Shown here: in pieces, positions 1 to 64,000 of the stretch
Layout of the letters: each line of letters starts with the position of its first letter
How positions within the stretch are numbered: position 1 is the stretch's first letter
Assembly: GCA_963704165.1 (NCBI GenBank)
Contig: CAVPHD010000009.1
Location: forward strand, 128,001-192,000
Source: an uncultured delta proteobacterium
GTDB taxonomy: Bacteria; Myxococcota_A; UBA9160; SZUA-336
DNA: 64,000 nt
Reading direction: 5' to 3'
The notes under the pieces: model-generated
What the model saw: the letters and a program-made list of their open reading frames with translations, nothing else
The model's database searches: none
What the model was told of the DNA's origin: nothing
Made by a program: the position numbers and the translations under genes

Positions 1-1920
1 GTCGGTTCCAACCGGCGCATTCGCCTGGGCGATCGCGACGCGCTCCTCCTCGAGCGCCGAGAGGTACCGGACGTTCTCCGTGACCTTGTTGTTCTTCACC
101 TCGCGGTACGGAGTCTCGATGAATCCGTAGTCATTCACGCGTGCGTACGTCGACAGCGAGGCGATCAGGCCGATGTTCGGGCCTTCCGGTGTCTCGACCG
201 GACAGATTCGGCCGTAGTGCGTGCTGTGAACGTCGCGGACCTCGAAGCCGGCTCGCTCGCGCGTCAGACCGCCCGGGCCGAGCGCCGACAGGCGCCGCTT
301 GTGCGTGACGGCAGAGAGGGGATTCGTCTGATCCATGAACTGCGAGAGCTGGCTGGAGCCGAAGAACTCCTTGATCACCGCCGAAACGGGTTTCGAGTTG
401 ATCAGATCATGCGGCATGAGCTGCTCGATCTCCTGCAGGCTCATCCGCTCCTTGATCGCTCGCTCCATTCGAACGAGGCCGATCCGGTACTGATTCTCGA
501 GCAATTCCCCGACGACGCGAACACGCCGGTTACCGAGATGGTCGATGTCGTCGATGCGCTTGTCGGGGTCGCCGTTCTTCAGATCGACGAGGTACTTCAC
601 CGCGAGGAGGATGTCCTCCTTGCGCAGCGTGGTCTCGTCGAGCGGCACGTCGATTCCGAGCTTGTGGTTCAACTTCAGCCGACCGACGCGGGACAGATCG
701 TAGCGTTCGGCGTTGAAGAAGAGGTTGTTGAAGACGGTGGTCGCCGTCTCGATCGTCGGAGGATCACCCGGCCGCAGACGCCGGTAGATGTCGATGATCG
801 CCTCTTCCTTGGTCATCGTCTTGTCGGCGTTCAGCGTGTCATGAATCGCCGTGCCGGTCGTGACCGGATCGAGGTAGAGCAGCTGGAACTCGAGCAAGTT
901 GCGCTTGCGCAGCTCCTCGAGGGTTTCTTCGGTGATCGACTCGTTGCACTCGAGGATGACCTCTCCCGTGCTCTCGTCGACGATGTCCTCGGGCGCGACT
1001 CGCTTCACGCCATCTTCGCGGACGAGATCGTCGAGGCCGATCGGAATCCATTCGATTCCCGCCTCGCGGATTTTTCGCACCGCGGCTTGCGTGAACTTCC
1101 GCCCCTCTCGAACGATCGTCTCTCCATCGTCGCTCTTCACCGACTTGGTCGCTCGTTGTCCGAGCAGGCGCTCCGGTGCAGAAACCTTCTTCGAGAGCTT
1201 TCGACCATCGATCTTGATGAGCTCGGGCGCGTAGAAGAACGAAAGCAGCTCCTCGGGCGAGTAGCCGAGCGCCTTCAACAACACCGTACCGTGAAGCTTC
1301 CGACGCCGGTCGATGCGAACCTGGATCAGATCCTTGTGATCGAACTCGATGTCGAGCCACGAACCGCGATACGGAATCACGCGCGTGGAGTAGAGCTTCT
1401 TGCCAGCCGAGGTGACAGCCGTCGATTGCCCCGTATCGAAGAAGATGCCGGGCGAGCGGTGGAGCTGGGAGACGATGACTCGCTCGGTTCCATTGATGAT
1501 GAACGTGCCGTTCTCCGTCATCACCGGAATCTCGCCGAAATAGACCTCCTGCTCCTTCACGTCGCGGATGTTCTGGTGGCCCTCTCCCGGGTTGTCCCAG
1601 ACGATCAGTCGGATCGTGACCTTGATCGGCGCGGCGTAGGTCATTCCGCGCTGCAGGCACTCCTGCACGTCGTACTTCGGCTTCTCGAGCGTGTAGGAGA
1701 CGAACTCGAGCGACGCCGTCTCGTTGAAGTCCCGAATCGGGAAGACAGAGTGGAAGACGGCCTGAAGACCCACCTGTTCGCGCTTTTCCGGCGCGACGTC
1801 GGCCTGCAAAAACCGCTCGAACGAACGGTTCTGGATGTCGATCAGGTTAGGGATGTCGATGATCCGCTGTATCTTGGAAAAGTCCTTCCGGAGTCGTCCC
1901 GAGTTGAAGGAAGCTTCCAT
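1..1920 (-). CDS. rpoB: DNA-directed RNA polymerase beta subunit, 5' part (runs off window start)
   Basis: Minus-strand reading from ATG at 1920: [30 protein letters not shown]; later [52 protein letters not shown] upstream. Follows rplL. Confidence 0.98.
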
Positions 1921-2036
1921 TCACCCTCCCCTTCCCGAACGCGCGCACGAATGCACGGGCGATCGAGGCCGGTCATCCCGGCTTGATTTGTGAACGCGAA
2001 AGATGCGGCGAAGTCGCGCTGCGCGCGTTCGCCGAC

Positions 2037-2414
2037 TCACTTGATCTCGACTTGACCGCCCGACGCTTCGATCTGCGCCTTGATCTTGGCCGCCTCGTCC
2101 TTGGAGACGCCCTCCTTGACGGGCTTCGGCGCACCCTCGACCAGATCCTTGGCCTCTTTGAGGCCCAAGCCGGTGATGGCGCGAACTTCCTTGATGACCT
2201 GGATCTTCTTCTCGCCAGACGAGACGAGGATCACATCGAACTCCGTCTGCTCTTCGGCGGGAGCCGCCGCCGCACCCGCCGCCGGACCGGCCACCGCGAC
2301 CGCAGCCGGAGCGGCCGTGACGCCCCACTCCTGCTCCATCCGCTTGATGAGCGATGCGATCTCCATGGGCTTGAGCTCGTTGATCTGCGAGAAGATGTCG
2401 TCGACGGTCGCCAT
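2037..2414 (-). CDS. rplL: 50S ribosomal protein L7/L12
   Basis: Ala-rich hinge, [34 protein letters not shown]. Confidence 0.98.
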
Positions 2415-2491
2415 TGTCGTTGCCTCCTGTGCCCGGATCGAATTAAGGCGCGACGTGCGCCAGAGCCGGGGCTACCTGGTTTCGAGTGGAC

Positions 2492-3025
2492 TCAGTTGGC
2501 CTCGAGCTTCTGCTGACGCTGTTCGAGAGCGTTCCGCAGATGCCCGAGGAGTGACTGCAGCGTGCCTGCGAGATTGCGAAGCGGAGATTGGAGCGTGCCC
2601 GCGAGCATTCCGCGAAGCTCGAGCTTCGTGGGAAGCTGAGCGAGGACGGCCACACCCGCCGGATCGACGAGTTCGCCCTCGATGACGCCCCCCTTGATCC
2701 GGAACTTGTCGTTCTCCTTCTCGTAAGCGACGAGAACCTTGGCCATCGCCGACGGCTCGTCGAATGCGATCGCAATCGCCGTCGGCCCGGCGAGATGCTT
2801 GGTGATCGGCTCGTGCTGCGTGCCGCGTGTCGCGATCGTGAGCAGCGTGTTCTTGGTGACTCGGTACTCGATCTGTTTGCCACCGACCGCGCGCAGCTTC
2901 GATCGAAGCGTATTCGCGTCGTCGACGGTCATGCCGCGGTACTCGATGGCTATCAAGGAGTTGGCATTCGTGACCTTCGCCCGCAGCGCGTCGATCTGCT
3001 CGATTTTCTGTTTTCGGGTGAGCAT
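2492..3025 (-). CDS. rplJ: 50S ribosomal protein L10
   Basis: EYRGMTV...LR...KNTLL...LAGPTAIA...LAQLPTK; lies between rplA and rplL. Confidence 0.96.
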   Translation of the reverse strand: MLTRKQKIEQIDALRAKVTNANSLIAIEYRGMTVDDANTLRSKLRAVGGKQIEYRVTKNTLLTIATRGTQHEPITKHLAGPTAIAIAFDEPSAMAKVLVAYEKENDKFRIKGGVIEGELVDPAGVAVLAQLPTKLELRGMLAGTLQSPLRNLAGTLQSLLGHLRNALEQRQQKLEAN

Positions 3026-3038
3026 GGATTGCCTCCGC

Positions 3039-3743
3039 CTAGCTGGCGATCTGCGCCTGTAGATCCGTTGGATCGAGTCGAATGCCCGGCCCCATCGTCG
3101 AGGAGATCGAGACCTTCTTCATGTACACGCCCTTCGCCGAGGCCGGCTTCGCCCGAACGATCGCCTCGGTGATGCTGAGCAGATTCGCGCCCAATTGCTC
3201 CGGGGTGAAGCTGAGCTTTCCGAACGGCGCGTGGACGATGCCGTTCTTGTCCACCCTGAACTCGATCTTGCCCGCCTTCTGCTCCGAGACTGCGCGAGCG
3301 ATGTCCTGCGTCACGGTGCCGACCTTCGGATTGGGCATCAGGCCTCTAGGACCGAGAACGCGCCCGAGCTTGCCGACCACGCCCATCATGTCCGGCGTCG
3401 CCAGCACCCGGTCGAAATCCAGCCAACCTTCGTTGATCTTCGCAGCGAGATCGTCGCCACCGACCGCATCCGCTCCCGCCTCGCGCGCTTCGCGCTCCTT
3501 CTCGCCCTTCGCGAAGACGATCACCCGCGCCGACCTTCCGGTGCCGTGGGGGAGCGAGACCGCGCCGCGCACGTTCTGATCCGCGTGACGTGGATCGACG
3601 GAGAGATTGAACGCGACCTCTGCCGTTTCGTCGAACTTCGCGCGCTTGCTGGCCGAGAGCAGCGCGATCCCGTCGCGGAATGGATAGCTCCGGTCCCGTT
3701 CGATTCGTTCCGCAACCGTCTTGTACGTCTTCCCTCTTGCCAT
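3039..3743 (-). CDS. rplA: 50S ribosomal protein L1
   Basis: [41 protein letters not shown]. Confidence 0.98.
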
Positions 3744-3744
3744 G

Positions 3745-4171
3745 TCAGGCCTCTACCTCGATCCCCATCGAGCGCGCCGTGCCTTCGATGATGCGCATGG
3801 CGGCGTCGATGTCGTTGGCGTTCAGATCGGGCAGCTTGATCTGCGCGATCTCCTTCACCTGGGTGCGCGACACGCTCCCGACTTTGGTCTTGTTCGGCTC
3901 GCCCGATCCCTTCGCGAGCTTCGCGGCGCGCTTCAACAACACGGCCGCCGGTGGGGTCTTCAGGACGAACGTGAACGTTCGATCCGAGAAGATCGAAATC
4001 ACCGCAGGGATGATCAGATCCCTGCTGGTCTGCGGTACGTGCATTGAACGCCTTGCAGAACTCCATGATGTTCACGCCGTGCTGCCCTAGCGCCGGGCCG
4101 ACCGGTGGCGATGGATTGGCCGCACCGGCGGGACATTGGAGCTTCACGACCGCAATCATTTTCTTGGCCAT
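3745..4171 (-). CDS. rplK: 50S ribosomal protein L11 (apparent 1-nt frameshift near 4018, probably sequencing error)
   Basis: N-half MAKK...[31 protein letters not shown] in one frame; C-half [24 protein letters not shown]...[10 protein letters not shown] in another. Confidence 0.95.
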
Positions 4172-4175
4172 TCGC

Positions 4176-4700
4176 TTAGACCTTCTCTACGTGCTCGTAC
4201 GACAGCCAAACGGGCGTCGCACGACCGAAAACCGCCACCAGGACCTGCACCTGCTCTTTCTCCGGTTTCACTTCACCCACGGTTCCCGAAAAGTTCGAGA
4301 ACGGGCCGTGGATCACCCGAACGCCCTCGCCCTCTTCGAACGTCACCATCGGCTTGGGCTTCGAGGCCTGCGTCTGCCCGAGCATGCGGCGGACGTCTTC
4401 CTCGGGGATCGGTGTGGGCTGCGAGCCCGAGCCCACGAACCCGCTGATCTTCGCCGTGTTCTTTACGATGTGCCACAACTCGTCGTCGAGCTGCATCTTG
4501 ACCAGCAGATAGCCGGGAAGGAACTTGCGCTTGCTCGTCCGGCGCTGCCCCTTCACGACCTCGACCACGTCCTCCTCGGGAATGACGATCTCTTCGAGCG
4601 CGGCTTCGCGGCTGAACTGCTTCGCGCGCTCGAGGAGCGACTGCTTTGCACGGGCCTCCTGCCCGGAGAAGGTGTGGATCACGTACCAGGACGCTGCCAC
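4176..4700 (-). CDS. nusG: Transcription termination/antitermination factor NusG
   Basis: [23 protein letters not shown] region [26 protein letters not shown]. Confidence 0.97.
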
Positions 4701-4737
4701 TACATACCCCTCTCGCGCTGCGATGCCGACTCGTTCG

Positions 4738-4947
4738 TCACGGCCAGACCGTCCTCATGGTCCAAGCGAGGATCCCGTCGACCGCGAAGAGCGCGATCGC
4801 CACGACGGCCACGAGCACGATCACACCGATCGTTCCTCCCACCGTTTCCTTTTGCGTCGGCCATGTAACCTTCTTGAACTCGACTTGGACCTCGCCGAAA
4901 AACTCTCGCCCCTGCATCGCCCAGTCGACCGGGTTCTTGCTCTCCAC
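4738..4947 (-). CDS. secE: Preprotein translocase subunit SecE
   Basis: EFKKVTWPTQKE followed by one TM helix; between tRNA-Trp and nusG. Confidence 0.95.
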   Translation of the reverse strand: MESKNPVDWAMQGREFFGEVQVEFKKVTWPTQKETVGGTIGVIVLVAVVAIALFAVDGILAWTMRTVWP

Positions 4948-4977
4948 GACGCCACCTCACACGAACTGCCCGGACGT

Positions 4978-5053
4978 TGGCAGGTCAGGAGGGACTCGAA
5001 CCCCCAACCTGCGGTTTTGGAGACCGCTGCTCTACCAGTTGAGCTACTGACCT
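4978..5053 (-). tRNA. tRNA-Trp(CCA)
   Basis: AGGTCAG acceptor, anticodon arm GCGGT-CT CCA AA-ACCGC, TTCGAG T-loop, encoded CCA end. Confidence 0.97.
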
Positions 5054-5068
5054 GCACGAACCGTCGCG

Positions 5069-6259
5069 TTACTCGATCACTTCGGCGACGACGCCGGCGC
5101 CGACCGTGCGGCCACCTTCGCGGATCGCGAAGCGAAGACCCTGGACCATCGCGATCGGGGTGATCAGATCCACCTTGATCGCGATGTTGTCACCAGGCAT
5201 CACCATCTCCGTCCCCTCCGGCAACTCCACGATCCCCGTCACGTCCGTCGTCCGAAAATAAAACTGCGGACGGTACCCCTTGAAGAACGGCGTATGACGA
5301 CCCCCCTCTTCCTTCGTCAGCACGTAGACCTCCGCCTTGAACTTCGTGTGAGGCGTGATCGAGCCCGGCTTCGCCAACACCTGACCCCGCTCCACCTCTT
5401 CCTTCTTCGTACCGCGAAGCAGACACCCGATGTTGTCTCCCGCCTGACCCTCGTCCAACAACTTCCGGAACATCTCCACACCCGTGACCACCGTCTTCGT
5501 CGTCGGCTTCACACCCACGATCTCGACCTCGTCTCCCGTGTGCACCTTCCCCTGCTCCACGCGACCCGTCACCACCGTCCCGCGTCCCGAAATCGAAAAC
5601 ACGTCCTCGATCGGCATCAGGAACGGCTTGTCCAACGCCCGCTTCGGCTCCGGGATCCAGCTGTCCAACGCGTCCATCAACTCGTCGATGCACGCGTTCG
5701 CACCATCGTCCGCCGAGTTCTGACCCGCCTTCAACGCGCTCCCGCGAATGATCGGCACGTCGTCCCCGCGGAAATCGTTCTTCGACAACAACTCCCGAAC
5801 CTCGAGCTCCACCAGCTCCAAAAGCTCCGGGTCGTCCACCATGTCCACCTTGTTCAGAAACACCACCATGTGCGGCACGTTCACCTGCTTCGCCAGCAAG
5901 ACGTGCTCCCGCGTCTGAGGCATCGGACCGTCGGCCGCCGACACCACCAAGATCGCTCCGTCCATCTGCGCCGCACCCGTGATCATGTTCTTCACGTAGT
6001 CCGCGTGACCCGGACAGTCCACGTGTGCGTAATGACGAGCCTTCGACTCGTACTCCACGTGCGCCGTCGCAATCGTGATCCCGCGCTCCCGCTCCTCCGG
6101 CGCCTTGTCGATCTGGTCAAACGCCAGCTTCTGAGCCATCCCCTTCGTCGCCTGACGCGACGTGATCGCCGCCGTCAACGTCGTCTTCCCGTGATCTACG
6201 TGACCAATCGTCCCCACGTTCACGTGAGGCTTCGTTCGCTCGAACTTCTCCTTGGACAT
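5069..6259 (-). CDS. tuf: Elongation factor Tu
   Basis: [43 protein letters not shown]. Confidence 0.99.
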
Positions 6260-6309
6260 GTCTTGCTCGTCTTCCCTCTCTCAGCGCGTTGTGAGTTCTG
6301 CCGTTCGTC

Positions 6310-6386
6310 TGGAGCCCATGGGCGGAGTCGAACCGCCTACCTCGTCCTTACCAAGGACGCGCTCTAACCATCTGAGCTACATGGGC
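6310..6386 (-). tRNA. tRNA-Thr(GGT)
   Basis: GCCCATG acceptor stem, anticodon arm CGTCC-TT GGT AA-GGACG, CCA end. Confidence 0.97.
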
Positions 6387-6414
6387 ACCCGATAGTCCCC
6401 GCACCTCGCGAGCC

Positions 6415-6491
6415 TGGAGCGGGAAACGGGACTCGAACCCGCGACCCCAAGCTTGGAAGGCTTGTGCTCTAGCCAACTGAGCTATTCCCGC
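6415..6491 (-). tRNA. tRNA-Gly(TCC)
   Basis: GCGGGAA acceptor, anticodon arm CAAGC-CT TCC AA-GCTTG, CCA end. Confidence 0.97.
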
Positions 6492-6542
6492 CTGAAACCT
6501 TTCTGTGTACGCCTCCGCGCGATGTCGTCGAACGATTCTGCG

Positions 6543-6628
6543 TGGTGGAGAGGGGAGGATTCGAACCTCCGAAGGCTAATGCCAACGGGTTTACAGCCCG
6601 TCCCATTTGACCGCTTTGGTACCTCTCC
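6543..6628 (-). tRNA. tRNA-Tyr(GTA)
   Basis: GGAGAGG acceptor, ACGGG-CT GTA AA-CCCGT, long variable arm, ACCA end. Confidence 0.97.
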
Positions 6629-6667
6629 CAGTGAATCCGGGCTGTTCGAATCCGCGCGTGCGCGCGC

Positions 6668-6691
6668 AAAAAAAACCCCGCCCCGCCGAGG
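6668..6691 (-). terminator. Possible weak intrinsic terminator/attenuator between tRNA-Thr(TGT) and tRNA-Tyr
   Basis: Minus strand CCTCG-GCGGGG-CGGGG hairpin (one G-U pair) followed by T8. Confidence 0.35.
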
Positions 6692-6808
6692 ACCCCTGTT
6701 CACTCGCGTTGCCGGGAAACCGTCTCTATTCTGTGTCGCTCGTCTTCTTGACCGGACCGGTCGTCGGCTCGATCTTCGTCCCCTGACCCTCCGGCGCATC
6801 GCGCACGG

Positions 6809-6881
6809 AGCTGGCGAGGGGACTCGAACCTCCAACCTGCTGATTACAAGTCAGCTGCTCTACCAATTGAGCTACGCCAGC
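6809..6881 (-). tRNA. tRNA-Thr(TGT)
   Basis: GCTGGCG acceptor, GCTGA-CT TGT AA-TCAGC, TTCGAG; completes the canonical Thr-Tyr-Gly-Thr-tuf order. Confidence 0.97.
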
Positions 6882-6897
6882 GCAAGCCGCGAGTGTA

Positions 6898-7695
6898 TCA
6901 GGAGATTTCGTTCGTGCCACCGCGCACCTGCGAGCCCTCGTGCGCTCGAAGGTTCGGTCCGGTCTTCGCGTCCCTTTCGCCCGCCCGTCGGACCTCGGCC
7001 GTTCGTAGCAGCAGGTATGCGGCCGCCGCAGAGACGCCAAGAGATGCGGTCCGACCGGTCATCGGGATCCCGACGGATCCAGCCGCTCGACTCCGCACGC
7101 CGGGCCGGACCCCTCGATCTTCACTCCCGAACACCCAGATCACGTTTCCTCGCAAGAGCTCCGCCGACACGCGCTCCATCGGCTCACCGCCCGCCTCGGC
7201 GATCAGGATCAGGTTCCCCTCTTCTGCCGCCAGGTCGAGAGCCCGTCCGAGATTGGGGGTGCGTCCCACGCGAAGGTGCTCGAGCGCCCCAGCGCTCGCG
7301 CGCAGGGCGCCAGCCGCTATGGGAGGAGCGTGGCGGTGTTCGAGGATGATCCCGCTGGCACCCGCCGCCTCCGCGGTACGCGCGATGCTCCCGAGGTTGC
7401 CGACGTCGGTAATACGGTCGAGCGCGACGAGCAGCCGCGGCGACTCGCCCGTGAGCAGCGCTTCGAAGTCCTCTTCCGGGAAGGGATCGGCCAGCGCGCG
7501 AACACCCTGCTCGGGCCGAGATGGGCGAACTCGGAGCTCGAAACCCGCAAGCAGGGTCTCGAGCTCACGGCGCGCGGGACTCCCATCCCCCTTTGGGAGC
7601 GAGATCTCGTGAATCCTGCGGCGCCCAGCACGCAGCGCCTCGATCACTGGCCGTGCCCCCTCGATCACGGCTAGCTTCGACCCCGACTCCCGCAT
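6898..7695 (-). CDS. rlmB: 23S rRNA Gm2251 methyltransferase RlmB (SpoU/TrmH family)
   Basis: IEGARPVIEAL, LDRITDVGNLGSIARTA, ASAGA, FGSEDRG, IPMTGRTASLGVSAA; start placed at MRESG. Confidence 0.85.
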   Translation of the reverse strand: MRESGSKLAVIEGARPVIEALRAGRRRIHEISLPKGDGSPARRELETLLAGFELRVRPSRPEQGVRALADPFPEEDFEALLTGESPRLLVALDRITDVGNLGSIARTAEAAGASGIILEHRHAPPIAAGALRASAGALEHLRVGRTPNLGRALDLAAEEGNLILIAEAGGEPMERVSAELLRGNVIWVFGSEDRGVRPGVRSRAAGSVGIPMTGRTASLGVSAAAAYLLLRTAEVRRAGERDAKTGPNLRAHEGSQVRGGTNEIS

Positions 7696-7839
7696 GCCGC
7701 AACTGTACTCCGCGGCGCGCGCAGAGCCCGCAAGTGAGGTCCGGCCGTAAACGCGCCCATCTTCAGGATCGAGATCCCCGGCGGGAGACCTCCGTCGCAG
7801 CTTCTCGAGTGGCTGCCCCCGGGCGGATCTCCCCATCTA

Positions 7840-9093
7840 TTGGACGCCCTCGGCCCCGCGGGCTGGGGCTCGTGTCCCGGAAGCGACGGACCGGGCACGG
7901 GCCTCCTCGCTCTCGAACCCGAGGTGGTCTTCGCCGGCGGATTCGCGGCGCTGCGCGAGGCCCGGCGCTGGCTCGACGACGCGCGATGCGAGGCCCCCCT
8001 GGGAGCGGTTCTCGTCGGCTGCATCGACTACGAGCTCGGCCTCGAGATCTGCGGCGGACGCGTGAGCTCGAAACCCGGAAGCGCATCGGCACCGGTTCGC
8101 CTCGCCGGATTCCGCGCGGTCTACCGGTATGACTGGCGAACCGGCGACGCGGAGGTCCGCGGCAGCTCGCGCCGAGCCGTCGATCGGCTCGCAGATGCGA
8201 TCGCGGTTGCGAAGCCGGGAGCGCGTTCCGCATGCGTGCCGCTCCGCCCTCCGGTTTCCCGCACCACGGACCTCGAATTCGCCGCGGCCATCGAGCGCGT
8301 GAAGGCCTACATCCGCGCGGGCGACGTCTACCAGGTCAACCTGTCGCGTCGATTGGAGACCGCCGCACCGAAGCCCGCCGACCAGCGTCGACTCCTCGGC
8401 CTTCTCGCGGATCGCGCTGGCGCGCCGTTCACCGCCTACCTCGAAACACCCGAGCAGACGGTGGTCTCGGCTTCACCCGAGTGCTTTCTGCGAGTGTCGG
8501 GCGATCGCGTACAGACCTGCCCGATCAAGGGCACGCGCCCCCGCGGTCGCACGCCTGCGCTCGACTCGATCCTCCTCAAGGAGCTCGAGAGCTCTGCGAA
8601 GGATCGCGCGGAGCACGTGATGATCGTGGACCTCGAGCGAAACGACCTCGGCCGCGTCTGCGAAACCGGAAGCGTGCGGGTCACCCGGCTCTGCGAACCG
8701 CGATCGTTCAGCGACGTCCACCACCTCGTTTCGTGCGTGAGCGGGAGGCTGCGCAACCCACGCGACTGGCCGAGCCTGCTCGAGGCCACCTTTCCCGGCG
8801 GATCGATTACCGGCGCACCGAAGCTTCGCGCGATGCAGATCATCGGCGAGCTCGAGCCGGTTCCGCGCGGTGTCTACACCGGCGCGCTCGGCGTCTTCGA
8901 TTCCGTCGGCGACGTGGACCTCTCGATTGCGATCCGAACGGCGGTGTCGAGCGGGAGCGAGATGCACCTCCATCTCGGCGGCGGAATCGTCGCGGATTCG
9001 GACGTCGCGGAAGAGCTGCGCGAGACTCGCGACAAGGGACGAGCCTTCTCTCGCAGCTGGGAGTTCGAGGAGCGGACGAACTCGGCCGAGTAA
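7840..9093 (+). CDS. pabB: Aminodeoxychorismate synthase component I (chorismate-binding family); start uncertain
   Basis: AGDVYQVNLS, SASPE, PIKGT (PabB-type Lys rather than TrpE PIAGT), EHVMIVDLERNDLGR, FPGGSITGAPK. Confidence 0.85.
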   Translation: MDALGPAGWGSCPGSDGPGTGLLALEPEVVFAGGFAALREARRWLDDARCEAPLGAVLVGCIDYELGLEICGGRVSSKPGSASAPVRLAGFRAVYRYDWRTGDAEVRGSSRRAVDRLADAIAVAKPGARSACVPLRPPVSRTTDLEFAAAIERVKAYIRAGDVYQVNLSRRLETAAPKPADQRRLLGLLADRAGAPFTAYLETPEQTVVSASPECFLRVSGDRVQTCPIKGTRPRGRTPALDSILLKELESSAKDRAEHVMIVDLERNDLGRVCETGSVRVTRLCEPRSFSDVHHLVSCVSGRLRNPRDWPSLLEATFPGGSITGAPKLRAMQIIGELEPVPRGVYTGALGVFDSVGDVDLSIAIRTAVSSGSEMHLHLGGGIVADSDVAEELRETRDKGRAFSRSWEFEERTNSAE

Positions 9094-9205
9094 CCCTCTC
9101 GAGAGTCGCCTGGAGCTCGATCGAACGCGGTCTTCCCACGACGATCTGCCTCAAGCACGCGAGAACGCGCTCCGAAGAGCGAAACGAGGCTTCGGAGGGG
9201 TCGTG

Positions 9206-9763
9206 ATGAAACAGGCGGAGACGATACGGGACGAGACGGGAATCGCCCCGATCGCGCCGGAATCGACCGATTCGACGCCTGGCTGGCGCACGATTCCGCT
9301 CGCGGGTGCTCGTGTCGGTACCGCTCGCCCACCCGAGCCACAGCGCCGAACCGATTCCCGTATTCATGCCGACTTCCAGCTCGAACTGACTTCGATCGAC
9401 GCGTCGCGCGACGCGATGAGCGGCGATCTGTTCTTCGCGACGAGCGCGGACGAGCACACGCGAAATCTCTCACGACGAGGGATGTGCGTCCGTTGCGAAC
9501 GTCCCCCGACGATCGGCACACGTGTGCTCCTGCAATTGCGCCTTCCCGGAGAAGCCTCGATCGACGTGATCGGACAGACGCGCTGGACGCGCGTCGAGTT
9601 CGAGCCGGGCGAGCATGGTTCACGCGCGTACGCGCTCGTCGGAATCGAGCTGCTCGGCGGCGCGCCGCGCGCACTCGATCGCTACGACCGAGCGCTGGGC
9701 CGTTTGCTCGCGCTCGACGACAGCCCAAACACCCCGGTTGCCTCCGTCGGGAACCGCCGATAG
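9206..9763 (+). CDS. PilZ-domain (c-di-GMP-binding) protein
   Basis: RRTDSR (RxxxR) and TRNLSRRG (D/NxSxxG) motifs; GGAGGGG RBS before ATG. Confidence 0.75.
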   Translation: MKQAETIRDETGIAPIAPESTDSTPGWRTIPLAGARVGTARPPEPQRRTDSRIHADFQLELTSIDASRDAMSGDLFFATSADEHTRNLSRRGMCVRCERPPTIGTRVLLQLRLPGEASIDVIGQTRWTRVEFEPGEHGSRAYALVGIELLGGAPRALDRYDRALGRLLALDDSPNTPVASVGNRR

Positions 9764-9819
9764 CATGCCACGAGATGCGCAGCTCGAAGTCACCGGGAAT
9801 GTTTCGTTGGATCCGCGGA

Positions 9820-10080
9820 ATGCGGACCTTCGAGGTCGATCCTGAACGGCTCCGCGCGCGGCGAGTGAGCGCGATCATTCGCTCGATCCAGCGCGATCTC
9901 GACGAAGGTGGTCGCGCGTACGTCCGCCAGATCATGAACGGGCCCGAGTTGTTTCGCCTCGAACTCGAGCGCCCCGACTGGCGGTATCAGAGGACGACGA
10001 TTCTCGACCGCGATACGCTGCGATCGCTGCTCGAAGCCACGCCCGTCGAGACCGTTCGCTCCTCGATGCGCTTCCGCTAG
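9820..10080 (+). CDS. Hypothetical protein (86 aa)
   Basis: MRTFEVDPERL...; genome-typical codon usage, fills the gap between PilZ gene and tRNA-Leu. Confidence 0.5.
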   Translation: MRTFEVDPERLRARRVSAIIRSIQRDLDEGGRAYVRQIMNGPELFRLELERPDWRYQRTTILDRDTLRSLLEATPVETVRSSMRFR

Positions 10081-10110
10081 CGAGGAATCGCTCGACGACG
10101 GGACATCCGG

Positions 10111-10458
10111 TGCCCGGAGCGGGGCTCGAACCCGCATGAGGCTCGCGCCTCAAAGGATTTTACGCGTGTCCGGAGATTTCTCTCCGGGGCGGACTATCTC
10201 TTCACCCCACGTCGCGCGACGCTCGCCGCGAACCTGGGGTGCTGGGCGCTCTTCGGCGGGGATTATCGTTGGGGCTCACCCCGCTAGTCTCTGCACCTTC
10301 CGCGGAACCTCTGCCCTCCGCGGCTTGGCTCAGGATTACCCTGCGTGCGCGGTCGCTCGTTTAGGCTTCCCTGAGTTCACCCAGTTTCTTACCCGCGTGT
10401 TGCCACGCGGGAGACCCATCCTCGAGTCCCTCGTGTCTACCTGTTCCACCATCCGGGC
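10111..10458 (-). tRNA. tRNA-Leu(TAA), interrupted by a group I intron; exons 10425-10458 and 10111-10162
   Basis: Spliced sequence GCCCGGA TG GTGGAACAGGTAGACAC G AGGGA CT|TAA AA TCCTT TGAGGCGCGAGCCTCA T GCGGG TTCGAGC CCCGC TCCGGGC A: class II cloverleaf, A73; follows tRNA-Cys as in the common Cys-Leu(UAA) order. Confidence 0.93.
10163..10424 (-). ncRNA. Group I self-splicing intron (262 nt, no ORF)
   Basis: P1 exon GGGACU pairs with IGS GGUCUC with U-G at the 5' splice site; P2 with GCAA loop; P AACUCAGGGAA (10367-10377), Q AAUCCUGAGC (10328-10337), R GUGCAGAGACUA (10285-10296), S AAGAGAUAGUCC (10191-10202); P3 CUGGGUG/CGCCCAG; P7 GACUA/UAGUC; P8 CACCCCA/UGGGGUG; P9 CCGGAGA-GAAA-UCUCCGG; terminal G. 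Confidence 0.95.
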
Positions 10459-10511
10459 ATCGACAGCGTAGCGCGAACTGAAGCGACGGGTGTGCCGGGC
10501 TGGAGTGGAGA

Positions 10512-10582
10512 AGGCGCCGCCCGGATTCGAACCGGGGATAAAGGCTTTGCAGGCCTCTGCCTTACCACTTGGCCACGGCGCC
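10512..10582 (-). tRNA. tRNA-Cys(GCA)
   Basis: GGCGCCG acceptor, GAGGC-CT GCA AA-GCCTT, TTCGAAT, U73 discriminator. Confidence 0.96.
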
Positions 10583-10624
10583 GACGGAGAAGCACCTACC
10601 ATATACGGATTCGAGGGAGTGCCT

Positions 10625-11080
10625 TCAAGACAGCGCGTCGAGTCCGGGAGCACGCGCGCGGGAGAAACCGATGCGCACGAGCACCCCGTCGGCATCGAGA
10701 TCGACCGCTTCGAAGAGTTCCGTCTGAGCGCGGCGCGTGAACCGGGCCTCGAATCCGCTCGCCAGCGTGCAGCGAAGCGTTCCGTCGAGATCGACGCGGA
10801 GCGTCTCCGCGAGGAGCGGTTCGCGCGATCGGTCCGAGAGCGCGAGATCACCGGTCGCCTCGTCGTAAGAGTCGACGAAGAAGGCCGTGTCCTCGACGTC
10901 GAGCCAGCCGCGAAATCGGCCGATCTGCACGACGAAGGTCTGCTCGGTCGATGCCCAGCGCACGCCCGCGAGGAACGCCTCCCGAAGCCGCGCATGCGTT
11001 ACGCGTACTCCTTGGTGCCAGAAGCTCCCGTCGCGGCGAAGGACGAGCCCGAACGGCGCGAGCGGATGTGGGCCGCTCAG
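10625..11080 (-). CDS. DUF1285-like protein (start uncertain, possibly CTG overlapping the upstream stop)
   Basis: LRRDGSFWHQG...HARL...F...WLDVEDTAFFV...ARFTR pattern recalled as DUF1285 family. Confidence 0.65.
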   Translation of the reverse strand: MSGPHPLAPFGLVLRRDGSFWHQGVRVTHARLREAFLAGVRWASTEQTFVVQIGRFRGWLDVEDTAFFVDSYDEATGDLALSDRSREPLLAETLRVDLDGTLRCTLASGFEARFTRRAQTELFEAVDLDADGVLVRIGFSRARAPGLDALS

Positions 11081-11313
11081 AGCGACTCCCGCGTCACGCT
11101 CCCGTCGGCCGAGGCGCCAAGGACGCCGCGACAGTCGTAGCGATGCCAGTACACGATCCGACTCGCGCCGTGCTCGAGCCGGTAGATCCACTTCTCGTTC
11201 CAGCGCACGCCGTTCTCTTCGTACGTGCGCGGGTCGTTCACACTGCCGACGACCTCGTCCGGAATCCCGAACCGCTCGCGGACGGAGCCATGTGTCAGCT
11301 CGCTAGCGGTCAC
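11077..11313 (-). CDS. Small hypothetical protein (78 aa) overlapping the nuoD stop
   Basis: GTG start overlaps nuoD end; FGIPD...EKWIY pattern loosely resembles BamE/SmpA-like small folds. Confidence 0.55.
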   Translation of the reverse strand: MTASELTHGSVRERFGIPDEVVGSVNDPRTYEENGVRWNEKWIYRLEHGASRIVYWHRYDCRGVLGASADGSVTRESL

Positions 11314-12526
11314 ATTCCCCTCCGATCATGTTGATCATGTCGAAGGTCGGAACGATGTCGGCGAGCATTCCACCGACCAGCATGTCCCGCATCGGAGCGA
11401 CGTTCGCGAAGCTCGGTGGCCGACACCTCACCTTGTAGGGCTTGCCCGTTCCGTCGGAGACGACGTAGAAACCGAGCTCGCCGTTCGGCGACTCGACGGC
11501 CGCGTAGGCCTCGCCCGCCGGAACCTGGATGCCCTCGGTCACGCCCTTGAACTGCTGGATCAGCTCCTCCATGCGACCGAAGACGCGATCCTTTGCGGGC
11601 CATCGGACGCGCGGGTCCGCCACGTTCACCGGCTCACCAGCGGTCTTCTCCAGCACCGGCACGCATTGCCGGATGATGCGAATGCTCTGGACCAGTTCCT
11701 CCTGACAGACGAGAAAGCGATCGTAGTTGTCGCCAGTCGTCCCGACCGGGATGTCGAAGTCGATCTCTTCGTAGGCGAGATACGGCTCGGCCTTGCGCAG
11801 GTCGAGAGGAACGCCGGCCGCGCGAAGCAGAGGCCCCGTCACCCCATACGCGATCAGCTTCTCGAGCGGGAGCATGCCGGTATTCCTGAATCGATCGACG
11901 AAGATCCGATTCGAAGTCACGACCTTGTCGAAGTCGAGAAGCAGTTCCTCGATCCGGACGAGTGAGCTCGCGAGCCGCTCGAGGAACTTCGGCGTGACCT
12001 CGCGCTGCACGCCGCCGATTCGCACGTAGTTGGACGTCACACGTGCGCCGCAGAGCATCTCCTGCAGATCCCAACAGTGCTCGCGCGCCTCGATCCCATA
12101 CAGGAATGGCGTCATCGCGCCGAGCTCGAGACAGGCGGCGCCGAGTCGGGTCAGGTGGTCGCCGATGCGAGAGAGCTCGCTCGCGAGCGTTCGAACCCAC
12201 TGGCCGCGGCGCGGGATCTCGCAACCGAGCAGCTTCTCGACCGACATGCAGAACGCCAGGTTCGCGAGAATCGCCGAGTTGTAGTTCAACCGATCGGTGT
12301 AGGGGATGGCCTGATACCAGGTCCCGCTCTCGCACTCCTTCTCGAACCCGCGGTGCAAGTAGCCGACCTGCACGTCCATCTCGACGATCTGCTCACCGTC
12401 GATCTCGAGCATGATCTTGACCGTGCCGTGGGTCGCCGGGTGCGACGGCCCCATCGAGATCAGTTGGGTCTCGGTGTGAAGGTCACCCTTCGGGCGTGCG
12501 GACGGGGATGCGACGGGCGAAGCCAA
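11303..12526 (-). CDS. nuoD: NADH-quinone oxidoreductase subunit D (49 kDa, quinone-binding)
   Basis: MGPSHPATHG, GYLHRGFEK, YTDRLNY, ESPNGELG, RPPSF, GECDR C-terminus; no NiFe-binding CxxC pairs. Confidence 0.95.
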   Translation of the reverse strand: MASPVASPSARPKGDLHTETQLISMGPSHPATHGTVKIMLEIDGEQIVEMDVQVGYLHRGFEKECESGTWYQAIPYTDRLNYNSAILANLAFCMSVEKLLGCEIPRRGQWVRTLASELSRIGDHLTRLGAACLELGAMTPFLYGIEAREHCWDLQEMLCGARVTSNYVRIGGVQREVTPKFLERLASSLVRIEELLLDFDKVVTSNRIFVDRFRNTGMLPLEKLIAYGVTGPLLRAAGVPLDLRKAEPYLAYEEIDFDIPVGTTGDNYDRFLVCQEELVQSIRIIRQCVPVLEKTAGEPVNVADPRVRWPAKDRVFGRMEELIQQFKGVTEGIQVPAGEAYAAVESPNGELGFYVVSDGTGKPYKVRCRPPSFANVAPMRDMLVGGMLADIVPTFDMINMIGGECDR

Positions 12527-12536
12527 CTCGAATCTC

Positions 12537-13052
12537 CTAGTTCCGCGGTCCGATGAGCGGCTGGCGCCGTTCCTTCGGGTAGTCCTTGCGCAACGGATGG
12601 CCCTTGAACTCGTCGTAGAGCAGGATCCGACGCAGGTCGGGATGTCCGCGGAAGCTGATCCCGTACAGGTCGAAGACCTCGCGCTCCAGCCAGTTCGCCG
12701 CCTCCCAGAGCGAGCAGAGGGAGTCCGCCTCGCACGGTGCCTCCGGCACCCCCACTTTCACGCGAAGGCGATGGTGGATCACGGACGTCCGGTCCTCGCG
12801 CGGCGATGCGTCGATCGAGGCAAGGTGGTAGACGATCTCGAAGCGCGGCTCGCGGCCGAGGTAATCGACCGCGGTCAGGTCGATCAGGAAGTTGAACGCG
12901 AGCTCCGGGTCGAGCTTGAGTCGCTCGAGGCACTCGCGTGCTCGCGCGAGCGGCACGAGCACGGTCGCGTCGCCGCGATGACAATGGGAGTCGAGCACGT
13001 CGCCGCCGAGCAGCCGCTTCACACGATCGATCAGACTCTCGGGGGACGTCAT
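12537..13052 (-). CDS. nuoC: NADH-quinone oxidoreductase subunit C
   Basis: [51 protein letters not shown]. Confidence 0.95.
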
Positions 13053-13597
13053 GCCGGGCGAGCGTAGTCGCGGCGAATCAGGTCGAGCCGACGCTTCACC
13101 TGCTCCTCCGTCCGCAACAGATCCTTCATGTGGAAAAGCATCGGCTCGCGCTCGGTCGTCGCGAGTTCGACGACGCGACTCATCACGATCGCCTCCTCCG
13201 GGCAGGCCTCTTCGCAGAGCCCGCAGAACATGCAGCGCGACATGTCGATGTCGAAGACCGCGGGAATGCGCTCGATCCGGTCCGTCGTCTCGGTGGGCAG
13301 AATCGTGATGCAGTCGGTCGGGCAGGCGAACTCGCACAGACCACACGCGACACACTTCGGTTTTCCACTCTCGAGCTGCACGAGCACCGGATGACCGCGA
13401 AACGCGTCGGCGTAGTCGAGCCGCTCTTCGGGGTACTGCACGACGAAGGTGGAGGGCTTGCCGATGATGTAGCCCCACAAGTTCCGGAAGAACGCGCGCG
13501 CGGTGACCGAGAGCCCGACGAAGATCGTCGGCAGGTACAGGCGCTCGGCCCAACCGAGGCGCTCATTGCGCCGCACCTTCACCACCCGTCCCGGCAC
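13049..13597 (-). CDS. nuoI: NADH-quinone oxidoreductase subunit I (2x[4Fe-4S])
   Basis: QYPEE...[17 protein letters not shown] and [15 protein letters not shown] start chosen at 13597. Confidence 0.93.
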
Positions 13598-13634
13598 TTC
13601 GACCCCCGCGCCTCGAATCCCCAAGCGCGGCGCG

Positions 13635-13662
13635 ATTATAGAATAGGGCGACTCGGATTCAA
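13635..13662 (-). promoter_or_regulatory. Putative sigma70 promoter for nuoI-nuoC-nuoD
   Basis: TTGAAT-N16-TATAAT on minus strand; AT-rich patch in GC-rich DNA; -35 overlaps the lipA stop. Confidence 0.6.
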
Positions 13663-14561
13663 CCGAGCGCGGCGGCGGCGAGCGCCTCGGCACGGTAGGA
13701 ACTGCGGACGAGCGGACCCGAGAAGACCTCCGTGAAACCGAGCCGTCGCGCCTCGTTCGCCCAGGCCTCGAACTCGTCGGGCGTGACCCAGCGGGCGACG
13801 GGCAGGTGCTCCGCGCTCGGCGGCAGGTACTGGCCCATCGTCAGCAGCCCACAGCCCCGAGCGCGAACGTCAGTGAGCGTGGTCCGGATCTCGGCCTCGG
13901 TCTCACCGAGGCCGAGCATCAGTCCCGTCTTCGTCGGGATGTCGGGGCGCAGACGAGCGGCATTCGCGAGCACCTCCAGCGAGCGCTCGTATCTGCCAGC
14001 CTTGCGGACCGACCGCTGCAGGCGCTCGACCGTCTCGAGGTTGTGATTCAGAACGTCCGGCGATGCCGCAAGGACGATGCCGAGCGCATCGACCGAGCCC
14101 TTCAGGTCCGGGATCAGGACCTCGATCTTGCAGCTCGGCGCGCTCGCGCGGATCGACTCGATCGTGCGCGCGAAGTGCGCGGCACCACCGTCGGCGAGGT
14201 CGTCCCGAGCCACGGCGGTCACGACCGCGAAGCGCAGACCCAGCCGCGCGACGGCCTCCGCCACGCGGTCGGGCTCGTCCTCGTCGAGCGCGTCCGGGCG
14301 CCCCGTCTTGACGTCGCAGAACCCGCAGGCGCGCGTGCACAGGTTCCCGCCGATCATGAAGGTCGCCGTTCCGTGGGACCAGCACTCCCCCAGGTTCGGA
14401 CAGGCCGCAGATTGACAGACCGTGTGGAGCCGTTCCTCCCGCACGAGCACGCGCAAGCGCTCGAGCTCGGGGGTCTGGCGGTAGCGAACGCGAAGCCAGG
14501 CGGGTCGCCCCGGCCGCGACTCCGGCTCGCTCGGGCCGTCGATCTGCAGCAACTCGCTCAT
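13659..14561 (-). CDS. lipA: Lipoyl synthase
   Basis: LHTVCQSAACPNLGECW, radical SAM CTRACGFC, HNLETV, GQYL, GPLVRSSYRA. Confidence 0.97.
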   Translation of the reverse strand: MSELLQIDGPSEPESRPGRPAWLRVRYRQTPELERLRVLVREERLHTVCQSAACPNLGECWSHGTATFMIGGNLCTRACGFCDVKTGRPDALDEDEPDRVAEAVARLGLRFAVVTAVARDDLADGGAAHFARTIESIRASAPSCKIEVLIPDLKGSVDALGIVLAASPDVLNHNLETVERLQRSVRKAGRYERSLEVLANAARLRPDIPTKTGLMLGLGETEAEIRTTLTDVRARGCGLLTMGQYLPPSAEHLPVARWVTPDEFEAWANEARRLGFTEVFSGPLVRSSYRAEALAAAALG

Positions 14562-15216
14562 GCGAATGCCTTGCGCAACGCGCCTTCGACGCGGGCGACC
14601 ACGGCCTCGAAGTCGAGCTCCCGTCCGAGAACACTCGCCATGCTGACCATCCGCACGCCGGCCAGGCCGCACGGCACGATCACGTCGAAGCGCGCGAGAT
14701 CGCAGTTCACGTTCAAGGCGAACCCGTGCAGCGTCCGCCAGCTGCGCAAGCCGACGCCGATCGATGCGATCTTACGTCGCGGATCCAGCCAGACTCCTGC
14801 GTACCCGTCGCGCCGACACGCGTCGATGCCGAAGTCGTCGAGCGACTTCGATCAACGCGGCCTCGAGCCTGCGCAGGTACGCGTGGACGTCGGCAGCCGT
14901 GGCGCTGCAGATCGAGAAGCGGGTAGCCGACGAGTTGTCCCGGGCCGTGCCAGGTGACGTCGCCTCCGCGATTCACCCGGAAGCACGTCGTAGCCGAGCC
15001 GTCGCAGATCCGCGTCGTCCGCGAGCGCACGATCGCGTCCTTCGCGCCGCGGCCGTAGGTGATCACGTCCGGGTGCTCGAGCAGGAGGATCGTCTCCGCG
15101 CCTTCGCCACGTGCGAGCCGGGCACGAAGGTCCTCCTGCAGCGCCAGCGCCTCCGCGTAGCGAACGCAGCCGAGCCGCCGGACGTCGAGCCCTTCAGGTA
15201 CCGAAGCCGTGTCCAT
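14558..15216 (-). CDS. lipB: Lipoyl(octanoyl) transferase (several apparent frameshifts)
   Basis: Fragments across frames: LLLEHPDVITYGR, RGGDVTWHGPGQLVGYP, RKIASIG, HGFALNV...IVPCGL. Confidence 0.9.
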
Positions 15217-16657
15217 CCTGAACCAACTCGCGTGGGGTCTCGAGCAAGCGTTTGATCTCGGCGAGGAACAGCGCCGCACGCACGCCATCGAGCACGCGAT
15301 GATCGACGGAGAGACCGAGCGTCGTCAGCGAGCCGATCTCGATCCTCCCCTCGCGCACGACCGGCCGCTCGGCGATCGCCGACACCGCCAGGATCGAACT
15401 CTGTGGCGGCGTGATGATCGCGTAGAACCGATCGACTCCGAACATGCCGAGATTCGAGATCGTGAACGTCCCGTCGGCGTAGTCCGCAGGCTGGAGCTTG
15501 CGCATGCGCGCACGCTGGATCAGCGAGTTCGCCTCCTCGGCGAGCTGCCAGACCGACTTTCCCTGACAGTCCTTGACCGTCGGCGCGACCAACTCGTCCT
15601 GCACGTCGACGGCGAGACCGATGTTGATCGCCTCGTACAGCGCGATGTCGTTCTCTTCGGTGCGGAAGGTCGCGTTCACCATCGGGAAGCGTTCGAGCGC
15701 GAGCGCGCACGCCTTGATCATCAGGTGCGTGTAGGTGAGTCGCGCGCGCTTGTCGCCGGCCTCGCGATTCGCCTGGTCACGCTCCTCGCGCAGCGCGTCG
15801 GTCGAGACGTCGACCTGCACGTAGAAATGCGGCGCTTCGGCCTTGCTGCGGACCATGTTCCGGATCAGCGCCTTGCGCTTCTGCGAGAGTTGCAACGCGC
15901 CGCGGAAGAGCTCCGACTCGCGTTCCTTTCCGATCGTCTTCTCGCGCTTCCAGTGTTCGAGCAGGTCGGACTTCGTGATCCGCCCGCCCGGGCCACTGCC
16001 CTTCACCGCGTCGAGGTCCGTGCCGACATCGCTGGCCATGCGCAACGCCAGCGGCGTGGCGCGGGTACCGTCGGCCTCGGGCTCCTGCGCAGCGAGCTCG
16101 CTGAGATACGATTCGAGATCCGCGACGAGGATCGCGCCCCCCGGACCCGTGCCCGTGAGCTCGGTCAGATCGATCGACTTCTCCTCGGCCATGCGCCGCG
16201 CACGCGGGGTCGCTCGCAGCCGACCGTCGTCCTCGACGAGCGGCGGCTGAACGCGGTCGCCCGAAACCATCGCAGGTGAAGCCGCGAGGGCCTTCGCCGC
16301 GGCCGGCGCGGGGCTCTTCGCCTCTGGCGCACGCGTCGGAACCGCCGGGGTGCTCGGGGCCGGAGGCGCGGTCTGCGACTGCGGCGCCGACGCTGCCGCC
16401 ACGTCATCCTCGCTCTCGCCCGGCAGACGGATGACTGCGATCAGAGTGCCGACCGGCACGGTTTCACCCGCCTCGACGACGATCTGCGCCAGCACGCCCT
16501 CGGTGTACGCCTCGAATTCCATGTCGGCCTTGTCGGTCTCGATCTCGGCGATCACTTCGCCGCGTTTCACGCCGTCGCCGACCCGCTTCCGCCAGGCGAT
16601 CAACCGCCCCTCTTCCATCGTGTCGGAGAGTTTGGGCATGCGGATTTGCTTGGGCAT
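15194..16657 (-). CDS. pdhC: Pyruvate dehydrogenase E2, dihydrolipoamide acetyltransferase
   Basis: MPKLSDTMEEG, lipoyl ETDKA, two subunit-binding repeats (RATP...GTGPGGAI and RATP...GSGPGGRITKSD), TFTISNLGMFG, DHRVLDG. Confidence 0.93.
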   Translation of the reverse strand: MPKQIRMPKLSDTMEEGRLIAWRKRVGDGVKRGEVIAEIETDKADMEFEAYTEGVLAQIVVEAGETVPVGTLIAVIRLPGESEDDVAAASAPQSQTAPPAPSTPAVPTRAPEAKSPAPAAAKALAASPAMVSGDRVQPPLVEDDGRLRATPRARRMAEEKSIDLTELTGTGPGGAILVADLESYLSELAAQEPEADGTRATPLALRMASDVGTDLDAVKGSGPGGRITKSDLLEHWKREKTIGKERESELFRGALQLSQKRKALIRNMVRSKAEAPHFYVQVDVSTDALREERDQANREAGDKRARLTYTHLMIKACALALERFPMVNATFRTEENDIALYEAINIGLAVDVQDELVAPTVKDCQGKSVWQLAEEANSLIQRARMRKLQPADYADGTFTISNLGMFGVDRFYAIITPPQSSILAVSAIAERPVVREGRIEIGSLTTLGLSVDHRVLDGVRAALFLAEIKRLLETPRELVQDGHGFGT

Positions 16658-16679
16658 CGGAGTTCTCCCGGGCGTTCGG

Positions 16680-17654
16680 CTAGAGCGTGATCTTGAGCAC
16701 GGCGTCGACGATTCGCTGCGCATCGGGAATCGCGAGCTTCTCGAGGTTTGCGGCGTACGGCGTCGGGACGTCGGCGGCGGCCACCCGCTGCACCGGCGCT
16801 TCGAGCTCGTAGAACAGCGCCTCGTGGATCTGGGACGCGATCTCGGCGCCGACGCCGACGGTGCGCCAGCCCTCTTCGGCCACCACGGCACGGCGCGTGC
16901 GAAGGACCGAACGCAGAATCGTGTCGCGATCGAGCGGATCGAGCGTGCGCATGTCGATCACTTCCGCCTCGATGCCCTCGTGCGCGAGCAGGTCCGCGGC
17001 GCGAAGCGCCTCGTGCACCATCTTGGACCAGGCCACGATCGTGACGTCGCGCCCGGGCCGCTTGATGTCGGCGACGCCGAACGGGAGCAGGTACTCGCCC
17101 TCGGGCACCTCCCCCTTCGAGTTGTAGAGCGTCTCGTGTTCGATGAAGAGGACCGGGTCGTCGCAGCGGATGGCGGTCTTGAGAAGTCCCTTCAGGTCGT
17201 ACGGCGTCGATGGCAGCACCACTCGGATGCCGGGCGAGTTCACGAACCACGACTCGATCGAGTGCGAGTGCTGCGCACCCTTCTGCGTTCCACCACCCGC
17301 CGCGGCGCGGATCACCATCGGCAGATTCACCTGCCCGCCGAACATGTACCGCGCCTTCGAGACGTGGTTGATGATCTGGTCCATCGCGACGATGCCGAAG
17401 TTCAGCGTCATCAACTCGGCGACCGGGCGCATTCCGGTCATCGCGGCGCCCATCGCGACGCCGATGATTCCCGCTTCCGCGATCGGCGTATCCCGAACTC
17501 GGCGCGCGCCGAACTCCGCCATCAGTCCCTCGGTCGCGCGGAACGTGCCGCCGACGAGGCCGACGTCCTCGCCGAGCAGGAACACGCGCGGGTCGCGCGT
17601 CATCTCCTCGGCAAGCGCCTGCGAAACGGCTTCGTAGTAGCGGATCTCAGGCAC
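16680..17654 (-). CDS. pdhB: Pyruvate dehydrogenase E1 beta subunit
   Basis: GEDVG, DTPIAE, GAQHS, DPVLFIEHE, EVIDMRTLDPLD. Confidence 0.93.
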   Translation of the reverse strand: MPEIRYYEAVSQALAEEMTRDPRVFLLGEDVGLVGGTFRATEGLMAEFGARRVRDTPIAEAGIIGVAMGAAMTGMRPVAELMTLNFGIVAMDQIINHVSKARYMFGGQVNLPMVIRAAAGGGTQKGAQHSHSIESWFVNSPGIRVVLPSTPYDLKGLLKTAIRCDDPVLFIEHETLYNSKGEVPEGEYLLPFGVADIKRPGRDVTIVAWSKMVHEALRAADLLAHEGIEAEVIDMRTLDPLDRDTILRSVLRTRRAVVAEEGWRTVGVGAEIASQIHEALFYELEAPVQRVAAADVPTPYAANLEKLAIPDAQRIVDAVLKITL

Positions 17655-18621
17655 CGGCTTCCTCCACGTACAGATCCTGGTACAGCGCCTCTGGCGCCGG
17701 CCGCGGGCTCGCCTCCGCGAAGCTCATCGCGTCGGTCACCACCTCGTTCGCCTCGGCCTGGAACGCTTCGAGCCGCGCGGCGTCGACGATCCCGGCCTCG
17801 AGCATCGACTTCGCCAGCCGCGGGATCGGGTCGCGCTTCTTCCAGAGCTCCGCCTCGGCCACGCTTCGGTACTTGCCGGCATCGGTCATCGAGTGACCCT
17901 GGTAGCGATAGCAGCGCGCCTCGAGCAGGACCGGCCCCCCACCCTGTCGCGCGTAGCGGACGAGCTCCTCGCATTTTTCGCGCACCGCGAGCACGTCCAT
18001 GCCGTTCACGACGTGTCCGGGGATGCCGTAACCCTGCGCCTTCTTGTGGATCTCGTTGAAGGCCGACGAGGTGCGCACGTCCGTGCCGATCCCGTAGAAG
18101 TTGTTCTCGCAGACGAAGACCACGGGTAGATTCCAGAGCTTCGCCATGTTCAGCGCCTCGTGGAAGACGCCCTGGTTCGAAGCGCCATCTCCGAAGAAGT
18201 TCATCACGACGGCATCGCGATTCTGCATCTGCATCGACAGCGCGGCGCCGACGCCGATCGGCAGGTTCCCGCCGACGATTCCGTAGCCGCCGAGGAAGTA
18301 CCGCTGCGCGTCGAAGAAGTGCATCGACCCGCCCTTCCCCTTGCAAATCCCCGTCGCGCGACCGTAGAGCTCGGCCATCAGCGAGCGCGCCGAAGATCCG
18401 CGCACCAACGCGTGAGCATGGACCCGGTACGTGCCGATCGCGTAGTCGTCGTGGTTCAACGCGGTGATCGAACCGGTCGCGACGGCCTCCTGGCCGATGT
18501 ACAGATGCGTGAAGCCGCCGATGAACCCGTCGGCGTAGGCCTCGGCCACGCCTTCCTCGAAGCGGCGGATCAGCACCATGTTGCGGTACATGGTGATCTG
18601 GTCGGCGGTGGCGATCGTCAT
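17647..18621 (-). CDS. pdhA: Pyruvate dehydrogenase E1 alpha subunit
   Basis: GFTHLYIGQEA, KGKGGSMH, TPP motif GDGASNQG...ENN, YRYQGHSMTD. Confidence 0.93.
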   Translation of the reverse strand: MTIATADQITMYRNMVLIRRFEEGVAEAYADGFIGGFTHLYIGQEAVATGSITALNHDDYAIGTYRVHAHALVRGSSARSLMAELYGRATGICKGKGGSMHFFDAQRYFLGGYGIVGGNLPIGVGAALSMQMQNRDAVVMNFFGDGASNQGVFHEALNMAKLWNLPVVFVCENNFYGIGTDVRTSSAFNEIHKKAQGYGIPGHVVNGMDVLAVREKCEELVRYARQGGGPVLLEARCYRYQGHSMTDAGKYRSVAEAELWKKRDPIPRLAKSMLEAGIVDAARLEAFQAEANEVVTDAMSFAEASPRPAPEALYQDLYVEEAGA

Positions 18622-18630
18622 GCGCGACTC

Positions 18631-19902
18631 CTAGACGTCGAACTCGGCAGCTTCGAGGTACTTGCCCACGCGGTGAAGGAATCCATTCCCCGTCGTGCCG
18701 TCGATGATCCGATGGTCGTACGACAGAGCCAGGTACATCATCGGGTGTATGGCGATCGTGTCCTCGCCGCCAACGTCGATCACGATCGGGCGCTTCTTGA
18801 TCTCGCCCATGCGCAGGATCCCGACCTGCGGCTGGTTGATCACGGCAAATCCGTACAGGTTCCCCTCGCGGCCCGGATTCGTGAGCGTGAACGTGCCGCC
18901 CGCAAGGTCGTCCGGCTTGATCTCGCGATCCCGCGCACGCTTCGCGAGGTCGTTGATCGACTCGGCCAGGCCGATCAGCGAGAGCCGATCGGCGTCTCTG
19001 ATCACCGGCACGAGCAGACCGCGCTCGGTCTCGACCGCGATCCCGATGTGGATTCCCGCGCGCTCGACGATCGCGTCCCCCACGACGGCGGAATTCATGC
19101 GCGGGAAGTCCCGGAGCGCGCGCACCGTCGCGGCCACGGCGAACGGCAGGTAGGTCAGACCGAACCCGTGCGCGCGCTCGAAGTCCTTCTTGGTCCGATC
19201 GCGCAGCTTCGCGAGCTTGGCGAGGTCGATCTCCGCCACCGTGCCGACGTGGGGCGAGACGACCTTGGAGACGATCATGTGCTCGGCGATCCGCCTGCGA
19301 ATCGCCGTGAACGGAATCACCTTGTCCTCGGGAGCCACGCGGTGCGTCGGCACGCGGAGCTTGTCGAGGAATTCGCCGAGCGTGGCAGGTGACGGCCGGG
19401 CCGCCGCGCCGGACGTCGGGCCGGACGGCGCGTGCGCGGCCACATCGGCTTTCGTGACGCGCCCGCTGACTCCGCTACCCGAGATCGCGCCGACGTCGAT
19501 GCCGCGCTCGTCGGCCATGCGGCGGGCGAGCGGTGATGCGCGCACCGGTTCCGGCCCGGCCTCTGTGGGAGCTTGGGCCTTCGGCGCCGACGGTTCCGCC
19601 GGTTCCGCCTCGGTTGCCGCCACCGGAGTCTCGGCGACCGGAGCATCGACGCGCGCGGCCGCGCCCGCCGGCTCGAGCGTCAGGAGCTCGGTCCCGACCG
19701 CGACCGTCGTCCCCTGCGCGACGAGCAGCTTCGAAACGACTCCGGCCTCCGGCGCGACCACCTCGGCATCGACCTTCTCGGTCGTGATCTCGCAGAGCAC
19801 CTGATCCTTGGCGACGCGCTCGCCCTCTTTCACGAGCCAGCGCTCGACGGTTCCCTCGACCACGCTCTCGCCCATCTGGGGCATCGTGACGGTCATGGCC
19901 AT
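18631..19902 (-). CDS. Second 2-oxoacid dehydrogenase E2 (dihydrolipoamide acyltransferase, SucB/BkdB-like)
   Basis: MPQMGESVVEGTV, lipoyl TTEKV, ASPLARRMA subunit-binding domain, GGTFTLTNPG, LSYDHRIIDG. Confidence 0.9.
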   Translation of the reverse strand: MAMTVTMPQMGESVVEGTVERWLVKEGERVAKDQVLCEITTEKVDAEVVAPEAGVVSKLLVAQGTTVAVGTELLTLEPAGAAARVDAPVAETPVAATEAEPAEPSAPKAQAPTEAGPEPVRASPLARRMADERGIDVGAISGSGVSGRVTKADVAAHAPSGPTSGAAARPSPATLGEFLDKLRVPTHRVAPEDKVIPFTAIRRRIAEHMIVSKVVSPHVGTVAEIDLAKLAKLRDRTKKDFERAHGFGLTYLPFAVAATVRALRDFPRMNSAVVGDAIVERAGIHIGIAVETERGLLVPVIRDADRLSLIGLAESINDLAKRARDREIKPDDLAGGTFTLTNPGREGNLYGFAVINQPQVGILRMGEIKKRPIVIDVGGEDTIAIHPMMYLALSYDHRIIDGTTGNGFLHRVGKYLEAAEFDV

Positions 19903-19927
19903 CCTGGTTGCGCCTCCTGACCGCGGC

Positions 19928-21316
19928 TCAGAAGTTGAGCGCGCGATCCTCTGCGGCGAGCGCCGCCTCCATCAACATCTCCGAGAGCGTCGGGTGCGCG
20001 TGACTCGTCTCGCCGACCTCGCGCACCGTCGATTCGAGCGTCATCGCGAGCGATACCTCGTTGATCAACTCGGTGGCGCCGTGACCGATGATCTGACAGC
20101 CGAGGATCTCGCCGTACTTCGAATCCGATACCAGCTTCACGAATCCCTCCGTGTGGCCGGTTCCAACGGCTTTGCCCGATGCGACGAACGGCGCCTTTCC
20201 CACCTTGACGTCGTGACCGGCCGCGCGCGCCTCCGCCTCGGAGAGGCCGATGCTCGCGACCTGTGGCTGCGTGTAGATGCACGCCGGGACCTTTCGCAGG
20301 TCGATGCCGTGCTTGCGCTGTCCGGCGATGATCTCGACCGCGGCGACACCTTCGTGTGACGCCTTGTGGGCGAGCAGGGGCGGACCGCTGCAATCGCCGA
20401 TCGCGTACACGCCCTCGACGTTGGTCCGGTAGTCCGCGCCGACCTTCACGAATCCGCGCTCGACCGCGACCCCACGGGCCTCGAGGCCGAGATCGTCGAC
20501 GAGCGCGCGGCGACCGACGGCGACCAGAACCTGATCGGCGCGCAGCGCTTCGTCGCCCTTCTCTCCGGAGACCGTGACGGCGACGCCCTTGGCATTCGTC
20601 TCGAGGCCCTTGTACGCCGTGTTCGTCAGGATCTCCACTCCGGCGCGAGAGAGCGACGTCGCGAGCGCCTTCGCCACATCGGCGTCGAATCCGGGCAAGA
20701 GCTGGTCCTTCATCTCGACCACGGTGACCTTCGTACCGTAGGCGTTGTACGCGTAGGCGAACTCGAGCCCCACCGCGCCGCCACCGATCACGACGAGCGA
20801 CTCGGGGCGCTCGCGCGACTCGAGCGCCTCACGGCTGGTGAGAACCCGCTTGCCGTCGATCGCGAGGCCCGGAAGGACGAACTCCGTCGAGCCCGTGGCG
20901 AGGATGACGTTGCGGCCTTCGATCGCCTGCTCGGCACCCTCGGCGCTGACGATCACCTCTCGCCCCGACGTGAGCCGTCCGCGGCCCGCGACGACCTCGA
21001 TCTTGTTCTTCTTCATCAAGCTGCGCACGCCGCGCGCGAGCCGATCGGCGACCTTCCGGCTCGCGTCGATCACGGCACCGTAGTCGGCCGAGAGCTTCTC
21101 GACCACGAGCCCGGGCACACCGTTCTTCACGGCGGCGTAGAGCTCGGCCGACGACAGGATCGCCTTGGTCGGGATACAGCCCCAGTTCAGGCAGACGCCG
21201 CCGAGATTCGGCTGCTCCTCGACGACCGCGACCCGCATGCCGAGCTGCGCCGCGCGAATTGCGGCGATGTACCCGCCGGGCCCGGAACCGATTACGACCA
21301 GGTCGAACGCTTTCAT
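19928..21316 (-). CDS. lpdA: Dihydrolipoyl dehydrogenase (E3)
   Basis: GSGPGGY, GGVCLNWGCIPTK, GGGAVGLE, AIGD, HPTLSE. Confidence 0.96.
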   Translation of the reverse strand: MKAFDLVVIGSGPGGYIAAIRAAQLGMRVAVVEEQPNLGGVCLNWGCIPTKAILSSAELYAAVKNGVPGLVVEKLSADYGAVIDASRKVADRLARGVRSLMKKNKIEVVAGRGRLTSGREVIVSAEGAEQAIEGRNVILATGSTEFVLPGLAIDGKRVLTSREALESRERPESLVVIGGGAVGLEFAYAYNAYGTKVTVVEMKDQLLPGFDADVAKALATSLSRAGVEILTNTAYKGLETNAKGVAVTVSGEKGDEALRADQVLVAVGRRALVDDLGLEARGVAVERGFVKVGADYRTNVEGVYAIGDCSGPPLLAHKASHEGVAAVEIIAGQRKHGIDLRKVPACIYTQPQVASIGLSEAEARAAGHDVKVGKAPFVASGKAVGTGHTEGFVKLVSDSKYGEILGCQIIGHGATELINEVSLAMTLESTVREVGETSHAHPTLSEMLMEAALAAEDRALNF

Positions 21317-21449
21317 CCTCGCCCCATCTCGAACTGCGCCCTCTCCAGCGCGTCCGTATGCTGGTTCGCCCCGTACGCCGCGGTTTCTTCCCCTCTCTTC
21401 GTGCGAAGTTGCCGCCTCCTTGAGCGGCAATCAGGGATCGAATCCGGCG

Positions 21450-21995
<546 letters not shown>

Positions 21996-22025
21996 CGCTC
22001 CCCAATATACCGCCTCCGCTATGCT

Positions 22026-22751
22026 GTGCCCGTGCGGCGCGTGGCAGCCTGGTTCGTGCATCTCTATACGGCGTCGTCGGCCGTTCTCGGACTGTACGGC
22101 GTCATCGCCTGCTTCCAAGGCCAGTTCCGCCTGGCCATGTACCTGATGATGCTGACCATGGTGATCGACTCGACCGACGGCGCGCTGGCGCGCCTCGTCG
22201 ACGTCCGCAAGCAGATCCCCTGGTTCGACGGGCGTCGGCTGGACGACATCTGCGACTACTTCACCTACGTGCTCCTACCGGCGTGCTTCCTGATCGCCGC
22301 GCAGATGCTGCCGCACTCCACGTGGGTGACGCTGCCCGTGCTCGCGTCCGCCTACGGATTCAGTCAGGACAAGGCGAAGACCGACGACTTCTTCTTCCTC
22401 GGCTGGCCGTCGTACTGGAACGTCGCGGTCATGTACCTGTACCTGATGCAGTCCACGCCCTACACCGTGCTCGGTTGGGTGATCGGGCTCTCGGCCGCGA
22501 TCTTCGTGCCGATGAAGTACATCTATCCGAGTCGTACGCGAATGCTTCGGCCGCTCTCGCTCGCGGTCCTGGCCGCGTGGGTGCTGACCTTCTCCTGGCT
22601 CGCGGTGCGCCCCGACCCGTCGCCGCTCTGGATCTGGATCACGCTCGCCCTCGGCCCCGGCTACTACGTCGGTCTGTCGGCGATTCTGAACGTGCCGCGG
22701 TTCCGCGCGGCGCTCGGTAGCGCCGAGGCGGCCGGCGCACAGCCGCGATAA
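22026..22751 (+). CDS. pcs: Phosphatidylcholine synthase (CDP-alcohol phosphotransferase)
   Basis: [27 protein letters not shown] fits the Pcs motif DGx2ARx8Px3Gx3Dx3D; also VHLYTAS and FLGWPSYWN. Confidence 0.85.
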
Positions 22752-22762
22752 GCTGAGCGGAG

Positions 22763-23720
22763 ATGCCCTTCGAGATCCTGCTAGCGAGTCCACGCGGCTT
22801 CTGCGCCGGCGTCGATCGAGCGATCGAGATCGTCGAGCTTGCACTCGAGGTGTACGGCGAGCCCGTGTACGTGCGCCACGAGATCGTCCACAACCGCCAC
22901 GTCGTCGAGGATCTTCGCAGCCAGGGAGCGATCTTCACCGAGAATCTCGAGGAGGTTCCCGAGGGAAGCCTCTTGATCTTCAGCGCGCACGGGATCTCGC
23001 CGGCGGTGCGGAGCGAGGCCGAGCGCCGGAATCTGCGTACGCTCGACGCCACCTGTCCGCTCGTGACGAAGGTGCACGTCGAGGCGCTGCGCTACGCGCG
23101 CGACGGCTTCGAGATCGTGCTGGTCGGTCATCGCGGCCACGTCGAGGTCGAGGGCACGCTCGGCCACGCGCCCGGGCCGGATGCACCTCGTCGAAACGCT
23201 CGCCGACGCGCAGAAGCTCGAGGTGCGCGACCCGAGCAAGCTCGCCGTTCTGACACAGACCACGCTCTCGGTCGACGACACGCGCGAGATCATCTCGGCG
23301 CTGCGCGCGCGCTTCCCCGGCATCCGTCTGCCGGGCAAGGACGACATCTGCTACGCGACGCAGAACCGCCAGAACGCGGTCAAGGCGTTGACCGAGCGCT
23401 GCGACCTGGTGCTCGTCGTCGGCGCGACGAGCTCGAGCAATTCGAATCGGCTGGTCGAGGTCGCCGCAGCGCGTGGCGCACGCGCGCAGCTGGTCGAGGA
23501 CGCCGAGAGCATCGATCCCGGCTGGCTCGACGGCGCGACCTGCGTCGGGGTCACCGCGGGTGCATCGACGCCCGAGTTCCTCGTCAAGGGCGTGACCGAT
23601 CGGCTCTCGGCGCTCGGCGGCACGAGTGTGGAGTCGCTCGCGATCGTCGATGAAGGGGTGCGCTTCACGCTGCCGCCCGAGCTGAAGCGTGGCGCACGGT
23701 CCACGACCGCTGGCGAGTGA
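22763..23720 (+). CDS. ispH: 4-hydroxy-3-methylbut-2-enyl diphosphate reductase (apparent frameshift near 23175)
   Basis: [31 protein letters not shown], then in the next frame [31 protein letters not shown]. Confidence 0.94.
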
Positions 23721-25165
23721 CCGCTCCGCTCGACGCGCTCGTTGCCGATCTCCTGCGCGGCAAGGCCACGCCCGACGCGTTCGAAGCGCTCGGCGTGCCG
23801 GAGCCCGTCCTCACACGAACGCGCGTGACCGAGGCCATCGCGGACGAGGACCTCGCCCCGGCGCGCGAGCGCTGGCTGCCCGAGCTCCTGCTATCGGCGC
23901 GGCCGGGCTACGGAGCCCAGTGCCTCGCGGAGCTCGCGCACCGCTACCGCGGGACCCGCGGTCGTCCGCTCGATCTGGCCGGCATGCCCGCGCTACCGCG
24001 TCTGCTCGGCTCGAGCGACTTCCTCGCGCGCCTGCTGCTTCGCCACCCGCACTGGAGCGAAGAGCTCGTCGGCGATCCGCCCGGCGCGCCCGAAACCGGG
24101 CCGATCGAGTCCGACTGGACCGCAATCCGGATCGCGAAGTACAAGGGATTGCTCCGCATCGCCGCGCGCGACGTCGTCGGGCGACCCTTCGAGCAAAGCC
24201 TCGACGAGCTTTCGGTGCTCGCCGACCGCTGCCTCGAGGCCGCCCTCTCCGCCGCTTCCCGCGAGGCCGAGACTGCCGCGCCGGCACTCTTCGCGCTCGG
24301 CAAGCTCGGTGGCTCGGAGCTGAACTTCTCGTCCGACGTCGACCTCCTCTTCCTCTACGAAGCGTCCGGGGACGAACCCGACATGGAGCGGCACGCCTCC
24401 GTTGCCCGCCTCGTGCAGCTCTTCAAGAAGCACTTGGAACTGCCGAGCGAGGATGGCTTCGGATACCGAGTCGATCTCGAGCTTCGTCCCGAAGGGCGAG
24501 GTGGCGTGATCGCGAACCCGGTGGATGCCGCGCTCGGCTACTACGAGAGCTTCGGTGCGGATTGGGAACGGCAGATGCTGATCCGGCTCCGGCACGTCGC
24601 GGGTCCGCGCGCGACGGCGGAGGCCTTCGAACTCGGAGTGACGCCGTTCGTCTGGCGTCGGTCGGTCGGACCCGCGGCGATCCGGGGCGTGCGCGCGATG
24701 AAGCGCCGGATCGAGGACGAGCGGCTCGAGGCCGGACGGGACCTCGAAGCCGACCTCAAGGAGGGACCGGGCGGAATCCGCGACGTCGAGTTCCTGGTCC
24801 AGGCGTTCCAGATCTTCTTCGGAGGCCGTGAACCGGGTCTGCGCACCGGAAACGTCCTGCGCGGGCTCGCGGCTCTCGCTCGGCTCGGGCTCTTGCCCGG
24901 CGAGGTCACCGACGGACTTCGCGACGCGTATCTCTGGCTTCGTCGCGCCGAGCACTGCGTCCAGATGGTCGATGAACGCCAGACCCAGGCTTTTCCGCGC
25001 GAGCTCTTCGCGCAGCTCGGGCTCGCGCGCCGCATGGGCTATGCCGAGCCGGACGGGCGCCGAGCGCGCGAGGCACTGCTCGACGACTGGACGCGCGTGC
25101 GGACCGAGGTCCGCCGGCACTTCGAGAATCTCGTGCTCGAAAGCGTGAGCGCCGATGAACCTTGA
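23717..25165 (+). CDS. glnE: GlnE-like nucleotidyltransferase, N-terminal (adenylyl-removing-like) half
   Basis: LGKLGGSELNFSSDVDLLFLY, GYRVDLELRPEG, YYESFGADWER, DLKEGPGGIRDVEFLVQ, WLRRAEHCVQM. Confidence 0.85.
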   Translation: MTAPLDALVADLLRGKATPDAFEALGVPEPVLTRTRVTEAIADEDLAPARERWLPELLLSARPGYGAQCLAELAHRYRGTRGRPLDLAGMPALPRLLGSSDFLARLLLRHPHWSEELVGDPPGAPETGPIESDWTAIRIAKYKGLLRIAARDVVGRPFEQSLDELSVLADRCLEAALSAASREAETAAPALFALGKLGGSELNFSSDVDLLFLYEASGDEPDMERHASVARLVQLFKKHLELPSEDGFGYRVDLELRPEGRGGVIANPVDAALGYYESFGADWERQMLIRLRHVAGPRATAEAFELGVTPFVWRRSVGPAAIRGVRAMKRRIEDERLEAGRDLEADLKEGPGGIRDVEFLVQAFQIFFGGREPGLRTGNVLRGLAALARLGLLPGEVTDGLRDAYLWLRRAEHCVQMVDERQTQAFPRELFAQLGLARRMGYAEPDGRRAREALLDDWTRVRTEVRRHFENLVLESVSADEP

Positions 25166-26465
25166 AGCAAAGCTCGAAGCCGCGCTCGGCGCGTCACCGC
25201 TTCGCGCGACGCTGGCGATTGCCGCCGCGCCGCTGATTGAACGGCGCGGTGCCGACCCGATCTGGGATCGCTTCGACGATCGCCAGCTCTCCGGACTGGC
25301 GCGCGCGATCGCGGGGCATCCGGCCTGGGGACGCTATCTCGCCCATCGCCCCGAGCTGCTGGTGCGGATCTCGGGCGCGGAGCCCGGTGCACTTCGCACG
25401 CGCGGGGCCGAGCTCGACGCGTCCGCGCCCCACGATCCCGGAGCGGGCCTCGAGGACTTCCTCGACACGCTGCGCCTGGTCCGACGCGACGAGATGCTCT
25501 TCGCGGCGTGCCTGCAGCTCGGTGGCCTCGCCGACTTCGACGAGGTCTCGACCTTCCTCTCCCTCGTCGCCGAGAACTGCATGTGCCGCGCGCTCGCACC
25601 CGCGGAAGGACGCGCAACCGACGGCGCCGCGCTGGCAATTCTCGGCATGGGCAAGCTCGCCGGCCGGGAATTCACCTACCACTCCGATCTCGACGTGATC
25701 TTCCTGTACCGCGACGAGCTGCCCGACGCGCTGCAACCTTCACGGATCGCGCAGCGCTGGATCAGCTACGTCTCGACCATGACCGGGGCGGGCTACGCGT
25801 ACCAGGTGGACTCGCGCCTGCGCCCGTCGGGTCAGCAGGGCTCGCTCGTGACCACGCACGAGGCCTTCGCGCGCTATCAGGTCGAGCAAGCGGCGACGTG
25901 GGAGCACCTGGCGCTGCTCCGCTCGCGCGCCATCGCGGGTGATCTCGAGCGCGCACAGCGAACCCTCACGGAGACGCGCGAGCGAATCGTGCGCGAAGCG
26001 GAGAACCCCTGGCCGTACGTCGCGGACATGCGCAAGCGGGTGGTCGAGGAACGCGGCGCCGAGGACGAGAAGAAGGCCGCGCTGAAGGCCGGTCGCGGTG
26101 GTGTGATGGACGTCGAGTTCCTGGCGTCGGGCGCCATGCTCGAGCGCGGCTTGCAGATCACCGGCTCGGCGCTTCCGTCGGTGCCGGCGATGCTGCGCGC
26201 GGCGAGTCCGGGTGCGCCGACCGAGGGGCTGCTCGGCGACTACGCGCTGCTGCGCGAGATCGAGGCGTGCGCGCGCTGGCAGGCCGGACGCGCGGTCGAG
26301 ACGCTTCCGATTCAAGGGGAGACGGCGGAGCTCGTCGCAGACCTCGTCCGCCCGGGCGAATGCGCAGGCGAACTCGGTGCGCGCGTCGCCGCGGCACGAG
26401 CGCGGATCGCGAGCGCGTTCGAGCGCGTCTGCACGAGCGGCACGGTGGATGCGCTTTCGGGCTAG
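25155..26465 (+). CDS. glnE: GlnE-like nucleotidyltransferase, C-terminal (adenylyltransferase-like) half
   Basis: GMGKLAGREFTYHSDLDVIFLY, YQVDSRLRPSGQQGSLV, WEHLALLRSR, LKAGRGGVMDVEF. Confidence 0.85.
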   Translation: MNLEAKLEAALGASPLRATLAIAAAPLIERRGADPIWDRFDDRQLSGLARAIAGHPAWGRYLAHRPELLVRISGAEPGALRTRGAELDASAPHDPGAGLEDFLDTLRLVRRDEMLFAACLQLGGLADFDEVSTFLSLVAENCMCRALAPAEGRATDGAALAILGMGKLAGREFTYHSDLDVIFLYRDELPDALQPSRIAQRWISYVSTMTGAGYAYQVDSRLRPSGQQGSLVTTHEAFARYQVEQAATWEHLALLRSRAIAGDLERAQRTLTETRERIVREAENPWPYVADMRKRVVEERGAEDEKKAALKAGRGGVMDVEFLASGAMLERGLQITGSALPSVPAMLRAASPGAPTEGLLGDYALLREIEACARWQAGRAVETLPIQGETAELVADLVRPGECAGELGARVAAARARIASAFERVCTSGTVDALSG

Positions 26466-26469
26466 CGCC

Positions 26470-26850
26470 TCAGCCCGCGAAGAGCGCTCCGATCAAGCCG
26501 CCAACGAGCAGCACGCAATTCGCGACGAAGCCGATCAGAAAACCCGGTCCGCGCTTCTCCGGATCCGCGACGTAGCCCTGGACGTAGAGCGCCCGGCCGA
26601 CGATGAAGCCGAGGCCGAGCAACGCACCCCAGCCGGCGCTCACGTGCATTCCGAAGAGCCAGAGCGCGGGCAGGAAGACGACCAGCTGCTCGAGCGTGTT
26701 CTGGTGCACACGGAAGGTCCGCTCGAAGACCTCGTGGCCGGTGGTCGCCGGCGCCTTGATCCCGTACTTTCCCCGCGCTCGTCCGACCAGCATCGAGATG
26801 CCGACGTATTCGAGGAGGGCGAGCGCAGTCACGATCGCGAGGTAGTCCAT
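26470..26850 (-). CDS. MAPEG family membrane protein
   Basis: VGRARGKYGIKAPATTGHEVFERTFRVHQNTLEQ, GRALYVQGY. Confidence 0.9.
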   Translation of the reverse strand: MDYLAIVTALALLEYVGISMLVGRARGKYGIKAPATTGHEVFERTFRVHQNTLEQLVVFLPALWLFGMHVSAGWGALLGLGFIVGRALYVQGYVADPEKRGPGFLIGFVANCVLLVGGLIGALFAG

Positions 26851-26911
26851 GGTTCCTCCGAGAAGTCGATCGACTTCGTTGCGGCGATACTAGCGTGATT
26901 CGAGGAAGCAC

Positions 26912-27904
26912 ATGCGCCTGCTCGTGACAGGCGGGGCGGGATACGTCGGTGGCTTCACGGCCCGACACCTCACGGCGTCGGGTCACGAGGTCCGCGTGAT
27001 CGATGATCTCTCGGCCGGCCATCGCGAGGCGGCCCCGCCCGGGGCGCTGACCGTCTGCGGGATCGACGAACGCGAGCGGATCGCATCGCTGATCCGCGAG
27101 AACCGCATCGAAGCGGTGCTGCACTTCGCGGCGTTCACATCGGTCGCGGACTCGGTTCGCAAACCCGAGGCCTACTGGCGGAACAACGTCGCGGGAACGC
27201 TCGCGCTGCTCGAGGCGATGCGCGACGGCGGCGCGGACCAGATCGTGTTCTCGAGCACGGCCGCGGTCTTCGGCGAGACGGCCGAGATGCCGCTGGCGGA
27301 GACGGCCTCGCTCGCGCCCGCAAGCCCCTATGCGACGACCAAGCTCGCCGTCGAACGCATGCTCGCCGACTTCGCGCGCGCGCACGGACTGCGCCACGCG
27401 TCGCTTCGCTACTTCAACGCCGCCGGCGCCAGCGCCGACGGAGCGCACGGGGAAGACCACGATCCCGAGACCCACCTCGTGCCGATCGTGCTCCAGACCC
27501 TTCTCGGCCTGCGCTCCGGCCTGACGGTGTACGGGGAGGACTTTGCGACACCGGACGGCACCTGCATTCGGGACTACGTCCACGTCGAGGACCTCGCCGA
27601 CGCGCACGGACGCGCGCTCGAGTGGACCTCGCGCGCGCCGGCGGGAGCGGGTGAGGCGATCAACCTGGGAACGGGTACGGGACACTCGGTCCTCGAGGTG
27701 ATCCGCGCGGCCGAGCGCGTGACCGGAAAGCGCGTCCCCTTCGAGATCGGAACTCGACGCCCGGGAGACACGGCAACACTCGTCGCCGGTCGCGAGCGGG
27801 CCGAACGCGTGCTCGGCTGGGTGCCCCGCGCACGACTCGACGAGATCCTGGTCAGCGCGTGGGAGTGGCATCGCAGGAATCCAGGTGGCTACACGAGCCG
27901 GTGA
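26912..27904 (+). CDS. galE: UDP-glucose 4-epimerase
   Basis: [23 protein letters not shown] (YxxxK), [20 protein letters not shown]. Confidence 0.92.
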
Positions 27905-28802
27905 CGGAGCACAGGTCGCCGTAGGCTGGATCGGCACCGGCGTGATGGGTTCCGCGATGTGCGATCACCTGCTCAGAGCGGGGCTTCCCGTCACCGTCCA
28001 CTCGCGCACGCGCGCGAAGGCCGAGGACCTGCTCTCGCGGGGCGCGGACTGGGCCGACTCGCCGGCAGAAGTCGCCTCCCGAAGCGACGTGATCTTCTCG
28101 ATCGTCGGCTTTCCCGCAGACGTGCGCGAGGTCGTGCTCGGCCCGAACGGCGTGCTTGGCCGCGTCCGACCCGGCGCGATCGTGATCGACATGACGACGA
28201 GCGAGCCGAGCCTGGCACGCGAGATCGACGCGGCCGCACGCGCGCACGGCGCGGAGGCGCTCGACGCGCCGGTCTCGGGCGGAGACGTCGGGGCGCGAGC
28301 GGCCACGCTCTCGATCATGGTCGGCGGCGGGGCCTCGACCTTCGAGCGAGCCCGACCCCTGCTCGAGCGCCTGGGCAGGACGATCGTGTACCAGGGTCCG
28401 GCGGGCGCGGGGCAACACACCAAGATGGTCAACCAGATGCTGATCGCTTCGAACATGGTCGGTGTCTGCGAGGCGCTGCTCTACGCACAGCGCGCGGGAC
28501 TCGATCCGCTGCGGGTGATCGCGTCGGTCGGCAGCGGTGCGGCTTCCTCGTGGGGGATCCTGCAGCTCGGCCCGAAGGTCGCCGCGCGCGACTTCGCGCC
28601 GGGCTTCTACGTCGAGCACTTCCTGAAGGACATGGACATCGCACTGCGCGAAGGCCGGCGAATGGGCCTCGCCCTGCCGGGGCTCGAGCTGGCCGAGCGA
28701 CTGTACCGCGAGGTCGCCGCCCTCGGACACGGCCGCAGCGGCACGCAGGCCCTGATCCTGGCGCTCGAGCGACTGGCTCAGAGTGGCGCGAGCGACTTGT
28801 AG
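27885..28802 (+). CDS. Beta-hydroxyacid dehydrogenase family (3-hydroxyisobutyrate DH-like) oxidoreductase
   Basis: [37 protein letters not shown]. Confidence 0.9.
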
Positions 28803-29263
28803 CCACCTCGGAAGTAGACCAGCGGCTCGTGCGCGCCGCCGCTGGATGCGGCCTCGACGATCGCGATGTAGACGATGTGGTCGCCAGCGTCGATCTCGTC
28901 GCGCACGCGACAGTCGAGCGCGGAGAGCGCGCCCGGTAGCCGCGGACAACCCGTCGCGCCGAGCGCGCAATCGAGTCCGTCGAAGCGGACGGATTCGCGC
29001 CTCTTGTCGGCGAAGAGGTTCGAGAGCGCGCTCTGCCCGCTCGACAGGACGTTGACCGTGAAGACGCGCGACTTCTGAATCAGCGCGTTCGTGTTCGAGC
29101 TCTTGTCCGCACAGACCAGCACGAGCGGGGGTGAGAGGCTCACCGACGAGAACGCCGACACCGTCATGCCCAGACGCTCGGACTCGAACTGCGAGGTCAC
29201 GATCGTGACTCCGCTCGCCCAGCCGCCGAGCGTCTGCCGAAACGTCTCCGGATCGACGGGCAT
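28778..29263 (-). CDS. Flavin reductase-like protein (HpaC/RutF family)
   Basis: [49 protein letters not shown]. Confidence 0.9.
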
Positions 29264-29271
29264 GGCCGCTC

Positions 29272-30093
29272 CTACTGGACCTGAATCATCTTGACGTCGG
29301 TGAACTTCACGCGGCCGGAACTCCCGGTGGAGCCTCCGATCGGCACCTTGCCCGTCGGCGTCTCGACCGCGCCGTTGGGCGACGAGATCTCCGTGCCGTA
29401 GAACAGCACCGCCGCGAGCGGAACACCGCCGGACTCGGAGGGCGCGCGGAGCTTCCACGCCACCTTCACCGTCGAGAATGTTCCCGCCGTCGGGTCGGAA
29501 GCGATGCCGTAGACGTTCACGTAGCTGGTGCCGGGCCGAAGTCCGGGGTTGCGGCCGTCGGTGAACTTCGACTGCGCGGCGCCGTCCGGTCCGGTGACCA
29601 CGGGTTTCGCGGTCACTCGCCATCCCGCGGCGGTCGCGGAGCTCGACTGCCAGCGCTGGTTCGAATCGACGAGCGCGACGCCGAGAACCGGTGCCGAACC
29701 GCCCGTGACCTCGACGGAGACCTCGATCACCTCACCGGCCTTCACGGTCGCGGGAGCAATGAGGGTGATCCGCGTCGCGGCGTCGATCTTCTGGACGCCC
29801 TCGATCAGCGCCTGCCGCTGCTCGGCGCTCAACCCCTTGTAGGGCGAGCCGTCGCCCGCGCTCCGGATCTTCGCGAGGTGTTTGTTCGTGATCATCTCCG
29901 CGCTGACACGCGGCGCCGGAACGTTCTCGAGCTGGTCTTCCGACACCGAGGAGTGGCACGACGCGCAGTACGGCGCGACGTCGGTGACGTACCCCGGCGT
30001 CCCGCCCGGATAGGCATGCGTGACGGAAGCCGGTAGCACGAGACCGGTGAACAGGATGGAACGCAAGAGAGCGACGAGCGGTTTGCGGTTCAT
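29272..30093 (-). CDS. Secreted protein with one N-terminal CxxCH heme motif and a beta-rich C-terminal domain
   Basis: Signal peptide (MNRKPLVALL...VTHA), then CASCH; remainder rich in beta-strand-like VEVT/VALV segments. Confidence 0.7.
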   Translation of the reverse strand: MNRKPLVALLRSILFTGLVLPASVTHAYPGGTPGYVTDVAPYCASCHSSVSEDQLENVPAPRVSAEMITNKHLAKIRSAGDGSPYKGLSAEQRQALIEGVQKIDAATRITLIAPATVKAGEVIEVSVEVTGGSAPVLGVALVDSNQRWQSSSATAAGWRVTAKPVVTGPDGAAQSKFTDGRNPGLRPGTSYVNVYGIASDPTAGTFSTVKVAWKLRAPSESGGVPLAAVLFYGTEISSPNGAVETPTGKVPIGGSTGSSGRVKFTDVKMIQVQ

Positions 30094-30096
30094 CGG

Positions 30097-30648
30097 TCAG
30101 AACTCCTCATGGCAGTTTCGGCACACCGCGACGAGCGGCTCGGTCTCGAGGAAATCGAGTCTCGCCTCGAGGCCCTTCGGATGCGCGCGATGGCACTGTA
30201 CACAGTCGAATTCGAACGCGGGAAGATTGTGTACCTCGAAGGCGTGAAACGCGTCGTCGCGCGCGGGCGCATGCGCGTCGTGACACTGGGTGCAGTCCTC
30301 GTTCCAGAGCGGGTGCTGCATGACCTTCGGCTCCTGGAAGCGGCCGAGGAGGTATCGGGCCGCATCGCGGGCCGCCACGGATTTGACGCGGAGCCGGTTC
30401 ACGAAGCTCACGCCGCCGTGGCAGTCGATGCAGCGGAAGTCGTCCTGCGCGGCGAGATGCCCGGACGCGAGACTCGTCGCGGGGCTCTCGGCAAAGTCGG
30501 CGGACTTCTGCCGGTGGAGCGGCGTCTCCGCATCGAGATGACAGCTCACGCAGAACTCGTTCTGCGCCTCGAAGTGGTCGCTGATCGTCCAGGCGGCCGG
30601 TGCGCTCGCGAGGGCCGCGAGCAGGGCTATCCAGATCCAGCTTCGCAC
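30097..30648 (-). CDS. Membrane-anchored pentaheme c-type cytochrome (NapC/NirT/NrfH-like)
   Basis: Hydrophobic N-terminus, then CVSCH, CIDCH, CTQCH, CVQCH, CRNCH; GTG start at 30648. Confidence 0.8.
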   Translation of the reverse strand: MRSWIWIALLAALASAPAAWTISDHFEAQNEFCVSCHLDAETPLHRQKSADFAESPATSLASGHLAAQDDFRCIDCHGGVSFVNRLRVKSVAARDAARYLLGRFQEPKVMQHPLWNEDCTQCHDAHAPARDDAFHAFEVHNLPAFEFDCVQCHRAHPKGLEARLDFLETEPLVAVCRNCHEEF

Positions 30649-31946
30649 GCGGATGCCATCGTACGCTTCGTTTCGCGCGACTGCACTCGGACCAGCAACA
30701 GGTCGGCGACGTTGGTCTCCGTCGGCCCGGTGTGGAACAGGTCGCCCGTGGCCGCGAGCAGCGGATGGACGTCGCTGTTCGCGAGACTCGCACGCGGCTC
30801 GAATCCAACGGCTCGCGCGCGCGCCAGCGTCTCGGCATCCGCGAACGCGCCCGCGGCTTCGGTCGGGCCGTCGCTGCCGTCGGTACCCGCACAGAGCGCG
30901 GACCACCCAGACTCACCGACGAGCGCGAGTGACAGGCGCACGGCGAGCTCCTGTGCGCGCCCTCCCCGGCCGGATCCGCGCACCGCGACGGTCGGCTCCC
31001 CCCCGGCGATCAAAAGGTCGATGCCCTCGGCGCGCGCGCGAAGCACCTCGGCCGCGAGGTGCGGTGCGAGATCGACGACGTCGCGGTCGAGCGCGCGTCC
31101 GAGCGACCGCACGTGCAGACCTCGGCCGCGCGCCGCGCGCGAGACGGCTTCGAGCGCGGCGTCGAGGGATGCGATGACCCGACCCTCGACCCGTGCCTCG
31201 AGTGGATCCCCCGGCTTGAGCGTCTCCTCGAGCTCACCTGCGGCACCGCGTTCGAGGCGCGCGCGGACCGCCCGTGGGAGCTCGGCTTCGATTCCGTGCG
31301 CTCGCACGACCGCGAGCGCGTCACCGAAACGCGTCGGGTCGGAGCTCGCGGGTCCGGAGCCGATCTCGGAGAGGGAGTCGCCCGGCACGTCGGAGACCGC
31401 ATACACGCGAACGCGTCGGCCGGCGGCCGCTCGCAGCAGTCCGCCGCCCTTCAAGGACGAGACGTGCTTGCGGACGGCGTTGAGCTCACCGATCGCCACG
31501 CTCGAACGCAGCAGCGTCTGCGTGAGCGCGCGCTTGTCGCCGATGGTGACGCCCGTCGGCGGCGCGCACCAGAGCGAGGACGCGCCGCCGGAAACGAGCA
31601 CGATCAGCTCCTCGGCTCCCGAGAGCGATCCCGCGCGAGCCAGCGCATCGCGCCCCGCCGCTTCGCTTCGAGCGTCCGGGAGCGGATGTGAGGCCTCGCG
31701 AACGTCGAAGCCGCGCACGTCGCGCGCGTACCCGTCCTTCGTCGTCACCGCACCGCGCACGACGCGCGCGCCGAGCGCCCCGCGTACCGCCTCCGCCATC
31801 GCACACGCGGCCTTTCCGGCAGCGAGCACGACGAACGGACCCTGCCCCGGATCGTCGGACGCGAGGGTGCGGGAGAGCGCCCGCCCCGCATGCACCTCGT
31901 CGAGCGCCACGCGGTGGAGATCGACGAGCAGCGCGCGCGCGCTCAC
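30627..31946 (-). CDS. Glycerate 2-kinase (MOFRL/DUF4147 family)
   Basis: AAGKAA, ASHPLPD, VSGGASSL, ELNAVRKHVS.LKGG, SDVPGD, AGGEPTV, GRGGRAQE, GTDGSDGPT, TGPTETNVADL. Confidence 0.92.
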   Translation of the reverse strand: MSARALLVDLHRVALDEVHAGRALSRTLASDDPGQGPFVVLAAGKAACAMAEAVRGALGARVVRGAVTTKDGYARDVRGFDVREASHPLPDARSEAAGRDALARAGSLSGAEELIVLVSGGASSLWCAPPTGVTIGDKRALTQTLLRSSVAIGELNAVRKHVSSLKGGGLLRAAAGRRVRVYAVSDVPGDSLSEIGSGPASSDPTRFGDALAVVRAHGIEAELPRAVRARLERGAAGELEETLKPGDPLEARVEGRVIASLDAALEAVSRAARGRGLHVRSLGRALDRDVVDLAPHLAAEVLRARAEGIDLLIAGGEPTVAVRGSGRGGRAQELAVRLSLALVGESGWSALCAGTDGSDGPTEAAGAFADAETLARARAVGFEPRASLANSDVHPLLAATGDLFHTGPTETNVADLLLVRVQSRETKRTMASACEAGSG

Positions 31947-32701
31947 TCCGCTCCGAGCGGCGCGAGCACGATCTCGATGCGGCGATTGCGCGCGCGGCCC
32001 GCGGGTTCGGCGTTGCTTGCAATCGGCTGGAACTCGCCGAAGCCCGACGCCTCGAGGCGCGGAGCTGAGACGCCTTGCTCCGCGAGGAAGCGTGCGACGA
32101 TCGCAGCCCGACCGACCGAGAGCTCCCAGTTGGTCGGAAAGCGGGCGGTGGCGATCGGCACGTTGTCGGTGTGCCCCTCGACGCGCACGCGGCGGTCGGA
32201 GATCTTCGCGAGCTGCGTCGCGATCTTCGCCAACACCGCGCGCCCGCGCGGCTTGATCTCGACGCTGCCGGAGTCGAAGAGGATCTGGTCCATGGCGCGC
32301 ACCTGCAATCGACCGCGCAGCTCTTCGATCTCGATCTCGCCCGAGCGCACCTCCGATTCGAGCTGCTCCACCAGCGCGCGGTAGGTCCCCGAAAGCTGCT
32401 GGATCTCGGTCTTGCTCGTACTTCGCTCGGCCTCGAGCGTCTGGCGAAGCTCTGCATTGCCCGTGCGCTCGGCTTCGATCTCGGCGATCAGGTCGAGGCG
32501 CTCCTGGTGGAGTGACTGCTTCTCCAGCATCAGCTTCTCGCGCGTCTTGCTGACGTCGAGCGCGCGTTGCTTGCACTCGATGAGATCGGACGAGAGCGCG
32601 CGCTGACGCGCGATCTCGGCATGATGGCTCGCTTGCGTCGCGCAGGCGCTCGCGAAGAGCACCGATCCGAGCACGCCGATCAGACGCGAACCGCGCCTCA
32701 A
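31943..32701 (-). CDS. OmpA/MotB-family peptidoglycan-binding lipoprotein with coiled coil
   Basis: Lipobox-like FASA-C, coiled coil, ILFDSGS, VEGHTDNVPI, NWELSVGRA, GRARNRRIEI; TTG start overlaps the lon stop. Confidence 0.85.
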   Translation of the reverse strand: MRRGSRLIGVLGSVLFASACATQASHHAEIARQRALSSDLIECKQRALDVSKTREKLMLEKQSLHQERLDLIAEIEAERTGNAELRQTLEAERSTSKTEIQQLSGTYRALVEQLESEVRSGEIEIEELRGRLQVRAMDQILFDSGSVEIKPRGRAVLAKIATQLAKISDRRVRVEGHTDNVPIATARFPTNWELSVGRAAIVARFLAEQGVSAPRLEASGFGEFQPIASNAEPAGRARNRRIEIVLAPLGAE

Positions 32702-35094
32702 GCCCACGCGTCCCGCCCGAACACGATCTGCAGCACCTGTTCGATCCTCTCCACGGGCTCGATCTTCATGTCCGAGATGCGATCCGGAGGAATCTCGACC
32801 AGATCCTTCTCGTTCCCCGCCGGGATCAGCACGTGCGTGATCCCGGCGCGCTTTGCGGCGAGGATCTTCTCCTTGATCCCGCCGACCGGCAAGACCTTGC
32901 CGCGCAGCGTGATCTCGCCCGTCATCGCCAGATCGGGTGGAACGGGCTTGTCGAGCAAGAGGCTCGCGAGCGCGGTCACGATCGCGATGCCGGCGCTGGG
33001 CCCATCCTTGGGCGTCGCGCCCGCGGGCACGTGGATGTGGATCGCGCTCTCGCCGAAGAGCGCCGGATCGAGTCGTAGCCGTGTCGCGTTGGTCTGCACG
33101 AGCGCGACCGCCGTCATCGCGGATTCGCGCATCACGTCCCGCACCGATCCGGTGATCTGGAGTTCGCCCTTGCCCTTCATGCGCGTCGCTTCGATGAACA
33201 GGATCTCGCCACCGCCCTCGGTGACCGCGAGACCGACGGAAACGCCGGGGATCTGCAGCCGGCCCGCGACCTCGGGTTCGAAACGCGCCGGGCCGAGCAG
33301 CCCGTGCAGGTCGCCGGCATCGAGCGTCGCCGAGCTCTCGCCTCCCGCTTCGACGATGCGACGCGCCAGCTTGCGCGCGATCTTCCCGAGCTCGCGCTCG
33401 AGGTTCCGCAGTCCCGCCTCGTGCGTGTAGTTGCGGATCACGCCGCGGATCGCTGCATCGGTGATCTTCGGCGCGCGTTCGCTGAGCCCGTGCTGTTCGA
33501 GCTGGCGCGGCAGGAGGTGGCGGCGCGCGATCTCGAGCTTGTCTTCTTCCGTGTAGCCCGGGAGCTCGATCACCTCCATCCGGTCCCGGAGCGCCGGTGG
33601 AATTCGGTCGAGCATGTTGGCCGTCGCGATGAACAAAACCTTGGACAGATCGAACGGAACCTCGAGGTAGTGATCGCTGAAGGCCGAGTTCTGTTCCGGA
33701 TCGAGAACCTCGAGCAGCGCCGACGACGGATCGCCCCGGAAATCGGCCCCGAGCTTGTCGATCTCGTCCAGGATGAAGACGGGGTTGTTGGTCCCGACAC
33801 GGCGAAGGGTCTGCAGGATGCGACCCGGGAGCGAGCTCACGTAGGTGCGACGATGACCGCGGATTTCCGCCTCGTCGCGCACGCCGCCGAGCGAGAGACG
33901 CGCGAACTTCCGCCCGACCGCGCGCGCGATCGAGCGTCCCAGCGAGGTCTTTCCGGTGCCCGGCGGCCCGACGAAGCACAGGATCGGCCCGCGCAGGTCG
34001 CGCTTCAGCTTCAGCACCGCGATGAACTCGAGGATCCGCTCCTTCACCTTCTCGATGTCGTAGTGGTCCTCGTCCAGGATCGCGCGAGCGCCCGCGATGT
34101 CGAGCGTGTCCTCGGTGGACGTCGACCAGGGCAGATCCGCGATCCACTCCAGGTACGAGCGGATCGAACCGGCTTCCATCGCGCCGGGTGGCTGAGCGGC
34201 CAGGCGCGCGAGCTCGCGCTCCGCGACCGTCATCACGTTCTCGGGAACCCTCGCTTCCTCGATCCGGCGGCGCAGCTCTTCGACCTGCTCGGTCGGCGTC
34301 TCGTACTCGCCGAGCTGACGCCGGATCGCGCGCGCCTGCTCTCGCAAGACGTACTCGCGCTGGTTTCGGGTCAGCTCCTCCTGCACCTGCGTGCGGATCT
34401 CCTGCTCGAGCGCGCGCACCTCCGCCTCGCGCGCGAGGTGCTCCGAGAGGCGTTCGAGCCGCTTCTCGACGTCGAGCGTCTCGAGCAGTTCCTGGCGATC
34501 GGCCACCGAGAGCCCGAGGTTCGCCGCGACGACGTCGGCGAGCGCGGCGGAGTCCTGAAGCTGCGCGACCATCGCGCGCACCGGCTCCGAGACGGTCTGC
34601 GACCCCTCGGCAACGATCGCGAACTGACGCGCCACGTTGCGATGCAGCGCCTCGAGCTCGAGGCTCTCGGGATGCGTCTCGGCCGCGGGCGTCACGCGCG
34701 CCCGCAGGTAGGGTTGAGTGGATTCGTAGGCTCCGATCTCGACGCGCCGAAGACCCTGCACCCAGAGGCGCTGCGCGCCGTCCTCGGCCTTGGTCATCCG
34801 CAGAATGCGCACGGCGGTTCCGAGCGAGTACAAGTCGCCCGGCGCCGGCTCCGTCACCTCGGGATCGCGCGCGGCGACGGTGACGATCAGCCGGTCCGCG
34901 GCGAGCGCATCGTCCACCAACCGCTTCGCGCGCTCGGTGGTCGCCGCCATCGGCGCGACGATCGTCGGAAACAAGACGGTGTTGCGCAGCGGAAGAACCG
35001 GCAAAACATCGGGCAGCGGATCCTCGAGGCGCGGGGGCTCCGTCTGCTCGACCTCTTCGTCCGATTCCGTCTCCATGAACTCGTCGCTCGTCAC
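32698..35094 (-). CDS. lon: ATP-dependent Lon protease
   Basis: LPVLPLRNTVLFP N-domain, GPPGTGKT, ILDEIDK, KDGPSAG, PVGGIKEK. Confidence 0.97.
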   Translation of the reverse strand: MTSDEFMETESDEEVEQTEPPRLEDPLPDVLPVLPLRNTVLFPTIVAPMAATTERAKRLVDDALAADRLIVTVAARDPEVTEPAPGDLYSLGTAVRILRMTKAEDGAQRLWVQGLRRVEIGAYESTQPYLRARVTPAAETHPESLELEALHRNVARQFAIVAEGSQTVSEPVRAMVAQLQDSAALADVVAANLGLSVADRQELLETLDVEKRLERLSEHLAREAEVRALEQEIRTQVQEELTRNQREYVLREQARAIRRQLGEYETPTEQVEELRRRIEEARVPENVMTVAERELARLAAQPPGAMEAGSIRSYLEWIADLPWSTSTEDTLDIAGARAILDEDHYDIEKVKERILEFIAVLKLKRDLRGPILCFVGPPGTGKTSLGRSIARAVGRKFARLSLGGVRDEAEIRGHRRTYVSSLPGRILQTLRRVGTNNPVFILDEIDKLGADFRGDPSSALLEVLDPEQNSAFSDHYLEVPFDLSKVLFIATANMLDRIPPALRDRMEVIELPGYTEEDKLEIARRHLLPRQLEQHGLSERAPKITDAAIRGVIRNYTHEAGLRNLERELGKIARKLARRIVEAGGESSATLDAGDLHGLLGPARFEPEVAGRLQIPGVSVGLAVTEGGGEILFIEATRMKGKGELQITGSVRDVMRESAMTAVALVQTNATRLRLDPALFGESAIHIHVPAGATPKDGPSAGIAIVTALASLLLDKPVPPDLAMTGEITLRGKVLPVGGIKEKILAAKRAGITHVLIPAGNEKDLVEIPPDRISDMKIEPVERIEQVLQIVFGRDAWA

Positions 35095-35531
35095 GTGGAC
35101 CTCACCGAGATCAGTCTCGTGCTGCTCTGCCGTCGCGGGAGCTCGACCGTCAGCACACCGTTCTCGAACCGAGCTTCGACCCGGTCGGCGTCGTAGGGCA
35201 CGCGCATGCGCAGCACTCGCTCGAACGGGCCCTGGGGGATTTCGATCAGGATGTGACGCTGGCTCGGCTCCGAGCGTCCGAAGCTGCGACGACCGCTGAT
35301 CTGCACGTATTCGCCATCGACGACGACGCGCACGTCCTCGTTGGGCACACCCGCGAGCTCGACGCGCACGACGACCGCGTGATCCGTCTCGTACACGTCG
35401 AGGGCCGGCCGCCACGCATCGACGCCGCCCGGAAGTCGAAGTGCCGAAACCAGCACGCGCTCGAAGGCGCGATCCATCTGCTCTTCGAGCTCGGCCAGCT
35501 CGCGGGCGATCTTGCCCCGCTGTACATGCAT
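35091..35531 (-). CDS. Small heat shock protein (Hsp20/alpha-crystallin)
   Basis: WRPALDVYET, ELAGV, GPFERVL, ARFENGVLTVELP. Confidence 0.92.
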   Translation of the reverse strand: MHVQRGKIARELAELEEQMDRAFERVLVSALRLPGGVDAWRPALDVYETDHAVVVRVELAGVPNEDVRVVVDGEYVQISGRRSFGRSEPSQRHILIEIPQGPFERVLRMRVPYDADRVEARFENGVLTVELPRRQSSTRLISVRST

Positions 35532-35553
35532 CAGCGAACCTCGCGGCGGCGGA

Positions 35554-37452
35554 TCACTTCTCCTCGGTGAAATCGGCGTCGACGACCTGACCGTCATCGC
35601 CCGGTCCGCTCTTCGCACCCGCGTCCGGCTCGGCCTGCGCCTGGCTCGCCTCGGCCTTGTAGAGCGTCTCGGAGACCGCGTGCAGCGCGCGCTGCAGCTC
35701 CTCTCCCTTCGCCTTCAGCTCGCTCGCCTCCGCGGCCTCGTTCGCGAGCAGCGTCTTGCAGGCGGCGATCGCGGACTCGGCGCTGTTCAGCTGGGCGACG
35801 GGGATCTTCTCCTTGTGCTCGCGCACGGTCTTCTCCGCCTCGTACAGCATCGCGTCGAGCGCGTTTCGCGCGTCGATGCGCTCGCGACGCTGCTTGTCGT
35901 CCGAGGCATTCATCTCGGCGTCGCGCACCATCTTCTCGATCGCGCCCTTGTCCAGACCGCTCGAGCCCTCGATGCGGATCGACTGCTGCTTCTGCGAAGC
36001 CTTGTCGAGCGCCGACACCGACAGGATTCCGTTCGCGTCGATGTCGAAACTGACCTCGACCTGCGGCACACCGCGCGGCGCGGGCGGCAGACCATCGAGG
36101 ACGAATCGCCCGAGCGTGCGGTTGTCGCCCGCCATCTCGCGCTCGCCCTGCAGCACGTGGATCTCGACCTGCGGCTGGTTGTCGCTCGCGGTCGAGAAGA
36201 CCTGGCTGCGCTTGGTCGGGATCGTCGTATTTCGCTCGACGAGCTTGGTCATGACGCCACCGAGCGTCTCGATTCCGAGCGAGAGCGGAGTCACGTCGAG
36301 CAGGAGGACGTCCTTCACCTCTCCGGTGAGCACGCCCGCCTGGATCGCCGCGCCGACGGCGACGACCTCGTCGGGGTTCACGCCGCGGTGTGGCTCGCGG
36401 CCGAAGAACGACTTCACGATCTCCTGCACCTTCGGGATCCGCGTCGAGCCGCCGACGAGAACCACCTCGTCGATCGCACCCGGTGCGAGCCCCGCGTCCT
36501 TGCAGACCTGGCGCAGGGGATCGAGCGTCCGCTGCACGAGATCGTCGATCAGCTGTTCGAACTTCGAGCGCGAGAGGCGCAGATTCAGATGCTTGGGTCC
36601 GGACGCGTCCGCCGTGACGTACGGAAGGTTGATCTCGGTCTCGGTCACGGTCGAGAGCTCGATCTTCGCCTTCTCCGCGGCCTCCTTCAGGCGCTGCATC
36701 GCCATCGGATCCTTGCCGAGATCGACGCCCTGATCCTTCTTGAACTCCTCGACCAGATAGCGGATCACGCGGTCGTCGAAGTCGTCGCCCCCGAGGTGTG
36801 TATCGCCGTTGGTCGAGAGCACCTCGACGGTGTTGTCGCCGACCTCGAGCACCGAGACGTCGAACGTGCCGCCACCGAGGTCGTAGACCGCGATCTTCTC
36901 GTCCTTCTTCTTGTCGAGCGAGTACGCGAGCGACGCCGCGGTCGGCTCGTTCACGAGCCGCAGCACCTCGAGACCCGCGATCGTGCCCGCGTCCTTGGTC
37001 GCCTGACGTTGGGCGTCGTTGAAGTACGCCGGGACGGTGATCACGGCCTGCGTCACCGACTGCCCGAGGTACGCCTCCGCCGCCGCCTTCAGCTTCTGCA
37101 GGATCATCGCCGAGATCTCCGGCGGCGAGTACGACTTCCCGCCCGCTTCGACGGTGACGAGGTCGTTCTTACCCGGCGCCACCTTGTACGGGATGAGCTT
37201 CATTTCGCTCGTCACCTCGGCCATGCGCCGTCCCATGAAGCGCTTGATCGAATAGACCGTGTTCACCGGGTTCGTGATCGCCTGGCGTCGGGCGATCTGG
37301 CCGACGAGACGCTGGCCATCCTTGGTGAACGCGACGACGGAAGGCGTCGTGCGTCCCCCCTCCTCGTTGGCGATCACCTTCGGCTCACCGCCCTCCATGA
37401 CCGCGACGACGGAGTTGGTCGTGCCCAGATCGATGCCGATCACGCGTCCCAT
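35554..37452 (-). CDS. dnaK: Chaperone DnaK
   Basis: [51 protein letters not shown]. Confidence 0.98.
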
Positions 37453-37524
37453 GAACATCTTCCCCCGATGACTGAAATCCCAAGTCCGATCGGGCACTTG
37501 GAGCCCGATCCGGAAACGCGGCGC

Positions 37525-37552
37525 AAGCTAGGGCCGCCCCCTTGCGTGTCAA
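37525..37552 (-). promoter_or_regulatory. Putative sigma70-type promoter of dnaK
   Basis: TTGACA-N16-TAGCTT on minus strand about 75 nt upstream of the dnaK start. Confidence 0.55.
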
Positions 37553-37558
37553 GCCGAC

Positions 37559-38008
37559 TCAGGCGACGTCGAGGAACGGGAGCGGACGGACGCGCACGAT
37601 CAGGGCGCGTTGCTCTTCGACGAACCCCGATCCACCCCACCAGCTCCGGCCGAAGACGCGCAGCACGATCCGGTTCTCGCCGTCGTGCAGACCCATCAGC
37701 GCGCCACCGGCGCCATTTCGACCGAGCGTCAGAGCGGACGTCACGTCCCGATCGTTCAAGAGACACTGGAAGGTCTCGACCGCGACCCGCGGACCGCCGA
37801 CGAACGCGACGAGCAGATCGACCGCACCGAGCGGCGTCTCGAACTCGCTCGGTGGGATCTGCACCTCCATCAGCGGCGCACCTACGAACACCCAGCGCAG
37901 AGCCCCCTCGCGGAACTCGGCCGCCCGCCCGCCCGAGCGCGCGAGTCCGAGCCAGGCGATCGCACCCAGGCCGGCGAGCAGAACGAATAGTGAGATGGAT
38001 CGCTTCAT
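37559..38008 (-). CDS. Hypothetical exported/membrane protein
   Basis: MKRSISLFVLLAGLGAIAW hydrophobic N-terminus; beta-rich remainder. Confidence 0.6.
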   Translation of the reverse strand: MKRSISLFVLLAGLGAIAWLGLARSGGRAAEFREGALRWVFVGAPLMEVQIPPSEFETPLGAVDLLVAFVGGPRVAVETFQCLLNDRDVTSALTLGRNGAGGALMGLHDGENRIVLRVFGRSWWGGSGFVEEQRALIVRVRPLPFLDVA

Positions 38009-38175
38009 CTACAGGTCAGGGATCCTACAGTCAGCGCCGCGCCGCTGCCGATTCATGAACCGTACCTGCACGAGGCGCGGATCTGGCGACGACGCGCTTG
38101 TCCGCATAGACTCGGGCGGAATTTCTCGGGTTTTCAGCCCACTTCGAGTGCGAAGCCAGCGGGGGTAGTGAGCGA

Positions 38176-39057
38176 GTGTTTCTGCGCTACGGCATGCGAG
38201 CCCTACAGATCGCGCTCGGGATCGCGTGTCTGGCGGTGGTGTACGCGGGTCTCGCACCCGTCCTCCGCGCGGGTCCGGTCGGGGACACGACCGTCCCGCC
38301 GATCCGGGTTCCCGAGACGATCGACACCGACCTCGATCGATTCCGGGTGATCGGTACGCGGAACCTGTTCCGCACGAGGACGAGCGCGCCCGCGGCGCCG
38401 GTGGACGAGGTGCTCAAGGAGAGCGCGCTGCGGCTGAAGCTCTGCGGAACCTACGCGGCGAGTCCCGTCGAGCAATCGGTCGCTTGCATCGACGATCAAG
38501 GCACACAGAAGCGGCGCGCGTTCCGGATCGGACAGGAGATCAGCCCCGGCGTCCGCCTGATCGGGGTCGAGCGCAGACGGGCCGTGATCGACAACCAGGG
38601 CACGCGCGAGCAGCTCCGGATGGAAGAGGCTCCGGCGGGAGGAGCGGTCGTCCCCCCGCCGTCGAGGTTGTCGCGCGGCGCACCCGAAGCCGCGCCGACG
38701 CGCGCGGGCTCACCGCGGCTCTCCGAACGTCTGCGCCAGCTTCGCGAGCGCACGCCCCCACCCGCGGCTCCACCCAGCGCCACACCCGCACCGAGCAAGC
38801 TCGAATCGGCGTTGAACGGCGCTCAGCTCCTCCCCGTGTACGACGAGGGCGGAAGCTTCGGAGGCGTTCGACTCTCGGGCATCGTCCCGGACGGGCCGTT
38901 CGCGGGGCTGCCCGAGGACACGATCTGCTTCGAGTTCAACGGCCATAAGCTCGACGGGGCACAGACGCTGCCGACGGCGCTGGTGACGAACGCGACGGGC
39001 GACGCCTGCCTGCGCTGCCGTCAACCGGACGGCCGGGAGACGACACGATGCCTGTAG
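38176..39057 (+). CDS. gspC: Type II secretion protein GspC-like
   Basis: N-terminal TM, HR-like domain (LKLCGT...AFRIGQEI...VERRRAVIDNQGTREQL), degenerate PDZ-like end; first gene of the gsp cluster. Confidence 0.75.
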   Translation: MFLRYGMRALQIALGIACLAVVYAGLAPVLRAGPVGDTTVPPIRVPETIDTDLDRFRVIGTRNLFRTRTSAPAAPVDEVLKESALRLKLCGTYAASPVEQSVACIDDQGTQKRRAFRIGQEISPGVRLIGVERRRAVIDNQGTREQLRMEEAPAGGAVVPPPSRLSRGAPEAAPTRAGSPRLSERLRQLRERTPPPAAPPSATPAPSKLESALNGAQLLPVYDEGGSFGGVRLSGIVPDGPFAGLPEDTICFEFNGHKLDGAQTLPTALVTNATGDACLRCRQPDGRETTRCL

Positions 39058-41567
39058 CCGTCCTGCTCGCGCTGCTGCTCCTCGGCAGCGCCGACGCCGC
39101 GCGAGCGCAGGACGCGCCGCCCGCGGGCGAGACGATGGTCACGCTCGACTTCCAGGATGCGGAGATCACCGAGGTGATCGGGGTGATCGCGCAGGCCACC
39201 GGCAAGAACTTCCTCTACGACGATCGCGTGCGCGGACGCGTGACCGTGATCTCGCCCGAGCCCGTCTCGGCCGACGAGGCCTACCGCGTCTTCGAGTCGA
39301 TCCTGCAGGTGAAGGGCTTCACGACCGTGCCCGCTCCCGGCGGGGTCCTGAAGATCGTTCCGCTGCGCGACGCGAAAGAGAACCCGATCGAGACCGTCAC
39401 CGGCGCGAAGCCCATCGAGAACCGCGATCTCTTCATCACGCGCTTGCTGCCGCTCCGCTTCGTCAAGGCCGAGCAGATCAGCGAGACGCTCAAGCCGCTC
39501 GTCTCGAAGGAGGCGAGCGTGATCTCGTACGCGCCGACGAACACGCTGATCATCACCGACTCGGCCGCGAACATCCGCAGGCTCGTGAACATCATCGATC
39601 AGATCGACGTATCGACCTACCAGGAGCAGATCAAGCTGATCCCGATTCAGCACGCGGGCGCAGCCGCGCTCACCGCGCAGCTCGCCGAGATCTTCGGCAG
39701 CGAGAGCAGCAGCGCGGCGCCTGGGCAGACCGCTGGCCGCGTACGCCGCGCGCGCGCCGTGCAGCCCGGTCAGCCGCAGCCGGGAGTGCCGGGCGTCGAG
39801 ACCGTGGTCGGCGGCGGCGGCGATCCCCGCTTCATCCCCGACGAGCGCACCAACTCGATCGTGGTGATCGCCACGAAGGCGGTGCTGCGGGAGATCGAGC
39901 GGATCATCGATCTGCTCGACTACCAGCGGAAAGGCGCTGGGCGAATCCACGTCTACCGACTGCAGAACGCCGACGCGGAAGAGATCGCCCAGACGCTCTC
40001 GAGCCTCGCGACGGGCGGTGGCGCGACGCCGCGACCCGCGACGACCCGCACGAGCCTCTCGGGTCTCGGCGGTGCGGCCGGCCAGATCGCGGCGGCATCG
40101 GGCGGCGCTGGCTTTGGCGGCGCGGTCGCGGATCTCGGGGACGGCGTGCGCATCAGCGCGGATGCGCCGACGAACTCGCTGATCATCCAGGCCAGTCCCG
40201 AGGCCTACGCGACGCTCTCCGAGGTGATCGAAGCGCTCGACATCCGCCGCCCGCAGGTGATGGTCGAGGCGTTGATCATGGAGGTCGACGTCAGCGACTC
40301 GGAGGATCTCGGCGCGGGCTGGATCTACAACACGAAGATCGGAAACAACGGTGTGATGGGCATCGGCAGTGCGACGGGCGCGGCTCCCCCATCGCTCTCG
40401 TCGCTGATCGGCGGCCTGGCGAGCACCGCAGCGGGCGCCCCCAACTTCACGACCGCCCTGCTCGCCGGCTCGATCGAAGTCATCGGTCCGGACGGAGACC
40501 CGGTGTCGATCCCGATCATCCAGGCGATCATCACGGCGTCGAAGAGCGACAACGACGTCAACATCATCTCCGCGCCGACGATCCTCACCGCCGACAACGA
40601 GGAGGCAGAGATCGTGGTCGGCGAGAACATCCCCGTGCCGACCTCGCGCCTGCAGGCGACGAGCACGACCACCGACCCGAACAACCCGTTCCAGACCTCG
40701 CAGAACATCGCGCGCGAGGACGTCGGAGTGACGTTGCGCGTGACGCCGCAGATCAGCGAGGGCGACACCGTCCGGCTCAACATCTTCCAGGAGATCAGCG
40801 AGGTCGACGAGAGCAAGTCGAGCGACTCGCTCGGCCCGACGACGCGCAATCGCAAGGTCGAGAATACCGTCTACGTCCGCGACGGTGAGGCAGTGATGAT
40901 CGGCGGCATCCTCGCCGAGATTCGGGGCTCGACCGAGACCAAGGTTCCGTGGCTCGGCGACATCCCGATTCTCGGCTGGGCGTTCAAGGGCACCGCGGAC
41001 ACCGTGCGCAAGACGAACCTGCTCGTGATCCTGACGCCGAGGATCGTGCGAAGTCCCGACGACCTGCGGCGCGTCACCGTCGAGGGGCGCGAGCGCTTCC
41101 GCGACGCATCACGCGACCAGATGAATCTCAGCGAAGAGGAACAGGAGGAACGGCAGGCCGCACGCGAGTCCGGCGTCCCGCTGCCGCTCGATCCGAATCC
41201 CGTGCGCCGCGAACTCGAACGCCACGACGGTCGCTATCCGATCGGCGACCTCCCCGAACTTCGCGAACAGACGCGCGAGAGCGAGAAGGCGCGCGTGGCC
41301 GAGATCGAGGCGCAGAAGGCGAGCGAGGCCGCCGGCAGCTACCTCGTGCAGGTCGCCCACTTCGCGCTGGCCGAGAGCGCCGTCTCGCTGCTGCAGAAGC
41401 TGATGGCCGACGGCTACGACGGAACCGTGCTGACGCGCACCGAGCAGGGAACGACGACGAACTGGGTGCAGCTCGGTCCCTACACGAGCGAGGCCAAGGC
41501 GCAGGCCGTCGCGCGCGACCTGAACGCCACGCACGGGTTCTCCGCGCTCGTGATCGTGGAGCCGTAG
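39048..41567 (+). CDS. gspD: Type II secretion secretin GspD with C-terminal SPOR-like domain
   Basis: LDFQDAEI N0 domain, DERTNSIVV, LDIRRPQVMVEALIMEV, DVGVTLRVTPQI, KVPWLGDIPILGWAF, NLLVILTPRIV. Confidence 0.95.
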   Translation: MPVAVLLALLLLGSADAARAQDAPPAGETMVTLDFQDAEITEVIGVIAQATGKNFLYDDRVRGRVTVISPEPVSADEAYRVFESILQVKGFTTVPAPGGVLKIVPLRDAKENPIETVTGAKPIENRDLFITRLLPLRFVKAEQISETLKPLVSKEASVISYAPTNTLIITDSAANIRRLVNIIDQIDVSTYQEQIKLIPIQHAGAAALTAQLAEIFGSESSSAAPGQTAGRVRRARAVQPGQPQPGVPGVETVVGGGGDPRFIPDERTNSIVVIATKAVLREIERIIDLLDYQRKGAGRIHVYRLQNADAEEIAQTLSSLATGGGATPRPATTRTSLSGLGGAAGQIAAASGGAGFGGAVADLGDGVRISADAPTNSLIIQASPEAYATLSEVIEALDIRRPQVMVEALIMEVDVSDSEDLGAGWIYNTKIGNNGVMGIGSATGAAPPSLSSLIGGLASTAAGAPNFTTALLAGSIEVIGPDGDPVSIPIIQAIITASKSDNDVNIISAPTILTADNEEAEIVVGENIPVPTSRLQATSTTTDPNNPFQTSQNIAREDVGVTLRVTPQISEGDTVRLNIFQEISEVDESKSSDSLGPTTRNRKVENTVYVRDGEAVMIGGILAEIRGSTETKVPWLGDIPILGWAFKGTADTVRKTNLLVILTPRIVRSPDDLRRVTVEGRERFRDASRDQMNLSEEEQEERQAARESGVPLPLDPNPVRRELERHDGRYPIGDLPELREQTRESEKARVAEIEAQKASEAAGSYLVQVAHFALAESAVSLLQKLMADGYDGTVLTRTEQGTTTNWVQLGPYTSEAKAQAVARDLNATHGFSALVIVEP

Positions 41568-41577
41568 GAGGAACCGG

Positions 41578-43317
41578 ATGCCGACGCCGGTGCAGCTTCG
41601 CGCGGCCCTGCTCGAACACACCTCGCTCAGCGAGGCGGGGCTCGCGCAGGCGATGAAGAAACAGGAGCTCTCCGGACGGCGCCTCACCGATCTGCTTCTC
41701 GAACTCGAACTGGTGCCCGAGGGCGAGCTGATCGGAGCGCTCGCCGGCCTGTACGGCATCCCGACTCGCGAGACGCTCGCGCCCGAGGACATCGACGCGG
41801 AGGTCGCCACGCAGCTGCCGATCTCCTTCGCCAAGTACCATCACGTCTTGCCGATCCGGCGCGACGGCGATCGACTCGAAGTCGCGATCTCGGACCCGCT
41901 CCTCACCGACCCGCTCGACGACATGCGCATGGTCTTCGCCGGAGCGCGCTGCGAGCCGGTGCTCGTCACGCGCCGTGCGATCCTGAACTGCATCAATCAC
42001 GTCTACGACCAGGCGAGCTCCGCCGAGGACGTGGCCGAGGAATTCGCAGAAGCGGATCTCGCCGACATCGCCAGCGAGCTGATCTCCGAACCCGAGGATC
42101 TGCTCGATTCCTCCGAAGAGAGCGCGCCGATCATCCGGCTCGTGAACTCGCTCCTGCAGCAGGCGGTGAAGGAGCGCGCGAGCGACATCCACATCGAGCC
42201 CCAGGAGAAGGATCTCGTCGTGCGTTTCCGCATCGACGACATGCTGCACGAGCCGATCCGTCCGCTGCCGCGGCGCATGCAGCAGGCGATCGTCACGCGC
42301 ATCAAGATCATGGGGCGGCTCGACATCGCGGAGAAGCGTCTGCCGCAGGACGGACGAATCGTGCTCAAGATCGCGGGGCGAGACTACGACGTCCGGCTCT
42401 CGACGCTACCCACACAGTACGGTGAACGCTGCGTGCTCCGGCTCCTGCCGCGCACGCAGGAGCTGCTCTCGATCGCGAAGATCGGCCTCTCGCTCGCCCA
42501 CCAGGAAACGCTTCGCAAACTGATCCGCCGCAACAACGGGATCATCCTGGTCACCGGACCGACGGGCTCGGGCAAGACGAATACGCTCTACGCCGCGCTC
42601 GCCGACATCAACAAGCCCGACCAGAACATCATCACGATCGAGGACCCGGTCGAGATCCGGCTGCCCGGCATCAGCCAGATCGAGGTGAAGCCCGCCATCG
42701 GGCTCACGTTCGCGGCCGGTCTGCGCTCGATCCTGCGCCAGAATCCCGACGTCATCCTGATCGGCGAGATCCGCGATCTCGAGACCGCCGAGATCGCGAT
42801 CCAGGCCAGCCTCACCGGCCACCTGGTCTTCTCCACGCTGCACACGAACGAGGCCGCCGGAACGATCACGCGGCTGATCGACATGGGTGTCGAGCCGTTC
42901 CTGATCGCATCGTCGCTCGTCGCCGCGATCGCACAGCGCCTGATCCGCGTGCTCTGCAAGCGCTGCCGCGAACCCTACGAGCCCGGCCCCGAGGAACTCG
43001 ACGAGCTCGCCCTGCGCCCAGCGGACATCGCGGGCCGGACGATCTTCCGCGCGAAGGGCTGCGTGCACTGCAACCACAGCGGGTACCACGGTCGAACGGG
43101 GATCTTCGAGATCCTGCCGATCGACGAATCGATTCGAACCATGATCACGCGCGGCGTCGATTCGAAGCAGATCCAGGACCAGGCGCAGAAGCTCGGCCTT
43201 CAGACCATGCGCATCCACGGAGCGCGGATGGTGCTCGAAGGCACGACGTCGATCGCGGAGATCGTGCGACAGACCGAGGAGGAAGCGGTCGCGGCCCTCG
43301 ATCCGCAGGCCGCCTGA
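41578..43317 (+). CDS. gspE: Type II secretion ATPase GspE
   Basis: ASDIHIEP, AEKRLPQDG, GPTGSGKT, TIEDPVE, LRQNPDVILIGEIRD, TGHLVFSTLH, CKRC/CVHC zinc motif. Confidence 0.96.
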   Translation: MPTPVQLRAALLEHTSLSEAGLAQAMKKQELSGRRLTDLLLELELVPEGELIGALAGLYGIPTRETLAPEDIDAEVATQLPISFAKYHHVLPIRRDGDRLEVAISDPLLTDPLDDMRMVFAGARCEPVLVTRRAILNCINHVYDQASSAEDVAEEFAEADLADIASELISEPEDLLDSSEESAPIIRLVNSLLQQAVKERASDIHIEPQEKDLVVRFRIDDMLHEPIRPLPRRMQQAIVTRIKIMGRLDIAEKRLPQDGRIVLKIAGRDYDVRLSTLPTQYGERCVLRLLPRTQELLSIAKIGLSLAHQETLRKLIRRNNGIILVTGPTGSGKTNTLYAALADINKPDQNIITIEDPVEIRLPGISQIEVKPAIGLTFAAGLRSILRQNPDVILIGEIRDLETAEIAIQASLTGHLVFSTLHTNEAAGTITRLIDMGVEPFLIASSLVAAIAQRLIRVLCKRCREPYEPGPEELDELALRPADIAGRTIFRAKGCVHCNHSGYHGRTGIFEILPIDESIRTMITRGVDSKQIQDQAQKLGLQTMRIHGARMVLEGTTSIAEIVRQTEEEAVAALDPQAA

Positions 43318-43322
43318 GACCC

Positions 43323-44549
43323 ATGCCGGTCTATCGCTACAAGGGAGTCGCCGCTGGGAATCGCGCGGTGGCCGCGACGATCGACGCCGACAGCCTGCGC
43401 GCGGCGCGCGCGAAGCTGCGCTCGGACGGGATCTTCCCCACCGAGATCGTCGTCGGCAAGACGCGCGGAGAGGCCTCCGAGCTGCTCTCGAAGCTGCAGC
43501 TGCCGGCGCTGCGCCGCGTCCCCGACCTCGATCTCTCGATGTTCTCGAGCCAGCTCGCCACGCTGATCTCCGCCGGCGTTCCGCTCGTGCAGGCGCTCTC
43601 CGCGCTCACCGAGCAGGTCGAACGCGAGCGCTTCAAGAGCGTCGTCGGTTCCGTGCGCGAGTCGGTCAACCAGGGATCGTCGCTCGCGGACGCGCTCGCC
43701 GAGCACCCGCACGTCTTCGACGAGCTCTACTGCTCGATGGTCCGCGCCGGCGAATCGTCGGGCGCGCTGGCACCGGTGCTCGCGCGGCTGGCCGACTACG
43801 TCGAAAGTCGAATGGACCTGCGCAATCAGCTGATCAACGCGATGATCTACCCGGCGATGATGCTCGCGTTCAGCGCCGCCGTCGCGGGCGTCCTGCTGGT
43901 GAAGGTGATCCCGAACATCACCACGATGCTGCGCGACATGAAACAGGAGCTCCCGCTCGCCACGCGCGTCGTGGTGGCGGTCTCGGACATCGTCACGCAC
44001 GTACTGGTTCCCCGCGCTGATCGTGCTCGCCGCAGCCCTCCTGGTCTGGAGCCGGATCGTCCGCACCGAGCGCGGGCGCTTCGCCTGGGACGGACTGATG
44101 CTGCGCTCGCCGGTCTTCGGCCGTCTGATCCGGTACGTCGCGATCGCCCGCTTCGCGCGAACGTTGGCGACGCTCTCGTCGGGCGGCGTGAACATCGTCG
44201 CCGCGCTCGAGATCGCCCGAAGCGTGACCGCGAACGCGGTGATCGCACGGGCCGTCGACGGCGTGAAGGACGCGATCACGCGCGGATCCTCGATCGCCGC
44301 GCAGATGCGCTCGAGCGGCGAATTTCCTCCCCTGGTCACGCACATGATCTCGGTCGGCGAAGCTTCGGGCGAGCTTCCCGGCGATGTTGGGTAAGGTCGC
44401 GGACACCTACGACGCTCAGGTCGAGAACGCGCTGCAGCGCATGCTCGCGCTGCTCGGGCCCGATCCTGCTCGTCTTCGTGGCGATCGTGATCCTCGTGAT
44501 CATCCTCTCGACGCTTCTGCCGCTCATGAACATGACCTCCGCGCTCTGA
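43323..44549 (+). CDS. gspF: Type II secretion inner-membrane platform GspF (several apparent frameshifts 44000-44460)
   Basis: QLATLISAGVPL, GESSGAL, AMIYP; then ARFARTLATL...GEASGEL and MLGKVAD in shifted frames. Confidence 0.92.
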   Translation: MPVYRYKGVAAGNRAVAATIDADSLRAARAKLRSDGIFPTEIVVGKTRGEASELLSKLQLPALRRVPDLDLSMFSSQLATLISAGVPLVQALSALTEQVERERFKSVVGSVRESVNQGSSLADALAEHPHVFDELYCSMVRAGESSGALAPVLARLADYVESRMDLRNQLINAMIYPAMMLAFSAAVAGVLLVKVIPNITTMLRDMKQELPLATRVVVAVSDIVTHVLVPRADRARRSPPGLEPDRPHRARALRLGRTDAALAGLRPSDPVRRDRPLRANVGDALVGRREHRRRARDRPKRDRERGDRTGRRRREGRDHARILDRRADALERRISSPGHAHDLGRRSFGRASRRCWVRSRTPTTLRSRTRCSACSRCSGPILLVFVAIVILVIILSTLLPLMNMTSAL

Positions 44550-44574
44550 GGGCGGCTGTGAAAGGAGATACTCC

Positions 44575-45027
44575 GTGATGCGAATCGAATCCCGCGACGG
44601 CTTCACCCTGATCGAGATCATGGTCGTCGTGCTGATCGTCGGGCTCTTGATGACGGTGCTCGCGACCAACGTCTTCCGCCGGCTCGGCGGCGCGCAGGCC
44701 GACATCGCCCGACTTCAGGTCTCGAAGCTCTCGCAGCAGCTCGAGCTCTACAAGCTCGACAACGGCACCTACCCGACGTCGGAACAGGGCCTCGAAGCGC
44801 TCGTGCGCGAGCCGACGATCGAGCCGCGGCCGCGGCGCTATCCCGACGGTGGATACGTCTCGTCGAAGGACCTGATCGATCCGTGGCAGACGCCGTACAT
44901 CTACGAGCGCCCCGGCAAGAACAACACGAGGAGCTTCGACCTGTACACCCTTGGCGCGGACGGTCAGCCCGGTGGCGACGGCGAGAACGCCGAGATCGGC
45001 AACTGGGAAGTGGCCGAGTCGCGCTGA
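44575..45027 (+). CDS. gspG: Major pseudopilin GspG
   Basis: G|FTLIEIMVV, LELYKLDNGTYPTSEQGLEALV, DPWQTPYIY, GADGQPGGDGENAEIGNW. Confidence 0.96.
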   Translation: MMRIESRDGFTLIEIMVVVLIVGLLMTVLATNVFRRLGGAQADIARLQVSKLSQQLELYKLDNGTYPTSEQGLEALVREPTIEPRPRRYPDGGYVSSKDLIDPWQTPYIYERPGKNNTRSFDLYTLGADGQPGGDGENAEIGNWEVAESR

Positions 45028-45030
45028 GTC

Positions 45031-45612
45031 GTGAACCGGAGACACGCCGAAGCCGGCTTCACGCTTCTCGAGCTGCTCGTCGTCCTGCTCCTGATCGTGC
45101 TCGTCACGGGCGTCTTCACGACCACCGTCGGTGGGGGCTTCGGCGTTCACCTGCGCAACGCCGGCCGGACGCTCGCCGCCGAGCTCGAGTACATCGGGCA
45201 GCGAGCGGTCACGACCGGTCGGACCCAGCGCTTCGTGATCGACCTCGACGAGCAGGTCTTCCGGGTCGAAGAGCTGCCGCTGCCGGAACCCGAAGCCGAG
45301 GCGGAGCTGCCCGAGCACGCCGAGAGCCTCGACCTCGCGCCGCCGATGCTGCCGGCACACTTCGCGCCCGTCGAGGGTCGGATCGGCGAGTGGAACGCGC
45401 TCGACGACGCAGACGAAGTCCGATTCCGCGAGGTGCGATTCGGAAGCGAAGCGATCCACGCGGGCGTGGTCGGAATCGGGTTCTCGTCCGATGGCGCGAG
45501 CGATCCCGCGGAGATCTGGCTGCGCGACGATGGCGGCTACGATCTCCGCATCCGACTGGTCGCGTTCACCGGCGAGATCCGCGTCGAGGAGGTCGACGCT
45601 GAAGGCCCGTAG
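45031..45612 (+). CDS. gspH: Minor pseudopilin GspH
   Basis: G|FTLLELLVVL prepilin motif; directly after gspG. Confidence 0.85.
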   Translation: MNRRHAEAGFTLLELLVVLLLIVLVTGVFTTTVGGGFGVHLRNAGRTLAAELEYIGQRAVTTGRTQRFVIDLDEQVFRVEELPLPEPEAEAELPEHAESLDLAPPMLPAHFAPVEGRIGEWNALDDADEVRFREVRFGSEAIHAGVVGIGFSSDGASDPAEIWLRDDGGYDLRIRLVAFTGEIRVEEVDAEGP

Positions 45613-46163
45613 CCGCGACGGATTCACCCTGATCGAGGTGCTGGCCGCGCTCTTGATCGTCGGGCTGGTCTTCGGCTTGTTGCTCGAGTCGGTGACGTCG
45701 AATCTCGCCGATCTCGGGCGCGCGCGTCTCGAGGCACGCGCGAACCAGCTCGCCGAAGAGCAGCTGCGTCTGCTCGCGAGTCGAGGTCGCCTCGGGCGAG
45801 GAGGTCGAGAACGGCGAGTCCGAGGGCGAATTCGAGGCGCCCGACGAGGATCTCCGCTGGCACGTCCACGTCTCGGACCAGACGCTCGAGCTGCCCGCGG
45901 ACTACCCGGGCAAAGCGCCGCCCTCCCCGCTCTTCGCCATGTCGGGACAGACGCGCACGCCCGGGGCGCCCGGCGAGAACGCGCGCCGCTGCGCCTGGTC
46001 GAGGTGCGCGTCTTCGCGGCCGACGCCGAGCCCGAGAGCGCCGATCCGTTCGTCCTGCTCGTGACCACTCCGCCCGACCCCGGTCGGCTCGAACAGCTCC
46101 GGCAACAGAACGCGCAGGCCGCGCCGCCGTCGCGTCCCGAGCACCGGAGGCACCTCACCGTGA
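45599..46163 (+). CDS. gspI: Minor pseudopilin GspI (frameshifted, boundaries approximate)
   Basis: G|FTLIEVLAAL near 45620; C-terminal LRLVEVRV; internal frame breaks. Confidence 0.75.
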
Positions 46164-47095
46164 GAGCGCGCGGCGCGCACGGCTTCACGCTTCTCGAGGT
46201 GCTCGTCGCCGTGTTCATCATGGCGCTCGTGATCTCCTTCGCCTTTCAGGCGTACCAGGGCATCGCGGAGGCCTACACGCGCGTCTCGGAGGGCGCGTCG
46301 CGCGATCGCGCTGCGCGCATCCTGCTCGATCGGATCGAGCGCGAGCTCGTCGGCGCGGTGCTCGTCGAGCGCGAAGAGGGAACCGACCCGCTTCTCCATC
46401 CCTACTTCTTCTACGGTCAGCCCCTGCAGCAAAGCGACTCGGCGGGCTTCGAGGTGCGCTTCGTCACGCAGACGCCGCTTCGCTCGCCCGGCAGTCCGCC
46501 GAGCGGCGCTGGCGCTGGTGTCGTACGCCTCGGTCATCTCGCAGTCCGGACACGGGCTCGACCTGCTTCGCCAGGAAGAGCCTCTACCGGTGGAGCTCCG
46601 CAAAGCAGATCGAGTGGACCCAGCCGCAGACGGTCGCGGACGAGATCGCGATCTTCTCCCTCAGCTTCAGCGGAGACGGCGAGCAGCTCGCCGAGGGATG
46701 GGATTCCACGAGCGAGCTACAGCTCGACGATCTTCCGACCTCGGTCGAGATCCGGATCGCTCTCTGGGAGATGGGCCCGGACGGCGAGCCGTGGCCCGGG
46801 CTCGACGTTCACGCGCCAGGTGGACCTGCCGGTGCGCCCGTTCCGACTCGCGCCCGAGGACCAGGCGGAGGCGAGACAGCGGACTGCGGCACCGGCGTGA
46901 CGGTGGCGGTCTGCCTCGACGGCTACCACGACCGAGCTGGCGGCGGCGAGCCCGGCGCTCGCGGCGGCGATCGGCGCAGCGCGCGCGGAGGCCGAGAGCG
47001 AGTGCTGGAGCGATCCGGATCCCTCCCCGGCGCTGCAGCGCGTGAAGGTGCTGATGAGCGGGCTGCCCGGCTTCGACGAGGGGGAATGCCCGTGA
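46160..47095 (+). CDS. gspJ: Minor pseudopilin GspJ (frameshifted)
   Basis: GTG start, G|FTLLEVLVAV, later GWDS...LPTSVEIRIAL in a shifted frame. Confidence 0.78.
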
Positions 47096-48149
47096 CCCGC
47101 CCTCGCGACGAGGAGGGCATCGTGCTTCTGCTCGTGCTCGTGCTGGTGGTGGTCGCGATCTCGACCGCCTACGCGATGAGCAAGACCTCGCTGATCGAGG
47201 CGATGAGCACGCGCCAGTACGGCCAGTACGCGCGCGCGACGCTGCTCGCGCGCTCCGGCATCGACGCTCGCCGTGCGCGCGCTCCAGGACGACCTGATCG
47301 AGGGCGACGACACCACCCGGCAGGTGGAGTCGGAGCTCGACGCCTGGGCGCTGCTCTCGAAGCAGGAGATCCACTTGCCGGGTGACGCGGTGCTGCGCGT
47401 GACGGGTTCGCGACACCGGCGGTCGATTGAACCTGAACGCGCTGGTGGACCGCGACGGCAATCGCATCGGGGAGAGCAGCAAGGCGTTCCTCAAGGCCGC
47501 CCTCGCCCACATCGCCGAGACCGCTCCGGCGTTCAAGGGCTCGAGCGCGTATGGCGACGAGGATGTCGATGACTTGTCCGACGCGCTGCTCGACTGGCTC
47601 GACAAGGATGACCAGACCCGCCTGGGCACGCCCGAGGAGGAGTACTACGTCGGTATCAAGAAGGCCGCGAGCGCGCCGCTGAACCGGCCGGTCTTCTCGC
47701 TCGACGAGCTCGCGGCGGTTCCGGGACTCGACGCCTTGATGCTCGAATCCCTCGAGGCCTACTTTACGACCTACCCTATGTTCCCTCCGGCAGGCAGTGG
47801 AGGCGCGAATCTCAACACCGCACCGGCGCACGTGCTGGGGATGATCTACCACGGCCTCGGAAAGGACTTCGAGCTGCTCGACTCACGCGACGTCTTCAGC
47901 CTGCTCCGCGCGCGCGAGGAAGGACGGGTCTTCTGTCCCGCCGAGGGTGCCGAGCCTTGCACGAGCTTCTTCCGCACGCTCGGAATCGCGGAGGGCGAGG
48001 AGATCTTCCCGCCGCTCTCGTACGCGAGCCGCGTCTTCCGGATCGACTCCGAAGCGCGCGTCGTCGAGACGCGCGCATGCGTGACGAGCGTCGTGGATCG
48101 CGGGGACGGCTCCGAGCCGAAGACCCTCTACTTCCGGTTGGGCTGCTGA
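47092..48149 (+). CDS. gspK: Minor pseudopilin GspK (frameshifted)
   Basis: EEG|IVLLLVL, ATLLARSG, LNLNAL, ALLDWLDKD, SLDELAAVPG, NLNTAP. Confidence 0.85.
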
Positions 48150-49721
48150 TGTTCGAGCGAAGCGTCGTCGGGCTCGACATCGGCTCGTGGTCGGTCAAGG
48201 TCGCCGAGCTCAGCGCCGGACTTCGCGGTGCGAAGTTCATTCGCTTCGCCGAGCTCGAGCTTCCGCGCGATGCGCCGTCGGAGGAGATCGAGGCGACGAT
48301 CCAGCTCTGGGTCCAGAGTCGGAATCTCTCGCCGGAGACGCTGATCACGGCGATCTCGACCGAGCGGCTGACCCAGCGCCATCTGCGCTTCCCCTTCGCC
48401 GGCGCCAAGCGCGTCGCAGCGGCGCTCGCGTTCGAGATCGACGAAGAGCTTCCGCTTCCGCTCTCGAACGTCCTGCTCGCGCACGAGCAGGTTCTCACTC
48501 GACCCGATCAGACGGACGTACTGGTGGCGATCGCGCCGCGCGCCGAGGTCGAAGTTCACCTCGCCTCGCTGCGGCGCATGGAGCTCGAACCGCGCGTGAT
48601 CGAGAGCGAGGGCGCATCGCTTGCGAACCTGTCGTCGTTTCTCGGTCTCGACGACGTCTCGCGACTGATTCTCGACGTCGGCCACGCGAAGACGAACCTG
48701 TGCCTGCTCGTCGATGGCAAACCGATCGCGCTGCGCCGGATTCCGATCGCGGGGAGACACCTCACCGAGGCACTCGCGCGTGATCTCGGGCTCTCGCTCG
48801 ATGCCGCCGAGGATCAGAAGCAGGAGCGCGGTGTCTTCGAGCAAGGCAGCGCGAAGCCCGTCTCTCCGGGAGTCCGCGACGTGCTCGAGCGGCTCGTGCG
48901 CGAGGTGCAGCGGTCGGTGCAGTCCGTCGTCGGCGACCCGCTCGACCCGGTGGCTCCCGACGGAGATCCTGCTCGTGGGCGGATCCGCACGGCTTCGCGG
49001 CCTGGCGGGTTTCTTCGCCGAGCGCACGGGCCTGCCCACGAACGTGCTCGAAGTCAGCCGCACGAACGACGGCGGCGACCGCTTCATCGAAGCCGGCCCT
49101 GCCGTCTTCGCGCAGGCCGCCGCCCTGGCGCTCCGGGGCTCCTCGACGGAGCGGGTCACGCAGGGCGATTTCCGCCAGGGGGATCTCGCCTACGCGCCCG
49201 ATCTCTCGGGACTGCGTCCGCAGCTGCGCTTCACGGTCGGTTTGTTCGGGCTCTTTCTCGTGCTCTGGGTCGCGAGCGCCGCGTTCGCGTCCTGGCTCGA
49301 GGGCCGGCGCGTCGCGCAGGTCCAGGCCCAGCTCGCCTCGATCCATCAACAGGTGTTTCCGGACGCACAGCCCTCGAGCGCACCGCTCGAAGCCCTGGAG
49401 AAGCGCGCAGCGGAGACGCGCGAGCTCGCGGCACATCTCGGTGTCACCGGGAAGGGCCTTTCGGTGCTCGAAATCCTGCGCCAGATCTCGGCGCTCACGC
49501 CCGAGTCGCTCGAGGTGTCGCTCGACGAGCTCACGATCGAGCGCCAGAGCGTCGTCGCGCGCGGTCACAGCGCGGACTTCGTCTCCGCCGACCAGCTCAA
49601 GGCGGAGCTCTCCAAGTTCGAAGGCTTCGGACGCGTGCTCGTGACCGACGTCAAGACGGATTCGCGCCGCGGCGGCAAGACCTTCACCGTCTCGATCCGG
49701 CTCGGGGGAAGCGAGCCGTGA
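48149..49721 (+). CDS. gspL: Type II secretion GspL with PilM-like actin-fold cytoplasmic domain (frameshift near 48958)
   Basis: VGLDIGSWSVKVAEL, LDVGHAKTNL, ILLVGGSARL, then TM and PilN-like periplasmic domain. Confidence 0.82.
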
Positions 49722-50281
49722 ACGAGCTCCTCGCGCCGATTCGCGGCTACCTCGCCGCGCGGTCACCGCGAGAGCGATGGCTGCTGGTCGCGGGCGTCTG
49801 CGCGCTCGCGCTCGTGATCGTCTACAGCGCGATCGTGATTCCGCTCCACGATCGCGCGAACGCCGCCGACCGGCGCGTCGCGCAGCTCGAGCTCGATCTG
49901 ATCCGGGCGATCGGCATCGCCAGCGAGATGCGCGGGCTGCAGGGCGAGCTCGCCGGCGTCGAGTCGCGAATCCAACCGGGCTCGAATACGAACCTGATCG
50001 CGCTGCTCTCGACGCTCGCGGCCGACGCCAGGATCTCGCAGGAACAGCTCGAGTCGATCGAGCCGCGTCAGCCCTCGACCAATGCCCGGTACCCCGAGAC
50101 GCGCGCGGAGGTGCGCCTCAAGGGTGCGACGCTCGATCAGATGGTCGAGTTCCTGCACAAGATCGAAACCTCGAGCTCGCATCTGATCGTGCGTTCGCTG
50201 AAGATCCGCTCGCGCGGCGACGGTGCGAACGGACAGGTGCTCGATGTGAGCTTCTCGGTGTCGAGCTTCGAGCGCGCCTGA
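49718..50281 (+). CDS. gspM: Type II secretion GspM
   Basis: SPRERWLL plus TM, coiled coil, VRLKGATLDQMVEFLHKIE. Confidence 0.82.
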   Translation: MNELLAPIRGYLAARSPRERWLLVAGVCALALVIVYSAIVIPLHDRANAADRRVAQLELDLIRAIGIASEMRGLQGELAGVESRIQPGSNTNLIALLSTLAADARISQEQLESIEPRQPSTNARYPETRAEVRLKGATLDQMVEFLHKIETSSSHLIVRSLKIRSRGDGANGQVLDVSFSVSSFERA

Positions 50282-50285
50282 CGAC

Positions 50286-51056
50286 TTGGCTGTGAAGCCG
50301 GGCTCGTTCCGTCGATTCGCGCTCGCCGCCGGAATCCTTTCGATCGCGCTGTGGCTCGCGCCCGCTCTGCTCGTCCGGCCTCTCGCCGTGCGTCTCGCGG
50401 GGGCCGCGGGAGTCGCGCTCGAGCTCGACGGCGTGCGTCCCGCGCTGCCGTGGGGCGTCGTGATCCGGAGGGCCGTCGTCACGCGCGATGGTTTCGAGGT
50501 CGAGCTCGGTCCGATCCGCGCGCAGCTGCTTCCGACCGGCGGGCGCGCGGAGGCGAGGGTCGGCGCGGGATCCCTGCTGCTCCGCACCGAGGGGCTCGGA
50601 CTCCGGAGCGGCGTGCTGCGCGCGCAGGCGCTCCCGCTCGATCGCTTCGAGCGATTCGCGCCGCAAGGATTCGCGCTGCGCGGAACCGCCGACGGTGTCT
50701 ACCACTTTGGCACCCGCGAGGAGCTCGAGCTCACGCTGAGCCGCGGCGCGGTCGTGCTCCGCGCTCCGATGGTTTTCGATCTCGAGTTTGCACAGCTCGT
50801 CGTCGCGGCCGCGCGCGAGCCGGGCGGCGGGTGGCGCGTGGACTTCGCCGATCTGCGCGGCCCGCCTCTCTCGGGAAGCGCACGGGGGCGGATCCGGGCC
50901 GACGGCAGGATCGCGCTCACCCTCGAGATCACGCAGCTCGAGGAGCCGGCGCGCTCGGCATTCGACATGGCGGCTCTGCCGACCGGGCCGATCCCCTACC
51001 AGGCCGAGCTCGGCGGCACGCTCGAGGCGCCGGTCTTCTCGGCGGTGTCGCGGTAG
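50286..51056 (+). CDS. gspN: Type II secretion GspN-like protein
   Basis: N-terminal hydrophobic anchor, beta-rich body ending LGGTLEAP; last gene of the gsp cluster. Confidence 0.65.
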   Translation: MAVKPGSFRRFALAAGILSIALWLAPALLVRPLAVRLAGAAGVALELDGVRPALPWGVVIRRAVVTRDGFEVELGPIRAQLLPTGGRAEARVGAGSLLLRTEGLGLRSGVLRAQALPLDRFERFAPQGFALRGTADGVYHFGTREELELTLSRGAVVLRAPMVFDLEFAQLVVAAAREPGGGWRVDFADLRGPPLSGSARGRIRADGRIALTLEITQLEEPARSAFDMAALPTGPIPYQAELGGTLEAPVFSAVSR

Positions 51057-51060
51057 CCGA

Positions 51061-51771
51061 TTGAGTGCGCGGCTCTCGGTTCTGCTTCTCGACGCGGTCG
51101 GCACGCTCATCCGCCTGCGCGAGCCCGCGGCCGCGGTCTACGTGCGCGTCGCCGCGCGGCACGGGCTCGTGCGCGTTCGGCCCGACGTCGAACGCGCGCT
51201 CGAGGCCGTGCGGATCGCACCACCGCCGCTCGACGGCGTTCCGCTCGCGGAGATCCCCGCACACGAGCGCGAAGGCTGGCGCGCGATCGTGCGCGCGGTG
51301 CTCGGCGAGGCGGCGTCGGACGGTCCCTGCTTCGACGATCTGTACGCGGCGTTCGCTCGACCCGAAGCCTGGCAACTCATCGACGGAGCGCGCGATGCAC
51401 TTCGAACGGCGCGCGCGCTCGGCCTGCGCTGCGCGGTCGTCTCGAACATGGACTCCCGACTGCCCGGCGTGCTGGCGGGACTCGGCGTGGCCGAAGCGAT
51501 CGACGCGATCGTCCTTCCGTCGAGCTGTGGATTCGCCAAGCCGGACCCGCGGATCTTCGCATTCGCGCTCGCGCGCCTCGGCGTTCCCGCCGATCAGGCC
51601 CTCTACGTCGGCGATCGCGAGATCGATTGCGTCGCGTCCGCGCGCAGCGCGGGCGTGCACGCCTGGCGTCTCGACCCGGCTGCCCCGTCGGACGTCGCGA
51701 ACGTCCTCCGCGGCTGGGCCGAGCTCGAGAGCGGACTCTCCACCTTCGCGCGCCCGCCCCACTCCGGGTAG
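51061..51771 (+). CDS. HAD-superfamily hydrolase (REG-2-like)
   Basis: LLDAVGTLI, VVSNMD, FAKPDPRIF, YVGD. Confidence 0.85.
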   Translation: MSARLSVLLLDAVGTLIRLREPAAAVYVRVAARHGLVRVRPDVERALEAVRIAPPPLDGVPLAEIPAHEREGWRAIVRAVLGEAASDGPCFDDLYAAFARPEAWQLIDGARDALRTARALGLRCAVVSNMDSRLPGVLAGLGVAEAIDAIVLPSSCGFAKPDPRIFAFALARLGVPADQALYVGDREIDCVASARSAGVHAWRLDPAAPSDVANVLRGWAELESGLSTFARPPHSG

Positions 51772-51780
51772 AGTGCAGCG

Positions 51781-52647
51781 ATGGACTCCATGTGGGGCAT
51801 GAAGCTCGCCGACGTCGAGCGCTGGTCGGCGCGCGTGGTCGTGGTCCGGGGACAGAACCCCGGACCGTTCACGGGGCCCGGCACGAACAGCTACCTCGTC
51901 GGAACCGGCTCACGGCCCCTGCTGATCGATCCGGGATCGGGCGTTCCGAGCTACCTGCCTCTGCTCGAAGAGGCGCTCGTGCGCGAGGTCGGCGGCGAAG
52001 CCCCTGCGGAGATCCTCGTCACGCACGTGCACCCGGATCACATCGGCGGCGCCGCGGACGTGCTCGCGCGCTTCGGCCCGCTTCGCGTCTCGAAAATGCC
52101 CTGGCCCGGAAGGGACGAACGCTTCGGCCTCACGCTCGATCCGATTCGCGAGGGCGACGTCTTTCGAACCGACGGCGCGACGCTGCGCGCGATCCACACG
52201 CCCGGCCACGCGCAGGATCACATCTGCTTCTACCTGGAAGAAGAGCGCGCGCTCTTCACCGGAGACGTCGTGCTCGGCGCGGGTACCACCGTGATTCCCC
52301 TCGATGGTGGCGACATGGGCCTCTACCTCGCGTCGCTCGAGCGCATGCTCGATCTCGAGCTCGAGCGGATCTACCCGGGCCACGGTCCGCTCATCCCCGA
52401 TCCGAAGGCGAAGCTGCGCGAGTACATCGAGCACCGTCACGAGCGCGAGCGACAGATCGTCGCGGCGGTGCGCGCGGGCGCGACCACCGTCGAGCGCATG
52501 GTCGAGCGCATCTACACCGAGACGCCACGCAAGCTCTGGCCCGCCGCCGGGCAATCCGTGCTCTCCCACCTGTGCAAGCTCGAGCGAGAGCAGCGCGCGG
52601 AGCGCAGCCGGGATGCCGGCGGCGAGGAGCACTGGGCGGTCTCGTGA
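51781..52647 (+). CDS. Metallo-beta-lactamase fold hydrolase (LACTB2-like)
   Basis: NPGPFTGPGTNSYLVG, THVHPDHIGG, HTPGHAQDH, FTGD, PGHG. Confidence 0.88.
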   Translation: MDSMWGMKLADVERWSARVVVVRGQNPGPFTGPGTNSYLVGTGSRPLLIDPGSGVPSYLPLLEEALVREVGGEAPAEILVTHVHPDHIGGAADVLARFGPLRVSKMPWPGRDERFGLTLDPIREGDVFRTDGATLRAIHTPGHAQDHICFYLEEERALFTGDVVLGAGTTVIPLDGGDMGLYLASLERMLDLELERIYPGHGPLIPDPKAKLREYIEHRHERERQIVAAVRAGATTVERMVERIYTETPRKLWPAAGQSVLSHLCKLEREQRAERSRDAGGEEHWAVS

Positions 52648-53363
52648 ACGAGCCCGGGACACTGCTCGAGCGAATGGCCTCGACGAACCGCGCCACGCAG
52701 CGCGGCGCATGCGACGAGGCGCGCGAACGCCTGCGCAAGGAGCCCGATCTTCGCGATTCGCTCCGCGCGCTGCTGCTCGCCGAGAACAGGATCGCGCGCT
52801 TCTCCGCGGTCTGGGTGCTGTTTCACTCCGAACGACCGACGCTGCGGCTGCTGCCGGCGCTTCTCGACGCGCTCGAGCTCGTCGACGGCGACCTGCGCTG
52901 GCAGGCCGCGCAGATGCTCACCACGCTCGGCCGACTCACGCCCGAGGTCCTGCCCGTCGTGCTGCAGCAGGCGAACGCGGCCGAGTCCGCCGTCCGTCGC
53001 CGGATGGCCATGTTCGTGCTGCGCGAGCTCGCGCCCGAGCGGGCCGAGACCGGAGCGGTCTACCTGCGGGCGCTCGAGGATCCCGACGCGGACGTGCGTC
53101 GTGCGGCCCTGTCCTGCTTCGCCAAGCTCAGCGATCCCGAGCCCGAGCTCGCGCGCCGCGCGCTCGAGCTCGCGCGGGGCGCCGACCCGGACCCGCGCAT
53201 GGCGCGGATCGCGACGGTCGTGCTGCCCGATCTGGCGCGGTATCACCCCGAACTCCGCGCGGAGATCGACGTCGCGCTCGGCGAGCTCGCGAGCTCGCCC
53301 GATCCCTCGCTCGTTCGCGGCGCGCAGGCGGCGCGCCAGCGCTTGGGTGACGGACATGGCTGA
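52644..53363 (+). CDS. HEAT/armadillo-repeat protein
   Basis: Repeated helical units such as LEDPDADVRRAAL and DGDLRWQAA; overlaps both neighbours. Confidence 0.7.
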   Translation: MNEPGTLLERMASTNRATQRGACDEARERLRKEPDLRDSLRALLLAENRIARFSAVWVLFHSERPTLRLLPALLDALELVDGDLRWQAAQMLTTLGRLTPEVLPVVLQQANAAESAVRRRMAMFVLRELAPERAETGAVYLRALEDPDADVRRAALSCFAKLSDPEPELARRALELARGADPDPRMARIATVVLPDLARYHPELRAEIDVALGELASSPDPSLVRGAQAARQRLGDGHG

Positions 53364-53946
53364 AACCACGCGCGCGCTCGTGCTCGCATCGCGTTCTCCG
53401 CGCCGACGCGAGCTGCTCGCGGCCGCCGGCTTCGGATTCGAGATCAAAGAACCCGACATCGACGAGCGCGCCCTCGCCGGGGAGTCCCCCGAGGCGCAGG
53501 CGCGAAGGCTCGCACTCGAGAAGGCCGACGCCGTCGCTTCGCGGTTTCCCGACGACGCCTGCGTGCTCGCCGCCGACACCCTCGTCGTCGTCGATTCCGA
53601 CGTGCTCGGCAAACCGCGCGACGAGGACGAGGCGGTCGCGATGCTGCTGCGCATCCAGGGCCGAAGCCATCGCGTGCTGACCGGCTTCGCGGTCGTCGTC
53701 CGCGCGCTCGACGTCGAGGATGCCGGCGTCGTCGAGAGCGTGGTGCGGATGCACGCGATCGATCGCGAGACGGCGCGCGCGTACGCGCGCACGGGCGAGC
53801 CGCTCGACAAGGCGGGTGCCTACGCCGCCCAGGGTGAGGGCGGGCGTTTCGTCGCCGAGATCTTCGGCTCGCGCGCAAACGTGATCGGCCTGCCGATGGA
53901 GGCGGTCGTTCCCCGACTTGCGCGCGTGGGGGTGGAGCCGGCATGA
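53356..53946 (+). CDS. maf: Maf family nucleoside triphosphate pyrophosphatase
   Basis: LVLASRSPRRRELL, ADTLV...LGKP, EPLDKAGAYAAQ, NVIGLP. Confidence 0.93.
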   Translation: MAETTRALVLASRSPRRRELLAAAGFGFEIKEPDIDERALAGESPEAQARRLALEKADAVASRFPDDACVLAADTLVVVDSDVLGKPRDEDEAVAMLLRIQGRSHRVLTGFAVVVRALDVEDAGVVESVVRMHAIDRETARAYARTGEPLDKAGAYAAQGEGGRFVAEIFGSRANVIGLPMEAVVPRLARVGVEPA

Positions 53947-54650
53947 ACGAGATCGCCGAACGGCTCGCAGTTCTGCGCGCGCGGATCGAGCGTGCCGCAC
54001 ACGCCGTTGGCCGCGATCCGAGCGCGGTGAAGCTTCTCGCGGTCTCGAAGACGCAATCGCCCGCGCGAGTCCTCGAGGCCGTGCGCGCGGGGCTGCACGC
54101 CTTCGGCGAGAACCGGGTTCAAGAAGCCGCCCAGAAGATCCCCGAGATCACAGCCGGTTGCGAGACGCAGCTCGAGTGGCACTTGATTGGTGGCCTGCAG
54201 CGAAACAAGGCGCGCCGCGCCGTCGAGCTGTTCTCGGTGATCGAATCGGTCGATCGCAGCGAGCTGCTCGTGGCGCTCGAGAAGGCGGCGTCGGACCACG
54301 GCGTGCGGCCGCGAATCCTGCTGCAGGTCAACGTCGATCGCGAGCCGCAGAAGAACGGTTGCATGCCCTCGAAGCTCGCCGCGCTCGCGTCCGAGGCCGA
54401 CGCGTGTCCCAATCTCGAGCTGATCGGACTGATGGCGATCCCGCGCGCCTGGGACAACCCGGAGCAGGTCCGCCCGGCGTTCGCTCGTCTGCGCGGACTG
54501 CTCGCGGATCTCAACCGGTCGCGCCCGCCGGAGCGCGCCCTGACCGAGCTCTCCATGGGCATGACGAGCGACTTCGAAGTCGCGGTGCAGGAGGGCGCGA
54601 CATCGTTGCGCATCGGCACCGCCCTCTTTGGCGACCGGGAGAAAGCGTGA
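53943..54650 (+). CDS. yggS: PLP homeostasis protein YggS
   Basis: LLAVSKTQ, FGENRVQE, WHLIGGLQRNK, LSMGMTSDFEVAVQEGAT..RIGTALFG. Confidence 0.95.
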   Translation: MNEIAERLAVLRARIERAAHAVGRDPSAVKLLAVSKTQSPARVLEAVRAGLHAFGENRVQEAAQKIPEITAGCETQLEWHLIGGLQRNKARRAVELFSVIESVDRSELLVALEKAASDHGVRPRILLQVNVDREPQKNGCMPSKLAALASEADACPNLELIGLMAIPRAWDNPEQVRPAFARLRGLLADLNRSRPPERALTELSMGMTSDFEVAVQEGATSLRIGTALFGDREKA

Positions 54651-55456
54651 TGGGATTGCCCGGAACCGTCGGAACGATCGGTGCCGGAAACATGGCCGAG
54701 GCGATCCTGCGCGGGTTGCTCCGTGCGGGCATCGCGCCCGACGCGCTCTGCGCCGCCGATCCCGACGCGAACCGCCGCCAGCGGATGCAGGAGCTCGGCG
54801 TGCGCGCGACGTCGAGCAATCTCGACGTGGTGCGGACGTCCGAGCTGGTCGTGCTGGCGGTGAAGCCGCAGCAGCTCGCGGAGGCGGCCTCCGCGCTTCC
54901 GCGCGATGGTGGCCCGCTCTACCTGTCGATCGTCGCGGGCGTCACGACGAGCGCGCTGCGCGAACGACTCGGCGCGAGCGCACGAATCGTGCGCAGCATG
55001 CCCAACACGCCGGCGTTGATCGGCGCCGGAATCAGCGCGGTCGCCGCCGACACGGGCGCCGCGCCGGCGGATCTCGACCTCGCCTGCGCGGTGCTGCAAG
55101 CGGTGGGCTCGGTCGTCCGGGTCTCGGAGTCCGCACTCGACGCGGTGACGGGCCTCTCCGGATCCGGCCCGGCCTACGTGTTCGCATTCATCGAGGCCCT
55201 GACCGAGGCAGGCGAGCGCGAAGGCCTCCCGATCGAGATCGCGCGCTCGCTCGCGATCGAAACCGTCCACGGTGCCGCGCGCCTCGCGCTCGACTCCGGC
55301 GAGGATCCCGCCGTGCTGCGCGCGCGCGTCACCTCGCCCGGCGGCACCACGCTCGCCGGGCTGAACGCCCTATCCGAGGCGGGGTTTCGGGAGGCGATTC
55401 TGGCGGCGGTACGGCAGGCCACGGCGCGCTCGAAGGAGCTCGCGGGCGGCGGCTAG
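54650..55456 (+). CDS. proC: Pyrroline-5-carboxylate reductase
   Basis: IGAGNMA, LAVKPQ, RSMPNTP, TGLSGSGPAY, VTSPGGTT. Confidence 0.96.
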   Translation: MGLPGTVGTIGAGNMAEAILRGLLRAGIAPDALCAADPDANRRQRMQELGVRATSSNLDVVRTSELVVLAVKPQQLAEAASALPRDGGPLYLSIVAGVTTSALRERLGASARIVRSMPNTPALIGAGISAVAADTGAAPADLDLACAVLQAVGSVVRVSESALDAVTGLSGSGPAYVFAFIEALTEAGEREGLPIEIARSLAIETVHGAARLALDSGEDPAVLRARVTSPGGTTLAGLNALSEAGFREAILAAVRQATARSKELAGGG

Positions 55457-55531
55457 GGCCCTCCCGCGCGCTGCTCGCGCCGACGTTCCACTCAAGGCGC
55501 AGCGGGTTTCGGCCGATTCTGCTTGCTAGAG

Positions 55532-55999
55532 ATGCGCCTCACCCCGCTCGAAATCCGGCAGCACCAGTTCACGACCCGCCTGCGCGGTTACGACACCGCC
55601 GAGGTCGGCGCCTTTCTCGAGACCGTCGTCGCCGATTTCGAAGACGTCGTGCGCGAGAACGCCCAGCTGCGACGCGAGGCGGAGCGGCTGGCCCGCGAGC
55701 TCGACGCGTACCGCGCGCGCGAGAAGACGATCCAAGACACCCTGACCACCGCGCAGACCGTGGTGGAGCAGCTCAAGCGCACCGCGATCAAAGAGAGCGA
55801 GACGCTCGTCGTCGATGCGGAGCTGCGGGCGGAGAAGATCGTCGCCGAGGCGCGCGAGCGCCGCGCCGAGCTCGCGAGCGAGATTCGAGAGCAGCGCTAC
55901 CTGCGCCAGCGACTCGAGCTCGATCTGCGCCGCGCGCTCGAGGGCTACGCGAAGATGATCGACGCCTTCTCGTCCAGCGACGACCTCGAAGATCCGTAG
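55532..55999 (+). CDS. DivIVA-domain protein
   Basis: MRLTPLEIRQHQFTTRLRGYDTAEVGAFL followed by coiled coil. Confidence 0.9.
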   Translation: MRLTPLEIRQHQFTTRLRGYDTAEVGAFLETVVADFEDVVRENAQLRREAERLARELDAYRAREKTIQDTLTTAQTVVEQLKRTAIKESETLVVDAELRAEKIVAEARERRAELASEIREQRYLRQRLELDLRRALEGYAKMIDAFSSSDDLEDP

Positions 56000-56094
56000 C
56001 GACGTTCGCCAAGCCCTGCCCGCGCGGTTTGACCCACCCGAAGGGCTGGCCTAGATTGCGCCGCGCTCGCGGATTCCCGAGGAGAATCGAGTAG

Positions 56095-56406
56095 ATGCCG
56101 ACGTACGAGTACGAGTGCTCGAAGGGTCACCGGTTCGAGGTCGAGCAGTCGATTCACGATCCCGCCCTGAAACGCTGCCGTGTCTGCCGATCGAAAGTGC
56201 AGCGTCTGATCTCCGCGAGCGCGTTCATCCTGAAGGGCGGCGGCTGGTACTCCGACGGCTACGGAAGCTCGAAGTCGACTTCGAAGACCGAGGCCGGTTC
56301 GGAATCGAAGGGCGAGTCCAAGTCGGAATCCAAGCCGGCCGCGAAGTCCGATGCGAAATCCACGACGAAACCGTCCGGGGGCTCCGCCGCGGGCAGCGGA
56401 ACTTGA
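56095..56406 (+). CDS. FmdB family zinc-ribbon protein
   Basis: [13 protein letters not shown]...C..C...RLISAS.F.LKGGGWY; low-complexity S/K/E tail. Confidence 0.9.
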
Positions 56407-57251
56407 CCCGGATCGCGAGCGGCAAGGAGCTCGCCGAAGAGATCCTCGCCGACGTACGCAAACGCGTGTCGGAGGTCCGCGGCGGCCCACCGTGCCTCGC
56501 GGTCGTCCTGGTCGGCGAAGACCCCGCCTCGCAGATCTACGTGCGCAACAAGGGCCGCGCCGCGCGCGCGTGTGGAATCGAGTCGCGCGAGATCCGGCTC
56601 CCCGAGACGGCCAGCGAAGCGGAAGTGCTCGCGGTCGTCGCCGGACTCAACGCGGATCCCGGCGTGCACGGCTTCCTCGTGCAGCTTCCGCTTCCCGCGG
56701 GGATCGACGCCGGGCGCGTCGCGCTCGCGATCGACCCCGACAAGGACGTCGACGGCCTGCACCCGCTGAACGCGGGGCGCCTGGTCGCGAACGAGCGCGC
56801 GTTGGTCTCGTGCACGCCGCTCGGCTGCATCTACATCCTCGACCGATTCAACGTGCCGATCGAGGGCGCGAACGCGGTCGTGATCGGCCGCAGCAACATC
56901 GTCGGCAAGCCGGTCTCGCTCCTGCTCCTGCACCGAAACGCGACCGTCACGATCTGTCACTCGCGCACGCGCGACCTGCCCGAGATCGTGCGGCGCGCGG
57001 ACATCGTCGTCGCCGCGCTGGGCAAGCCGCGCTTCGTGAAGGGCGACTGGATTCGCGAGGGCGCAGCCGTGATCGACGTCGGCGTGAATCGGGTCGACGG
57101 AAAAATCGTCGGCGACGTAGACTTCGAGCAGGCGAATGGCCGGGCAGGCGTGCTGACGCCGGTACCGGGGGGAGTGGGCCTGTTGACGGTCGCGATGCTG
57201 CTGCGAAACACCGTGCAGGCCTTCGAAACCCTGAGCGCCGCCGCGACGTGA
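56403..57251 (+). CDS. folD: Bifunctional methylene-THF dehydrogenase/cyclohydrolase
   Basis: [46 protein letters not shown]. Confidence 0.96.
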
Positions 57252-58354
57252 GCCCGACCGAGCCGGAGCCCGGATTGTGCCGCACGCCGATCTGGGGGCG
57301 GCACGTCGAAGCCGGTGCGCGCATGGTTCCGTTCGCGGGCTTCGACATGCCCGTGGTCTACAGCTCGATCCTCGACGAGCACCGCGCCGTACGCGAACGA
57401 GCGGGGCTCTTCGACGTCTCCCACATGGGCGAGCTGCGCCTGCGCGGACCGAAAGCGCTCGAATTCGCGCAGCGGATCTTCACGAACGACGTCGCCGGCA
57501 CCCGGCCGGGCCGCGTCCGCTACGGGCTTCTCTGCGCGGAGAGCGGAGGGATCGTCGACGACGTGACGCTCTACCGTTCCGGCGATCGCGAGGTCCTGTT
57601 GTGCGTGAACGCTTCGAATACCGCGAACGTGCTCGCCTGGTTGCGCGAGGTGCGCGCCTCGAGCGGCCTCGACTGTGAAGTCTGCGACGAGAGCGACGCG
57701 ACCGGACTCTTCGCCGTGCAGGGACCCGAGGCGCTCGCGATCACGTCCCGATTGCTCCCGCGCGATTTTCGTCCCCCGAAGCGATGGAACTTCGCGGATG
57801 CCGAGGTGGCGGGGATTCCCGTCCTGCTCTCCCGGACCGGCTACACCGGCGAGGACGGCTACGAGATCTTCGCGCCCGCCGACCGGAGCGTCGCGCTCTG
57901 GGACGCGCTCCGCGAAGCGGGTGGCGACGCCCTCGCACTCGCGGGTCTGGGCGCGCGCGACACGCTCCGAACCGAGATGGCGTACCCGCTCTACGGCCAC
58001 GAGCTCGACCTCGAGCACGATCCGATCGAGGCCGGGCTCGAGCGCTTCGTCGCGTTCGGGCGCGGGTTCTGCGGCGAGCCTGCGCTGCGAAAACGCGTGG
58101 ACGAAGGCCCGCGGCGCCGGCTCGTCGGCCTGGTGCTCGAAGGGCGACAGGTCGCCCGGCCGGGTTTCCGGATCGTCTCGCCCAAGGGCGACGGCATCGT
58201 CACCAGCGGCACCTACGCGCCGAGTGTCGATCGCGCGATCGCGCTAGGCTACGTTCCGGCCGAGTTCGCAGCGGGTGCGCGACTTTACGTCGAGATTCGA
58301 GGCAAGAACATGCCCTGCACGATCGTCTCGACGCCGTTCTACACGAGAGGCTAG
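57248..58354 (+). CDS. gcvT: Glycine cleavage system T protein
   Basis: [49 protein letters not shown]. Confidence 0.96.
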
Positions 58355-58372
58355 GAACAGCGGAAGTTTGCA

Positions 58373-58780
58373 ATGGCAGATCACCACTACGAGATTCCCG
58401 AGGACTGTCACTACACCGAGTCGGACGAGTGGGTCCGCGTCGATGGCGCCAGCGTGCGGATCGGCATCACCGACTACGCGCAATCGGAGCTGAACGACAT
58501 CGTCTTCGTCGAGCTCCCCGAGCGCGGACTGCAGCTCGAGGTCGGCCAGGCGTTCGGCGTCGTCGAGTCGGTGAAGGCCGTGAGCGATCTGCTCGCGCCG
58601 ATCGCCGGCGAGGTGACGGAGGTCCACGCGAAGCTCGCCGACCATCCCGAGTGGCTGAACGAAGACGCGTACGGCCGCGGTTGGATCATCGCGATGACGC
58701 CCGAGGACATGGATGCGCTCGACGGGCTGATGTCCGCGACCGAGTATCGAGCCCACGTGAAGGCGCGCGCCGGGAAGTGA
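58373..58780 (+). CDS. gcvH: Glycine cleavage system H protein
   Basis: GITDYAQSEL.DIVFVELP, lipoyl site VESVKAVSD, N.DAYG.GWI. Confidence 0.96.
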   Translation: MADHHYEIPEDCHYTESDEWVRVDGASVRIGITDYAQSELNDIVFVELPERGLQLEVGQAFGVVESVKAVSDLLAPIAGEVTEVHAKLADHPEWLNEDAYGRGWIIAMTPEDMDALDGLMSATEYRAHVKARAGK

Positions 58781-60102
58781 GCTACGCGCCCCACACGCCC
58801 GCAGAGATTCGCGCGATGCTCTCGCGCGTGGGCGCGAGTTCGCCGGAGGCGCTCTTCGACTCCGTTCCTGCGTCGCTGCGGAACCGCGCCGAGCTGAAGC
58901 TCGCACCCGCTCTCGACGAGCGCGCCTTGCTGCGCCACTTCGCGACGCTCGCGGCCGAGAACACCTCGGTCGAGAGCGGCCCGAGCTTTCTCGGCGCGGG
59001 CGCCTATCACCATTTCATTCCCGCGGCCGTCGATGCGCTCTCGTCGCGGGGCGAGTTCATGACCGCCTACACGCCCTACCAGGCCGAGATCAGCCAGGGC
59101 ACGCTGCAGATGATCTTCGAGTTCCAGACGTTGATCTGTCAGCTGACCGGGCTCGAGGTCGCGAATGCGTCGATCTACGACGGCGCCTCCGCGTTGGCGG
59201 AGGCCGCGCTGATGGCTTCGCGCGTCACGCGTCGGACACGGATTTGTGTCAGCGCGGGACTGCATCCACACTGGCGCGAGGTCTTGCGCACCTACACCGA
59301 GGGCGTCGGCCTCGTCCTCGACACGCTGCCGCTCGACGAGACCGGCCGCACGGTCACGAGCGGGGTCCCGACCGACACGGCCGCCGTCATCGTCCAGTCG
59401 CCGAACTTCTTCGGCTGCATCGAGGAGCTCGGCCCGGCGGCCGAGGCCGCCCACGCTTCGGGTGCGCTCGCGATCGCGGCGACGGCGGAAGCGCTCTCGC
59501 TTGCGCTGCTCCGCTCACCCGGAGAGCTCGGCTGCGACATCGCCTGCGGCGAGGCACAGTCGTTCGGCCTGCCCCTGTCCTTCGGCGGTCCGTACGCGGG
59601 CTTCCTCGCCGCGCGCGAGAAATTCGTGCGCCAGCTCCCCGGCCGCCTGATCGGCGAGAGCGTCGACTCGTCGGGCCAACGCGCGTTCGTGATGACGCTG
59701 ACCACACGCGAGCAACACATCCGGCGCGAGAAGGCGACGAGCAACATCTGCACGAATCAGGGCCTGTGCGCGCTTCGCGTCACGATCTGGCTCTCGCTGC
59801 TCGGGAAGGCGGGCGTCCGGCGGCTCGCCGAGATCAACCTCGCGCTCTCCAGCCACGCGCGCCGGGCCTGTGCGAACGCCGGACTCGTGCTCCCCTACTC
59901 GGCGCCGGTGTTCAACGAGTTCGTCGTCGCGGTTCCCGACCTCGCGCGCAAGCTCGACGAACTCTCGGCGCAGGGCATTCAAGGCGGGCGCTCCGACTCG
60001 CGCCGGCTTCGATCCGGGCGGCCACGACGATCAGCTGCTCGTCTGCACGACCGAGATGAACACGCGCGCCGAGATCGATGCGCTCGTGCGCGGACTCGAA
60101 AC

Positions 60103-60106
<4 letters not shown>
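58777..60106 (+). CDS. gcvPA: Glycine dehydrogenase subunit 1 (frameshift near 59990)
   Basis: FLGAGAYHH, TAYTPYQAEISQG, NASIYDGA, FGGPY.G, REQHIRREKATSNICTNQ; end LVCTTEMN in the next frame. Confidence 0.93.
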
Positions 60107-61590
<1,484 letters not shown>

Positions 61591-61594
<4 letters not shown>

Positions 61595-63223
61595 TTCGAG
61601 CGCTCGCGCTCCTCGTGGTGACGCTCGCCAGCGTCACGGCCGCCACGCACGCCCGCGCTCAGAATCCGTTCGCGAGCGACCTCAGCGTCGAGCGCGAGCA
61701 GGAAATGACGGCGCAGATCCACGCTCAGATCCGCTCGCAGGTGAAGCTCGTCACCGATCCGGTACTCGTCGGCTACGTCCAGGACGTCGGCCAGGGTCTC
61801 GCTCGGACGACCGAGCCCCAGCCTTTCATCTTCCGCTTCTTCCTGATCGACGATCCCGCGCTGAACGCGTTCACGATCGGCGGCGGCTACGTCTACATCA
61901 CGACGGGCGTGCTCGGCCAGGCCGGCGACGTGAACGAGTTCGCCGGCGTCCTCGCCCACGAGATCGGGCACGTCGAGATGCGCCACATTGCGCGGCGCAG
62001 CGAAGGCCAGGGGCTCGCAACGCTGGCGACGCTCGCGAGCCTTGCGGCGGTGATCGCAGGAGCGGACCCCGGCGTCATCGTCGCGACCCAGGGTCTGAAC
62101 GTCTCGCTCCAGCTCAAGCATTCGCGCGCGTTCGAGGAAGAAGCCGACCGTGAAGGGATCGCGATCATGACTGCCGGGGGCTACGACCCGGACGGAATGA
62201 CGCGTTTCTTCCAGCGCATCCTCGCCGCGAATCCCGACGCCGGCGCCGGCATCCCCGCCTATCTCTTCACACACCCCGCGGTGAAGGAGCGCATCGCCGC
62301 GACCAAGGTCGAGATCGCGCGAAGCGGATCACGGGCCTCACCGCCGAACGCGGCTCCGCCGGCACGCACCGGGCCCGACTCCGACGCTGCGAAGTCCGAA
62401 GCCGCCACCGGGGTGGGAATCCCACCGGTCGCCCCGTCGGAGATCGACATCGCGAATCGACGCCTGGTCCAGGTGCAGGCGCGGCTGGCGGAGCTCTCCG
62501 CGCGCGGCTCACTCGCCGGTCTGCAGGCGCGCGCGACGTTCGACGCCTCGAAGACGGACCCACTGATCTCGCAGGCGCACGAAGCACGGACCGACGGCGA
62601 CGATGTGCAGGCGGACGCATGGCTCGCGGAAGCCGAGGCACTCGAGCCCGGAGATCCGCGCGTGGCGCTCGCCCGCGCGGAGCTCGCGATCGCGGAGGGC
62701 GATCTTCCGCGAGCGAGAGCACAGCTCGAACGCGCGCTCGCGCTCGATCCGAACGTCGCGCTCGTGCAGTACCAGCTCGGCACCGTCTACGCGCGGCTCG
62801 GCGAGAAGTCGCGCGCCGCCTTCTACCTCGAGCAGTCGGTCGCGAACTTCCGACCCGACACCGGGGCGCGTCGGCGCGCCGAATTCGAGCTCGCGCGGCT
62901 CGAGTTCCCGATCCTGCAGGCGAACGGATTCGCGACACGCGGCAAGAAGACCCGGAGCACGACGTTCGCGCGCGGCGAGAGCGTCACCTGGTGGGGTGAT
63001 GTCAGCCCGCGCTTCTATCCGATGAATCCCCGTTTCCTGGTGCGCTGGCGCGCCCCGTCGGGCGAGTCCGTTTTGCAGGAAACCCTGCAGATGAGTCCGG
63101 GCGGACATGTCGCATCGGTGCTCCGAACAGGCGAGTCGGCGGTCGGCTCGTGGCGAATCGAGATCAGCGTCGAGGACGCGGTGATCGAGACGTTGGAGTT
63201 CGAGCTCTCGGCCGGAACGCTAG
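61591..63223 (+). CDS. M48 family metalloprotease (BepA/YfgC-like) with TPRs and extra C-terminal beta domain; 3' end uncertain
   Basis: Signal peptide, NAFTIGGGYVY, LAHEIGH, EEEADREG, YLFTHP..ERI, TPR-like repeats. As given, the ORF reads on into the next gene; a TAG at 63221 is out of frame. Confidence 0.85.
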
Positions 63224-63225
63224 AC

Positions 63226-64000
63226 GTGGACCGGCGCACGGCCGAGGTCTACGAGCGCCACGCCCGCGGCGTGGATCGCAGAGCGCGGCGTATCGGCCGA
63301 CGGCGCGGCGCCGTGTCGCGGCGTTCGCGCGCAGCCTCCGATCCGGAGCGCGCGTCGCGGACCTGGGCTGCGGACCGGGGTGGCATGGCGCGATCTTGCG
63401 GCGAAGCGGATTCGAAGTGATCGGGCTCGACCTGTCCGCCGCGATGCTTCGCGAGGCCCGGCGAAGAGCGCGGGGCGCGCAGACTGGTGCGGGCCGATCT
63501 CGAGCACCTGCCCTTCGCTCGCGACTCGCTCGACGGTGCCTGGGCGCGGAACTGCTACATGCACCTGCCCGCACGCCAGCTTCCCGCCGCCTTCGCCGAG
63601 CTTCACCGCGTGCTGCGCCCGGGAGGGCGCGTGATGCTCTCGCTCGCGAACCTCGATGCACTCGGCCCGAACGCACGGGAGCGCGGGCGCGCGCTGCTCT
63701 CGCGGCGCGGTGGCGAGGCGGCCTTTCGCGGGCGGCTCTTCGTCGCGCGCGATCGGCAGGGCTGGGCCGACCTGCTCGAAGGTGCGGGCTTCACCTCGAT
63801 CGAGAGCGAGCCGGGGCACGAGCCGTTCTGGCTGTGGCTCTCCGCGCGGCGTGCGCGCTCGCTCCCGGATTCGATCTCGCCCCGGCTCACGTTGCTCGTC
63901 TGCGGCCTGAATCCCTCGCCCCACTCGGCCGCGTCCGGGATCCCCTTCGCGAATCCGAGCAATCGCTTCTGGCCTGCCGCGGTTCGCGCCGGACTCGTCG
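63226..64000 (+). CDS. Class I SAM methyltransferase fused to mismatch-specific uracil-DNA glycosylase (MUG); partial, frameshifted in the N-part
   Basis: VADLGCGPG, GLDLSAAML, ADLEHLPF, ELHRVLRPGG; open frame 63481-64000 continues into LPDSISPRLTLLVCGLNPSPHSAASGIPFANPSNRFW. Confidence 0.8.

Follow-up and report, generated by a model that had tools for sequence, protein, structure and literature searches.

Four classical types of intron-split bacterial tRNA (Leu.3Ug, fMet.2Ug, Arg.5Ug and Ile2.5Ug) are all marked as subgroup IC3 by Williams (2020, 10.1101/2020.01.27.920355), who raised the number of such classes from 4 to 21. In our mapping of reference introns, the cyanobacterial tRNA-Leu(UAA) intron lies at 34/35, the fMet intron at 33/34, the Arg(CCU) intron at 36/37 and the alphaproteobacterial Leu intron at 34/35. 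The positions that a preliminary description of the present locus had given for cyanobacterial Leu(UAA) and fMet introns hold, and they match Leu.3Ug and fMet.2Ug of Williams (2020). Its portrayal of 33/34 as the fMet site stood in part: fMet introns do map there, but the site is not special to fMet, as it is also used by Leu(CAA) introns and by phage Leu(UAA) introns. Given that we found the Leu(CAA) intron at 33/34 in one of 61 alphaproteobacterial genomes, the list of Williams (2020) probably includes a leucine class for this position, and the Leu(UAA) 33/34 site may itself already be among the 17 new classes. The class list stands in the table and figure images of that paper, and the term ‘Leu.2’ occurs 0 times in its main text. 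A 2025 preprint by Nakagawa is cited in PMC12641178 for a new intron site in Patescibacteria. Our literature search turned up no publication that names a Leu(UAA) 33/34 intron; key papers lie outside this search, so absence from print is not implied, and taken by itself the site is probably no novelty. The Nakagawa preprint is said to concern site 35/36 and subgroup IA. What the present locus would add is a probably IA-like build, a likely double invasion of one site and joints seen in field RNA. The group I splicing mechanism is unchanged, and the intron would work like any tRNA group I intron.

The intron-split tRNA-Leu(UAA) gene

In a 64,000-nucleotide stretch of DNA (the window), a tRNA-Leu(UAA) gene on the minus strand is split by a 262-nt group I intron. 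The 5' exon, from G1 to U33, occupies 10425..10458 (34 nt) and ends in AGGGACU; its last base is U33 because the D-loop has one extra base. The intron spans 10163..10424, with its first base at 10424 and its terminal G at 10163, and the 3' exon, from U34 to the discriminator A73, lies at 10111..10162. The latter begins UAAAAUCCUU with the UAA anticodon, has a long variable arm and encodes the CCA incompletely. Joined, the exons give a normal tRNA-Leu(UAA). An ORF-less intron between U33 and U34 was already proposed in the preliminary description, and the exon end, the terminal G of the intron and a comparison of eight splice registers agree on it; registers other than 33/34 were rejected, as only 33/34 has U before the intron together with G at its end. 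The same site was found in 25 of 25 tRNA-intron loci of a search in the family, and joints in RNA of relatives, described below, fall at 10424 and 10163. The Rfam group I model RF00028 matches 10170-10434 with 62.4 bits (cut-off 50, E 2e-15). As predicted from the sequence, default tRNA callers miss the gene: ARAGORN without its intron option and the Rfam tRNA model both return nothing, and ARAGORN with -i makes the correct call of an intron-bearing tRNA-Leu(UAA).

One neighbouring register deserves separate mention. If the splice site lay one base on, so that a C took position 34 as in the Leu.3Cg type of Williams (2020), the product would be a tRNA-Leu(CAA). This register also yields a foldable leucine tRNA, and base +1 is indeed C in 21 of 21 aligned rows, where it pairs with G in P1. 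The intron would then end in U rather than G, however, the RNA joints cut before the C, the carrier L076 has G at +1, and an intact Leu(CAA) gene is already present in the genome, which has no other UAA gene. The chance of this reading is negligible, and we retain U33/U34 as the splice junction.

The genome to which the window belongs (3.87 Mb, 84% complete, 68% G+C) has one group I match. It carries intact leucine tRNA genes with the anticodons CAA, UAG, CAG and GAG, and the intron-split gene is the only Leu(UAA) found; no intact Leu(UAA) gene was seen in this 84%-complete genome, from which a second intact copy could be missing. For annotation this means that the whole family seems to lack a UUA reader unless introns are allowed. 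An intact tRNA-Cys(GCA) gene at 10512..10582 (minus strand) stands upstream on this strand, some 54 bases away, and the two tRNA genes are likely co-transcribed; a promoter and terminator scan gave 0 sites. The neighbouring genes in the window, at 8870-9763 (+), 9790-10080 (+) and 10625-11191 (-), are a PilZ-domain gene and two ORFs without a Pfam or NCBIfam family. No connection of these neighbours to the intron was seen.

Core structure, P7.1 arm and predicted P11

All core helices named in the preliminary description, and several more, can be written for the window’s intron: P1, P2, P3, P4, P5, P6, P6a, P7, P8, P9.0 and P9. The intron thus has the group I features of a P3-P7 pseudoknot core with P4, P6, P8 and a G-binding pair, a U-G pair at the 5' splice site and a terminal G. 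On the minus strand, P1 (10411..10430) joins the exon end to the guide sequence, with U33 paired to the G at 10416, a U-G pair that is invariant in 21 of 21 rows of our alignment. It is followed by the P2 hairpin with a GNRA loop (10393..10410), in which every one of the 7 pairs varies on both sides. The stretch 10329..10384 contains the 5' strand of P3 (10384-10378, paired with 10248-10242), P4 (10375-10370 with 10334-10329) and P5, and P6 with P6a occupies 10296..10328. The 5' strand of P7 with the G-binding pair (10285..10291) finds its partner at 10196-10191 and is likewise invariant (21/21). P8, which has a variable extension, was placed at 10203..10241 by structure and alignment; P9.0 and P9 with a GAAA loop (10164..10190) stand immediately before the terminal G.

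In an alignment of 21 related introns, 97.6% of the cells form pairs, compared with 92.0% in shuffled controls (0 of 500 reached the observed value) and 35-50% for slid partners. Altogether 28 of 69 pairs are altered on both sides, a count made on non-independent kin and with a structure that had been derived from the window’s own sequence. P1 and P7 are nearly invariant and therefore contribute no covariation. The fold of the precursor has a z-score of -4.6. Intron lengths among the carriers range from 225 to 331 nt, the longest being that of L018. A similar hairpin of 30-40 bases is inserted in different arms of introns of the family (L012, L013, L018 and L020), namely in P6a in L012 and L020 and in P8 in L013, and may be a small mobile repeat.

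Overlooked in the preliminary description, a 36-base insert lies between P7 and P3 (10249..10284, minus strand) and folds as a P7.1 stem (10284-10256). In Leu 33/34 introns of the window’s type, the spacer from P7 to P3 measures about 32-53 nt, in contrast to 2 nt in 12 of 12 parsed rows of classical tRNA introns and in nearly all classical tRNA introns overall. The exception is one Arg 36/37 intron (L087) with a 65-nt insert at the same place. The loop bases 10273-10271 of P7.1 are complementary to 10316-10314 in the P6a loop, and together they would form P11. This predicted interaction comprises three pairs, which are always kept, with one compensatory change among the 21 Leu introns. Across 24 distinct loops, phage relatives included, the mean longest pairing was 2.42 against 1.86 ± 0.14 in shuffled loops (2 of 5000), a test in which the loops were crudely parsed and kin are not independent. 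In some phage introns the two loop sequences are interchanged. We infer from this covariation that the P7.1 loop may pair with the P6a loop and brace the core as in subgroup IA introns.

P7.1 is a marker of subgroup IA. It is listed among class features in PMC3984707, and P11 is described for the Candida albicans mtLSU intron (PMC12088405) as the anchor of P7ext against an extended P6 stem. The tie between P11 and subgroup IA is given by the title of Jaeger, Westhof and Michel (1991), as it appears in citing reference lists. With subgroup IA introns that have P11, the window’s intron shares an extension after P7 whose loop is able to pair with an extension of P6; it differs from them in that its P11 is only three pairs long and predicted, its host is a bacterial tRNA, and P9.1 is absent. 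We therefore call the intron likely IA-like, as a structural reading from P7.1 and the likely P11 rather than a formal filing in the subgroup. For RNA biology, natural introns of 225-331 nt with a predicted P11, and with head-to-tail joints seen in field RNA, would be a handy substrate for testing whether bacterial tRNA introns form full-length circles in cells.

RNA joints and splicing

We compared eight of 21 metatranscriptome runs with the window at relaxed likeness (joints at 85 and 80). The window itself is in no RNA run, the best word share being 0.13, and the joints come from relatives. In run X1, two contigs, one with a joint and one with a loose end, lead from base 10424 into a relative’s version of 10163 onward; in both, the terminal G is joined directly to the first intron base (+1) with no extra G. 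A second type of joint, in runs X1 and X3, connects 10424 to the tRNA 3' end across seven intervening bases, which run X2 shows to be the strain’s genomic trailer ending in G. Both types cut exactly between U33 and +1, and the joints of the terminal G to +1 in RNA of relatives map both splice sites. These joints were seen in contigs of one study, which has no DNA run of the same samples, and the tool used warns that such joints often stem from other organisms. The head-to-tail motif had 0 metagenome records, compared with 20 records for the unspliced 3' junction. Runs of five other studies contained no such joint, and some of them have unspliced exon-intron contigs. An exon-exon junction from a matching organism was not seen in the eight runs compared; their sole contiguous Leu(UAA) RNA contig has a different 5' exon.

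Full-length circles are described in PMC6274462 as a side path of group I introns in nuclear rDNA, and the same text mentions a circle from Anabaena’s tRNA-Leu intron, formed in vitro, that is one base longer. The joints seen here resemble the nuclear circles of PMC6274462 in that the terminal G meets the first base without an added guanosine; in contrast, those circles are described for nuclear introns, and the window’s case rests on contigs of one study. A side path that yields full-length intron circles is likely. It is quite possible, though not what we favour, that the intron splices and the joints are library artefacts without cellular circles, produced by reverse transcriptase jumping between the free ends of the linear intron. 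The joints were found as contigs rather than reads and in a single study, and a jump across one shared G would be indistinguishable in sequence from a circle. Such jumps would need free RNA ends at exactly 10424 and 10163 anyway, so the splice sites stand under either reading, and full-length circles have already been described for group I introns (PMC6274462).

By analogy with other group I introns, the 262-nt intron is likely self-excising. Following group I chemistry, free guanosine bound in P7 would attack after U33, which is held by the U-G pair of P1; in a second step U33 would attack after the terminal G, and the exons would be joined at U33-U34. Splicing would be required to read UUA codons. 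As a whole, the explanation in which we place high confidence is that of a group I intron at U33/U34 that is present family-wide, is spliced and is carried as a passenger.

Distribution, kinship and possible role

The same Leu 33/34 intron occurs in 11 of 11 genomes of the genus and in 23 of 31 genomes of the family. An Rfam group I match is present in 24 of these 31, one of which has a 23S intron only. Of the family genomes without the intron, two have Leu(UAA) in intact form, and in six neither version was seen. At a completeness of 90% or more, an intact Leu(UAA) loop was found in 1 of 18 genomes in the family and in 109 of 112 in the other families of the class; a stricter intact-gene pattern, which gave 2 of 225 class genomes, was too narrow, and another mostly matched CAA. 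With a model of these introns, strong matches among 150 genomes of the phylum were confined to the family. A pattern scan of 185,579 species, incomplete in that it missed G370, returned 40 stretches, namely 29 real and 11 chance matches. Most of the real ones (21 of 29) are of the family type, in records mostly labelled Myxococcota, Myxococcales or Deltaproteobacteria, and the named records similar to the window’s are labelled Myxococcota or Deltaproteobacteria, as expected from the non-cyanobacterial host proposed earlier. Five come from one distant small-genome lineage, whose NuoD is 44-46% identical, and the remainder consist of one record with an Armatimonadota label, one with a Gemmatimonadota label and one (L040) of another type. 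The intron has a patchy occurrence in this distant lineage, where 3 of 30 retrieved loci have it.

In a host tree built from NuoD, the intact genes of G024 and G026 need three changes, and a single clade of carriers is not rejected (p 0.118); both gain and loss are compatible with this one-gene tree. The Leu(UAA) exons of the family are unlike those of its sister families, with the 3' side of the anticodon stem of the UCCUU instead of the UCGCC type, and they resemble the exons of the distant carrier lineage; the entire tRNA gene may have been replaced along with the intron. In the Gemmatimonadota-labelled bin, L083 (1477-1802) is a near copy of the family’s intron-tRNA; it lies on a contig of 6 kb next to an integrase fragment, and the NuoD of this bin is just 42% identical to the window’s; this could be a case of misbinning, or of transfer or an integrative element. 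The 58%-complete bin G030 has two different intron-bearing Leu(UAA) loci, L007 and L029. Group I introns in 23S rRNA genes were found in relatives of the class (L005, L015, L016, L028 and L030), some of them long enough for an ORF.

The relation to other introns was examined in a core tree of 100 columns from which P7.1 was excluded. Rows that could not be parsed or were misparsed were left out (18 loci, of which L238 was later added, and L116, L163, L311, L319 and L329); five P3 segments were re-anchored by hand, and the long-branched L316 was kept in one tree and dropped in a later one. The phage rows were taken from the 119 stretches of a pattern scan, with a bias for similar sequences. Over the 100 columns, identity of the window’s core is highest with other Leu 33/34 introns (91%), followed by two Asn(GUU) 35/36 introns (83.5%), phage introns (78-80%; 80.4% for phage tRNA introns) and the classical groups (62-76%). 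The tree splits the P7.1-type set from the classical set at 100/100, and with the pattern-selected phage rows excluded, Leu 33/34 and Asn 35/36 introns still stand on one side with a support of 100/98. A model of the window-type introns, which includes P7.1, gave best outside scores of 105, 100, 96, 95 and 92 bits for P7.1-bearing introns of phage genes and of phage or bacterial tRNAs, in a set with pattern-picked phage rows, compared with 52 bits for the best cyanobacterial Leu intron and 35 bits for fMet. BLAST found no match in plasmids and, in phages, one weak psbA intron in two records.

The closest classical counterparts are likewise compact, ORF-less introns of the anticodon loop with U before and G at the end, and they have P2, P4-P6 and a GAAA-capped P9 in common with the window’s intron, which shares its site number with fMet.2Ug and its host tRNA with Leu.3Ug. 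The combination of Leu(UAA) and 33/34 is not among the four types, however, and P3 and the place in the core tree are different. From Leu.3Ug the intron differs by its site, 33/34 instead of 34/35, and by the 36-nt P7.1 insert in place of a direct P7-P3 connection. With fMet.2Ug it shares the site, but the host is Leu and not fMet, and one clade of the two had an AU p of 0.017 with more rows, although 0.062 and 0.145 in other row sets. For a grouping with Leu 34/35 introns the first tests gave p 0.027, and with more rows 0.014.

A descent from classical IC3 tRNA introns, either fMet 33/34 or Leu 34/35, would call for a shift by one base or a change of host tRNA, with P7.1 added later. Close core motifs (70-76% identity to classical groups over 100 columns) and the insert of the Arg 36/37 intron L087 are consistent with such a history, and with phage rows removed the AU tests do not reject it (p 0.145 for fMet, 0.113 for cyanobacterial Leu). 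Identity is nevertheless higher to the Asn 35/36 and phage tRNA introns, the groupings are rejected when more rows are used, and the P3 sequence and P7.1 motif are common to the window’s type and phage introns. We consider this descent unlikely. Both the core tree and the P7.1 arm lend support to the independent acquisition suggested in the preliminary description, with AU values between p 0.014 and 0.145 on 100 columns; the core groups with Asn 35/36 and phage introns, apart from Leu 34/35 and fMet 33/34. These comparisons support a place of the intron outside the classical Leu(UAA) and fMet intron families, for which the AU support is not strong.

The same junction appears to have been reached by another lineage as well. 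A scan of viral sequences gave 25 stretches, of which 10 resemble the ends of Leu(UAA) 33/34 introns; the 5' exon is clear in six of these, 7 are confirmed by Rfam, and none has P7.1. These P7.1-less phage introns (L308, L309, L312, L320, L324 and L325) and L040 share with the window the tRNA, the site and a short guide motif, but unlike the window they lack P7.1, have a longer P9 region and show about 58% core identity. A single clade uniting P7.1-less phage Leu 33/34 introns with the window’s type is rejected, at p 0.005 and, once pattern-picked rows are removed, at p 0.0003. As judged from these sequences, U33/U34 of tRNA-Leu(UAA) has likely been invaded twice, by two unrelated intron lineages, which would place two structurally different group I lineages at one tRNA site and is of interest for intron evolution.

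We propose that the intron was gained once near the base of the family, its source being a pool of P7.1-bearing introns that phages have as well, and would since have been inherited vertically as a near-neutral passenger without its own nuclease; a small number of distant carriers suggests that it has now and then spread horizontally. No endonuclease was found in the 262-nt intron or beside it, where tRNA-Cys stands directly upstream. In three distant carriers, a free-standing LAGLIDADG gene lies between tRNA-Cys and tRNA-Leu; L078 (732-1472, +) of the small-genome lineage, with the similar L075 and L085, encodes a double-motif protein (PF14528, 49 bits). With that query, no such gene was found in 32 genomes, the window’s and the 31 of the family. 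A collaborative homing pair was rejected, as related LAGLIDADG genes adjoin intact Leu(UAA) genes (three further genomes) as well as other Leu tRNA genes and those for Asp and Cys; given that intact tRNAs have this gene as a neighbour too, the most it could do is take the intron with it.

Gating of translation by UUA codons has a known counterpart in Streptomyces bldA. If the intron were kept as such a gate, the balance of splicing and circle formation would set the level of the sole UUA reader and hence the translation of a few dozen UUA genes. UUA makes up 58 of the 96,564 leucine codons of 2240 crude ORFs, 57 of which contain it, and 112 codons in a looser set (0.06-0.11%); this scarcity, the near-fixation in the family without a nuclease and the RNA joints of a non-splicing type would fit a gate. 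Rare UUA is, however, expected at 68% G+C, two genomes of the family and nearly all sister families live without the intron, and ORF-less tRNA introns have long been retained in cyanobacteria too (24 of 41 genomes with a group I match). A gating role is highly improbable. The broader proposal, in which an IA-type, phage-related lineage invaded the site independently of IC3-like introns, became fixed in the family and acts as a splice/circle switch on the sole UUA reader, is very unlikely. Its weaker form, an undescribed IA-type class at U33/U34 that makes full-length circles in cells and has no regulatory role, we regard as a tentative possibility. Our preferred reading remains that of a spliced passenger.

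Close kin of the intron in phage genes and at other anticodon positions would make the ORF-less spread to new sites testable on short ribozymes. The P7.1-bearing introns of phage genes and of phage or bacterial tRNAs, such as the annotated psbA intron of Synechococcus phage S-CBWM1, L073 and L074, have the same P3, P7.1 frame and loop-loop complementarity; they differ in insertion sites and guide sequences, and some have a GAAA loop instead of P11. L073 (1475-1790) and L074 (1476-1792) are of this latter kind, their P7.1 ending in a GAAA loop; they are best read as Asn(GUU) 35/36, with Thr(UGU) at 33/34 as an ARAGORN alternative of equal score. Phage tRNA genes carry P7.1-type introns at several anticodon positions (L105, L107, L136, L149 and L191), and in L149 a phage Leu(UAA) is split at 34/35 by such an intron. 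The bin G225 has three intron-split tRNAs, namely L040, which is the P7.1-less Leu(UAA) 33/34 intron and is missed by Rfam, and L077 and L080, a CAU tRNA split at 36/37 with the window’s P7.1 motif and a likely Lys(UUU). Group I introns with a long insert after P7 apparently also lie in the T-loop of tmRNA (L081 and L088), and L304 has two group I introns (726-936 and 1505-1726) in a phage capsid-like gene inside a relative of the phylum.
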